From the NCBI GenBank assembly GCA_000320545.1, contig ADNK01000515.1:1-62091 (forward strand): 62,091 nt of DNA, read 5' to 3'. Position numbers and translations under genes: made by a program. The notes below the pieces were generated by a model, which was given only the letters and a program-made list of their open reading frames with translations, was not told the origin of the DNA and did not search any database. Below are positions 1-62,091 of this stretch, piece by piece. Positions within the stretch are counted from its first letter, which is position 1. Each line of letters opens with the position of its first letter. This stretch comes from Bigelowiella natans CCMP2755 (Eukaryota; Protista; Cercozoa).

Positions 1-145
1 GTGGAAGCCCCGAGTTCCTCCCTTCGAGCATTTAGGGAAACCAGCAGGTGCAGTTGATGATGACGACAGAACGGAAGGGAATACAAGGAGAGAGAGAAAG
101 AAGTGAGCCTGCTGCTCTTTCTACACTTGCATATAATCCCAAGTT

Positions 146-181
<36 letters not shown>

Positions 182-326
182 TAGGAATGTGAGAGAGCAG
201 CCCTATGCAGCAGCAGCAGCAGATTAGAAAGATACTAACTACGAGGGGATTGGGTGATACTACCCTGCATTCATTTGATTGCCCGTTCTCAGAATGACCT
301 TAATTGTGTATGTGTTCGTATGAGTG

Positions 327-380
<54 letters not shown>

Positions 381-1364
381 CGTGTGTGTTTGTATTCCTA
401 TTTTTGGTTGAAAACCAACTATTTCCCTATGCAGCAGCAACAACAACACATACGACAACAACAACAACTACTACCATCAAAACTTTCTTAAGGCTTGCAC
501 TGCGGGTCAATTTGTCACACGCAATGGACACCTTGAGAACAAAAGGAAGAATTTATGTTGAAATAGCAGTAGTAGCAGCCGCACATCGCTCTCCTTCAAT
601 TCACTCCATCGATTGCTTTGGCCAGTTGACGATATATGCACATATTATCGTCGTCTAGATTCCGCCACTCTCCATATCATGGTACAGCATATGGTAGTAA
701 TATAGTAGGTGTAGTAGTAGTAGTGTGCCTGCTCTTAGTCGTCAAAGGGGGGTAAAAAGAATGAGCAATATTGCTCATTATGTTCGGATAAAAAATGAAA
801 AAATAGGGAGGAAACGGGAATGGCGGAGAATTGGCACTTTTCCTAATACTTCATCTTCTTTCTGTTACTACCACTACTACTACTACTACTCTACTACTTT
901 ATCAAGCCTGGCAGTGATGCTCTGGATTCTGCTTGGAAACTCCGACATCAGCAATAGAATCTAAGCATCCAAGAGCGGGGGGGTGGGGGGGGTAAGAAGA
1001 ACATTATTTAGAAGCATATTGTGAAGTTGTTGCGTTTGCATCATATATCAGAGGCACTTTTCCTTCCTTATTATCAACAATACAGTAAGACTGCTGCTGC
1101 TGCTGCTTTACTACCTGCAAACGTGCGTGTGGCTGGGGAGTCTTAGAAATAGCAAGAAAGTACTGCTCAGCTTTGTCTAATTTTTTTGCATCGCCCTTTG
1201 AAGAGAGAAAAGAGAAAGACACACACACACATAGAGAGAGAGAGAGAGAGAGCAAATCATAAGAATCCGAGTAGGCAAATCATTAACCAATTGGATATGA
1301 GGTAGTAACAGCAGACATGATACAGAAATAAATCCCTCTGCTATAACTGCAGTGATGACGATGG

Positions 1365-1396
<32 letters not shown>

Positions 1397-1444
1397 GTGG
1401 TGTGGTGGTGGTTTTTGTTGCTGCGTTTCGATGTTGTTGTCAAT

Positions 1445-1479
<35 letters not shown>

Positions 1480-2820
1480 TGGTAAAGATGCCCACTACTA
1501 CTACTACTACTACTACTACATTATTCTACCTTAAAACGACGCAATTGCTTGAGTTCTTCCGAAGTCGGAAATATCTTGACCAAGCGAGCGAGGATGTCCC
1601 CGTCTGCCACCATTAACCATAAGCAGTTGCTCGAATAAAAGTGGCGAGCTTAAGGTGCATGCATAGAGCATAACTGTTTGGAAATGTGAGACTCGGAAGT
1701 AGGAGTGGCCATCATTATCATAATTATCATCATCATCATCATCATCATCATTATCGTTACCAAGGACTTCCTGGTTCATGTCTTTCACAGCCCTCGCAAT
1801 AGTGTCCAAAGGCAGCTGATGCGATGGTGAGGTGACAGACGTGAGAAGACTCCTACCACCGCTACTGCTACTAACTACTATAGCTACAACAACTACAACA
1901 ACACCTGTTAGTCTTATTATTACCTTGATTCCTGCCAAACCTATGTTGACGTTACAAGCACGCCTTTCATCTATACAGAACAGAGTCGGCTGCTGCTTCT
2001 TCTTCTTACTGCCTGCTGCCCCTTTCTGTCCCATACCCCCGCCGATCTTGCAGATAGATTTCTAGATGGTATGATGGTGTCGGTGAGAGAAGGAGAAGAA
2101 CCAGCATATGAGGAGGAGGAAAGAGGACAACAGAGAATAATAAGGGAAGATGATAAGCAGAAGCACGCAACAGAGCGTATGATGTACAGAAGTACGAGGC
2201 TAAACAACGGCAATATCGCTCATTTTTGTTGATTGATATTAATTGTACACTGTCACCATGATCAGTGTTACTAGCTATTCTTTCATTCAAATCATGGTGG
2301 AGGGGGGGAGGGGAGCTGCTCTTTATCATCGTCAGTATTTTGTTATTAGACGCTGCTACCCGATTGCGCTTTTTCTCATAATTCTGTTGTGTGAAATTCT
2401 CCTCGAGCCCCTTCAGCAAAGCCGAGCTGCTTCCAAGCCGACCGCCATTCCTTTGCTTACGCTGTTGTTGTCCGTTGCAACTACTCCTCTCCTCTTCATC
2501 TTCCGCAATCGAGCCCCAGATGCTCTCTGGATGTATGTGAAAAGAGCAGGAGGAGGAGGAGGAGAAAGAGGAGGAGGAGGATGATGAAGCAGGGCGAAAG
2601 GTAACAGCAGCAGAGGCTACATGTACGCATGCAAGCATAGCAGAAAACGCAACAGCAAATAGCAACACCAGGCGACGGTATCATTCTTGCAAGAAATAAA
2701 TCCATCAAAGTCTTTGGTGCAGCATCTTAATCACTCACGAAAAATTGACCTTTCTTGACATCCCTCAGCGGTGTCCAATGTAGCTTCTTCATTTTACGAG
2801 CAGCTTTCCCCTTATTGTCC

Positions 2821-2857
<37 letters not shown>

Positions 2858-4392
2858 GCTTCTTAGAGGCAGAAGATGCGACCAGAGGAGGGGGAGGAGG
2901 CACACCGAGAAGCGATGGTGGGAGTGCCGGTGGGGGGGGGATCAAGCTCGGAAGCACTGGAGGCACATCACTACTCGGTAACTGCTGCTCCTGCTGCTGC
3001 TGCTGCTTCTGCTTTGGTGGCTCGAACGTTGGAGGGGGGGGATCAGTGGAACTTCTGCTGCTGCTGCCCCTGCTGGTGTTGCATTCGACTCAGCTAATAC
3101 TAAGCTGCTGCTGCTGCTGCTGCTCGATAGTACTGTAGAGCTGAAGACATTCTTTTGCTCTTGTTTTTGTTCTTGTTGTTGTTGTTGTGTTTGGCATGTG
3201 GTAGTGTTGAAGCTGCTGATGCTGCCATCGAGGCTACCACCAATGCTGCTATTAGCAGTTCTCCTTCTTCTTCTTGTTTGAAATTGTTGTGAGGGAGATG
3301 GCGAAGAGATGTCCATCGCTATATCGAGTAGAGGAGGAGAGGCTGGCATGATACTATTGACAACCTGGTCAACGTTCTCTAAGCTTCTCGTCCTTATATG
3401 CTGCTGCCGCTGCTGCTGCTGCGGAACAGGCGTGCATGGAACCATTTCCACCCTCTGGCATTTCTTCATAGAGAAAACAGAAGAGGAGGAGGAGGAGGAT
3501 GATGATGACCCGTTCTTGTTCTTGTTATCTGCTCCTGTCGCAGATGCATACACCTCGCCGAAAAGCTCCGCCCAGAGAGAGTTGCTGTTACTCTGCTCTT
3601 GCTGCTTCTGAGCCTAGAGCAACATGGAACGACGACGATGACGACAACAGTGGTCGCAATTATCATATCAATCAATGGTGGACAGGTGGATTGTGGGATG
3701 CTACAAATTGAATGACATCCTTATCACGACAACTAACTACTGCTGGAATTCTTCCACCATACCCCGAACAAAAGAAAATGTGTCATCTGTGTATTTTAGG
3801 GTAGTGGAGAAATTTGACATTCACTCCAAAATGACTCAAAACACCCAAACCCACACGTGTGACATTAGGCGGGGGGGGGGGGGGGGGGTACCGTCGTAGT
3901 GGTTATCAATCTTGTAGAGATTTTCTAATTTACATGCATATCAAGAGTGGAGAAAGATGTCTGTTCCTTCCACCTTCTTCTTTCGGGGAGCAGGCGTCGT
4001 TAAGTTAGGAATACCATCCACAAGTTCAGCAGCGGGAAGATCTTCCCGAGCAATTGGGACGTGGTGGAGGAGGCCTGTTTGCTTCTTCTTCTTCTTCTTC
4101 TTGCTCTTTTTCTTCCCCATAGTAGGTGGGGGAGAGTTTAAGTTAACCTGATGAAGGAAAGAACCGGGTTCGAAAGCAGCTTCATGAATATGGTTTATGG
4201 TGATGAAGCATGATACGACAATCTTAGAGGTCAGCTCTACGTATTAATATTATGTTGTATTAATAAGATCACGACCTCCTCAAAGCCTGGTCCAAGATTG
4301 GTGGGGCATAAGTTCTCTTGCTCCTCCTTGTGATAGGAGAAGCGTTGTGCAAAGAGAAAATTGGAAGGAGAAGACACAGATGGCGGCGACAT
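1..4392 (-). CDS. Formin (FH1-FH2), multi-exon, 3' part beyond the left edge
   Basis: Poly-proline FH1 (LIPPPPALPP..VPPPPP) runs into the FH2 start KMKKLHWTPL (ORF 2727-2966). Later exons read CIDERRACNVNIGLAGIK, LPLDTIARAVKDMNQEVL and KLDKAEQYFLAISKTPQPHARL, which are typical FH2 motifs. Probable start ATG at 4392 (MSPPSVSSP..) is less certain. Confidence 0.85.
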
Positions 4393-4794
4393 AGTCATCA
4401 GCTTAGAATTATTTCGACTGCCAGAAGAATTCGCTGTTGCAAAACCACCAAATCATCTTCTCAACGCACTTAATTCCGAATTTGTTCAGATTTAGTTGCT
4501 ATCTTATCATCATCATCATCATCATCGTATTCTTCATATCATTATTCTTTGATCACCAGGAAACGCTAAGCCAAATCCCTCTCCCAATCGTGCGTTGGGC
4601 TTCTTCTGTCCTGAAAAATCGTAGAGAATTGTGAATTCCCCTCCCCCCAAGTTGACAACTCAAAGATAATGTTGAGTAAAGGAGTAAAGGAAGAAGCATT
4701 CAACTACAACCTCCCTGTAACGCCTCTCGGATTTCTAGCCAGCTGTCGTAGAATAGAGACTGACGCACTCGCATCTCCTCAGCCTTTTCAGTTC

Positions 4795-4839
<45 letters not shown>

Positions 4840-7800
4840 CCATAGAATAAACAAACGATTGCAAGCTAGTTTGATATGAAGGATAAATCACCTTTGATGC
4901 ATCGAGACGCGGTTCAACATTTTCATATCGCTTGACTACCTTCCGGCGACGGGACTGATGATCGAATGAAAAATATTTAAATGCAGCATCGGAAGGCATG
5001 TGAAGTTTGTTGAAGGAATATGATTGCGGTCAAACGATCATTATTTCTCGGTACCTTCTCAGCGGACATCATGCTACGTCTTTCTTCTCTTCGCATCACA
5101 TTTGGGGACTTTGAATATTTCAAAGAGGGTGATCCTAACCCTTTGCCAGTCCTCCTCCTCATTGGCGCTGCGCGCTCATCTAGGAACGGATTTGGAATCG
5201 CTTGCGCAAGGAAGTATCCAGAGTTGAGAGCGCACCCCATTGTGACAGGACCAGTTTTCTTCTTCCAGGTGGATAAGTGAGTGTTCTAAGGAGATTATAA
5301 TTTTGTTGACATATATCGTAAGTGATTATGACAACGATGAGAGTGGTAACCCCCCCCCTCGCTGCACTAAACCAACTAAACGAGTCGCATGCCTTCGACA
5401 GGTCGCTTTCTAAGTCTTACACAAGGTTCCCAAAGTGCCAAAGAATTATCCAAAACTGGCAAATATAATCAAGTAGTCGTTGACGTCATGTGATTTCTCA
5501 AGGTATTCTTTTTATCGTAAAGTTCTTGGGATCCAATCGGCTAATCTGTACCAGATCGTGGAAACCAATCGCTTCCCGACGTAAAATCCCGTGCGTTTCC
5601 GTGTATCGGGCAGAGAGCCGTTAGAAGCTTGGCAGCGTTTGAGACGGAACTGTGAAGTCTGATTTTCGAAGAGCGAATTTGCCAATTTTCTCGTAACCAC
5701 ATGTGTTTCCCTAAAAAATAAATAAATCGGCTGGAGCAGCGCTTGCGAGCACCAAAGAGGAAGAGACGAAAATGAAAATGCGTCTCCTAGATCTACAGCA
5801 TCGCATACCCGTAAATGTGTACTCGGATTTTTGCGAGATTTGACAAAGTCAAGCATAAATGATGAAAATCGGCATGCCTTTTCCGGGAACAGGATGGTCT
5901 AAACAACACGAGCAGCTGTGTATGACCACCATGATGATGTCTCGTAGCCAATCCCCTTGCCTACCATGTACCTCCCTTTCCCGTTGCAAGTGTATATTTG
6001 TAACCATAATTCTGAGTGTACAAATTCCCCTGAGTGCCTGACTTACCCCTCCCTATGCGTGCGTCCTGCAGCAGCTAAATGCTGCTATCGAAGAGCCAGA
6101 AGATTGCGGTTGTCGGAGGTGGCGCCTTGGGGCAATACGTCAGTGCAAGGCTCACAGAGGCTGGCCATAGGGTTCGAAGGCTTGAGTGAACTTGTTTCGG
6201 TGGTATCTGTTTTTGAGGGTGGCGAAGAGTGTTCCGATGATAAGCTAGGGCGGCATGATCGATCCTGAGACATGAAAAACTCTCTACTTCATGATTGACA
6301 GGTAAATTTGTTGCTTCGAAGCGATTACGAGGCTGTGAAACAAAGAGGCATTATGGTAAGACAGTCTTCTAAATTTGTGACCAGATTCCCCGTGCGACCT
6401 CACAAAAATCGACATGCATGTCTCTTTTCCCTTTAATGACTACTCGGCACCATCATCGTCACCGCCATTAATTAAATAGGTAGAATCACCGGACGGGAAT
6501 GTGCACGTCAAGCCGGGGGATGTTGATGTGTTCAATAATACCAATGACATTGGACCAGTATGAATTAAAATAATAACAACAATAATAGCAAAAATAATAA
6601 TGATTACAAGACAACGAATATTTCCACACATTATAATTTCATTCTCCATGCGCGTCTCTTGCATCATCGCCGAGTCTGGAATCTAAACAACAAAAACAGG
6701 CTGACTGGGTCATTTGCGCACTCAAGTCGAACGCCCTTGAGAAGGAGAATGCTAAGGTGGGAATTCTCTACGACTACCGCGACCTTTTCTACTCCTGATG
6801 TCCACACTTCTTGTCTGATTGATTATAGAAGCTTCTGGAGCCCTGTATCGGCGACCATACCCGGGTTTTGTCTTTGTTAAACGGCATTGGCATCGATGAG
6901 GTGACACTTCTCCTTCCTGGCGCCCCTTCATTTTGTTTCCTATATCCTTCATTGTTACACAAGAAGAAATGCACAAGAGAAGATGACGATGTAGTGTACG
7001 GAATTTTGCTGCTCTGGGGGTGGCGGCGCCGTGAATCGTAGAATCTTAAATTCCCTCACATCTTCTTTTCCTCCCTCCTCCTCCTTCTTCCCCCAAAGTT
7101 GATGGCTGATATTGTTGGGGATTCATCACGTGTATTCGGCGGCCTGGCCTATATTGCAGTCAGGTGACAACAACCGATTTAACGAACGTTTATAATATCG
7201 TAGAAAAAGAACAAGACGATGAAAATTAAGTTATTAATTGCTGAAAATTAAGTTATTAATTGCATTAACTCGTAGCTCTTAGACTTTCCCCATGTCAACC
7301 AGTGCTCCTCTTCCCTCTCATCCCCTCCCTCTCCTCCTCCTCCTCCTCCTCCTTTTCCCTCTCTGCCATGATTTCTCAGCCGCAAAGCGCCAGGCCAGCT
7401 CTCACACGTGTTCACAGAGAAGACTACCATCGGGCACATGCTTAACACTAAGGCCGAGGTGCAGGCTGCTGTTGGTATGCTGAGCGATTGTAAGGGCATC
7501 AATGCGGGGGCGACAGAATCACTACTGACGACTCGATGGGAAAAGGCAATATGATGATTCTCTCTTCTAAGTCTCCCTTTGATGTTATTATTGTAAGTGG
7601 AAGCAGTAGCAGCTATGCCTAAAATGGACGATGAATGAGGCTACAATGAGCGACACACGACACGACGATCATTAAAAAAATCTCTTCAAAGCCTCAATAT
7701 ATTTCTGCAAAATTTGTGGCTTACCAAGACTTGATTATGGCTGTTGTTGCTGCTGTTGGTGGTGGTGATGGTGATGGTGGTGGCGCTTCCTTTCTCGGCC

Positions 7801-8522
7801 TCCCTCCCGCCCTCTCTCTCTCCCTCTCTCCCCCCGTAGCTTGCATGGAATTTTCCGTTCGCAGGCATGGGCATCGTTGCTGGAGGGGTTGCTTGTGGGG
7901 TATTACTACCTCTTACTAACTGCTACTATCTCGATCATCCACGGAATATACGACACATCATCATTGTCTATCATCAGAGTGCTGGCAGTTGTATGAGTAC
8001 TTTCACCAATTACCTGTAATGACTTGCCCTCTCCTCCCATTCTCTCCGTCTTCCCCCTATTTCTCTCTCGCTTTCACACATGTTCCTTAATATGCAGCTC
8101 CATTGTTCTCTGTTGGTTGTTTCTTCTCGGCATCTCGCTAACGCATCATACACGCGCACACAACACAACTCAATAGGCGTTGACTAAGCATGAAAAACTC
8201 TCTGGAATTACGTTCGAGGTGCTGATAGTGATTTGTGGCGGTGGCGGCAGCATGGCGAGTGTCCTGCATATTTCAGAACAGTACAGATTTGAACAAATGC
8301 TAGATTAGATTATTACTGGATGATACTGGGAAATAGAAGAGGATTAATATATTATGGCGAGCAAAATCTTGAATAGGAGTTTTATCTTCTCCTTCTAAAC
8401 TCATTTTTTTTTCTTCCTGTTAGATAATGAAGGAGGTGGTTGCAACCGCCAACGCTGATATTCTTCACAGGTGCGCTACTGGATTGATGCATGCATGCGC
8501 GCGCATCTCTATATCTTTCTCT

Positions 8523-8563
<41 letters not shown>

Positions 8564-9118
8564 CCTCTCTTAGTGTGTGTGTGTTGTGTGGAGGAGGAGG
8601 GGTCTCAGGTAAATGTAGTAGTAGTAGTAGTATAATTTTTATATTGTGATTGAGTAACACCAATAATCACCAGTCGTGCTACGGTGGTGAAGTTTCTGTC
8701 TCCTCCCTTGTACTTCTAGCAGTCCTTTTCCTGCCTCCTCTCTAGTTCCTTAAGATGAATATATTGTTTCTCTGTTTTTTCTTCTATTCAACATCAGATC
8801 CATGGTGAGAGACTGGAAAACAACATCTTCATATTTTTCTTCTTCATCGTCCTTATTCCTCTCATCACCACCACCATCACCATCATCATCATCACCATCA
8901 TCTTTATTATCATCACAGGAGCAGCCACGGCTCATTAGTGACGAGTTTGTGGAGCAGTTATGGGCGATGTCAGTGACGGAGGAACTAGACGGGTATCTCC
9001 CGAGCACCGTTATCGACTTCAAAAACGGCACGCCGGTGGGCAGTACTTAGTGACGTAGTATACATGAGCGTGTATATATGTGTGTGCGTATATATTTAAA
9101 TTTTAAATATAAATAATA

Positions 9119-9149
<31 letters not shown>

Positions 9150-10065
9150 ATGATTTGTTTATGTAAGCATGCAAATGATGTCCCCTACGATAAAATGGTA
9201 GCACAAATGAACCACCGTTATTCGCCAAACTTTCCTCGCCCTCCCTCCCTTCTTTCCTCCGCTCTGCTTCATACCTCTTATGACCCCGATTATGCATCTC
9301 CAATGGACCGGACAAAACGATGCTGCTCTGCTGCTGGTGGTGGTGGTGGTGGCTACCACAACGTAACAATCGATGAAAGATCGAGAGCGAGTTCATCTTC
9401 CATGAGCCTACTCGCAGAGCAAACGAGCTTAAAATTGATGTGCCCCATATGACGATGGTAATAATAACAGTAATGATAGGCTATGAAGGAAGATTTAGAT
9501 TGACAATTGGTGATGACATCCATCCCCCCCCCTCCCCCTCCTTTCTTTCCAATCTTAGGTGTCAGGTCTGATTGACATTCTCAGCACTTCTCGGGCCTCT
9601 GACATGGAGCATAAGACGACGACGACGAAGAAGAAGAAGAAGAAGGAGGAGGAGGAGCAGGAAATAACGAATCGTCATAACGCTGCTGGCATCAATACCG
9701 GGGAGAAGCGAGTCAAGCCTAATAAAAGGCACACCGTCACCAATGAGGAGAAGAAGAGGAAGGAGTTTGAAAGGCGTGGCTCCTCAATTACCCATCGCAG
9801 CTGCGCGGTGCTGATGGGAGGCATATCGATCTCGGCGTTGATGGGAAGAAATGAAAGCAGGTTGGTTGCTGATTATGGAAGGAGAAGCTTCACTAGTAGT
9901 AGTAGTAGTAGTAGTAGTGATTCCGATGTCGGGAGCAAGGTGGTGGAGCAGTACGACAGCGAGCAGACGAGACAATTCTACAAAACGGTCGGTTTGAGGA
10001 GGAGGAGGACGACGACGACGACGATTGAGAGAAAAAAAAATGAAAGGATGAAAGTTGGATGGAGA

Positions 10066-10103
<38 letters not shown>

Positions 10104-10592
10104 ACACATATACACACACATATGCAAACACTGCATGGGGTTCTTCTTCTTCTTCTTCATCATCATCATCATGATTGAGTAGGTGATGGGGGGTGGTGGC
10201 AACGACATCCATTTCGGCGTGTTCAAGTCAGCTGACGAGGGGGTACGAGAGGCAGCAGGTGGTTACTAGAGTGGTAGTAGTGAGAATGATGATGACGATA
10301 ACAGTGATGATCATCATAATATGATAATGTTTGTAGTTGCACCACGCAATGAACATTACTAAGACGGTTAAGTTTGATCCCCATCCCCCATCCCCCATCC
10401 CCCATCCTTTGCCACCGTCATAATCGCTCTCGTCACCATCATCTTATCTTTTCTGCTGCCGCAGCAAACACCACGGAACTGATGCTCGATCTGATGCAGT
10501 GGATCAAGCCTGTTGTCCCTAACGCTGCTCAGGTGGTAGTATGACGAGATGACGTGTGAATGGTGGATGATGGCGACAAGTAGCTCCTTGGA

Positions 10593-10623
<31 letters not shown>

Positions 10624-11823
10624 AAAGAAGGAAAACAGAACAAAGGATGGAAAGAGAGAGAGAGAGAGAGGGGGGGGGGGGGGGGGGAACTTCTTCCCAT
10701 CATTTAATATGCAACGACCCCTTGCTGGGATCTAATTCCGCTACGTCGCCCCCCTCCCTCTCTCCCTCCCTCATCCCCACGCAGGTGCTGGATTTAGGTT
10801 CTGGCCACGGAGGGGCTACCCATACGATGGTGCAGCGGTAATTAGTCAGTAAAATATAGGGTGGGGGGGTGACTGAGTCATGAAGATGATGATGATGGAA
10901 ACGGCAACAAGTAAATTCGTGTGTGTGTGTGTGTGTGTGTGCGTGCGTGCGTGTTCACCCTCACTACCCAGATTTGGAACCCAGAACTTATGCTTCAATA
11001 TCGGTAGTATTGTTTTGTTGTCAGTTGTGGGTTGTGCGATGGTGTGGATTTCTGCAAGATGATATAATTTATGATGATGATGATGATGATGATGATGATC
11101 TCTGGACAATAGCACTATCACCACAACAGGTTCCGAGCAGAACGACATGAACCTCAAGACTTGTGCAAAGGTAGCAAGAGAATGGCTCCTATTTATTGCG
11201 TCGCTAGATTGATGGAACTGCCCATCACATCCTGGAGGGAGAGGGGGAGCAGTTGTAGTAGATGGGGCTGATGATACGAATCGAAGTCGATATAATTTCT
11301 ATCTCAACGTGAATAATGTGTGCATGTGTGTTTGGCATCATTCAATTCGGTAGTAGCAGCTACAGCAGCCCCAGCGCATTTTAGAATGTATTCTATGATA
11401 TGCGATGCATTTCCATCATAGTAGCTACTTCTCCTCCCCCCCTCCTTTCCTCTTCGTTGCCTTGCTGACGAGATGTTCAAACAGCTTGGAATTGAAGGCA
11501 ACGTGAGCTGCCACCGTGGCGACTTCAATCTGGGGTAATGCAGCGATAATCAGCATGAAGGAAAAGGCCGAAAGGAGGAGGAGGAGAAGAAGGAGGGCCG
11601 ATTACGATTGTAAAGATAATGATGATGATGGCGATGATGATGATGATGATGATAATGATTTTGGTGATGCGATGATGATGATCATGATTAGGCTTCCCGA
11701 GGAGTGGTCAGATAGGTTTGACTATGTGTACTCTTGTGAGGTTCTCTGCCATGCTGCGGATAAACCGGTATCAATAGGGAGAAGAAGAAGAAGAAGAAGA
11801 AGAAGAAGATTTGTCACCATATC

Positions 11824-11854
<31 letters not shown>

Positions 11855-13600
11855 ATAGTGATTAGAAGAAGACGGAGACCATAGGGGTGCTCATCTTTCC
11901 CTCCCCCTTTGAAAGTACACTTCTGTGTCTCCTCTCAGATGACATTGATGTGTGTGTGTGTGTATGTGTGTCTATGCGTGCGTGCGTGTTGATGGTGGTG
12001 GAGCAAGTTATTTTTCATGAATGTTGTACTGCTACTGTATTTACTACTACTGCTGCTGCTACTGCTACTACTACTACTACTACTATCTACACAATATAGG
12101 CACTCTTGGCGGAGATTCGGCGGGTGCTAAAGCCTGGAGGGGTTCTGGTAGTGGCACTTGTAGTAGCCGTGAATTACTGAGCCGAGGAATTAATATATAG
12201 GATGCATGTATGAGTAATAATAAGAATAATTATAATGATACTAAGAAACGCAAGGCTCTTGCTGCTTGCCCAACTACGACTACTACCTGCTGCTACTACC
12301 ACAACCTACCTTTTTTGTTTGGGAACACCCCAACAAACACGCCAAAGAAAGAGAGGAAGCACCATCTCCTACCTGCTCACTTCTTCGTTATCGGTGCCCC
12401 GTACACATACACATACCCAGGATTTCTGAGCACGATCCTCCACCATTTTATGGGAAGGAAGCTGATGCAGCATCAATGCGCACACTGCTCTGTTGTTGTT
12501 GCTAGGTGTTCTCCGACATTATGGGCGCTGATGGGGTTTCAGAGGAGGTCCTGAGGCCGTTCACAGATCGCAATACTACGACGGTGCTAAATACCCTCTA
12601 CTCGGACAGAATAGAAAACAGTAAAGGGGACAGTAGCAAAAAGGAGGGGAGGAGGGGGAGGGCACACAAGAGGAAAGTATCCATGAGGAATGCTTCTTCT
12701 GCTATTTCTCATTTATTCCCGGCGGCAATTTACTATTGGTTCACTGATGCTGTAGGGTCATCCTGCTCCTCCTCCTCCTCTCCCCCTCCTATTCTCTCTG
12801 CTACTAACTAGGTAATGGGTCGTCCGAGTGAGTACCGTTATCAGCTCAAGGAAGCAGCACTTCGAGAGGTGGTGCTACATAGAGTAGTAGCGAGGGGCAG
12901 TGCGCTGTCTTGTCAGCATTTAATGATGTATGGACAGGGCTAGCAGTCCTAGAATGGCGGATGGTTAATGAGAGAAAGACAGGAGAGAGGGGGGGGGAAG
13001 GAGGGCTGACCAACACATTTTTCCTCAACCAAAGCACCCAAATCATCATCCCTCCCTCATGGTTAGGTGTGCTACGTGGACATGTCACCAAATCTCGAGG
13101 AGTTCTTTGGTCTGATGTTAAAGCAGGTAGTAGCTTCTTGCCGCCCCACCACCACCCACAAGTAGTGGCTGTAGTAGTAGTGCTCCTTATGATGGTGATG
13201 CAGTAACGATGGAAATAACGGTAACAACGGTGTGTTCTTCTTCTTCTTCTTCTTCTTCTTCTTCTTCTTCCTCTTCAAGGTTGAGGATAATTACGACAAC
13301 CTCTTGAAGGAGGGCCTCACGGACGAGTACCTCCAAAACTGGATCAATTCGCTCTCTGACCGCGTTAATGTAGTAGTAACATCACATGTTTACTGTTACG
13401 GAGTAGTCATAATATTGTAGCTGCCGAAGAAGAAGAAGAAGAAGGAGTGATGATGGTGGTGATTGTGGTGGTGAAAACACAATTTCCAACTCCGTTCAGA
13501 TGAAGCAATTGAGCGAACAACTATTGCTTTTGTCAATGAGCGCTCCCGAATACTTCATCGTCATTGTCATCATCATCATCATCAGCACAGCATCGATCTT
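144..13600. repeat. Microsatellite-dense zone: (TAG)n, (CT)n, (GT)n, (GAT)n, (CAG)n, (GAA)n, (GGA)n
   Basis: Directly visible in most introns of the formin and fusion genes. Similar zones occur at about 38900-42150 and 52300-55400. Confidence 0.95.
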
Positions 13601-13737
13601 CCCAGTGAATCCATCACCTTGTAGCACTATATCCATGCTTCTAACCGCTTTATTCCCCACCCACCCACTACACATAGGTGCAGGCAGAGCATAATGCTTT
13701 TGCGTGGGGTGTCTTTGGAGCTGTGAACGATGCATAA
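6079..13737 (+). CDS. Fusion of a ketopantoate-reductase-family (ApbA/PanE) reductase and a class I SAM methyltransferase (SDMT/DsyG/DSYE-like); about 717 aa, 27 exons
   Basis: Hand-spliced, phase-consistent exons: 6079-6171, 6302-6355, 6480-6557, 6700-6756, 6829-6900, 7099-7163, 7380-7545, 7840-7899, 8177-8218, 8424-8470, 8798-8804, 8919-9035, 9380-9457, 9559-9987, 10183-10258, 10465-10532, 10785-10837, 10972-11003, 11130-11170, 11485-11534, 11692-11767, 12100-12147, 12506-12583, 12812-12868, 13067-13126, 13280-13369, 13678-13737. Reductase motifs: IAVVGGGALG, LLRSDY, DWVICALKS, LLNGIG, RWEKLAWNFPF, MKEVVATA, YLPSTVIDFKNGTPIESE. Methyltransferase motifs: FYKTVMGGGGNDIHFG, VLDLGSGHGG, FDYVYSCEVLCH, RVLKPGG, FAWGVF. 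Confidence 0.9.
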
Positions 13738-14666
13738 TCATAAGCCGGCACATTAAATCAATTATGCTTATCATTCTGTCCGGGGCGCCACGTATGGTCG
13801 CCATCATCGCCACGAGCTGTAGAGTACTATTCACTTCCCGCCTTTGCTTATAGCAACAGCAGTCGGGATGCCAGTTGTGTAGGTATTCGAATTACTGACT
13901 GTGTGCTTTCTTCGACTAAAGGCATCATGCATATATGCTTACTTACCACCGGCAGCACATTATTAGACACATCATGCTGCCAACAAATAGATGTGAAATC
14001 ATAGCATCTTGTATATGACTAACCCATGTAAAGATATAGCCAGAAAGAACGTAAATAAAGGGCCCGATCAATCTAGCATGATTCATTGCATGTATAGTAG
14101 CATCCTCGACATCAGCGCTTTCATGTACATCCTGCTAGCCTGCTAGCCTGCTACGCTTTGACAGAACTGGTATGACGATTGATGGTGTCATGCAAGCATG
14201 CATGCACAAACCAGCTGCGCTATCATAATGGTTGCCAATGCAAGTATGACATGTGTAGAAAGACTATGAATATAGCTAGATAGCGTAGCATACTTCTAGA
14301 ATTGGGGGTCACGCACAGCCTCACGTATTTCATGTGTGCGTACTATCTAAACAATGGGTGCGTGCAGCTACATCGCAGCATCATGCCTAGCTAGCTAGAT
14401 GCATGCGAGAGACAAATACGGATTCGTTGCTAGCATACAATAAATATCTACATATAGATATACAAGGAGCAAGTGAAATGCATGCATATAGACGTAGCTT
14501 AATCAAGAGAGAGGTTCGTAAGGCAAAAGAAAACCATTCCATTCCAGCGGCACGCAGTTCCGCATTATAGCATCGCATACAAAACTAGAAAGACAAGGAA
14601 GAAATGTGTGGCGATGATGAACGAAGGCTATCTCATATACCTACGCCAACATGCATCATATCCTTT

Positions 14667-16423
14667 CTACTGCATTCCCAGCTTTCTAAGAGAAATTAGT
14701 ATTCTTTTCCGGTCACCCATCAACATATTCATTTCCTTTAAATATGTAGCACATAGTTAGAAAACAATGCAAAAACTCCACGACGTAGTAAAACCTGAAA
14801 GTCTTCCGGGAGACATTCTTGTAGGATTTGTATGGTATCCACTGCGTTCTGAAGTAGCTGCAACGAACAAAATGGTGATATAGCATTAACTGTTGAACCA
14901 TGTGAAAAGAAATGCTGAAGACCAGGTTTCTAATTCTTGCTCTTGCCTCGATCGGCTGTATGGAAGAAAGGCATTCCTCCCATTTATTTCTGGCCCGTGG
15001 AGGTTCAGATACTCTTTGCACCTCCTAAGAGAATCATATTTCGTCGTGCAGATCTTGAAGGCATGATTAGGACAAAGAGCAGCTGTTCATAATCTACCTC
15101 TTTCAGTGGGGATCGTGTATCATCCTTAGAAATTTTAGCCTCTCCCTTCTGAACAAGGCGTGGACGCTTGGAAGAAAGTTTAATGGCTTCCGCCTGACGA
15201 GCAAGCCACTCAGTAGCTCGTTGTACGTCCCAGCGGCACATTTGTAGTGCTTGCCGACTACATTCGGGATCGATTCCCCGCTTTGAAAGTTCAGTAACTT
15301 TCTGCTCTTTCGTCCTCTTCTTTATTACTGGCTGCTAATGAATAAGATGATTCCAGCAATACACATACACATTTAGCATTAATTAAGAAGATTCCAGCAA
15401 TACACATACACTTTTAGCATTGCAATGCTGCACATTCATTATAAATCTCAGCTCTTAGATTGGTGGTTCTTCATCGTGCTGCTTTCTACCTTATTCCCCG
15501 TTGACTCTACTGCTATGTCGCGCTTGGTTTTAGCTGCTGCAACTCCAAAGGCTCCTCCCCTTTGGTAAAACAAACTAATGAAAAGAATCCCATACAGATC
15601 AAGTGTCTACTACAGTTCAATGCGACGATTCGAACCTTTTTCTTTTGTTTCGTCTTCCAGCATTTGTGTCCTCTAAGAATGAGGGAACACCTTGTCCCCG
15701 AATCTAAGTATATATATACTAATGTACATGCGTGCCCTTGTGCCTACACGTTCTATTTAATAGTAATCGAGAAATCGAATTGTGTACCCGTTCAATTCTG
15801 CAATCGTCGTCGCTCTTATCATCGACTATAAATACGCCCTCTGATCGTTCCTTGTCTTCAGATATTATATTTACTTTTCTCCCCAACGCCTTGGCCTTTT
15901 TGTTGTAAGCGCTGAAAAATAGCAAAAGTCACAACAGATTGCGACATTCAGTCGGTTTGAAATCTTTTATACAATTTTGGAGAAAAGTGCATCCCATCAA
16001 AATAAGACATTTTCCTGCTACCATATATACATTGCATGGTGACAGTTTAAAAGCAAACAAGAGTGATCATGGATATTGCTTCAAACGTAAACTGGATTCG
16101 TAGGACCATGAAGCTGACAATCCAAACGTTACGATTGATTTATATACAAATACTATCTTCGGTTATCGTTCGGAATCTCTGTTTACTCTTGCTTTCAAGG
16201 TACAAATACTAAAATATTCTGTCAGATTTGGGTACCGAGCAGCGTCAGCTTCCGTCCTATAACATCCGAGATAATGGGTTTTCGACCTCACCACAATTCG
16301 TGAAATCCAGTAATTATAATTATATTTTCTGCTCCCTCCCCTGGAAACTCCCGTGTACTTTGAGACTGGTGCCTTATACTTCACACTTTTCTTTCGTTTG
16401 CGTACTGTCCAAGGTAATGGCAT
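14667..16423 (-). CDS. AP2/ERF DNA-binding-domain protein with UBA-like and C-terminal SAM-like domains, multi-exon
   Basis: AP2: SKYTGVS..WISRIVVRSKTHYLGCYRTEADAAR|AYNKKAKAL (intron about 16235-15912). UBA-like: LSKRGIDPECSRQALQMCRWDVQRATEWL. SAM-like end: EDFQ|EMNMLMGDRKRILISLRKL, with stop at 14667-14669. Confidence 0.75.
15349..15421. repeat. 32-bp direct repeat, two copies (period 41), intronic
   Basis: GATTCCAGCAATACACATACAC[A/T]TTTAGCATT at 15349 and 15390. Confidence 0.9.
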
Positions 16424-17384
16424 ATTCCGTGGTCACTATCCAAACAACAAAATAATCAGGACTGAATCCTCGACAATCTCAAAATACGAAGCTTGCTTTG
16501 CGGGTGGCACTTGCTCAGAGCAGCGCTCACTTTCCCTTTCCCAATCATCGAGGGGGCCTCGAGGAGCGTGGCACGGGAAGATTACCTTCACCAATTGGAG
16601 TATTCATACATGGAAGATGTGCTGTCGTAGAGATTATATCAATAATATGGATGATAAATCTAGGTCATTATCCCACTGCGACAAGAAATATATTCCCGAT
16701 ACGAACAGGACGAGCAGATATTTAGACTCAAGTTGTGTGAAGAAGGCTTTTCTGTCGCGAACCAGCCGTATGTATTACCGACTTGACGGGGCTGGACATA
16801 AAACTATGGGAATAAGGACATGCGACAACGTAAAACGTGGGTAAGTAGCAATAAAACCTGAACAGCAACTGTTCGGCCCGTTTTTTGATGACGCACTCGA
16901 ATGTTCCAGGTGGTTTTTGTTTTGTTTCACTTATCTCTGCTTTTAACAGAAGATTAATCAAGAACAGTTGCATAGTTTCACCCAACGTCTGTCGGAGGCA
17001 TATAGAGACGCAGACCTGCTGCTGGCTGGTGGTGGTGGTGGTAGCTGAAACAAATCGAAAACGGGACAGTAGGAACTAGGGTCTTAAAGCACAGCATTTT
17101 TTTAGAAACCAAGCCTATTTGTACCTCGGCTCAACTTGAATTGAACAGAAAGAAATGTCATTATGATTTTCACTCAATCGCCCCAGTCCAGCTTCAGCTA
17201 CAAACCATGAACAGAAATCAATTAGGAACTCGGTAGTTTCTCTTTCCATCGATATTTGTATTTGAATACAGAGGTTCTTACCGATATATCCAAAGGGTTA
17301 TACTTTCTCTTCACAACCACCGAAGTCTTAATGATTAGTGATGGGGTGGATTTATGCACATACTGAGTTAATGATGCTCTCAAA

Positions 17385-18986
17385 GTGATTTCGATATTTT
17401 ATTATTTTTACCATGAAATTGTCTGGATATTAAACAAGACTCTGTTACCAAATAGGGAATATGCATCGCTTTCATGCGAGGACAATTTCAATGAAAGACG
17501 GGGTTCAAATGTGATGGCGTCTCGGCGAAGGAAAATATACTCTCCTGATCTTTACAACGAAAGGGGATTGTCTCCACTACAGACTGAATTAAGTACCAAT
17601 TTTTCCTCACAGAACGGTTACGGGCGTCCGTACCATCCAGACCGGTACGTGAGCTTTTCTGCTACGTCCAACGGCAGCAAGACTCCAACCTCTTCCAGTA
17701 CTGCCACTTCATATCGGCGAAATTCTAGTGCTGCGAGATCTCGTTGGTCCCCCTCCCCAGCAAGAACGCCGTCAAGGCATTCACAACCCATATCAACTCT
17801 GCAGTATGAAGACTATAAGCCCCAGCAAAATCAGAGTTGGAACCCATCTCGGACCGTCTCGAGGTTCCCCAGTCTGCAGTCGCCAAGCAGCAAGCTCACG
17901 TCAAATATGTCCAGAACGGGCCCGGCAATCTCAGCTAGCAGGATGATTAGAAGCCCGATAAGTGCTGGAAGTGAATCGACTACTCCTACTGATACTTCAA
18001 GTTCTGGATTTGTGAGCCCCAAACCCCGATCTCCACGATACATGAACGCAAAACAACGGCGAAATGATAATACACGGGCTAGAACCTCTCGTGCGCACAG
18101 CTCATCTCGTAAGCAGATCTTAGAGCGACTCAAGAGGCGGACGCAATCAGCAGGCCACTTTAGAAAGGGTAGACGGTCGACTTCAGAAGGTTCCTCACCG
18201 GTCGAGCCAAAGCAAATTGACGCCATCCTAAAGGAAGCGGAAACAAACAAGCTAATGCATGAGCCCGTGGAGAAGGTTGTACGGTTTCATCCCGGTAGAC
18301 TCGGGATAACATTCGAGGGAGTGACCATCACCGAGGTATCAAACAACTCGCAAGCAGCTGCTCGAGGTGTTAAGGTTGGCTGGGAAATCCTTAAAGTTGG
18401 TAAGGTGTCGGTGCTTACAGAAATGCAAATTTGTGAAGAGTTGGACAATCTCGCCGCGAAAAGACGACCCTATAATGTTCAAATGAGAATTCCTGCGAAT
18501 CAAGATAGATCCAAACAGTCTGATAGAAAGTCGTTTAACACGCCACGGAACTCGATGTATACTACTTCGTCCAGTGGACAACGCAACTTGAGTAGTCATT
18601 CACAAGTCAGGCAAAATTCACGAGCCACATTTAAATCCACATCAGCAAGGCAAAAGGCTTCTGCTAAACCAGAAAAACTATCTTCAACCATGCCTTCGTT
18701 TTCTAGAACAGACAACAAAAATCAGGGTTTTCATGGTGATCCTGATGAGAATTCTCTTACGAACATAGCAGCAAATGTACACACCACAGCTGGAACTGTA
18801 AACGAATCGCCTGTCCCCGAGTCCCTTGTACAGTGCAAGTACTGCCTCCGAAAGTTTGCAGAAAGCCGAATTGAGAAACATTCCAGGATTTGTTCAAAAC
18901 TAAAAAGCGCTCGCAAAGTAATGAATAAGAAAGCCTTGGGAAGGAAAAAAACGGATAAGCTCGGGCGGCGAATTTTGATAAAGTAG
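17385..18986 (+). CDS. Ser/Arg-rich protein with a PDZ-like domain and a C-terminal C2HC zinc finger; probable upstream exon at about 16650-16840
   Basis: 533-aa ORF. PDZ-like: FHPGRLGITFEGVTITEVSNNSQAAARGVKVGWEILKVG. C2HC finger: CKYCLRKF..RIEKHSRIC. GTAAG donor near 16840 and an acceptor near 17455. Confidence 0.75.
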   Translation: MISIFYYFYHEIVWILNKTLLPNREYASLSCEDNFNERRGSNVMASRRRKIYSPDLYNERGLSPLQTELSTNFSSQNGYGRPYHPDRYVSFSATSNGSKTPTSSSTATSYRRNSSAARSRWSPSPARTPSRHSQPISTLQYEDYKPQQNQSWNPSRTVSRFPSLQSPSSKLTSNMSRTGPAISASRMIRSPISAGSESTTPTDTSSSGFVSPKPRSPRYMNAKQRRNDNTRARTSRAHSSSRKQILERLKRRTQSAGHFRKGRRSTSEGSSPVEPKQIDAILKEAETNKLMHEPVEKVVRFHPGRLGITFEGVTITEVSNNSQAAARGVKVGWEILKVGKVSVLTEMQICEELDNLAAKRRPYNVQMRIPANQDRSKQSDRKSFNTPRNSMYTTSSSGQRNLSSHSQVRQNSRATFKSTSARQKASAKPEKLSSTMPSFSRTDNKNQGFHGDPDENSLTNIAANVHTTAGTVNESPVPESLVQCKYCLRKFAESRIEKHSRICSKLKSARKVMNKKALGRKKTDKLGRRILIK

Positions 18987-19536
18987 AAACTGCATATCGC
19001 AGAGCTATGTGACATTTTTGAAAAAACTTACACAGCTTGAAGTTACGTACGTGCCTCTCAGAAGATGGGGAGCAAGTTCATTTGGATGGAAAAGATGCCC
19101 TCTAGGTGATGTGCAGCACCTCGTAAAGACTATGCACAAATGCCTCCAGCTCATTTTTGACAAATTGAACCAAGAGAAGTCAATATCTGTCCATGACCAT
19201 GTTTTGGATTGATGAAAAACAATTGAAGTCATCGCACAACACAACATGTGCAACACATCGTGCGCCATGATGCACCCATGCAGTGAAGTCGTCAAGATGG
19301 AGATGGTCACCGTGTCTCTCATTCAACACGCATGGCCATGGACACAACGCACACCACGATGCACATCAATGCATGTAGATCACAATCTACAGACAGCATG
19401 GGAATGAAATTGACAGCGCATTCACAACACATGTGACAAATGCACATTTGCATGTGCACATTGTCTAGCCACACGCGTAGCTATGCCTGTGGCTAGATGA
19501 TCTGATGCATGCACATCTGTCTCACGGCCACAACTC

Positions 19537-19862
19537 TGTTGCGCGTAAGGTGTTCACAGGCCGAGGCGCTACGTGCACAAGTAGGCAGGGGGGGGGAAAG
19601 GCACGTTTGCTTCCTTTTGAAGAGTTGTGTTTATTTTTATTAAAGATTATATTTTTATTAAATCGTGCACTGCGTAATCATTCGCGAAGCTTTCGCGAAT
19701 GCCGCCGCACGTGGGGCAGCACACTTCCGGTGTGCTGCCATGAGTCCCGCCGGAACCCACGTGCCTATGCTGTATTAATATCTACGTTATCTATATTCTA
19801 TATCCGCGACAACCCCTTTGTTGTCGCACGTGACTTGTGCCCGCGTAGTGGTACGCGCTACA
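19537..19862 (-). repeat. 3' LTR
   Basis: Direct repeat of 24927-25252; TGTTGCGCGTA...TACGCGCTACA imperfect terminal inverted repeat. Confidence 0.97.
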
Positions 19863-19870
19863 CCTCCCCC
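19863..19870 (-). other. Polypurine tract
   Basis: Minus-strand GGGGGAGG abuts the 3' LTR; a longer purine-rich run lies at about 19882-19907. Confidence 0.75.
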
Positions 19871-19913
19871 AAGTCACGTTGCTCCTTCCTTCCTTCCTTA
19901 TTCCCTTAGACCT

Positions 19914-22900
19914 TCATCGCTTTCGGAACTTCACCAACCACCAGGTAATAGATTCCTCTCTAACCTTATCTCCTTTGTCGCTTACCCAGAACTCACCTTC
20001 GTCCTTAGGTTCGTGTCCATACCAGCCCTCTGCATCAAGGTCCCCCAGGACCTTATACCAGTGCTCAAAGGGTAAGTCGGGAACAGCTAGGTAGAGTAGC
20101 TGATATTTTCCGTCCTTTATTTTCATAGCTACCCTCTCCATATTTCGTAATCCAGGGTAGCCTAGATAGACAATCTTCATGCGCCAATCGTCGTTCACCC
20201 TGACCTTATTGTTTCCATATTCCACATCGAACTTAGGTCGGGGTCCTAAACAAGGCATTGCTCGCTCCCACACAGTAGGGTTTACTTTAACATCCTCTAG
20301 GAGCTTCTCACCGATATCATAATTCTTTAGGTGACTGATGTGGCGCAAGGTGACCCTGTTCCCATCATAGATGTAGTACTGCTTCCTCCCCTTCCTCTCG
20401 GTAACCTTTGCAACGCCACCCCAGAAGGGGTCTTGTTTATTTCTCGATCTCAGATTTACCTTGGCCCTAACATACTGTCCTTCCTTTAGAACTCGGCCAT
20501 CGTACGGGACCTTCTCGTCTTCGCTCTCGGTATCGTCGTCGTTGTCGTCGCCTTCTTCCCTCTCCTTATCCTTGATACCTCCCCCAGACGTGAAGGTGTC
20601 GTTTACTAACCCTTGTATCTTGTCTGGTGTGGTGCTATTTATCCTGCTTAGGTTGGCCAAGGTGCGGTGGAGTCGCTCTACCTTGGAGTTGGACTGGGCA
20701 TAGTATACAGGTGAGGCATCAATATTAGGGTGTGGTAGCTGTAGAAGAGAGGTCTCATTATCCACATGTAACTTCTTTGGTATCTTGTTTATGCTAACTT
20801 CATCAGGGATAGCCTGGAGCTCAGACTCCCAGGTACGGTAGCAGTTAGTAAGCCTCTGCTTATATAAGCCTTTGTTCTTCTTAGCAACGTTGACCTTGAT
20901 AATCTTTTTAACCCAGCACTTTCCAGTGGCCACATCAACGAAGGTAAGGTAGTGATAGCCATCGTACTTATAAACATCAATTTGCACGATATCTAAGAAG
21001 TTCCTTGCTTTGATTTTCTTAGATGCACGGCTCTTGCTGGACTCCTTGGTGGCGACGCCTGCCGCCTTCAAGCTGGAGCACCTGCAGCCACGCAGGTATG
21101 TCCTTATCTCTTTTAGCTTGTAGGGCCAGTAGTAATGGTAGAGTAGAGCAGTGATATGGTTTTCTCCTACGTGTGCAGGTCCATGGGCGGTAAAGAGAAG
21201 GGCTCCCCTGGTCCGCCGTGGCACGTAGGTACGCCTAACATTATTAGTGTATACATATATCCTATCACTAAGTACCTCATGCTTGTGTTTGTATTTATCC
21301 AGGTGTTCTTGAAGGTGCTGGAGCTCCTCTGGCTCAGGCAGGAAGTCGCCGTCCTCGAAGGTAATCGCGTTAACCATAGGGGTGACCTGGGTAGGGACTT
21401 TCTTTTCGAACAGCCTGCTGAAATAGTCAGCAAGCTGCTTGTCTCCTGGTGCGTAGACCACTGTCCTCTTGTCCCTAAACTCTTCCGTGTCCGCCCTCAT
21501 AGCTGCATACTCATCGTTAGGCGCTTCGAGCTTGCGGTCGATGCCTAGGAGGGGCTTGTGGTCAGTCATTAAGGTGAAGCTGGGCACCGACAGCAGGTAG
21601 TATCTTAGTTTCCTCTGCGCCTCAGTCATGGCTTTATACTCTCCTTTTGTAGGGCTGTACTTGGCCTCAGCTGCTGTGCAGGCCCTGCCCCACACCCGTA
21701 TGATCTGCTGGTCTTGGGTAAGTACAGCAGCCATACCTAGCTTAGACCAGTCTGTCCATAGGGTAGCTGGTCTAGTAGTGTCTAGCTTAGCATTCAATAG
21801 GGTGTTGCTGCATAACTTTATTAGGTTATCGAAGTGGGCATCAAGGCCAGCCTTGGCCCACACCTTAGCGAAGCTGAGGCCTACAGAGTTCTCCTTCCGG
21901 TAAGCAGTAGTAAAAGCAGCTGCAGTCCTAGCGTAGGTAGGGGAGAACCTACGTAGTATCCAAGCTGCAGTCTGCAAGAATGACTTTAACTCCTTTGCAT
22001 TCTTAGGTTTAGGGGCTTGCTGTAGTGCTGCTACTTTCTCGGGGTTTGGGGTGATGCGGCCTTGCTCCAGGTAATATCCACACCACTTGATTCTTGTAGC
22101 TAGGAATGTACACTTCTGCAGTCTAATAGTAAAACCGAAGTGTGCAAACCTAATAAATATATTTTCCAGGAGGAAGATCTGAGCGACGACTGTGTTGGTA
22201 CATATTATGTCATCATCCACATACACAAACACAAACACCCACAACACAGACGCCATCCCATCATGTGTGTATGCCCTGTAGTTCTGACTACTGAACGCAT
22301 CCCCTGATATGCTTAGGCCGTAAGGGAATACGACGAAGTGCCACTTCCTGTGCCTGCTGGAGAACGCGGTAATGGGGCGGGAGGTTTTGTGGATGGGTGT
22401 CTGCATGTATGATTCATTTTTATCTAGGGAAGAGTAGTATTTGTATCCTATGACGTGTTCAATAACGTCATCTATCCTTGGTGTAGGTGTCTGGATCCTC
22501 TTTATTACTCGGTTGTGGCGGATGAAGTTGTGCGCCAGGCGGAAGAAAGGGTAAGTAGGTTTCTTAGCTAGCACATGTCTCACGTTCCATGGTGAGTTGC
22601 TTGGCTCTATCTTCCCTTCCTTTGCCCATTCATTGATCTGCCACTCTATCTTTTCCCAGTCCGCTTCCGGTCGCCTATGTTCTGGGTCATTGATGATGCA
22701 CTCTTCGTATCCCTTCTTTAGCTCGATCTTTACTGGGGTAAGCTTGCTGGAGGGCTTCGTCGTCGGCTTGGTGATGTCAGAGTACTTCTCGTTTAATATT
22801 TTATTAATGTACTTTTTGCCTTTGTCGATATCCCAATCATCAGCTGGGGGGGTCTTGTCCAGTAGCTCCGTTATCTGTCGGATGGTCTTGCCGGGGTTCT

Positions 22901-24887
22901 TCTTCCGTAGCTCGGTAGGTGTAGGTAGCTTGTTGTCCGCTAGGTCCATAAACTCTAACGCATTAACGCTTGACTCAGAGGTCCACTCGTCAAGCCGTAT
23001 CATGTTCTGGCTGATGGTCCTGCCTGACTTCTTTGGCAACTTAGCAAAGTATATCTTGTGATTGTAGAATGATATGATCCCCCCTAATTTTTCTAGGGCA
23101 TCCTGTCCGAGGAGTAGTTCCATGGATAAAGTCATGGCTACTCGGGTCTTGATTTGGGTCTCCGCGTCGCTGCCAGGTATCTGTAGCTTTAGCATTAGCT
23201 CACCGACGGTCTTCATGGAAGAGCTTCCGTCTGCTTGAGCATATTTACGTTCTTTCTTAGTCACTTGATCCAATAGTCCTAACCTTCTTACTGTGCTTAG
23301 GCTTATGAAGGACTTCGGCATGCTGCCACTATCCCAAAGGGCAGGTAGTTTCTTGTAGTCTCCGTAGCTGTCTTTAACTTTAACCTTGGTCATAGCAACT
23401 TTGATAGTCCTGTTAGCGTCTTCGTCATTAATGTTGCATACTCCTAAGTTCTTTATGTCGTCTAGGGTCATGGGCTTGTCTTGGTCCTGCGTTGCTGGTA
23501 CTGCTGTCTTCGTCGGCGCCTGCTTAAGGTGATCTAATATTCCGTTTATCTGCTGCTGTATAGCATTGATACTGTTCTGCTTTTTGTTCTTATATTTATT
23601 GTTCTTCCCGTTGTTGCTGCCTTGCCATTTGCTGTTGTTATATCCTTGTCCTCTGCCTTTCTTTCTCTTTAACTTCTCGTAGTGTTCGTTGAGCTGCCTG
23701 ATCGTCATCCTGGGTCGTCCTTCTTTCCTGTCTCTGCAGTCTTTAGCGGTGTGTTTCCCTTTACGTGAGCAGTATCCGCAACGTCGGTTACCTTCCCTGT
23801 CCTTGTACCAGTCTCGCTGCGGCTTAATAGCGTTAATGTTTCCTATGCCAGGTACCTTAGGGCTGGTAAACTTGCGGTCCTGCTCCTGCTCGCGTAGGGA
23901 TATAGCCTGCACTGCTGCCTCCATCGTGGTGTAGCCTTTCTCCGTAACGTAAGTGGATTCCTTTATCTTTAACTTGAACTCTTCAAACCTTGCCTGATCA
24001 TCACCTGTGTTGTAATTAAAATCATGTAGTTCGTCGATCATATCCTGGAAGCGCGTGGCAAAGTCTCTAACAGGTTCTCTCTCATGCTGCATCATTGCTC
24101 TGTATTTTCTAATAGCCTGGGGTAGGGAGTTAGCATCCTGTTCATTTACAAAAGCCTTCATTATCGCCTCAACGTCTCGTAGCCCACTAACTGTAGTGTG
24201 TATTTTCTCTAGCTGCCTGATCCGGGTCCTGCCTGTCTCGTAAAGGTCCATGGCTTGCTTTATTATAGCTAGCCATTTGAGCTTGTCGTTTTCGGTGGGG
24301 TTAGGGGTAAAGTCGCAGAGTATACTCCTAGCGTTCTTCCACCACCTCCTTGCCTCACCTCTTTTCCCGTTGTATTTCGTTATCATAACCGGTGCTGTTT
24401 TAACAGACATGAACTGGGTGTTCCGCTGTACCGGCTGCTGCTGCTTGACGGTGCTCTGGGTCGTCCCCCGCGAGGCGCCCAGACCCCCGTCGTTCCTAAA
24501 CAAAGCTGCCCACTCTGGAGGTAAGTCTGCTTCGTAATCCATGATGTCCTGCATGATAGCTGCCCAAACATCATGTGTCTGATACTTGTATTCTATCGAT
24601 ACTTTCAGTTTGGCGTAGTTGCTCGCCCTGGGTCGCAAGGCTCGTAATGCCATTACGACCTTCTTGCTTTCGGCGGCCACGTCCTCGTCGTCCGCCTCGT
24701 AGAAGTTCTCCAGTGCCTCTGCTGCTGCATCTGCTTTCTTAATCCCGGGTGCTGGTCCCGGCGGTGCCTGTGGAGGTGTTCCTCCTCCTTCCTTAGCGTC
24801 CGTATCGCCCTTCCTTTCCTGTTTCTGCTCGTGCCCTTGCACGGCCTGCGAGCCAAAGTCCTGCTGTTCTTCTAGCTGCTGTGACAT
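19914..24887 (-). CDS. Gag-Pol polyprotein, 1657 aa, single frame
   Basis: Zn knuckle CGYC..H..C, protease LWDSGS, RT YVDD, RNase H WTDWS/TDHKPL, integrase HHCC and QIDV..VDN..VER, SH3-like DPFWGG..RHISHLK, then an extra domain of about 125 aa. Confidence 0.97.
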   Translation of the reverse strand: MSQQLEEQQDFGSQAVQGHEQKQERKGDTDAKEGGGTPPQAPPGPAPGIKKADAAAEALENFYEADDEDVAAESKKVVMALRALRPRASNYAKLKVSIEYKYQTHDVWAAIMQDIMDYEADLPPEWAALFRNDGGLGASRGTTQSTVKQQQPVQRNTQFMSVKTAPVMITKYNGKRGEARRWWKNARSILCDFTPNPTENDKLKWLAIIKQAMDLYETGRTRIRQLEKIHTTVSGLRDVEAIMKAFVNEQDANSLPQAIRKYRAMMQHEREPVRDFATRFQDMIDELHDFNYNTGDDQARFEEFKLKIKESTYVTEKGYTTMEAAVQAISLREQEQDRKFTSPKVPGIGNINAIKPQRDWYKDREGNRRCGYCSRKGKHTAKDCRDRKEGRPRMTIRQLNEHYEKLKRKKGRGQGYNNSKWQGSNNGKNNKYKNKKQNSINAIQQQINGILDHLKQAPTKTAVPATQDQDKPMTLDDIKNLGVCNINDEDANRTIKVAMTKVKVKDSYGDYKKLPALWDSGSMPKSFISLSTVRRLGLLDQVTKKERKYAQADGSSSMKTVGELMLKLQIPGSDAETQIKTRVAMTLSMELLLGQDALEKLGGIISFYNHKIYFAKLPKKSGRTISQNMIRLDEWTSESSVNALEFMDLADNKLPTPTELRKKNPGKTIRQITELLDKTPPADDWDIDKGKKYINKILNEKYSDITKPTTKPSSKLTPVKIELKKGYEECIINDPEHRRPEADWEKIEWQINEWAKEGKIEPSNSPWNVRHVLAKKPTYPFFRLAHNFIRHNRVIKRIQTPTPRIDDVIEHVIGYKYYSSLDKNESYMQTPIHKTSRPITAFSSRHRKWHFVVFPYGLSISGDAFSSQNYRAYTHDGMASVLWVFVFVYVDDDIICTNTVVAQIFLLENIFIRFAHFGFTIRLQKCTFLATRIKWCGYYLEQGRITPNPEKVAALQQAPKPKNAKELKSFLQTAAWILRRFSPTYARTAAAFTTAYRKENSVGLSFAKVWAKAGLDAHFDNLIKLCSNTLLNAKLDTTRPATLWTDWSKLGMAAVLTQDQQIIRVWGRACTAAEAKYSPTKGEYKAMTEAQRKLRYYLLSVPSFTLMTDHKPLLGIDRKLEAPNDEYAAMRADTEEFRDKRTVVYAPGDKQLADYFSRLFEKKVPTQVTPMVNAITFEDGDFLPEPEELQHLQEHLDKYKHKHEVLSDRIYVYTNNVRRTYVPRRTRGALLFTAHGPAHVGENHITALLYHYYWPYKLKEIRTYLRGCRCSSLKAAGVATKESSKSRASKKIKARNFLDIVQIDVYKYDGYHYLTFVDVATGKCWVKKIIKVNVAKKNKGLYKQRLTNCYRTWESELQAIPDEVSINKIPKKLHVDNETSLLQLPHPNIDASPVYYAQSNSKVERLHRTLANLSRINSTTPDKIQGLVNDTFTSGGGIKDKEREEGDDNDDDTESEDEKVPYDGRVLKEGQYVRAKVNLRSRNKQDPFWGGVAKVTERKGRKQYYIYDGNRVTLRHISHLKNYDIGEKLLEDVKVNPTVWERAMPCLGPRPKFDVEYGNNKVRVNDDWRMKIVYLGYPGLRNMERVAMKIKDGKYQLLYLAVPDLPFEHWYKVLGDLDAEGWYGHEPKDEGEFWVSDKGDKVREESITWWLVKFRKR

Positions 24888-24903
24888 TGTTAGTCAAATC
24901 GTT

Positions 24904-24921
24904 TCCCGTGTGTGGAAGCCA
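24904..24921 (-). other. Primer binding site
   Basis: Minus-strand TGGCTTCCACACACGGGA lies 5 nt inside the 5' LTR and is complementary to a tRNA-like 3' end ...GGAAG-CCA. The primer identity is not established. Confidence 0.7.
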
Positions 24922-24926
24922 AAGGT

Positions 24927-25252
24927 TGTTGCGCGTAAGGTGTTCACAGGCCGAGGCGCTACGTGCACAAGTAGGCAGGGGGGGGGAAAGGCACGTTTGC
25001 TTCCTTTTGAAGAGTTGTGTTTATTTTTATTAAAGATTATATTTTTATTAAATCGTGCACTGCGTAATCATTCGCGAAGCTTTCGCGAATGCCGCCGCAC
25101 GTGGGGCAGCACACTTCCGGTGTGCTGCCATGAGTCCCGCCGGAACCCACGTGCCTATGCTGTATTAATATCTACGTTATCTATATTCTATATCCGCGAC
25201 AACCCCTTTGTTGTCGCACGTGACTTGTGCCCGCGTAGTGGTACGCGCTACA
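24927..25252 (-). repeat. 5' LTR
   Basis: Direct repeat of 19537-19862. Confidence 0.97.
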
Positions 25253-26262
25253 ACTCCGGTAAACCTGCAACGAGTGGCATGACCTCTCAATTGAGAGCAA
25301 TTTTTGCGTGCGTGTGCTGAAATTTCACAATGACATGAAGCTAGTGTGCGCACCGAGCACACCCTCATGAGCTTGCAAAACTTGTGGCACAGCAAGTGCA
25401 ACTGCGCTAGCTGTGGCTGTTTCAGAAGTGGTGAGCATTCTGCAATTTGCGCGCCCGCTAGCTGCCAGGGGTTGAAAAGTGAGGTTTTGAAGCTGAAATT
25501 CGAAAAAAAATCAAATTTGAACTTCAAACAGGCTCCAGTGTGCTTCCAATGTCCAATTGCAACGATTGAGCGCGCCAGACTGCGCGCGCGCAAAGCATGG
25601 TTTGTGCAAACCCCATTCGCACGTTGCAGGCGGGTTTGACGGCGGAGTTGTGGCGCGCATAGTCTCACGTGCCAGCGTGGCACGTGGCACACCAGACATC
25701 GTTCAGTGCACACGACAGAACCACAACTGCACAGGGTTGAGCGTGTGCAGCAAATGAGCCACCACGTCTGATCAAAGTTTGAAAAAAAATCGTGAGCGCC
25801 GGAAAAGTTCGTGTTCGGTTCGTTCGATGCGCGCTAGCGCGGTTTGCACGTTCACGTTCGCGTCGGAATTCAATGTTTGAAAGCGAACAAACGAACAAAC
25901 TTCCGCAAGCCTTCAGCTCCATGCGCAGGTTGGACCAAGCTAGAAAGTGTGCGGAAAGGAGTGAACGAATCGCTTGCATTGCGATGCCGCGTGCAAAGTT
26001 TGGCCCCAAAATCTCCATGATTTGCCAAACTTGCATGCTTCATGGTTCAATCAGACTTTCTAGCTTTTGGAGACTGGGCTTCCAGCAACTTTTGCAGCTT
26101 GCAAAGTGCGAAACACGCAGTGCCTCGAACCAAGCTCAATGAAACAATGAACAATGATGACAAACTGCACTTCCAAAAGTGGACGGAGTGGATTTGAAAC
26201 AAAACAATGAAACAATGATGAAAAACTACATTTCCAAAGTGTTGCAAGACACTTGCAGCGTG

Positions 26263-26460
26263 CAAAATGCAGTGCCTCGAACTGGTTTCAGTGAGGACTG
26301 TGACTAGCAAATCAACTAGCTGGTTTGCCAAAATGGCATGACTTGGTCATTGAGAAGCAATGACATTAGCAGCAAAGTTCTGAATGCCATTTTGAAAAAT
26401 CAGCTAGTTGATTTGCTAGTCACAGTCCTCACTGAAACCAGTTCGAGGCACTGCATTTTG
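26263..26460. repeat. Long inverted repeat: 77-bp arms, 44-bp spacer
   Basis: 26263-26339 is the reverse complement of 26384-26460, with 3 mismatches near the spacer. Confidence 0.93.
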
Positions 26461-26821
26461 ACAAGTGGCATTCTGGGCGACTGACAACCGGGAAAGAAAG
26501 ATCTTTGAAACATCTGGAGAAGGGATGGGTTTCACACAAAGCGACAAATGCATGTGTGAAACTGAACCTGAATCCCTTCACGAGTGCAGACTTGTAGGAT
26601 GTTTACCGGGAAATTTCGCATTATTTAAGGATCGCTTTGGATCTCGCCCGGTTCAACATCGTTGACATCATCTCTGGTCACATCTACGAGAGCTTGACGT
26701 TGGTTGACGTTTCCTGAGGAGGATTCACTCGAGGCTCTCTGGAAATATGCCAAAACTCGGTCCAGACGGCAGAAATCGAACTCCACTTGTCCGAAGGAAA
26801 ACAAGCAAAGCAGTTCACACC

Positions 26822-27364
26822 ATGGGATTGTCATTTAGCCAATTTTGGAAACGCATGTTCTGCCAGCAGAGTGTGAGGATTCTCATGGTTGGTCTGGATG
26901 CTGCAGGGAAGACTACTGTCCTCTACAAGCTCAAGCTGGGCGAAGTTGTGACTACCATTCCTACTATCGGCTTCAATGTAGAGACAGTTGAATACAAGAA
27001 CGTCAACTTCACCGTTTGGGACGTTGGTGGACAGGACAAAATCCGCCCTCTTTGGCGTCATTACTACCAAAATACTCAGGGAATCATTTTCGTAGTAGAC
27101 TCCAATGACAAGGAGCGTCTGGCCATGGCGAAGGAAGAGCTCGATAAAATGCTGGCAGAGGATGAACTACGTGATGCTGTCGTCCTTGTGTTTGCAAATA
27201 AACAAGATCTTCCTCACGCTCTCAAAGTGGAAAACATAATAGAGTCTCTAGGACTTGACAAGATGCGCCGACAATGGTTTGTGCAGGGAACCTGCGCAAC
27301 TTCTGGTGACGGTCTTTACGAAGGTCTTGACTGGCTCACTAACATTTTGTCTAGGAAGAAGTAA
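26822..27364 (+). CDS. ARF: ADP-ribosylation factor GTPase (ARF1-like), 180 aa, intronless
   Basis: MG myristoylation start, [51 protein letters not shown]. Confidence 0.96.
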
Positions 27365-28534
27365 AATCATCTCTTCCTATTTTCAAGGGAGCAATGAATG
27401 AAGCCACCTGTCAAATGAGACTCCCCTTTCAACTCGACTATTGAACCTCCGCACCAAAATAGATCAAATGTCGTTTGTGTACAGATGCGATGCACAGAAG
27501 CACATCTCCAAATGTATGAAAACTTGTTAATAATTTGTAAATGCTAGATTTTTCTATGAACCATTTTGTGACATTCAATTTATTGCGTGCACAAGCGGAA
27601 CGCTTTTCAGCTCATTGTTGCCACGCCACAGTTTCTAGAGCTTCTTAAGTTCCTTGTAACTAGCACTTGCTAATGATTACAGCTCTTTCTTCCTAGAGGA
27701 TCGAGTTTACTCATTTTAATATGCACATACGACAGAGAATATTCATCTCATTGCACTTTGGCGTGAACTACAGACAGCTGTCTGGATCGATGTGCACATG
27801 CATGGATACGCGTAGCTAACGCACGTGATATGTACACGGCGGCGCCGACGACTATGGCACTGCAGCAAGCAAGCTAGCTAGACACATCGCACGTATATGT
27901 GTGATGCTACTGCGCTTGTCACACCATGCATGGCTGTGCACAGAGATATACGACGTGTGTATACATATGCATAGCTCAGATTACGAAACCAATTGAATGC
28001 CATCATGATCGAATCAAAACGATGAGACGAAGCGACTGACTAAAGCTGAAATAGAGGCACGGACCGCTGCGCGTACCGCACGACATCGACGACAGGATGT
28101 GGATGCTTTTAAATGCATGAAACACATGATAGACGGTTATGTCGCATATGTGATGTGCACAGCCATGCATGCATCATGCACACATGCGTACCGTGAGCAT
28201 CATACATGCATGACGTATGCACCTGCTACTGAGTGAAGTTCATGATGCTATAATATGATAATGATAATCTAAATAACCTAAACAAAGGAACAAAGTGTGA
28301 CACTCTACAGACCAGCATTTTTGCACTACTAACGATGTTGTGCTACACCACATACATCTATGGCATGCCATCGAAGACGAACTACAGTCATCCCACATAA
28401 ATTACGAAAACCACAATTGGAACGAATAATTTTGTGTAGGAGATGAGCGATGAACTTAATTATTCAATCATTACTAAAGAAAAGGGTTTCCACCACCTCA
28501 GCTACGAAGGCACGGTATTAATGTAACTGTCCAG

Positions 28535-30601
28535 CTAATAGAAGTTGTTGTCATTGCTTTCTGGTGCGGGTATCACATCACTGAAACACCAGGCAATGTA
28601 CACTAGAAATGGCAGGAATCTAATGAAAGGCACAATTATCGGAGAATATTTGGCACAGTGTGATTTTATCGCTGTCGCAGTTCGTGTTACTTGTTCTGTT
28701 GTTATCATCTTTGACGACGACGGCAACGAGTTATCTCCACAATCAGCTCTATGGCATGTTTTGTTTGCAACGCCTGCGTTTCCTTCGACCTTTCGTTCCG
28801 TATTTTCTACACATTGTTGTTGGTTTGGATTTTTGATGGATGCAAGTGCTGCCATGATGTTGCTGCTGCTCGTTCCTGGCTGCCCTTCATCGTCATCATC
28901 GTTATCGTCTTCTTCACAACCGAAAACTTCTTCCTCATTATTCCCCGCTACAATGTTATCCTCATCACCATCACTATCTTGATCACCACCAAAAACTTCT
29001 TCCTCATAATTTCCAGCTACCATTTCTCCGCTTTCACAAACGTCATCTCCACCAAAAACTTCTTCCTCGCCATTCCCTGCAGCCATTTTACCTTCACTGA
29101 TTTCTTTATCCCTCTTCATCTGTCCCATCTTCTGATCCCAGAGTTCTCTTTTCAGTCTCTCCACCTCACTTTCAAGTTTGGCTACTTTATCCGTCAAGAA
29201 CTTTGACTCGCTTCGGAGTTGATTGATTCGCCAATGCAGCAAGTCTCCCTCCTCAAATTGCAGACGCTTGTCCGCTCGGGATGAGCTCCTCTCCTTGGAG
29301 TTGTGCCTCCTATCACGTCTACTAAGAATGCCCTTCAGCTCTTTGTTCTGCTGTGGTGGATGATAACGACAATGAAAGAGTCTCGAATTCTCCGGAGCGT
29401 CGTCGTTATTATCGTCATCGTCGTTGGTTTGGTGCCGTGAACTATTCATGACGGAGGGGCTGATGAGGTCAGGTGGAATGTAGCTTCTCTTCGATGACCG
29501 AAAGTCCTTAAATCTCTCCTTATCCTCAACGAGTTCGTTCTGAAAATGCTCGATGGTTTCAGAGCCCCACTCTGTCAACATCGCCCATGTCACGCCATCC
29601 TTCACCAGTTGAAACGCCTCACGCGCCCCAATTTGATTCCTCGCTATGTAGTATGCTGTAAGCATTATCGTAACTTTCTCGGGGCTTCCTACTATCAACA
29701 GCCGACCCTTCATAGTACACGCGTTGGTGTTCTGTTCCCCCCCTCCTTCTTTCTTGTTTTTCCACTTGAAGTTCTCTTCCGTGGGGATAAAAGATTCTGC
29801 TAGCATCACTCTGCCCCTGAACTCGACGTGCCCGCTATTCCTCTCTAGATCGAGCCGTAGGACGTCAGGGCAGGCTCCGGAGTGAAACATAATCTTTGGA
29901 GACAGCAGCAAAACGTGTGAGATACGCTGCTCGTCGATAAAATTGCCGCTCTGAACAGCTTCGGGCTGAGCCACGTAGAAGCCTTCGCTAAGCTCACAAA
30001 TCTCCATGACCTTCTCCTCGTTAATGGAAGCGCGATCGGGGAGCTCGAAGTATCTTCGCACGAAGTTGTCCACAAGTTGCCAGGAATCAGGCTCAACAGT
30101 CAGCTGCTGCTCTTGGAGCAGCTGGCGCATGAGCTCGATCCTTCGGCATCCACGCCTCAGCATTGTGTAAGTCACCACAAACGTATCGAGAGCTTTCGAG
30201 CTGTCGCTGCTTGGAGACCAAAATAGGATCCTCCCCCCTACTTTCTTTCTGCCACCATTATTTTTGCTGCTGCTACCAGCACTACCTAAGACTTTCTCGA
30301 GGGAAAGGAAGCCGTCTTTCTTCAAAAGAGAGACTGCGACGTGCTTCACGTCGTCGCCAATGGGAGAAGAAGGGAGGGGGTGCTCCTCCGTAGTGGCAAT
30401 GCATGTAATGCTGAGATCGGTGAGAAATTCCGTCTGCTTTGACAATAGATCCTTATTTTTAGAATAGTAGAGCACGCCTGGCAGGAGCTCAAGCGGATAC
30501 CACGACATATGGCGCTTAAATGTCCGTTTTGTTGGGGCTGGTCCAACGAGGAAAGGATACCTAAAGGCCAAAATATCTGTATATGAAAGTAATATATAAT
30601 G

Positions 30602-30638
<37 letters not shown>

Positions 30639-30639
30639 G

Positions 30640-30684
<45 letters not shown>

Positions 30685-31923
30685 CACAAACATGAAGTCT
30701 GCATCTTCTTATCTTTTGTTACTGGCTATCGACATAATTTTCACCCTATTTATCCCCAAGAGGAGAACCCATACTGCAAGGAAGGGGGAACCGGAATACT
30801 ACTCTACTCTCGCATTTCGCATTTTCTTCCTCCTTCTTCTTCATCAACATGATATTATCAGCTCTCGTTACCTACGTTACCTAGTTTCGAAGTCTTGGAA
30901 CGGATCGTTTAGGATGTACAGGTGTCCCTTAGCTCCTAGCTGTAGCAGGTTGTCCTTTAATGGAAGTAGAAGCTTCTTGGAGTCTCCGTAAATAATCATC
31001 GATCTCTTCTTCCACTGTCGCCACGACAGCTTCAGAGCCCGGTCCGTTATTTTTTGGTACTCCTGGCTCGGATCGAGGATATTCGGATTCTCTGGCAAGA
31101 TAGGCATGTTGACAGTTTCATTAAAGCCGAGAGTGTCCTTGCGAAGATGTCCCGCTCTGAACTGCTCAGGAGACCTCGTATCCATGACCAGCATTTTTGT
31201 AGATCGGATCATCGCCTGCGGATCGCGAGTCTTTCCGATCAAGTTGTACAGTCCACTGCTCGATAGATACGTCACCATTTTGGATTCCTCTTGCATGGAC
31301 AGAGTCGCTGACATCATAGCGCTCATGACTTTATCTATGGTTCCTGCTGTGTTATCTTTTAACATGGCTATCTCGTACTCACTAAGGAGCTCCCATATTT
31401 TGCTTTTCGGCTTGGGCATTGCCTTTCCTCCGCCGATGATACCGCCCAGGGTGAGTAAAGTTCTGTACGCGTTCCAAAGCGTTGCATACTTGTGCTTCAT
31501 GTAGAAACATGCGAGCAACGATATGAGCGCTTCGGCCTCGTTCTCGGCAGGAAGCTCCACGTCGCTAACGATAAGCAGACATGGAGGGTTTCCGCCACCT
31601 ATTGAGCTACCACAGAAGTGAGAGCTATATTTCACAAGCACGTCATCTACAATAGTCTCAACGGATTTGCAGAAATAGGTAAAATTTCCCTCAATATTGA
31701 TGGCATGGGACGTTTCTACTGCCTTTTTCGACTCGCTGCTTCCGGAGGAGGAGGAGGAGGAGGAGGAGGAGGAGGAGGAGGAGGAGACAGAAGTAAGCCT
31801 TATCAGCCGAACCTTGTCTTCAACCAAGTCTGCAATCTCCTCAACAGCCTCAGAAGCCTGAGGCCTCCCACATACGTAGAACCTTTGTGGCTCAATGCAC
31901 ACAGCAGACCTTATGCGCTCCAT
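28535..31923 (-). CDS. Pseudo-DSP / rhodanese / two pseudo-DSP / coiled-coil / C-terminal TM protein (MK-STYX-like); at least 2 exons, 5' end uncertain
   Basis: ORFs 30877-31923 and 28535-30604 splice as FQDFETR|YPFL, a typical rhodanese end. Rhodanese: VMDTRSPEQFRAGHL..IIYGD. DSP-fold segments YPLELLPGVLYYS..GGRILFW and CELSEGFYV..GRLLIVG..TAYYI lack HCX5R. Hydrophobic tail. Confidence 0.65.
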
Positions 31924-32760
31924 TTCAGGTGGGGTGATGGTTGAGGAGGGTGAGTCGAGGTACTGTGTCCATCATCGGCTGGATTCTGCCGAAAAAATGT
32001 TCGTATTCTAGGAACTTTATCACATGATATTTCTTGCATATATTTTGACCCAAAACTAGATCTAGATCTTCGTTTAAGCTTGCATCTTTCGCTGTTCCTT
32101 CACATGCATGCACAGGAAACTACCACTTTTCTCTCCCTAATTTACCCGAAGGTAGTTGTCGACTGTATTTCGCGGCAAAAAGGAAGGCTTTTTCCTCGGT
32201 GATGCAAGGCTTTGAGTTGTCGCTCTTTAACTAACCTGATGCCTGCTGTCACATCCTTCTCGGGATGCTCTGGTAACGGCTGATATGCGTTTCCGATTTG
32301 CTGGTTTCTCTCAATCAACGCCTTCTTGCAGGAAACGCAAAGGAGGATGACTTTCATACGACCTTAGCTTTCTTATTGTCGTACGTAAGAAACCTAATCC
32401 ATTTGAGGAAGATGCGTCGGGCTTCTGTCCATTGCTGGTAGGTTGCCCCCCCCCTGAGGCTCGTCAAACTCGGTGGGCCACCTGCACAGCGGAAATCAAG
32501 GTGGGTGATTCGTCGAATTTTGGGAGTTGTGAGCTTCGTGGGAAGTGTCCATGTAGGATCGCATCTTCATGAGGCCAATATTCCAACTCACAGGAACAAA
32601 TTTGTTCGAAGCATGAATGTGTGCATGCGATCATATCCATTCGTTCCCCTCTTGTACCTCGAAAGAGCAACTGCAGCCACATGTATAAATAATTCCGACA
32701 CTTTTAATTTTTAATTCCTAGTCGCTGCCGCCGTCTCTCGAGCAGAAGGGCCTGGGCAGG

Positions 32761-35700
32761 ATGCCAGTCATCAACCATGAGCATCGTAAGATCTACGGTG
32801 ATGCAGTGGGTTTTCTGAATCGAAAGGACAGGTCAAAGCTAATCAAGGAATCAAACAAGATAGGGATCCCCATTCCTCACTTCTCCCTTCCGGACATACC
32901 ACAAACACCACCGAACGACGGTGCTGACATCAATGTACGCCATACGAGAACTGAGAAGAAGGTTATAAAGCGTGGGAAGAGAGGTGGTAGCAAGAAACGG
33001 TTTGATTCGAGTATCCAGAAGGATCCTCCAATCAAAATATTAAATGGAAAGCGTCAGACCAGCGGTATTGGACACAGCCGCGTCGTTAAAAGGGTCGTTC
33101 GTGACAGGGTGAAAAGGAATCCGTACAGTGCGCGAAAGGTGTGGCAGCGGACGGTTCAGTCTGTCCGCACAGCAAAGGCAAGAACGACCATTCCCGCCAC
33201 TAATCTAGAAACCAAAAAATGGGTTCACAGACTGAGGAACGAACGGCGGTTAGAGGTCAGAAAGCCCAAATCTCCAGTATTAGTTCGCAAAAAGAAGAAG
33301 AAGAAGACGAAGACACCGACGGCATCCCCGCGGACAGTAATTGGGTCGCCCCAGTCAGCTGGCCGGGCCAGTGATTTCTGGCACCACATTCCAAACTCTG
33401 CCCGCCAGAAGGAGCTCAAAGCGGAAGAAGCCCAACGGGAACTAGAAAAAGCGAAAGTGCGTTACACAGAGTCTCCCCCCAAGGAAGAGACACCCCCCCC
33501 CCCCGTCACGGAGGATGCAGGCGGCAATGCTCCTTCTATCAAGGTTTCGCCGAACTTCTTCAACTCAGTATCGACAGGATCGGATACACCAGCCTCCGGA
33601 AGGTCACAAAAAGTCAGAGAAATGAAAAGCAAGTGGAAACGCACGCTGCCACGCTCGATAAATCTCCACTCGCCGGTGAGGCCTAGAGGCCCAGATCTTG
33701 ATGGACGGTGGCCACTGCGTCAGGTCCCAGACAAATTTTATGCATCCAAGCGAGAAGCTAGATTTCAATATCGACATCCGACGGAGGCCGAACTGGCTGC
33801 AGTTGCCAGGATGGAAGCCGCAGCAAGGAAAAAACCAAAGAAAAAGCCAAAGAAAATATTCGATGAAACCTTGCTCCTGCCCGAAGATAATGATGAACTT
33901 TCTGAAGAGGAGCTGCGCAACATAAATATGCCTCTCATGTCACCTACTTACAACATGACGTTTGAATATGAAGAGAGAAAAATTCCTCAGAAAAAGGTAG
34001 TAAAAAAGTACTAATCATTGGTGGTGGGTAATCGTATGATGTGACGACGACGAGAACGACACTAATGCTCCACATAATCGTAATTGAAGATAGCTACCAC
34101 CACACTATCATGATGACCATGAGAGAGTGCCTCTTTGATGCTCTTTTCATCAATAATACCATATCACCAGAGATCTTTTCTATAACTCAAATCTCACAAA
34201 TATCAGGTGGTTGAGGAGGTTGAAGAAGAAGAGGAGGAAGAGGTAGAAACCGCTCCAATCATATTCGATGCAGAAGCTGCGGAGCAGTTACGCGTGGAAG
34301 AAGAAGCACTTAAAAAGAGGAAAGAGATCGAAAGAAAAAAGAAAGAAAATGCCCGTGAAATTTACGTCATGGAGAACGAGGAGACAGAGAAATTTCTTAA
34401 GGCTGCAAAAGCCAAGGAAGCTCGAAAGAAAGCACGTATAGAGAAGAGAAGGCGTGAAGAGGCTGAGAAAAAACGGAAGAAGGCGGAAGAAAAGAAAAGG
34501 AGAGAAGAGGAGCGGCGACAGAAGGAGCTGGATGACCAAATCAAGTACAATGAGATGGACTACGTGGAATATTCGGATGAAGAGCTAGAAGAGGAGATCC
34601 CAAACGAACATAAACTCGCTCCGGAGGCGTTGAAGATTAAGGAGGCTCTCGACAAGCAAAAGGCAATTCTGAAACAAAAGGTCAAAGAGCTCGAGATGCA
34701 TAGCAAGAAGTTTACAAGCCTGATCAGGGCTGAGGAGAACAGGGTCAAATCCCAAGATAGGCAGACAGTGGAGTTCCAACAGAAGCTACGGAAGATGAGA
34801 GAAGAGGAAGAGATTCGCCACATCAATGCCATTCATGCAGCAAAGAAGAAAGACATCTACGAGCGAGAGCACATACAAGCCTTGGAGAGGAAGCGGCTTG
34901 CAGATGAGACGGCGGCGCGCCTGCAAAGAGAGAAGGAACAGAAGGAAGCTGAGGAAAAGGAGCTACAGAGGAGAGCCAAGATCGCGGTAGAAGATGAGCG
35001 TGTTCTTGAAGGTGTGGAGATCGATACGTGCCCAGAATCCCTTGGAGCTGAACCTCTCTGTGAGACCGGCTCTGATGGGAGATGCATCAAGTGTGGAGGA
35101 ATTCCAACTCACCATAATGACGATGAGGAGGGAGACGACGTGACCGCCGACATGTGCCCCATATTCCTAGGAAGGGAGCTCTGCCCACCTGGGCCGGATG
35201 GCGCGTGCAGAACATGTGGAATCATGGTGCGAAAGCTCAAAATGGACGAAGAGGCCGAGGAACATGATTTCGACGACGAGGACAACGACGACCGTGTTTG
35301 TGAGGGAATTGAAATAGAGTCCTGTCCTCTGACAATGGGAGGGCCTATATGCGTCGTGGGATCCGATCATAGATGCAAAAAATGCGGAGGAGTGCCGATA
35401 GATATGGACGACGATATTGAGGTGGAAGAGGACAGTGAGGTGGAAGTGTTCTGCCTTCTAAATTTCGGGAAGCCTGCCTGTGTAGATAGCGGGAAGTGCG
35501 CCAAGTGCGGACTCGATGTCGATGTGGCCAGACGTGAGGCAGAGGAGGCTGACGACGACGAGGACATGGAATACGATGATGGAAACTTCATCCACACAAC
35601 CTGCCCAATGACAATGGTAATATTACGGCTTTTGATTCTCACAAATGCATGGTTTCCACATCGATATAATTTGTTTCCCCGTGCTAATGCCATTTTTTCC

Positions 35701-36877
35701 CTGTCATCTACGTCGTGATCGTCAATAGGGGCAGGAAGCATGCCCTCCTACTTCGCTGGACGGCCGATGCGGAAGGTGTGGTGTACAAGTAGCTGAATCA
35801 GGCATTAGGGGAGGAAAAGAGCTACATGAGCTCGAAGTTCTGTCGGATGACGACGACGATGACGACGACGGTGATATCATAGAATACTGCCCAATGTCTA
35901 TGGGCTCCGCAGTATGTCCTCCTGACGGTCCAGATGGCAGATGTGGTCAGTGCGGCATGCAGGTTGCTGAGGATATACGATCAGAGGAGGAAAAGACAAA
36001 TAATAGAATGAAAGATTGTGGGGTCAGTGCCTCGAAGTCTGAATCGCTGGAAGACACACCAACAGCCTCTTTACAACGAATGCTTCAGGATGCACCGTAC
36101 TGCCCGCTCAGCATGGGATCACCACACTGCGATGAGCAAGAGTGTACTTGTGGAATAGCGGCAGCAAAGAGGGCGCCACAACGACGACGTCAGCCCGGTA
36201 TCAGCGTTAGGAGCCTACCTACCGACGAAGCAGTGGCGTCATCGTTATCGTCGCCACAATTTGAGTGCTTCACCGCTCGTCTGAAACACATGATGGGGGA
36301 GACAGAATACTGTCCAATATCTCTTGGGGCAGTTGCCTGCGCCCCTGAAGACTGTTCTTGCGGACGCTCGACCGTGGACATCGGCAGGGATAAAACAAAC
36401 CCTTTACACAGCCTCTCCACCTCCACAACTAGTAGTAGCAGCATCAGCAACAATACTCCAGCCAAGGATTCGAAGCTGCCCGTTTGCAAAGCAAAACCGA
36501 ATTCTGGTGCCGTCGTTCGATCCCTGGACCTACCAACCAACGAAGATGAGGAAGGCGGCAACGACAATAAACTTGAGCGCTTTACAACGAGATTACACGG
36601 CATCTTAGACTCCTCTCAGTACTGCCCAATATCGTTAGGGGCAAAGAAATGCCCACCCTCCAAGTGTGTGTGTGGTAGGCAGGCTCAGGGCAAAGCTGCT
36701 CGAGAGGATAATGCGCTCGAGTGCTTTACGGCAAGATTAGAGAGCATGGTGGATAGATCTTCCTATTGCCCGATGTCTCTCGGAGCAGATATCTGCAAGG
36801 AGGAAGATTGTACATGTGGACGTAAAGCATCACCCTCCCTGCAGAAAGATGACACTCTGAATGTGTCCTCTTCTTAA
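32761..36877 (+). CDS. Large basic/coiled-coil protein with ten Cys4 repeats; exons 32761-33996, 34207-35616, 35729-36877
   Basis: Three long ORFs joined by phase-0 GT-AG introns. One repeat (CPMTM|GQEAC) spans intron 2, which supports the splice. Confidence 0.8.
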
Positions 36878-37267
36878 TTGAGTGTACATGATTTGATTTA
36901 TGTAGATCATAAGCAGATTTTCTCGATATGGAATATACCAGCGATTGTACCTCATGCGTGCCACGCTGCGCTACTATGACTTGATGAAACAGTTGCACTG
37001 TGCGCCACTGACATGGTTCATTCATCATCAAGCAACCATGCATACAAGTGCCGATGTATGGCACGACGAACTTTCGGAGCAGCCAATGCATGTGCAATGC
37101 TATATCTAGAATGTGTGCATCATTTTGTGACAATTTCAACAATTAGGGTAGTTGCGTACCGCTAAAAGATGACAAGGACATACTTGCACAAATTATAATT
37201 GCGCACATATATGCGGCCGGGCTAGCGGGTCGAGCTCGCAATTATGGCAGTACTAGTTGGTGACCGA

Positions 37268-38877
37268 CTACTGTAATATTGATTTGACGGATACCTTGAG
37301 GCTGGATGCCTTACTCTCATTAGAACCAGTCTCAATGGTTGCAGCACAACACTGCAAATCATCCCCGGTCTGCGATTCTGAAACGAGCAGCTCGTCCAAC
37401 CGCATGATGAGGTGCCGCCTACTGTCTTCAATTTTCATTAGCCTTAATGACTCTGTAATGTAGCTCAGTTTCACTATCGGCACACCAGTACTCCTTGATC
37501 TAAATTGGAGCACATGGAATCGAAATGACAATATCAAAAACAACAACAACGACGATGATGACGATACAGAATGAGTTTGCTGCTGCTCACTGTATACACA
37601 TAGGTAATCAGAACATCATTCAAATGCGATGTTAACTAGTTTCGCTCATGATAATACCGTTTCACGAGGAGCCCCAAGACGTTATTGGATCGAGAGTCAG
37701 AATTGTTCAATACGTTTTCAATCTGTTAGGGAACGATAAGAATATTACCGGCATTGTTCATGAAGGCGAGGGTTGCCAAGACCTCGTTCCCCATAATTTT
37801 TTTCGTGGTCATTGTTGTAACGTACATATTTGGACATCCAAGATCGAAGTCTTTGCTTGCTCATATCGCAGACGATTTTCGTAACTTGTGCGGTTGGATC
37901 GCTTACTATTTCGCCTCCATTTAGGGACACCTTCTCGCTAACGATGGTAATGGTGATGATGACAATGATGATGATTATCAGGATGATGCCAACGACGATG
38001 ATTTTGGTGGCAGGTAGTATTTCACGACGGCAGGATGAGCGAGTAGCTATTCTAGTCGAGTAGATATCCTTCTCACACAGTTTTGGTTGAGTTCTCATCA
38101 CCGGATGATGTCAGCTTGTGGGGGGCTGATCCCGTAGCTCAGCATCCAAAGTGTTTCGCCCTTAAACATCGTACCGATTCTCGGAAGAACGATGTTAATG
38201 AGGTTAGATAGCGACAGGGACGACGTCCCCGCCCTCCGCAATTGCATCCTTCTCCTTCTCTTCGTTTTTTTCTTCGAATTGCTGTTATCTCCCTGGCTCA
38301 TGCTGCCTCCAACACGTGTGCCAGCGGCACTACTTACCTTTTTCCTCCTCGTCAATTTAAGAGCAGGCGACACAGGAGAGGAGAGAGGTCGAGAAGATGA
38401 GCGAGACGCCTCTCGAAGTATCCGATTGAGGGATTTCTATTTCACGTATGTGAGCATGTAGCAAGAAGGATGATTATGATTGATGATATCGTCGTGAGAG
38501 AATACATCGTGTAGGGTTATAGTTGAAACATTTTCCTTTCTCCTTTTCACCTTTCTGTCTATTCTCTCAATGATAAATAGGGGAGTCGTATGACAAACAA
38601 CGAAAGAATGGAGAGGGATGGGAGTATATATTAACAAAAAGAAATGTTCCCAATGTGAAGGCCAAAGGATGTGGAAGTATTCTTTCAGCATGTGCTTTGG
38701 GATGTTATGTGAAGTATATCTTCCTGATACTTGGTTTCATATAAATATTCATTCGTTGTTCTCTATTGTCGATTGTGCACCTTCACATTGATTTCATCCT
38801 GAAACTCCTTGAGTGCTGATTTCCTGCGACAGTCATTTTATTCTTAACATTATATAAATAGACCGAGAGGAGGATAA

Positions 38878-38908
<31 letters not shown>

Positions 38909-39285
38909 CGATGACCGCATTTCCTGCTCAGCTGGGCTCTCGGAAGACAGGAGAAGTTCATACTTTTTGCAATCCTGCACGGGTTACAAGGCAGTAATAT
39001 CAGACACCAGGAAGTAGGTACCGCTTTGTTCGCCTCCTCTTCCTCACCTTATCCCTACCAAATGCCTCGGACTAATACTGGTACTAAGAACAACGTCAAA
39101 TAAATTAGCAGTAACATCAGATGTAGCAACCTTCACCCAACCCCGGCAGGTTCCCTCTTCCAGCCTCTGTAAGATAGGGTCCGCCTTCAAAAGATCGTCC
39201 TTCAACCTGATGATGATGAATTCAACTACCGTGTGTACCAACGTAACAACAACAACAACAACAACTTTCGAGCGGAGTTAGTGGC

Positions 39286-39328
<43 letters not shown>

Positions 39329-39875
39329 GATGATGATTCGTTTTAGACATGATCGCCAAAAGAGATTCTGCAGGATCAGAAAGTACCACATGCTAGTGCC
39401 ATCAGTGACAACAAGTCTTGATGATGACGATGATGATGGGGATGATGATGATGATGATGATGATGATGACGATGACGACGATAATTGGTCATCGCTTGCC
39501 GCTTTTCGAGCCATTTCTACCACCTCGTAAAGACTCTTCACGTCGAAGGTCAGCTGGACCTAATATGATGGGAGGAAAAGTGCTCATGAGCTTCTTTCTC
39601 GATTCTGGCAAGAAAGTAATGTACATGTGTATGAGAGAGAGGGGGGGAGAAGAGAGATGGAATATGTTTCCTGATATTTTAGCAACATTATCAACAAAAG
39701 CCAAGAAGAACGAGACCATCTTCTGGTCCACGACGCTTCTTGCAAGCCCGTCCCGTGCTACTTGTCGACGGAAGACAAATTGCTCCAAGCTCCCTGGATA
39801 TGCATACAAAAGAGGCGAAGAATAGCAACGGGGAGGACGAGGAGAGAAAGAAAAAAGACAGAGAGTGAGTGCGAT

Positions 39876-39916
<41 letters not shown>

Positions 39917-40626
39917 GAAGGAGAGATCATGCAGAAAAACAAGCAAGATTCGCTGGATGTTTTTATTAAACGCGGCTTACATCAAGGTATACCTACGAAC
40001 AAGAAAAGTTTCTTACAAAGTAAGGTGAGAACCTATACATCTCTCTGTTCCTGATTCTGATGTCGTCAATCTTGCATCTTTTTGCTCTTATAGACACATG
40101 CATGCACCCCGCCCTGCTAATTCCTACTACTACCGGCTGTGAGTAGTCGGTAGATCATGACTTGATGGGGCTGGCCAAATCGGTAGCATCTTTGTTCAAG
40201 AAAACAATCGTGTAATATACACAAGTAATGAAGTGATGATGAAGATGATGAGGATAATGGTGATAACGATGATGGGAAACTTTTATCAGATTTTCTTTTG
40301 ACCTTCTAATCGCCTGTACATCATCACATGGATTCCAGCTAATATCCAGCAGGACTACGCGACTCCCACCCACAAGACTGATGCCTTCACCCCCGGCCTT
40401 AGTGGAGATTAGGAACAGCTTAAGTGTCGAGGAATCCGAACAGTTGAACCTATCTATGAGCTTCGATCTCTGGCTGGAGGGTGTTTGGCCGTCCATACGC
40501 AAAATCTCTTCATAGTGGCGATCCCCCCCTGACAGCCTGCTTAGTGGCAGAACAGGAATAGTCGTAACAGTTAGTAGAAGAGGTGAGCTGGGACGCTCGC
40601 ACATTGTCATAGCTAAAATTTGCAGC

Positions 40627-40657
<31 letters not shown>

Positions 40658-43600
40658 TGCATGCATGCATACATAATATCCAACCCGCCCTCTCTTGGAG
40701 GCGTGAGCATGTCCTCCAAAAAGTTAAGGCTGTCCAATGAGCTTTATTCAGCCAGGGAAGAGAGATGCAGTGAAGAGAACATTAATATAGAAGACAGAGA
40801 AAAGAGAATAAGGTGCACAGATAATGATCAAAGTGGCTAAGGGCTAGAGATATCATAAACAACAGCAGTAATGAATCATCAGGGTATCAGTTGGCGAGGC
40901 GACCATCAATACCGTGAGAAGATAATGGTGTTTTCTCCCCGTCTCGCGAAGCCTTTGAGCAACGTCATTAGGACCTAGTTGTATTTCCGTTTTCGTTTAT
41001 GTAGCATTGTAATAAAAAGAACAATAACAACAACAACAACGACAACCATCAGCGATTTACTTCTTCTCCTTCTTCTTCTTCTTCGTCTTCTTCTTCTTCT
41101 TCCTCTTGTTATTATTCTTGTTATTACTACTTACTACTTCTGCTTACCACAATTTTGCCACTATGCTCAGGTTTGTTCTCAGCGAGGCTACCATCATCCA
41201 CATTCAACAGTTCATTATAGATGGCTTCCTCCTGTGGAAATAATGATAGTGATGATAATGAACTTTAAAAAACTTCACACTACAGCGGTTACCAAACTTC
41301 CCCATATCGACTCTCTGTCCCCTGGCGAAGGAAGAAGAAGAAGACCAAAGACGGCTATTAGAATGTGATAAGATTTTGCGCTGGAGCCATGTCTTAAATA
41401 ATACGCTCCAATGGTTTGGTTTGGAATGTAGGTAGGATGTAGTTGTAGCACCTCCTGTATCATCAGCATCAGGCTCGAAGAGGGCACGATTCAACTGTAT
41501 GTCGTTCAGCTCGTCTAAGTACACTATAAACAGGGAGACTCAGCAGACGTATTGAAGTAAAATAAGACCAAATGACCTGACTGAATAATAGTAATCCCAC
41601 CCCCACGATCATCATCATCATCATCATCATCATTTACATCATTATAAAGTTCTAGCTGCCTCTCGTCTCTCCTAACGTACTTTTGAGGATCTTTGGGTGA
41701 TTAAATAGCAGCTTGATCTGGTTGTACACTTTGAGGAAGCTCTTCCACTGTCCTTGCGTCTTTAGGTACTTGAGAAAAACCCTGACATCATCCCAACGCG
41801 ACAGTTATGGAGGGTAATTACTAATCGATACAACAAAGTACCGTCGTTGAAGCGTTGAAGATTTACACCAGATGACGAATTCGTGTTTTCTAGGAAGCAT
41901 CCCCTCGAGAAGTTCGCTGCCTCTTCTGAGGACTATGCCTTTCACCTTATCTTGCAGTACGAAGATCCTCTACCAACCCCCCGAGGTTGGGTTTATAGCA
42001 ATGATTACAATGATGATGATGATGGTGATGTGATGAGTTGCACTTTATCAGTTGTCTAATACGATAATACTCTTTGATAACATTGATAAAAAAAATATAC
42101 ATATAACCAGTTGAAAAATATGCCACACACACACACACCCACACACTTTTATTTATACTTTTATATATCTGGACGGCATAGGTTTCTGTTTGATAAATGA
42201 ATCAGAATCACAAGCCTACGGAGCTTTACTGGAAAATTTTGTCAAACGTTTCGACCTGTGCCGAACAAAAGTTCCTAGGTTTGTGTTTTTTCCGGGGGGG
42301 GAGATCGTACTATTTTCACACACCGCGAACTACTTTGGTACCTTCTGAGATTGGACCATCCTCAAGTGCGAAGAATCACTACGGCAACCGTCGCATATCG
42401 GTCGTACAAAATATTCTTGGAAGTTCTTTCGGTACACATGCAAACAGTATTTAGAGTAGAAGGGATGATTCCGAGGTGTTTGCGAGAATTCACCTTCAAG
42501 TCGCCGAGAACTCCAGGCTCTATGAAGTTCATCATACACCAATACTCGACAAGCTAGATACGCCAGATGCAGTGATGATATATTGAAAGAGGCAAAACTA
42601 CGAACAAGGGAGATATAGCACCTTAGTTTGTAATGGATACCCAGTGATAACGATCTTTTTCTTCGACCTAAGAGTAGAGCTCTCATTGCTATGCTATTTA
42701 ATCCACCCCTCGCTGCCATTGTTGTTTGGGGATTTTCCCTACCTTATGCGGGACAGAGCAACTGTTAGTCTAGCATTTAACGATCGTAAACGATGTCCTA
42801 TTGAAAAGGAATGAAGAACGTCAAAAGCAAACATTCTTGATGGAATAATCTTTAATGAGCATATACCTTCATCAAGCACTAATATTTCGGGCTTCAGCAA
42901 TTCTTTCAGACTCCTGAAGAACGAATATGAGCATCATTACAGAAAACACAGGTATTTTCTCTGATCTGACCGGTAGCCTTCCACAACAGATCTAAATGTC
43001 TCATATCCTAGCAATAAAATTCCCCCGAACCGGGCCTAGGCATGATGGAACATGTAGTAAGTATCATGCGCTATCAAGTATCTTGGAGAGAACCCATTTT
43101 GCTGTTGTTGCTTCCCGGTTCGAGGACGTGTAGGTATACGGCTGAATCTCAGATCGACTAGGGAACCATTTCAAGGTTTCTTTCTTCCAATTTGCGATTA
43201 CGGTAGCTGGTGTGATGAGCAGTATCCGTGGGTAGCTCCTGCTTCCTCGCTTCATGAGGCTCAGGAACATGCACAGAACTGTAAGGACCTGCAGCGTCTT
43301 ACCAAGGCCCATGAAGTCTGCCTGATTGTGAAAAAAAAATAATATACATAATGAAGCGTACATTTGGATGAACCATCGTATCACCAGTAAACATCCTGGA
43401 CTCGATCTAGAAACTAGGTGTCGCCAGAGAAATATCACGCCGTCAATCTGTTTGGGCAAAGTAATGTCTAATTTCTTCGCCTGTATTTGTGTTTCCCCAA
43501 AAAAACTTACCTGATGTGGCTTTAATATATGCCGCACCTCTGCAGGCAAAATAGGATGATCATTGGTTGGAGACACAGGCTCTTCTCTTTCCGATGTCCC

Positions 43601-43756
43601 TTGTCCTCCTTTCACCAAAACTAAACGTTTAGCTCCAGCAGCATTTCGAAATCGGCGCGCGTGTCTCTTTCCTGGTGCTCGAGAAGGCATGTGTTTAAAT
43701 TGAAGACCATGTTTTGCGGGTGGCGGGGTTGGGCTTGGGGTGCTCTTAGTGTCCAT
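37268..43756 (-). CDS. SNF2-family helicase (ATRX/ARIP4-like) with a BRCT-like C-terminus, multi-exon; start uncertain
   Basis: LKPHQ, ADFMGLGKTLQ, PATVIANWKKE, LDEG, TGYP, RMDGQT, LISTKAGGEGISLVGGSRVVLLDISWNPCDDVQAI, YRFGQ. Confidence 0.88.
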
Positions 43757-44316
43757 AGATGGGCCAAGGCCGGGAAGCTCTTACGGTCAGCCTTTCTCCT
43801 TCCGATATCAAGGTCGCAAAACACATGCGGTTTAAGGAGTGCGTCTTGGCTTTCGTCCCTTCCAAGTAAAAAAGAGATGTATTGAGCCAACTTGGGATAG
43901 TTCGCCGATAAGAACAGGAATACATTTGACTCTAAGCCAGATAATAATGTTGTATTTGTTGTAGTGCCAATTGAGTTGAATGTCGCTCCATCCTGAACAA
44001 CATGTACAAGAAAATCAAATCCATACCGGGAAGATTTCCCACCGCAAATAACCTAGATCTAACGCCAGCGAGACGTATTCCTCTGACACTCGGTCTGACG
44101 TTCAGAGACGAGGCACGCAATCGATTAGAATATTCTCAGGATAATTTCGGGACAGAGTTGAAGCAAAAGAAAGGCTGGCACTGGCGGGGACTATTGTTTG
44201 TTTGGTCATTAGGATTCAACTCCCGACTGCACCCCCCTCTCCCTGAGCGAAGAATCGCCACCAAAGGGTGAAAGTATCTATTGGGAGAGAAGAAATGAAA
44301 ATTTGAGGGCAGTGGG

Positions 44317-47300
44317 ATGACTCCGACGAAAGTATCACAATCGGGCTATGCTCCGTTGGACAACGATGAAGAAAGGTGAATGCTTCTAGGAGGCCACCAC
44401 ATTTTCGTTAATCATGAAATAGTTAAGCAGAATACCTCACTTTCTTCATTTCTTCAGAAAGGATAGAAGCTACCGAACGGATGTTAAGAATAGTGCCAGT
44501 CCTCAGGTAATGCGATCTGAATTTTAAAAAATGCTGAACTAAAATTCCGCCGGAATCCTAATATTCACAGATGTCAAGTGGACGTAAACGTGGAAGGTCG
44601 CGTGAGAACAAAGGGTAACAGATAACATCTCATAGTGATAATATGAATGATTTGGTCCATCTGATGCCTGATTGCTGAATCACTCAATTCTGTTATGCAA
44701 AATTAATAGCTTCAAAATAAGTTTCGTGGACGAGTCCTTCTTTGTTGTAGCCAGACCCTGGGTAATTTCATAGATTAGTTCATCATCTCGCTCGCCTCTA
44801 CTTTCATCCATTTCTCATAGAAGATCTATTATCGTCTGGTTTGTCGGTTGGCGGCTTACGATTTGGTGTGATTGGATCAGAAATCGCTCGCATTTCAGCA
44901 AAGCAAGGATACTATTGGCCGTTATCTTTACTGGGGTGCGTAGTTGATTGTGTGTATGGTGGAGGAGAGGGAGGGAGGAGATGACATCATGTATCTACAT
45001 TGGCTCTGTAGTGAGAAAGAAGGGTGAGGGTTTTGAGTAGAGTCACTGCTTTTCGTTGCATTGACACTCTTAATAACTCCTGCCTTCTCCTCCTCTACCC
45101 TCTTTACCTATGCCTGACTATATGATAGGTTTACCTTTGTACGTCCTGTGCAGTACAGTCTTCGTAGGCTATTCGCAATTTGCCACTACAGGCACATCGC
45201 AGCTTGACATTGAAGACAACAACAGAGACGTTCTGAATTCCAATGTAAGTGATTTTTGCCGTGACTGTCTCTTCTTATCCCTTCCTTCCCTCTATTATCG
45301 CCTGCATTGTCGTCACCATGGAACTACTCTACACTCAGGTCAAGGATTACTCAAATATCGACAACGTGCGAATGACATTCGACTCGGGAGCAACACGTAT
45401 GAGGAATTCGTATGCTTTTTCTTGCTGCCATCCTCCTCGCTCCCCTTTCTTGTACGAGCGACTGATTGCTTCTTGTTCTTTTTAACCACTCAACAAGTTC
45501 TCGGATTAATTGTTGGCTGGGGATCTCTCGTTGTCCCTCATTTACTGCACGGCCTGATACTTATTATGTGGTTTCTTCCGGTCAGTACCTAGCTGTTATT
45601 TTTTCTGCACAAAACGACCCTTCTCCTCTTCCATTTGCTACAATCGTCTACTTTTCCTCCTAGGATACCAGCTGATATTTGTCGTCGTCGTCGGTGTGTG
45701 TATGTGTGTGTGTGTGCGTGTTTGCGTGTGTGTGTATTTTATTTGGATGCTGTTTACACACCAAGATGGAAAATTCGTTTCGAGGCCATGGGCTCTTCGT
45801 AATGTCTCAATTATGCAAGGTGGATAAAAGCATTTGACTCGCACGAAATTGTTCATAAACATACTGCAAAGTCGTGGAGGATGTAGAGCGCAAAACGGAT
45901 CCTTCCTAACAGAACCGCGATAGTTCTCGTACTAATTGTTAAAATAATATCTTTATTTGTACGTCCGTACTGCTGTAGATGGTTTGGGCAGGGACCGTAA
46001 ACGCCGGAATCGCCGTCATAGCGTTCATGATCAACGTGGAGGTCAATGCGCCGGAAATCGGGGAGAAAGTCAGCTTGATGCTCTTCCAGACGCAAACAAA
46101 ACGTAAGTGCGTGCAATTGTAATGTGAGAAGAAAGCATTGCAGCAGATAGCATTATTTTCTTTGAACTACTTTTCCTACTGCTACTATTACTACTACTAC
46201 TACTACTACTGCTACTACTTGACATCGTTCTTCATCTCCTTTGGCAAATATTGTGATGAAGATGAAGACTAATAACTTCCTCCACTCACCCATTGCTTGC
46301 ATGGTAACAATAGTTGCTTACGTCCAAATCGCGGATTACATTTTGATGATCATGCTCGTGCATTGGCTGCTGCGACGGCACCGCGAAGCTATTCAACTGG
46401 ACCTGCAAGATGCCGTCCTGCATCTCCCTGATCAGAGCTACACTGGTGGACTCCTTCCTAAGGTGTTGGAGGGGGACAACGAAAACGAAGATGGGGCAGA
46501 ACACGATGCGCAAAAAGTACAAGTGCCAGAGCAGAAGGGATGGGAGGAGGAAACGACTAGCCCTGAATATGCAGCAGTCAATCCGCTTATCGCAGGACGA
46601 CAGGAGGAAGAGGAGGAGGAGAGCCAAGGAGAATCGACAAGTAGCCTCGCACAATGCTGCTTGGTAATGAGGTCTTTGAAATGGAGCGATGCTTTTGGTT
46701 GGAGAAGAGTAAAGGCTAACAGCGGCCCATACGGTCGGTGGAGGCAACGTGTTATCTTTTGGGGATTTTTAGCCTTCGCCTGTCTCTCAATGGGGATGGC
46801 GGTTGCGGCTGCCCGCAGCACTTTCGCGACGATCCACCTTCAGGGTCTCGCTTCTGCCCTTGCCCCGACAGATGATAAGGATGTGATATTGTGGAACTTC
46901 CCCCACGATGGCTCTCGAAAGCTTGGTAACGAGGCTATGATCAACTTTACCCAAAGTCTTTTCACATGGCTTTACCTTGTGGCTCCCGGACTGGTGGGAG
47001 TGGCTGTGATCATGTTCTGGATTCTTCCCATCCCGAGGTCCCTCCAGCTGTCAGCGCTATACCTCGTGGAGGTGCTCAGCGGCTGGTCTTGTTTGGAGCT
47101 GTGGTTTTTCACTGCGTCCATTAGTCTCACTTCGCTCAGGGTCGGTTTCTATGTATCTCTTCTGAATTACTCGATTATTTGGCCCTCTCGCTGTTGCATA
47201 AAATTTTTTATTTAGTTGATTTGCGTTGTGTTGTTCGTTCACAGATCTTATGCGACAGTCTCCTCGCTGATATAGAGTTATGCGAAACTCTTGCGAAAAC

Positions 47301-47544
47301 CGGTACAGTGTGCTTTTCAGTTAACTCAGAGTTCACATCAGATACATGGTGGATGATTCTTGCTGCTATTCTGCATCGTGTCATGATATTCGTCTTTATA
47401 TCTCGCACGAAAATCTTGCTAACTGAGGAAGTGCACGTGACATTTACGCCAAGCAAATCCCGAACTCCTGCACGTAGCGTTGCTAGTCGTCGCGAAGTAA
47501 CTTTTGCTGTGTCTCCCATACAAGAAGTCGTCCATGATACCTAG
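44317..47544 (+). CDS. Multi-pass membrane protein, tentatively paraquat-inducible protein A (PqiA)-like; multi-exon
   Basis: Two repeated hydrophobic modules (..VP..LILIMWFLP and ..AP..VIMFWILP..LSGWSCLELW) around an acidic loop. Stop at 47542-47544. Confidence 0.5.
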
Positions 47545-48166
47545 GATTGCAGAACTGCAAACAAATTAGGTGTCTCCGATGACAGCTAGACAGCCAATGA
47601 ATGAATGAGGAGAAAGTTGTTATGCATTCACATTTATTTCATTGACATTGATGGGGGCATCGTGACTACGTACGTGCACATGCGCTCCTATGCATCTTCC
47701 CGACATCAACAATACAGCGTGAACATGTACTGCATTTCACCACAGCACACAACTCTCCCGTGTGCTTGACGAACTGCCAAATATGTGTGCACAGCGCTAA
47801 ATTAAAAAGGTGTACGTTGCGGGCACTATAGCTAGTTAGCTGCAACACAGCAACGCGGGTGCACAGTGCCCACTCTAGCATTGCTTAGCGTTTCTGTGAC
47901 GGTCTCTAAAGTCAGCTGTTCAATACGCATAGCTGTTACACAATGAATAAGCTTAGAAGTTCATAAATACATACTTATACGTATTTAATAATTGTATTAA
48001 TAGACACATATGACAATTGAAAAAATTTAAACATTTCATTACATCCGTCTCATAATAGACACAGTAATATCATATATAGTACGTCATGTATGTACAGAGA
48101 TATCCGTTGCACAGTGCAAAAATGATGACCATGTGATCGAACATGACGAATACAACATTATACTAA

Positions 48167-49354
48167 CTAAATCCATGGCCATGCCTTTCGGTTTTTGACC
48201 AAAACTCCATGAAATTTTTTAAATCTATTTTGCAAGAGCCAAATCAGATCTACTGCGGCCTCGTTAGGAGTTACTGCTTTTGACATGTCTGCAAACCAGG
48301 GTCTGAGAACGCGCATTGTAAGTATGACATCCATAGTATCGCGAGTAAAGTGAGGCATTTCAATAGTTATTCGTACTATACCTTGAAGCTGCAGTATCAA
48401 TCAGTCCTGGGCAAACTGCATGTACAAGAACATCACGCTTAAGAATTGCCGCGTCTTGGGCCAAGATCTTTGCCACTGCTACTTGTCCTATTTTCGACGG
48501 GACATTAATCCTTATGTACCCACAAAACAGTCAATGCATTTGCTTCTTATTCATTTTTACGAATGGTCTATCACATGTAGCTTTCTTTTGCTTGCCCACC
48601 TACCCTCTCTCTGCGTTTTTAGGAGATCGCTCACTAACGCTTTCCCGACAAATATTCTTGAGTCACTGCTTACCATTCAGGCCATTTCTTATCCATATCT
48701 TTTTTGAGCTGATAAAGAAAACAAACTTCAAATTCTAAAACAAAGGAAGTAATATTTCCTGTTAAGTTTTCTGAGTAATTGCGCAACCTTCACGTCCTCG
48801 GCGTAATCAAGCATGACTTTGTCAATGTCATCAATGCTACACTTAGACACGTTAAACAGTTCGTGTTTGCTTTTGTCTAACTTGGTTAGACTTCCATATG
48901 AACTGGCAAGGATCAGGAAATGGGATCCTTGCGCCATTATAGGCGCGAAAGACCGAACCATACGGGTTGTCCCAAGATTATTCGTATTTATGAAGTTTTC
49001 CACCTGCTCGGACTTGTCTTTATCCTTGTGTATCCGCGCAGCAGCATTGTGGATTAGGATGTCCAGCCCATTCTTGTGCTCGGAAATAATCTTTTCAGCA
49101 CATTCTTTTACACTTGAATCCTTTGAAACGTCGCACATGATCGGCTTACATGTCAATCCAAGTTTCTTCAGCTCGGCTGCCGCCTGTCCCCCCTTCTCCA
49201 TGCTACGCACACCCATGTACACCACCGTGCCCTGTGGAAACTCTTTGCAGATAGCTTTTACCAATGCAAAACCCAATCCTTGATTTGCGCCGGTAACAAG
49301 TGCAACTTTGACGAGGCTGGCAGGTTCGCCGACAGGTTCCTCTGTGGTCGTCAT
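48167..49354 (-). CDS. Short-chain dehydrogenase/reductase, carbonyl-reductase-like, 4 exons
   Basis: VTGANQGLG, CDVS, HNAA, TNNLG, WPEW|INVPSK, VCPGLIDT. Confidence 0.9.
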
Positions 49355-49773
49355 CCTCCTCCTCTCCCTCGTGCTCGAATAATGAATGAATCTCCTAGCT
49401 TCCTTCCTTCCTTCCTTCCTTCCTTCTCTCGGGATTGAGAAGGGAAGTCGCAGTCCAGAAAACGCCTTTCATTTTCCGCCGTCTTCTCTTCCAGATCGCT
49501 TGTATTTTGTTTTTTGGATTACTTCCAGAGAAAGGAAAAGGGATCGAGAATACATATGCGACATCCTTTAAGCGCCTATTTTCCAACTTAAACAGGCTGT
49601 CTGCACCCTATGTGTTCAGCAGCCCGATGCTCTCCCGACACATTAAAAATCACATCTCAACGAGGAAGGGGCAGCAGTTAAGCTAACCAACCTGCCTCCC
49701 TCTTCTCCAGCCCCCTCACTTTTTGCCTTGTCCCTGGCCATTTCAAAGCAGGCTAGTTGTATGATGACATGAA

Positions 49774-51162
49774 ATGAAGCGAGAAAGTATTGGCGGCGGT
49801 GAAGCGCAGAGGTCATCACTAGAAGCAACGTCTGTCCGTGAAGTTCGACTTATTAGCGATGGGGGGGGGAGTAGTAACATTGTTAACACTGGGAGCGTCG
49901 CAGAAAATGAAGATATAAGGCAGCATAGTGGGAGTTCTGGTCAGTACGTGACAAAGGATGGCGTGAAGCTGCATGTTAACAGCGATGAGGATCTCAAACA
50001 AAGGAGAGAACCGAGTGAGGATCGTAAGCGTGTCAGCACCTCTGATTGTGCGGAAGGTCTGGAGCTCATTCTTAGTCTTCCCCTTCTCAATGGAGATATT
50101 ATCTTGAATGATTTTAAAATGCTGAACCAAGAGTCCAAATCAAACACAAAAGGAGGGCTCGCCTCCTCCTCTCGACGCGAACTTCTATGGCTGACGCTGC
50201 GAAAGGACTTGGCAATGGCGCACTACATATATTTTCGAATAGTTCGGCAGATAGCGAGCATGATCAAACCGACCGCAGGCATTGTGATCTTGGTAGGACT
50301 ATATGTTGTCTTGATAGGGATGCGTGAGGACCAGGAAGAAAAGCTCTTATATAGAAAGATCCTCATTTACAAAGAGCAAGCAGACGACAACTTTGAAACA
50401 AGATTGAGAGGGAGCCTTGTAAATGCCAGCCTAATAGTAGCCGGCATCATCATGATAACCTTCATCTTCCTACTTCTGTTCTCTTTCAAACTGAAGAGAA
50501 CGGCTGAAATAATGTTATTAGTATTGCTTGGATCCTTTCTGTGTGCGCCGTTTGGCTACTTCCTGTACAAAATATTCGTCATACACGACCCATTCCCGCT
50601 CGACATCATAACCTACTTCCTTGTGATTGTCAACTTCACAATTGGGGGTCTGGTTTCAATGTCGATGAGGACGCTGCGGAGAACAATATTCAACCGAGCT
50701 TACCTTGTGTGCCTCTGTTTGTCCCTGGTCTGGCCCTTCGCTGAGTTTCCTGAGTGGACAGTATGGTGCACACTTGGGCTTATTACCCTCTATGATTTGT
50801 TGGCAGTGCTAGCTCCTTGCGGCCCCCTGAGATTTATCATGGAGCGAGAACTTTCTACTGCAAGCTCGCTCCCAGGGCTCATGTATCCTGGAGAGTTCTT
50901 CCGGATCGGCTTGGGTGATTTTGTTTTCTATGGAGTCTTGATAGCCCGTTCGATGTTCGTGGATTCGAATACTACGATTGCTTGTTCCATAGCTGTTGTA
51001 GTCGGCCTGATAGTCACTATTATTATCACGCGAAGTATTCGCAGCCTACGGGCCATCCCCGCCCTGCCGGTTAGCGTGGTGTTGGGTTTTGTGTTTTATG
51101 CAGCAACGCCACTAGTTATCAATCCCAGTCTGGGGAATATTGCTGAAGTACTCTACACCTGA
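49774..51162 (+). CDS. Presenilin-family intramembrane aspartyl protease, intronless, 462 aa
   Basis: PEWTVW, YDLLAVLAPCGPLR, GLGDFVFYG, PALP and multiple TM helices. Confidence 0.95.
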   Translation: MKRESIGGGEAQRSSLEATSVREVRLISDGGGSSNIVNTGSVAENEDIRQHSGSSGQYVTKDGVKLHVNSDEDLKQRREPSEDRKRVSTSDCAEGLELILSLPLLNGDIILNDFKMLNQESKSNTKGGLASSSRRELLWLTLRKDLAMAHYIYFRIVRQIASMIKPTAGIVILVGLYVVLIGMREDQEEKLLYRKILIYKEQADDNFETRLRGSLVNASLIVAGIIMITFIFLLLFSFKLKRTAEIMLLVLLGSFLCAPFGYFLYKIFVIHDPFPLDIITYFLVIVNFTIGGLVSMSMRTLRRTIFNRAYLVCLCLSLVWPFAEFPEWTVWCTLGLITLYDLLAVLAPCGPLRFIMERELSTASSLPGLMYPGEFFRIGLGDFVFYGVLIARSMFVDSNTTIACSIAVVVGLIVTIIITRSIRSLRAIPALPVSVVLGFVFYAATPLVINPSLGNIAEVLYT

Positions 51163-52129
51163 TGGCTGAGGCCAAGAAAGAGCTCATATTTAAGTATTAG
51201 AGTAAATGTCGTCATTCTCTCACCATACCACTTCGAACCTCCAGATATTTTTCAATTTAGCGATTAAGAGGCTTGCGTTTCGTCAACGCACCGTCTGACT
51301 CCAAAAAACAAACACTGTTGTGTAATGAATGAGAAAAGATACATTGATTCGAGAAAGGGCGTCATCTGTAGCAATACAAAGCATACCAACAATATTCCCT
51401 GCACACATATTTACTTTTGCATGCGAAAGACATACTAATGGAAACAAATGTATGCAACATGAGCGCTGTTGCCGCAGCATTGCACAGCTACATGAGGATG
51501 AATATTGAAAATATTTAATTACTTAATTACATCCGTATCATGCTTATGTGTAACAGCAACAGCAGCGTTGCTTCGAATATCATATAGCTGCTGCGTTACC
51601 TGTATGTCTATGCCTATATTTGTTACCCCAGAACACTAGAATACCCAATGCTAGGAATGGCCTGTGCGTAGCAATGTGTAACGCTGCTATATGTGCATTG
51701 CGCATCTTTGTTCTTACATCATGCATGCGCGCATCTGACTGCGCTGACTAGCTGGCGGCGGTGCGATAGCTCTGCTGAGCTAACAATAAATGATGGCTAC
51801 GCTACGCTGAGACTGTCAACGAATTCGCGCACATAACTGTCGCTGCACATACAGTGCACATTCTAAGCTCCTGTGATTGAGCCACGCATGACATCTGCAA
51901 ACGCCCTTTGAAATGAACAAACAATAAATAAATAACTTATTACAGCATCTACAACAGTGTTGCATGTACTATGCAAGCAATTAGTCGTAGCATTGCTTCG
52001 AAGCTCAGCGTTAAAAAAGCTTGGTCGAGCATAATGCTAAATTATCATCGGAATATCACGCTTTAAGCATACCTATCGTTACAGAGATTAGTCCGTCTTT
52101 CCATTTTCGCATTGCGTATGCCGGTGAGT

Positions 52130-52645
52130 ATTCAGTGTTTTGGTTTTATGTGGAGGCGAGTGACCGCCAAATATACTAGTACTAATGTTTTCAGTCTTTC
52201 CTCATTTGAAGAGCTTGATTCGAAATTGATCTCGAATCCACCACAATCCAGCTCTCTGATAAAATCGGAAGGAAAAAAATCACTAGACGTTCCTGACGGC
52301 CAGTGTTACGTGTACGAAATGTTGTTGTTGCTGCTGCTGCTGCTGTTGTTGATGATGAAGCTTGCTCACCTTCCATCTATCGGGAATGTCATCCTTTATG
52401 TCTTTATCCCAACTAACGCGAAACTCCTCGCCTGTTATCATTCACAAAGAGGAAAATACCAATAAGTGCTCAAATTAGGTGGTGAAACAGACATCACAAT
52501 AAAGACTCTTCGGCGTGAAAAAGAGCTGCAACATGTTCACAAGTCGGATGAATAATAATACGCAGAAGCACAGCGCTCGATTATTGTTCTCGCATAGACT
52601 CGATGAAAATCGTCGATGTTTTCAGTACCGTCGTCGTGAAAATAA

Positions 52646-52704
<59 letters not shown>

Positions 52705-52709
52705 AATAT

Positions 52710-52747
<38 letters not shown>

Positions 52748-53353
52748 TATTACCATCCCTGGTTACTCTCGTCTTGGTAATGACCCCTGTCCCAATGAGA
52801 ATGTTGTCGTAAACGATAACTCGCATTTTCTTCTTCAGTCGTCCTTTCGGATCGCTATACTGGTCAAAGGTTTTAAGGAGCAGCTTTTGGCGGTCCGACA
52901 TGCGCGGTAATGCTGTTTCCTAAGAGAACCAGGTAGTAGGTTGGTGGTAGGCATGGCATGACAATGCTGCACAAACCAATCGTAGTATGCATGTCACCAG
53001 ATATGATCAATCATCGCTATTACAGGAAGAGAATGAGAAAAAGGAAAAAACAAAATAGCTCAACTCACATACTATGAAGAAGGAAGAAAAGCCTAGTCAC
53101 AACAAACCTACTGCACTGCTATTCGATACTCTTCATTTCTTAACGATGCAATCATCATCCACATAATACCTGATACTCTTCATTCTTAACGATGCAATCA
53201 TCTACATCAGCCTCCCTGATGTACCTGAACACCTGTGACAATGCATGCGCGATGATTCTGTTAACGACGACGACAACGACAGCATGATGGCGAAGGAGAG
53301 GAAAGCATATTACAGGCCCGGCATGTAATCTTCACTCTGTCTCATCCTTTCTC

Positions 53354-53384
<31 letters not shown>

Positions 53385-53894
53385 ATCTTTACATCGAAGG
53401 GGGTGTAAGCACAAACATGGCATGATCGCCATCATCATAAATGGCTAAACAAACACATGCATCCTACCTGAAGTCTAGTTCTCAACACCTCCCTCTTATT
53501 GGGACTCAGGAACAGCTTCTCCAGCTCTCCGTCCTTGCGGCGGCGTCCCACATACAACCAACCCTGCGATATTGTTTGTGGTGGGAGATGGGCAGATAGC
53601 ATGTGTTAGGAGGAGGGAGAGGAGTATTATACTGTCTCCTGGGAGCCAAAAGAAATGATGACGAGGCGGTGTTAGTATTTGTTATGATTGTCCTAGTCGC
53701 TGTCTTGGAGGAGGAGGAGGAGCAGATGTAGTTGGATTTGATTTGATTTATTTCGTCGGGGGAACAAACCACCCACCCACTCACCTCCGGGAGCCACGGT
53801 GGTTTCCCTTCTTCTGTCCAGCCAACAGGAGAGTTCCCTTGCGGAAAGAGCCGCTTACGGTATGCCTCGTTTAGAATCTTCTCTACCTGCTCCT

Positions 53895-53948
<54 letters not shown>

Positions 53949-54025
53949 CCGACAAGCAGCAGAACAATAAATGTTGTTACTTCATACTGGTGGTAAGTAG
54001 CGTGTAATTGTCGTAGTTACAGACA

Positions 54026-54101
<76 letters not shown>

Positions 54102-54928
54102 GAGGAAGTACTTACATTTTTCTTTTCAGGCCGCAAGTAATAGAGCTCCAGCGAGGACTTGAGCGCATCATTGACTGTGCTGACGTCGGCCCCCGCAGCC
54201 ACGAGTTGCTTGCAGGATTCCACACATCTAAGGGATATTGATGTGATGATGACAATGATGATGATGACGATGGTGGTGGCGGTGGTGGGATGATATGACA
54301 ACCTTGGCTCTCGTTGATTTTCAGAACAAACGTGTACCCACAACACACACATACACACACACACACACATCGAGAGAGAAAGAAAGAGAGAGAGAGAGAA
54401 AGAGGGAGAGAAAGAGAGAGGAATAGATGAACCAACTTAAAAACTACAAAATTTTACCCGGATAATACTGCAAGGTGTATCGGCATGTCACCCCCGAGCT
54501 CTGCTACTTTCACGCCTCCAATAGTCTTAGTGGTAGTTTTTGTGCGCAACGAGGGATCTGCCCCCAGCTCTAAAAGCGTTTTCACCCACACCTGCGCGAT
54601 GATCAAAGTAAGTTATATTTAAGAACAGGGAGTAGTATTTAATGGAAGGGCGGCATGCATGTGTAGCTTAGTTGATGTATTTCTAAAAATTCACTGAAAT
54701 CTGCACTCGTGATGTTGGCAGGCATAAAAAGCCCCCGCTGAGTTTGAAAACGCATGGCAGCACGCAACACACCTCCAACTCTCAGGTGTACAAGGCAAAA
54801 TAACTACGCGCTAACGACAAAAAATACTTTGGAAGAACTAAACAGTGTGATATGGAGATAAACTTATATTGAAGTATCCATGTCGATACACATGTATGTC
54901 TGCGCGTGTCATATATGCGCACGACACA

Positions 54929-54977
<49 letters not shown>

Positions 54978-55373
54978 ACACACTATTATTATAAGCGCAT
55001 TTACGAATGAAATAAGTTGTCACACACCTGCGACTTCAAGGTACATGCCACGTGAAGGGGTGTGTAGCCGTGTTCATCAGCCTCATCAATTACCTGAGTC
55101 ACCACCAACCATAACATATGGAATTTACTTACAGGAGAAGAGTTGTGTGATATGATAGCGATCATATGTTGGATCTACTCTCCCTCTCTCTCCCCCCCTC
55201 CCTCTCTCTGTATGTTTGCGTGTCTGTTTTGTTTCATAAGACCTCAGGTTTATCCTCAATCCTTAGACGAAGGGTAATATTGGGGAGTACCCCACTCCTA
55301 ATTGAACTAATGATGGAGCTGCTGACGGACTTCTGCTCTCCGGAATCGCGAGAGGCCTTCTTATTCCTTGTTA

Positions 55374-55408
<35 letters not shown>

Positions 55409-55892
55409 ATTAGCCCTTTCTTCGAGCCTTTCTGGTCAGCTTTCTCATCATGGCTGCTGCATTTTTCCACAGGTGCTTCCGTGTTGTCCTGGGATAATTT
55501 TTGGCCACTTTGCGAGACTTTCCGCACTTTGAGGACTCTTACTGCTTCTTTCTCCTCTTCTTTTCCAGTTGGAGCAACCTTTCCCACCTTCTCGAGGTGC
55601 CGCTTCCTTGTCTGAAGGAACAACAAGTTAACGAATGCCCGCGCTGCATTGACATCCTCGCTATCACATTTACTATTATCGTTTTCTAAACCGCACAACA
55701 TTTCTCTCATCATTTGAGCGCACAAAATTCCTTCAGACCAAGGATCCTTTCATGGATGACAAGGGTCGCCAGGGTGTGGGGGTTAACTGAATTCTTAAAA
55801 TTTAGTTGTCGTACTAGGAAATCACATGCCATTTTTATTTGATAAATTGTAAGATTATGTCAGGAGAGTAAGTGATTGCCTGCTGTTCCATG
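52130..55892 (-). CDS. Ankyrin-repeat protein, multi-exon; both ends approximate
   Basis: Exon translations DEADEHGYTPLHVAC, VKTLLELGADPS..GDMPIHLA and CKQLVAAGADVSTVND; upstream ORF 55234-55725. Confidence 0.65.
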
Positions 55893-55959
55893 AGTGCGAC
55901 AAAAACATTTAGATGACGTACCATGAATAAAATTCGGAATGCATGCTCCTACTCGCGTA

Positions 55960-57473
55960 GGGCACACGAACATGCAGGCAGGCTGGTGTTGACTACCGGA
56001 AGGGCGAATGGCCATCGGCAACGGATCGTGAACAGGGAGACATGCGATCCTATGTGTACGCCTTCATTGCCGCAGGGTAGCCACGACGAAGAAATGATGA
56101 TGATGTATTGATAGAGATCTGAAAAATGGTGATAAATACAGGCTTGTCCTCGTCCCTGCCGCCGTTTCGAAATTATTTACGTTCGAATGCTGCGTTAATT
56201 CTGATGCCGACTTATCTGGCTTCAGCGTTGGAGAGAACTTAGCAAAGTTTTCCTTTGTGCCTTTAATTGGATGGATTGAAGCCAAGCATAGTCTATTTGT
56301 CATCGCCGTGATGCTGATGCTCACTTTGATTGTTTTCTCGTTCATCCGTCTCCTCGAATGTGCTTTCCGGTGCTGCTGTAAAGGATCCAAATTTTGGAGC
56401 GCCTTTACAGTTTTACTTGCAGTATTAGTTGGGTTTGTAAGGTCTGAAAGAGGAGAGGATTTCTTTGATCGGCAAATCGAGGTTGTCGGGGGAACTACAG
56501 CAGCGAAGTTGGTTTTCACGTCTCTTTTATTCTGTCGCGGTGATTTTTCGTCTTTATCTAGTTTATACCGGGAGTACGTTTCCCCTGGATTTTGGTCAGA
56601 GGAGCATCTTGCGTTGCAGGTACAGAAACAGTCCATTTCATTCGGAATCAAAACTAAGTCCCTAAATCTCACAGGTGGAAGCTGCGTCGTTCTTTGACAA
56701 TCGTGGTGCGGAGATAATTTTGCCTACGATGATCCCAGTTCTGAATAGCACGCAGTGTAAACGCACATTGGATTCGATTCATAAGCTTAGAGATTACTGG
56801 AAACACGCTAATGTCACTGCCGGTCCGTTTCCTATGTTTACCCTTGGACACGCGAGCTACCTGCATGGAAATCGGACGAATCTAAACTTCGTCCTACAGA
56901 AAGAGTTTGAATGGCTATACGACATTGTTATTCATAGCCTAGAGAACTATCTCGGGGACAAGGTGTACTTGAAGGAAGGTGCAAACTTGCCTGGCTTCCA
57001 TCTCTATCTTTCCTCATTTGTTTGGGGTTTTCCCGTTGCGCGGGTGAGGATCACCTAATCTTGCTCATCTTTTGTGACAATCATTCGGAATTTTTGTGGT
57101 TGTGAGATTTGATAATTTTTAGGTGCACTCGGACATACAATACAGTGACCAATTTCAAACAGACGAAAGCCACAGCTTGGGTTCAAAAAAAGTTATATCC
57201 TTCACGCTACCGATTCATCTTCCCCTCCTCGGGTCTCATGGGTTGTTCACTTACACTGCAAATCAAACCTCGCCAGAACTGAAAGTCCGGAAGTTCCCCA
57301 AGTTTGTGAGAGAGATGCATCCATACAAGGTAGGCCATCTGGTCATACATGGCGGACTTTTAATTCACCAGATTGCCCCATCCTTCATGGGACTACCTGG
57401 CGATGGAAGAATTACTCTCCAGGGTCATGGCTTCTACGATTCAGAACTAAAATCCTGGGCTCTTTATTGGTAG
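55960..57473 (+). CDS. 2OG-Fe(II) oxygenase-like protein with N-terminal hydrophobic segments; start uncertain
   Basis: Exons 56675-57043 and 57123-57473 give FTLGHASYL, LPGFH, HSD (HxD), SFTLPI, HQIAP and RITLQGHG. Position 56675 follows a CAG acceptor, with spliceable hydrophobic exons upstream. Confidence 0.65.
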
Positions 57474-57622
57474 AATTCAAAGCTTGAACTGGGGGTGGTA
57501 ATAACATTGTCCTATATGTCATGCATGGTCATGATGTAATATAGGCTGGAGTTTCAGATGGAATAAACATAAAATGGCGATCGATGCGATGTAATACATA
57601 TCGCTTATAGTCCATGCACTAG

Positions 57623-57788
57623 TAAGACGGATGTAAATTAAATTTGTTCAATACTCATCCTTATGTAGCCGTGCAATGCAACGGCTAAAGCGCTAATGTT
57701 GAATCTGTTGGTCTCCGCTATTTTATAACTTGTAGCTTCCAGGATGACCATTGAAAAAATTTAATTCTTCATTACATCCGTCTCATAA
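57623..57788. mobile_element. Putative MITE-like short repeat with imperfect terminal inverted repeats; related fragments at 48016-48055 and 51455-51536
   Basis: Ends read TAAGACGGATGTAA...TTACATCCGTCTCA. The motif ATTGAAAA..TTTAA..TTACATCCGT occurs four times in the window. Confidence 0.5.
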
Positions 57789-58298
57789 CTTGTAGCTTGC
57801 ATATTGCACAGCGATAATAGGATTTGCTAATTTCTCTTTTCCATGTGTGTGTGCACCGCTGGGGTTAGATGTGTACAGCACATTCATTGACACGCAACGC
57901 TAGCGATGGACTGCACGTGTAATTGGCATGTATGCGGTTCATGATGACATACTTATATTTCGAATTACGCTTATTGCTTACCGCCACGCCCAACCAGCAG
58001 TTTATATGTTAGGTTAGCGGTATCGCTGCACGACGACAGATAGCTAAGCAGTAGCACATCGTGTCTGAACTTAACTATTTCGGCAGTTGCAATCACAGTT
58101 ATGCAGCGTGTCATGCCGATACAGGCCGTACTTACGATTTCCAGTCATGTACCCATTGGCTAGTTGTCTACACGGCAATGATTTACAACTTTTTCACAGA
58201 TAAGTAAGCTTAGGTTAACAGCACCAGTATTCAAGATAACTCAATCTAGTGTTATTTCCCCAGAGGTTACTTTTAAATATGTAACCTCGTAAACTGTC

Positions 58299-59702
58299 TT
58301 ATGTCAAAGGAATCGCAACCTCTCCATCTTCACCAAATGCTTTATTATGAAGAAGGATTCCAAATAGAATTACAACAAAAATTGTGATGAGTCCTGATGT
58401 TTTGGATTCTAGGTGACGAAGAGTTTTTATTATGTGCTGTATCTTTGTCTCAATGTCTTGAAACATGTCAGAGGCTCCTTCCATTTTATCTGGAAAGTCA
58501 ACATTCTTCCTGCTAGATTGTGGATGCACTTTTCTTAAACTTTTCTTTTCCGAGGAGACCGGGCTCGGTTGGGTCGGGATCATTAGAGGTGAGGGCTTAT
58601 TATTTTCTTTAGGTCCTGAAGTCTGTGAGGGAGTCTTTTGTTTTCTTGCTTTGTTAAATTCCGAACTTAACCTTTTTGGTCGTGGGCTGGACCCCGGAGA
58701 TGCTCTGTTATGCTTTGGAGAAGTTCTCTTCCCACCAGAAGCTGACATTCTGTTCTTCACCGGAGTATATTTTCTCAATTGGTCGGGGGATGTATTAGAC
58801 CGTGCTACTTTCTGCATATTTTCTATTTTTTTCGGCGATAACCTAAAAAAAATAGGGGTGGTATACTTTTCTATTCTCTTTACGATCCAATTTACCAATT
58901 CCTCTGGCTTTTGGTTAGAGCTGAGCGTCTGTATGAGAAAGGTAATGACCGAGAGGAGACCTTTCTGATTGATCACTTTTGACTCGAAAAGGAGAACATT
59001 TCCAATCTTGAACCACTTTTCAATTTTGCCTACGTTCTCATCCAACATTGATTTACCCGTACCAGCAGTGGGCAACGATTCAGTATTTTGATATTCTTTT
59101 ACAGTTTCGTCGCATTTTGCTATGACTTTAATACCCAAAGAATCCAGTTTATGTCTATCTCTTAGCAAGGATGGGGTCCCGACAAAAAACTTTTTATTTG
59201 TGTTCTCATCGCACCATATGACATTTGGATAGGGCCACTTTGATGAACTATCGAACTTGAATTTGAAGACCTCCCTGCCGAATTGTTTTACAAATTCCGC
59301 ATGGTCGACAAGTACTACCTTTTCTTCCTTCGGTATTTCATTATTTGCAATATCCAAATAACGTTTTTTCCCACCACTATGATAAATGAAGAGGTACAGA
59401 CAGTAACGCTGAGATTGGTTTTTAGCATTAGTGTACTCCTTTTTGATTCTTTTGATCTTAGCTTTAAACTTTTTCAAATCGGGGACAGATTCTGCACATT
59501 CTAGACATAGTTCAGCATCTATGGTATCTCGGATATCTAGTATCTCTATTTTTATTTTATATTCGGTGGAACTAGGTGAACTTCGAGGCGAAGTGCCTGC
59601 CTTCCCCCCTGAAGGAACGTAGAGCCCCAAAGCGTTGAAGAGAAGCAAGGCAGCGTCCCTCTTTTCCCTACTTGACGATATCTGAGAAGAAGAGAGATAC
59701 AT
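58299..59702 (-). CDS. Rhodanese + pseudo-DSP + C-terminal TM protein, 467 aa (may have upstream exons)
   Basis: ILDIR..LFIYH (rhodanese-like); YPNVIW..FFVGT..LDSLGIKVI..GNVLLF (DSP fold, no CX5R); TM GLITIFVVILFGILL. Confidence 0.6.
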   Translation of the reverse strand: MYLSSSQISSSREKRDAALLLFNALGLYVPSGGKAGTSPRSSPSSTEYKIKIEILDIRDTIDAELCLECAESVPDLKKFKAKIKRIKKEYTNAKNQSQRYCLYLFIYHSGGKKRYLDIANNEIPKEEKVVLVDHAEFVKQFGREVFKFKFDSSSKWPYPNVIWCDENTNKKFFVGTPSLLRDRHKLDSLGIKVIAKCDETVKEYQNTESLPTAGTGKSMLDENVGKIEKWFKIGNVLLFESKVINQKGLLSVITFLIQTLSSNQKPEELVNWIVKRIEKYTTPIFFRLSPKKIENMQKVARSNTSPDQLRKYTPVKNRMSASGGKRTSPKHNRASPGSSPRPKRLSSEFNKARKQKTPSQTSGPKENNKPSPLMIPTQPSPVSSEKKSLRKVHPQSSRKNVDFPDKMEGASDMFQDIETKIQHIIKTLRHLESKTSGLITIFVVILFGILLHNKAFGEDGEVAIPLT

Positions 59703-60630
59703 GCTTCAGAACTCAGTGGGAAGCGGGAAAGTAAATACCTCAAGGTAATTTTAATTAATTTTCAAAGATGTTACCGAATGCCGTCGTTTGATGTGTGCTG
59801 GAGAAATTGTGCCACTCATCTCACTTCTGCAGATATTGGTCCCAAGCTATGTCCTTCAAGTAAATCTGATGAATGAATGAACGAATGACGTGGTTCCAAT
59901 GGTGCAGCTGATGGCGTTCTCCTCCCGTATAGATCTAGATCTACGTCTTTGCTTGTTGAGTGTTGCACTCATTCTCACAGCCGACTTTGTCGGTTACCGC
60001 AGCAGTTATTGCTGTCGTAAGCCTGCAGCGTGGGAGAGAGAGAGAGAGAGAGAAGCAGAGCAGCAACAAACTTCTGACAAATTTTACAACACATTACCTG
60101 TCCTACGACAACCAAAGAGATCGTGATCGATGATTGCCTGCGGTTGTCGTAAGATCCACTTTTGGATTGAAAAAGGAGGAGAAACTCCCGATATGACCTG
60201 CACTGCCTGTCAGTGACGGGTAGTTTTGCAGCGATACCCCGCTCCTCCCTTGCTCTACTCCAACTATACTCTACCCGATTATTACGAAGAAATTGTGTCT
60301 GAACACCCTCCGGAACCACACGCACCAGCTCTCTCCCTCGCAATTAGCAGACTGCGCGGAGCGGTGGTACCGGATTCGCATTCGAATTTTATGTTACGGC
60401 ATGAAAAATGTTGCAAATCTTGTAAATTTCCCCTGGTTTTCGGCAAATCCTCGAATCTCGGCCTGCTCACCTATCAGCCCTGATTGCTCGGCCGTGACCA
60501 AGAAGCACCTTTAAGGCTTCGAACGCGAACAAAACTTCGGTTATAGCGTGGGTGCAACCAATTCGTAAAGGAGAGAAACAGGAGGCCGAAGCGGACTATC
60601 AGGCCGGACGTAGGCAACAACTTCAAGAAG

Positions 60631-61129
60631 ATGTCTTCAACCAGTGCAAAAAACACGTCAGGAGCCACTGGTGACGTTGTGGGTTCTGGCAATAAGTCCA
60701 ACGCAGCCAACACCGATCAAAAGGATGCAGGCATTAATATGCCTCGTATCGTACTCAGTGTGGAAAATCCTCTGGGCAAGGCTGTCCTCATCGACGTAAT
60801 CAATGCTTGAGCAGAATTTTTAACATTTGCATATACTTACGGCGTGCGTGTTATGTTCACCCACATGACTGTGTTGCTACTACTGTCTTGATCTTTCTCA
60901 GGCCACTCCAACCGACTGCCTCATGGATATCCGTCAGTATCTGCTTGAGACTCCAGAGTCGTGCTACTTTACCTGCTATCAGCTGGTCCATGAAGGCAAG
61001 GTCATAAATGACTACGCCGAGCTCTCAGAGTACCCGGAGCTCAAAGAGGATAAGGCAAACACGATCAAGATGGTTCCAGGTTGGTTGTGGACAAATGTGC
61101 GAGCAAAGATGAAGTGTTGGGAGATAGAG

Positions 61130-61171
<42 letters not shown>

Positions 61172-61578
61172 GGCCCCATAATATTAGCCGCCTCAATCTT
61201 CAACTCTTTTCTGACAATCACAAATCTGCAACATTCCGCAGGATTTTATGACGAACCTGCAGCCCGGGTGCATGTTCGTCGGCTCCGTGAAATCATCGTG
61301 AATCCTCCCGTGCACATAACGCAGAAGCAGCACCCTTACGTCTCTGATGAGGCCAGTACGTCAGGTGGGAGGTCGCAGGGTAATAAGGGTGGAAAAAAGT
61401 CATCAAATTCCAACAGCAACGGTGCAGCTGGCCGCAAAAAGGACAAAGAGACGCCCATCGGAGAGATTGACTTAACTCAATTTTCAAAGGAGGAGAGGAA
61501 GGAGAAGGTACCGGAGGTGGTAAGGAATATTACATTCTCGGCTTGGAATCCTCCACCTGGAAATAGGAGGCTGAGAGG
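60631..61578 (+). CDS. CLU1: Clustered mitochondria protein (CLU/CLUH/TIF31), 5' exons only
   Basis: DIRQYLLETPESCYFTCYQL, YDEPAARVHVRRLR and SAWNPPPGNRRLRG are CLU_N and CLU hallmark motifs. Confidence 0.9.
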
Positions 61579-61713
61579 TAGTATTAGCAGCTGCAATTAC
61601 GATGATGGCGAGCAATGAGGAGGGAATAGTGTACGCACGAACGTTTCTTCTTGATATTTAGGGCATATTTATCTTATCTTTTCTCCTCCTCCTCCTCCTC
61701 CTCCTCCTCCTCC

Positions 61714-62091
61714 TAATGACGAAGACGCTAACAGGACTATCAGAGTTGTTCTGACCCCCGTTCAAGTTAAAGACAGCTACGGAGACTACCAGAAACTACC
61801 TGCCCTTTGGGATAGTGGCAGGATGCCCAAGTCCCTCATAAGCCTGAGCACAGGAAGATGGTTACGACTATTGGAGCAAGTGACTAAGAAAGAACGTAAA
61901 TATGCTCAAGCATACGGAATGCTCTTCCATGAAGAGCGTCGGTGAGCTACATGCTAAACTACAGATATCTGGCAGCGACGCGGAGACCCCAATCACGACC
62001 CGACTAGCCATGACTTTATGCATGTAACTACTCTCGCACAGGATGACCTAAAAAAAATTAGCGGGATCATATCATTTCTACAATGCAAAGA
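61714..62091 (+). mobile_element. Degenerate fragment of the same Ty3 element (protease region)
   Basis: Aligns to the reverse complement of about 23055-23430 with many substitutions and 1-nt indels. Confidence 0.9.

Follow-up and report, generated by a model that had tools for sequence, protein, structure and literature searches.

The stretch analysed here (the window: 62,091 nucleotides of contig ADNK01000515.1 from the marine alga Bigelowiella natans CCMP2755) carries on its forward strand a 27-exon gene at positions 6079-13737, with a coding length of 2,154 nt corresponding to 717 codons plus the stop (ATG at 6079, stop codon at 13735-13737). For the exon map, two public proteins (P0133 and P0038) were threaded onto the window, which reproduced the 27 phase-consistent exons proposed in an earlier note on this DNA; all the motifs cited there (GGGALG, LLNG, RWEK, WNFPFA, PST, PIESE, VMGGGGNDIHFG, FTDRNTTT, and FAWGVF) are also present. 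Every intron is of the GT-AG type except a single GC-AG intron starting at 7546, and an in-frame stop lies immediately 5' of the ATG.

A single transcript with a single reading frame

The transcript contig L017 (JGI 3300017184, 3,435 nt) matches the window from 6034 to 14075 with 100% identity over all exons, from a 5' UTR of at least 6034-6078 to a 3' UTR of at least 13738-14075, and encodes P0133, which carries ApbA, ApbA_C, and methyltransferase domains. It thus includes the region 9380-10258, across which the earlier note had expected one transcript. The MMETSP protein P0222 (714 aa) represents the fully spliced form, with both domains within one ORF. Thirteen GT..AG joints are visible in contigs from three runs, which belong to three studies (material type not on record, presumed RNA), and contig depth over the two halves of the gene is of the same order. 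The junction exon 14 (9559-9987) is stop-free, and the joint that precedes it (9456>9558) is present in three runs. As the earlier note had reported, this exon holds parts of both domains, the reductase ending in VSGLIDIL and the methyltransferase opening with VVEQYDSEQ...: it encodes the last helix of the ketopantoate reductase (KPR) domain (9559-9576), a low-complexity, K/E/S-rich linker of about 120 aa (~9577-9939), and the first 16 residues of the methyltransferase (9940-9987). L017 runs unbroken across it, P0133, P0222, and P0038 agree, and neither a stop codon nor a frame change separates the two domains. The fusion is therefore real, with one mRNA and one ORF.

The reductase and methyltransferase halves

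In the following, the evidence that accompanies threading is given in brackets for each exon. Exon 1 (6079-6171; joints, L017) contains the start codon and the Rossmann GxGxxG motif (VVGGGALG) and by itself matches ApbA positions 1-25 (E 4.8e-5). Exon 2 (6302-6355; joints, PDB alignment) encodes LLLRSDYEAV, the counterpart of LLRS in the NADPH-specific Pseudomonas aeruginosa enzyme KPR2/PanE2 (PaKPR2). Exons 3 (6480-6557; joints, L017) and 4 (6700-6756, with ICALKS; L017) precede exon 5 (6829-6900; joints, PDB alignment), in which the Asn of LLNG aligns to PaKPR2 Asn108. After exon 6 (7099-7163; joints, L017), exon 7 (7380-7545; PDB alignment, L017) ends with the catalytic Lys (RWEK), just before the GC-AG intron, and exon 8 (7840-7899; PDB alignment) encodes LAWNFPFAGMG, where Trp-Asn is kept and Ala occupies the PaKPR2 Asn204 position. 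Exons 9 (8177-8218) and 10 (8424-8470), both seen in joints and L017, are followed by exon 11, the 7-nt micro-exon ATCCATG (8798-8804; AG/GT flanks, P0133), which finishes an Arg codon and contributes Ser-Met. Exon 12 (8919-9035; joints, PDB alignment) provides the substrate-carboxylate Tyr and Ser (YLPST) and exon 13 (9380-9457; joints, PDB alignment) the conserved Glu (P-IESE).

Profile searches of the N-terminal 320 residues retrieved ApbA (6.2e-32) and ApbA_C (2.8e-15), together with TIGR00745 (168.8 bits versus a cut-off of 141), whereas the equivalog model score (205.9) was under its cut-off of 360; the family models name the domain only as a putative 2-dehydropantoate 2-reductase. The domain is a complete KPR-family reductase of the PanE2 subgroup. 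Its top PDB matches, and closest solved relatives, are 3HN2 (5e-39) and then PaKPR2 (8IWG and 8IX9, 1e-33; also 8IXH and 8IXM), the only solved match found to be characterised; E. coli PanE (1KS9, 1YJQ, 2OFP), which has in common with the algal domain the two-domain fold family and the Lys/Asn/Glu catalytic logic, was absent from the PDB matches at E<0.01. PaKPR2 and 3HN2 share with the algal domain RWxKLxWN, LLRS, Tyr-x-Pro-Ser, and the catalytic Glu, but they are free-standing bacterial proteins. PaKPR2 is NADPH-specific and reduces several alpha-keto acids while being inactive on ketopantoate (bioRxiv 10.1101/2024.01.05.573888).

Alignment with PaKPR2 and domain searches bear out the intact catalytic Lys, Asn, Ser, and Glu that the earlier note had listed, with GxGxxG, Asn108, Asn200, and Tyr/Ser all conserved. 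The Ala that it had noticed in place of the second Asn of N-x3-N (WNFPFA) is likewise genuine: both closest solved relatives have Asn at that site, and Ala replaces it in both chlorarachniophyte genera, the Lotharella motif being identical. As Asn204 hydrogen-bonds the substrate in PaKPR2 (bioRxiv 10.1101/2024.01.05.573888), this change loses a substrate-bonding residue and could either alter specificity or weaken catalysis.

The methyltransferase continues in exons 15 (10183-10258, VMGGGGNDIHFG...; DSYE match, L017), 16 (10465-10532; joints, DSYE match), and 17 (10785-10837; DSYE match, domain search), the last of which carries SAM-binding motif I (VLDLGSGHGG). Exons 18 (10972-11003), 19 (11130-11170), and 20 (11485-11534) are seen in joints, and exon 21 (11692-11767, LPEEWSDRFDYVYSCEV...; DSYE match) is a loose end in the joint data. 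Exon 22 (12100-12147; published peptides, P0133, L017) is followed by exons 23 (12506-12583, FSDIMG...FTDRNTTT), 24 (12812-12868), 25 (13067-13126), and 26 (13280-13369), all with DSYE matches, and by exon 27 (13678-13737; P0222), which ends in ...FAWGVFGAVNDA and the stop.

This C-terminal domain (~280 residues) and the clade A DSYE already published for B. natans are one and the same, not just similar: its exons match the B. natans MMETSP DSYE peptides (Table S3a of PMC11306096) at 97-100% identity. In our tree it falls within the DsyG/DSYE clade (SH-aLRT 100), apart from the SDMT-like bacterial enzymes; the earlier note had likened its motifs to the DsyG/DSYE/SDMT group. Clade A DSYE, from Chlorarachniophyta, acts as an MTHB S-methyltransferase (Wang et al. 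2024, Nat Microbiol, PMC11306096), with MSM activity measured for the B. longifila and Norrisiella enzymes (Table 1, PMC11306096). There, DSYE was termed single-domain and represented only by 3' fragments (280-304 aa), whereas the complete B. natans product has 717 aa and an N-terminal KPR domain. Some of these published peptides begin with MTMV because intron 9036-9379 is retained, which places a stop just upstream, and others are truncated at ...VVALVVAVNY* because the intron after exon 22 is often retained. In the Lotharella globosa MMETSP peptide of Table S3a, too, the KPR motif AWNFPFAG is followed by a linker and then by DSYE; most DSYE clades (B-E), however, consist of free-standing enzymes (PMC11306096). 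The DSYE half was thus already known, with orthologues assayed, and what is new is only the fusion and its candidate reductase. We did not find a second copy of either domain type in the B. natans genome, which has two further KPR-family loci available for pantothenate synthesis.

Other couplings of DsyG/DSYE with reductases

A wider search for the pairing of ApbA and ApbA_C with a methyltransferase, as suggested in the earlier note, recovered the same pair of domain families within one ORF but in the opposite order (DSYE-KPR) in Pinguiococcus pyrenoidosus (P0231, UniRef100_A0A7R9Y932; 695 aa, transcript-derived) and in uncultured Tara eukaryotes (P0122/P0225; in each case one ORF of 2,082 nt, present on several contigs). 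These proteins have an N-terminal presequence-like extension, unlike that of B. natans. Their reductase domain is E. coli PanE-like (PanE being its best solved match), shares 22% identity with that of B. natans, and, in the pinguiophyte type, retains the full K-x3-N-x3-N; their methyltransferases form a clade that is not sister to that of the chlorarachniophytes. Since both the KPR subtype and the DSYE clade differ, the two fusions arose independently. Pinguiococcus had been placed among the transcriptomes without DSYE, DSYB, or TpMMT, DSYE-KPR not being counted as DSYE (PMC11306096).

In bacteria of three lineages (Gynuella, Zarconia LEGE 11467, and Nodularia), a D-2-hydroxyacid dehydrogenase (2-Hacid_dh) gene lies directly 3' of dsyG/dsyGD. 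The Gynuella gene is a predicted MTOB reductase (PMC11306096), from a family unrelated to KPR and separate from the methyltransferase, whereas the B. natans reductase is a fused KPR. Gynuella sunshinyii and Oscillatoriales also have a comparable fusion, the bifunctional MTHB S-methyltransferase/DMSHB decarboxylase DsyGD, in which a DsyG/DSYE-type methyltransferase is joined to the enzyme of an adjacent pathway step; there the partner is the decarboxylase of the downstream step (PF04115), placed C-terminal to the methyltransferase, and in B. natans the upstream-step reductase (PF02558 and PF08546), N-terminal to it. At least three arrangements thus couple a DsyG/DSYE methyltransferase to a 2-oxoacid reductase.

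A candidate reductase for algal DMSP synthesis

The pathway requires an NADPH-linked reductase immediately upstream of the methyltransferase step (PMC5395565), and our literature search found no paper connecting KPR enzymes with DMSP. The B. natans KPR domain is, on comparative sequence evidence, a strong candidate for this missing reductase step in algae. The 717-aa protein, cytosolic in appearance, combines a PanE2-type KPR reductase (residues 1 to ~320), a disordered linker of ~120 aa, and DSYE (~440-717). The reductase would convert MTOB (4-methylthio-2-oxobutyrate) to D-MTHB (D-4-methylthio-2-hydroxybutyrate) and DSYE would S-methylate MTHB with SAM to DMSHB, so that one polypeptide would carry out the second and third steps of DMSP synthesis by transamination. 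We consider it probable that this protein performs MTOB -> MTHB -> DMSHB with NADPH. For the reductase, we infer MTOB as substrate, NADPH use, and D-stereochemistry; there may also be channelling between the domains. The case for MTOB is strengthened by the reverse-order fusion, the bacterial reductase gene after dsyG, and the keto-acid activity of KPR2 without use of ketopantoate.

The KPR domain might instead be an active 2-oxoacid reductase with another physiological substrate, its fusion to DSYE reflecting co-regulation or chance; candidate roles are reduction of ketopantoate, reduction of 2-oxoacids to D-2-hydroxyacids in general, or action on a different osmolyte precursor. KPR/PanE2 enzymes are promiscuous (bioRxiv 10.1101/2024.01.05.573888), so MTOB may be just one substrate among several, and the merely putative family name and sub-cut-off equivalog score fit this as well. 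Moreover, the methyltransferase fragment of close orthologues is active as MTHB S-methyltransferase without the reductase domain (PMC11306096), hence step 3 does not depend on the fusion, and the free-standing state of most DSYE clades (B-E) also speaks against the consecutive-step reading. The Gynuella 2-Hacid_dh, the one predicted MTOB reductase assayed to date, was insoluble and/or inactive in its authors' hands (PMC11306096), which leaves the bacterial analogy likewise unproven. However, two independent fusions with opposite domain orders and distinct KPR subtypes, plus three bacterial dsyG loci followed by a dehydrogenase of another family, are hard to account for unless the reductase supplies the 2-hydroxyacid substrate of the methyltransferase, and the two other KPR-family genes could cover pantothenate synthesis. 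We therefore regard a different substrate as rather unlikely.

It is less probable still that the single mRNA yields two proteins, through internal initiation at a linker Met or linker cleavage, with the fusion serving as a co-expression device. The low-complexity linker, poorly conserved between Bigelowiella and Lotharella, does contain in-frame Met codons, and contig depth is somewhat higher over the DSYE half in two of the three runs; yet the domains are joined without stop or frame change, intron retention accounts for the MTMV-start peptides, and the reverse-order fusions are also single-ORF. Even two proteins would preserve the functional link between the domains. A catalytically dead KPR domain that would serve DSYE by sensing dinucleotides or through oligomerisation seems very improbable: the loss of Asn204 in both chlorarachniophyte genera would agree with it, but the other catalytic and cofactor-binding residues are all conserved and the pinguiophyte-type domain keeps its motif complete.

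Structure and transcription of the fused gene

The window consists of eukaryotic DNA rich in short exons, and the gene at 6079-13737 (+) is missed by a prokaryote-style ORF list, as the earlier note had remarked. Threading of public Bigelowiella natans proteins onto the genome recovered the 27 exons that had been counted in that note, with a coding length of 2,154 nt (717 codons plus the stop), and all the motifs quoted there are present on plus-strand stop-free segments. The exon coordinates used here come from this threading, whereas the full-length analyses were carried out on public transcript-derived records, namely the JGI transcript contig L017, its protein P0133, and two B. natans MMETSP-type proteins (P0222 and P0038). 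Twenty-five introns are of the GT-AG type, the sole exception being a GC-AG intron (7546-7839, +), and exon 11 is a 7-nt micro-exon (ATCCATG, 8798-8804, +) preceded by AG and followed by GT. The ORF starts seven residues ahead of the Rossmann strand of the reductase, immediately after an in-frame stop, which implies that the protein carries no targeting extension.

The protein P0133, retrieved using the DsyG domain of Gynuella DsyGD and then the B. natans MMETSP DSYE as queries, is 613 aa long and is encoded on the 3,435-nt contig L017. This contig matches the window at 6034-14075 with 100% identity and covers all exons, so that one RNA molecule extends from the start codon through the complete reductase and the linker to the methyltransferase; the contig keeps some 3' introns unspliced. 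P0222, a member of the 90% cluster of P0133, is a complete and fully spliced 714-aa MMETSP ORF that contains both domains and has a normal DSYE C-terminus. The two records bear out the earlier proposal of a fusion carried by one transcript. Contigs from three runs belonging to three studies, marked merely as guessed RNA, added 13 GT..AG joints and a loose end running into the next exon between positions 6000 and 11999. Their depths over the reductase and methyltransferase halves (172 versus 154-202, 77 versus 137, and 52 versus 79, respectively) are of the same order of magnitude; a raw-read run gave almost no coverage of the locus. That the fusion is real, and that both domains are what they appear to be, is in our view practically certain.

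The methyltransferase half and its published fragments

Clade A DSYE peptides of four B. natans strains are given in Table 3a of the supplement to Wang et al. 2024, the study that described DSYE (PMC11306096). A by-eye comparison showed that exons 14-27 translate to these peptides, and P0038 matched the window in tblastn with 97-100% identity per exon. Such agreement with public B. natans transcript records, complete in the case of L017, confirms indirectly that the DNA is that of B. natans. Judged from its sequence, the methyltransferase half is already known as the B. natans clade A DSYE; the measured activity is that of its orthologues, since MTHB S-methyltransferase activity in E. coli was found for the clade A DSYE of B. 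longifila and Norrisiella (N. sphaerica) (PMC11306096). A tree built from 48 methyltransferase domains placed that of B. natans within the DsyG/DSYE clade (SH-aLRT 100), together with the assayed DSYE of N. inconspicua (Nitzschia), the DsyG of Zarconia LEGE 11467, and the DsyGD of Oscillatoria. The clade is distinct from the bacterial enzymes annotated as sarcosine/dimethylglycine N-methyltransferases (SDMT/GSMT-like).

DSYE has been described as a single-domain protein, the B. natans entries being fragments of 280-304 aa (PMC11306096), whereas the full-length B. natans product has the architecture ApbA + ApbA_C + methyltransferase. The ends of these fragments are informative. Two of them begin at MTMV, which corresponds to the first methionine past the stop created by retention of the intron 9036-9379, and two finish in VVALVVAVNY*, which corresponds to read-through into the intron that follows exon 22. 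Three introns (9036-9379, 12148-12505, and 13370-13677, all +) are often retained in public transcript contigs, and their retention accounts for the published ends at MTMV, VVALVVAVNY*, or VNVVVTSHV... and for the fusion having been overlooked. The published single-domain description of clade A DSYE is thereby corrected. One Lotharella globosa peptide in Table 3a runs from the KPR motif AWNFPFAG through a linker into DSYE, which places the fusion in a second genus, a point on which the authors made no remark. Although the sequences are public, the KPR-DSYE architecture appears to be undescribed. It is a candidate bifunctional DMSP enzyme like DsyGD, but one in which the methyltransferase is joined to the upstream step: the DsyGD of Gynuella has the DsyD decarboxylase domain (PF04115), for which P0133 gave no match.

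The reductase domain and other KPR genes of B. natans

The N-terminal half of P0133 comprises a GxGxxG Rossmann domain (ApbA, residues 9-160, E 6.2e-32), with the VVGGGALG motif in exon 1, and an all-helical C-terminal domain (ApbA_C, residues 189-318, E 2.8e-15). It scored 168.8 bits against TIGR00745, above the cut-off of 141.35, and 205.9 bits against NF004887, the best equivalog (PanE2-like), for which the cut-off is 360; the domain thus belongs to the KPR family, but these scores do not allow it to be called a true ketopantoate reductase. Its closest solved structures in a PDB search were 3HN2 (5e-39) and PaKPR2, the KPR2 of Pseudomonas aeruginosa (1e-33), and E. coli PanE was absent from these PDB matches. 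PanE2 enzymes are promiscuous, and PaKPR2 itself is NADPH-specific, inactive on ketopantoate, and acts on a range of alpha-keto acids; its ternary complexes define the residues Lys196, Asn108, Asn200, Asn204, Tyr263, Ser266, and Glu278 (bioRxiv 10.1101/2024.01.05.573888). Using the residue roles assigned in that preprint, we found all seven to be identical in the algal domain except Asn204. The catalytic set recognized in the earlier note is complete, with RWEK, LLNG, AWN, YLPST, and P-IESE aligning with both 3HN2 and PaKPR2, and the substitution that it had pointed out also holds: the second Asn of the K-x3-N-x3-N motif is replaced by Ala, B. natans having WNFPFA versus WNIPFN in 3HN2 and WNIPYN in PaKPR2. 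The same change to Ala occurs in Lotharella. The LLRS motif of the NADPH-specific PaKPR2 is retained.

Searches with single exons were of little use: Pfam and NCBIfam gave marginal matches only, collinear, for exons 1, 5, 7, and 12, single-exon queries of the PDB were uninformative, and a match of the junction exon to protein representatives turned out to be a low-complexity false match. Searched as a degenerate DNA pattern, AWNFPFAGMG had no match in JGI metagenome contigs.

A search of the whole assembly revealed no second locus for the reductase domain or for a diatom DSYE query. The same genome carries two other KPR-family genes on other contigs, an intron-poor, PRK08229-like gene with a canonical GKLLL motif (G000:C2041:3326-4572, contig L001) and a second one at G000:C780:27026-28080 (-). 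Pantothenate synthesis therefore need not rely on the fused domain, and either gene could be the genuine reductase of the pantothenate pathway.

DsyG/DSYE methyltransferases and 2-oxoacid reductases

A search with the DsyG domain also retrieved a protein of the pinguiophyte Pinguiococcus pyrenoidosus (P0058) in which the order is reversed, ApbA + ApbA_C following the methyltransferase. Its cluster includes a 695-aa MMETSP/UniRef protein. Similar Tara proteins of 693 aa (P0122 and P0225) are encoded by a single unbroken ORF of 2,082 nt on several marine contigs from Tara and other sources, which reach 308 kb and have eukaryotic neighbours. These DSYE-KPR genes lie at L016:5001-7082, L030:8001-10082, and L031:1777-3858, the corresponding Pinguiococcus protein being P0231. 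Their KPR domain is E. coli PanE-like, keeps K-x3-N-x3-N intact, and shares only 22% identity with that of B. natans, and their methyltransferases form a clade (SH-aLRT 99) that is sister to the remaining eukaryotic DSYE and not to the chlorarachniophyte clade. The opposite domain order, the different KPR subtype, and the different DSYE clade all point to two independent fusions. In the DSYE-KPR proteins, the N-terminus resembles a presequence and the linker contains a conserved motif, SGRTF(S/A)T. The gene head-to-head with DSYE-KPR on all three contigs belongs to the class II aldolase/adducin family (L016:3600-4400(-), L030:6611-7453(-), and L031:279-1121(-)); its identification as the methionine-salvage enzyme MtnB is unsupported, since it scored 31 bits against TIGR03328, for which the cut-off is 137.

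In bacteria, a gene for a D-isomer-specific 2-hydroxyacid dehydrogenase (2-Hacid_dh) directly follows dsyG or dsyGD in three cases, either overlapping its end or starting between a few and about 120 bases beyond it: Zarconia LEGE 11467 (L019:6837-7772), Nodularia harveyana (L020:7029-7982), and a Gynuella MAG (L015:4831-5868) in which the first 104 residues of DsyGD closely resemble those of the G. sunshinyii protein. No such gene was seen beside the Oscillatoria dsyGD within the short upstream part of its contig. The arrangement looks like a conserved two-gene module. We considered whether the reductase adjoining the Gynuella dsyGD could be a KPR, but it belongs to the 2-Hacid_dh family, which makes its link to the KPR fusions analogous, not homologous. 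The Gynuella enzyme has been predicted to be an MTOB reductase, an activity that could not be shown (PMC11306096). Methyltransferases of the DsyG/DSYE type are thus tied to NAD(P)H 2-oxoacid reductases by three genetic solutions involving two unrelated superfamilies, and as a pattern this convergent association is strong.

The DMSP pathway proceeds via D-MTHB, and the PanE of L. lactis reportedly reduces 2-keto-4-methylthiobutyrate. To our knowledge, genes of the dominant transamination pathway have been assigned only for the methyltransferase (DSYB, DSYE, TpMMT, and DsyG) and, in a few bacteria, for the decarboxylase DsyD. In this route, an NADPH-linked reductase step immediately precedes the methyltransferase (PMC5395565). 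Read most simply, the fusion and neighbourhood pattern and the family's chemistry suggest that MTHB is made from MTOB by the fused KPR domain; this domain would thereby feed the DSYE methyltransferase, and we hold this full mechanism to be rather likely. The broader reading has, in our estimate, an even chance of being right: a 2-oxoacid reductase would have become linked to DsyG/DSYE on at least three separate occasions (chlorarachniophyte KPR(PanE2)-DSYE, pinguiophyte-like stramenopile DSYE-KPR(PanE-like), and bacterial dsyG followed by 2-Hacid_dh), and the fused KPR domains would be the long-missing algal MTOB reductases, which may channel MTHB to the methyltransferase. Full-text searches found no paper linking ketopantoate reductase or PanE to DMSP synthesis and none assigning an algal MTOB reductase, and the literature examined contained no KPR enzyme assayed on MTOB. 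The Gynuella 2-Hacid_dh, the sole candidate MTOB reductase ever tested, gave no activity (PMC11306096).

The main importance of the fusion is that this missing reductase step becomes directly testable, given its physical joining to an MTHB methyltransferase and the independent fusion in reverse order: a complete and, from its residues, apparently active 2-oxoacid reductase attached to a validated MTHB methyltransferase provides a specific, clonable candidate. If the broader reading is true, free-standing KPR orthologues could reveal the reductase of the haptophytes, dinoflagellates, diatoms, and prasinophytes that use DSYB or DSYE, and the pinguiophyte clade would represent a sixth, unrecognised DSYE group and new likely DMSP producers. 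Pinguiococcus was listed among the transcriptomes without DSYE, DSYB, or TpMMT (PMC11306096); the presence of a DSYE-like fusion in pinguiophyte algae bears on meta-omic counts of potential DMSP producers.

Free-standing DSYE genes occur in picoeukaryote contigs, where the next gene is convergent and encodes an LDH/MDH-family protein (L027:9277-10389(-), L028:4527-5639(-), and L029:9223-10362(-)). Since all neighbours in this block are syntenic, we set this gene aside as evidence; its adjacency to DSYE may be due to chance, but it is another 2-oxoacid reductase candidate.
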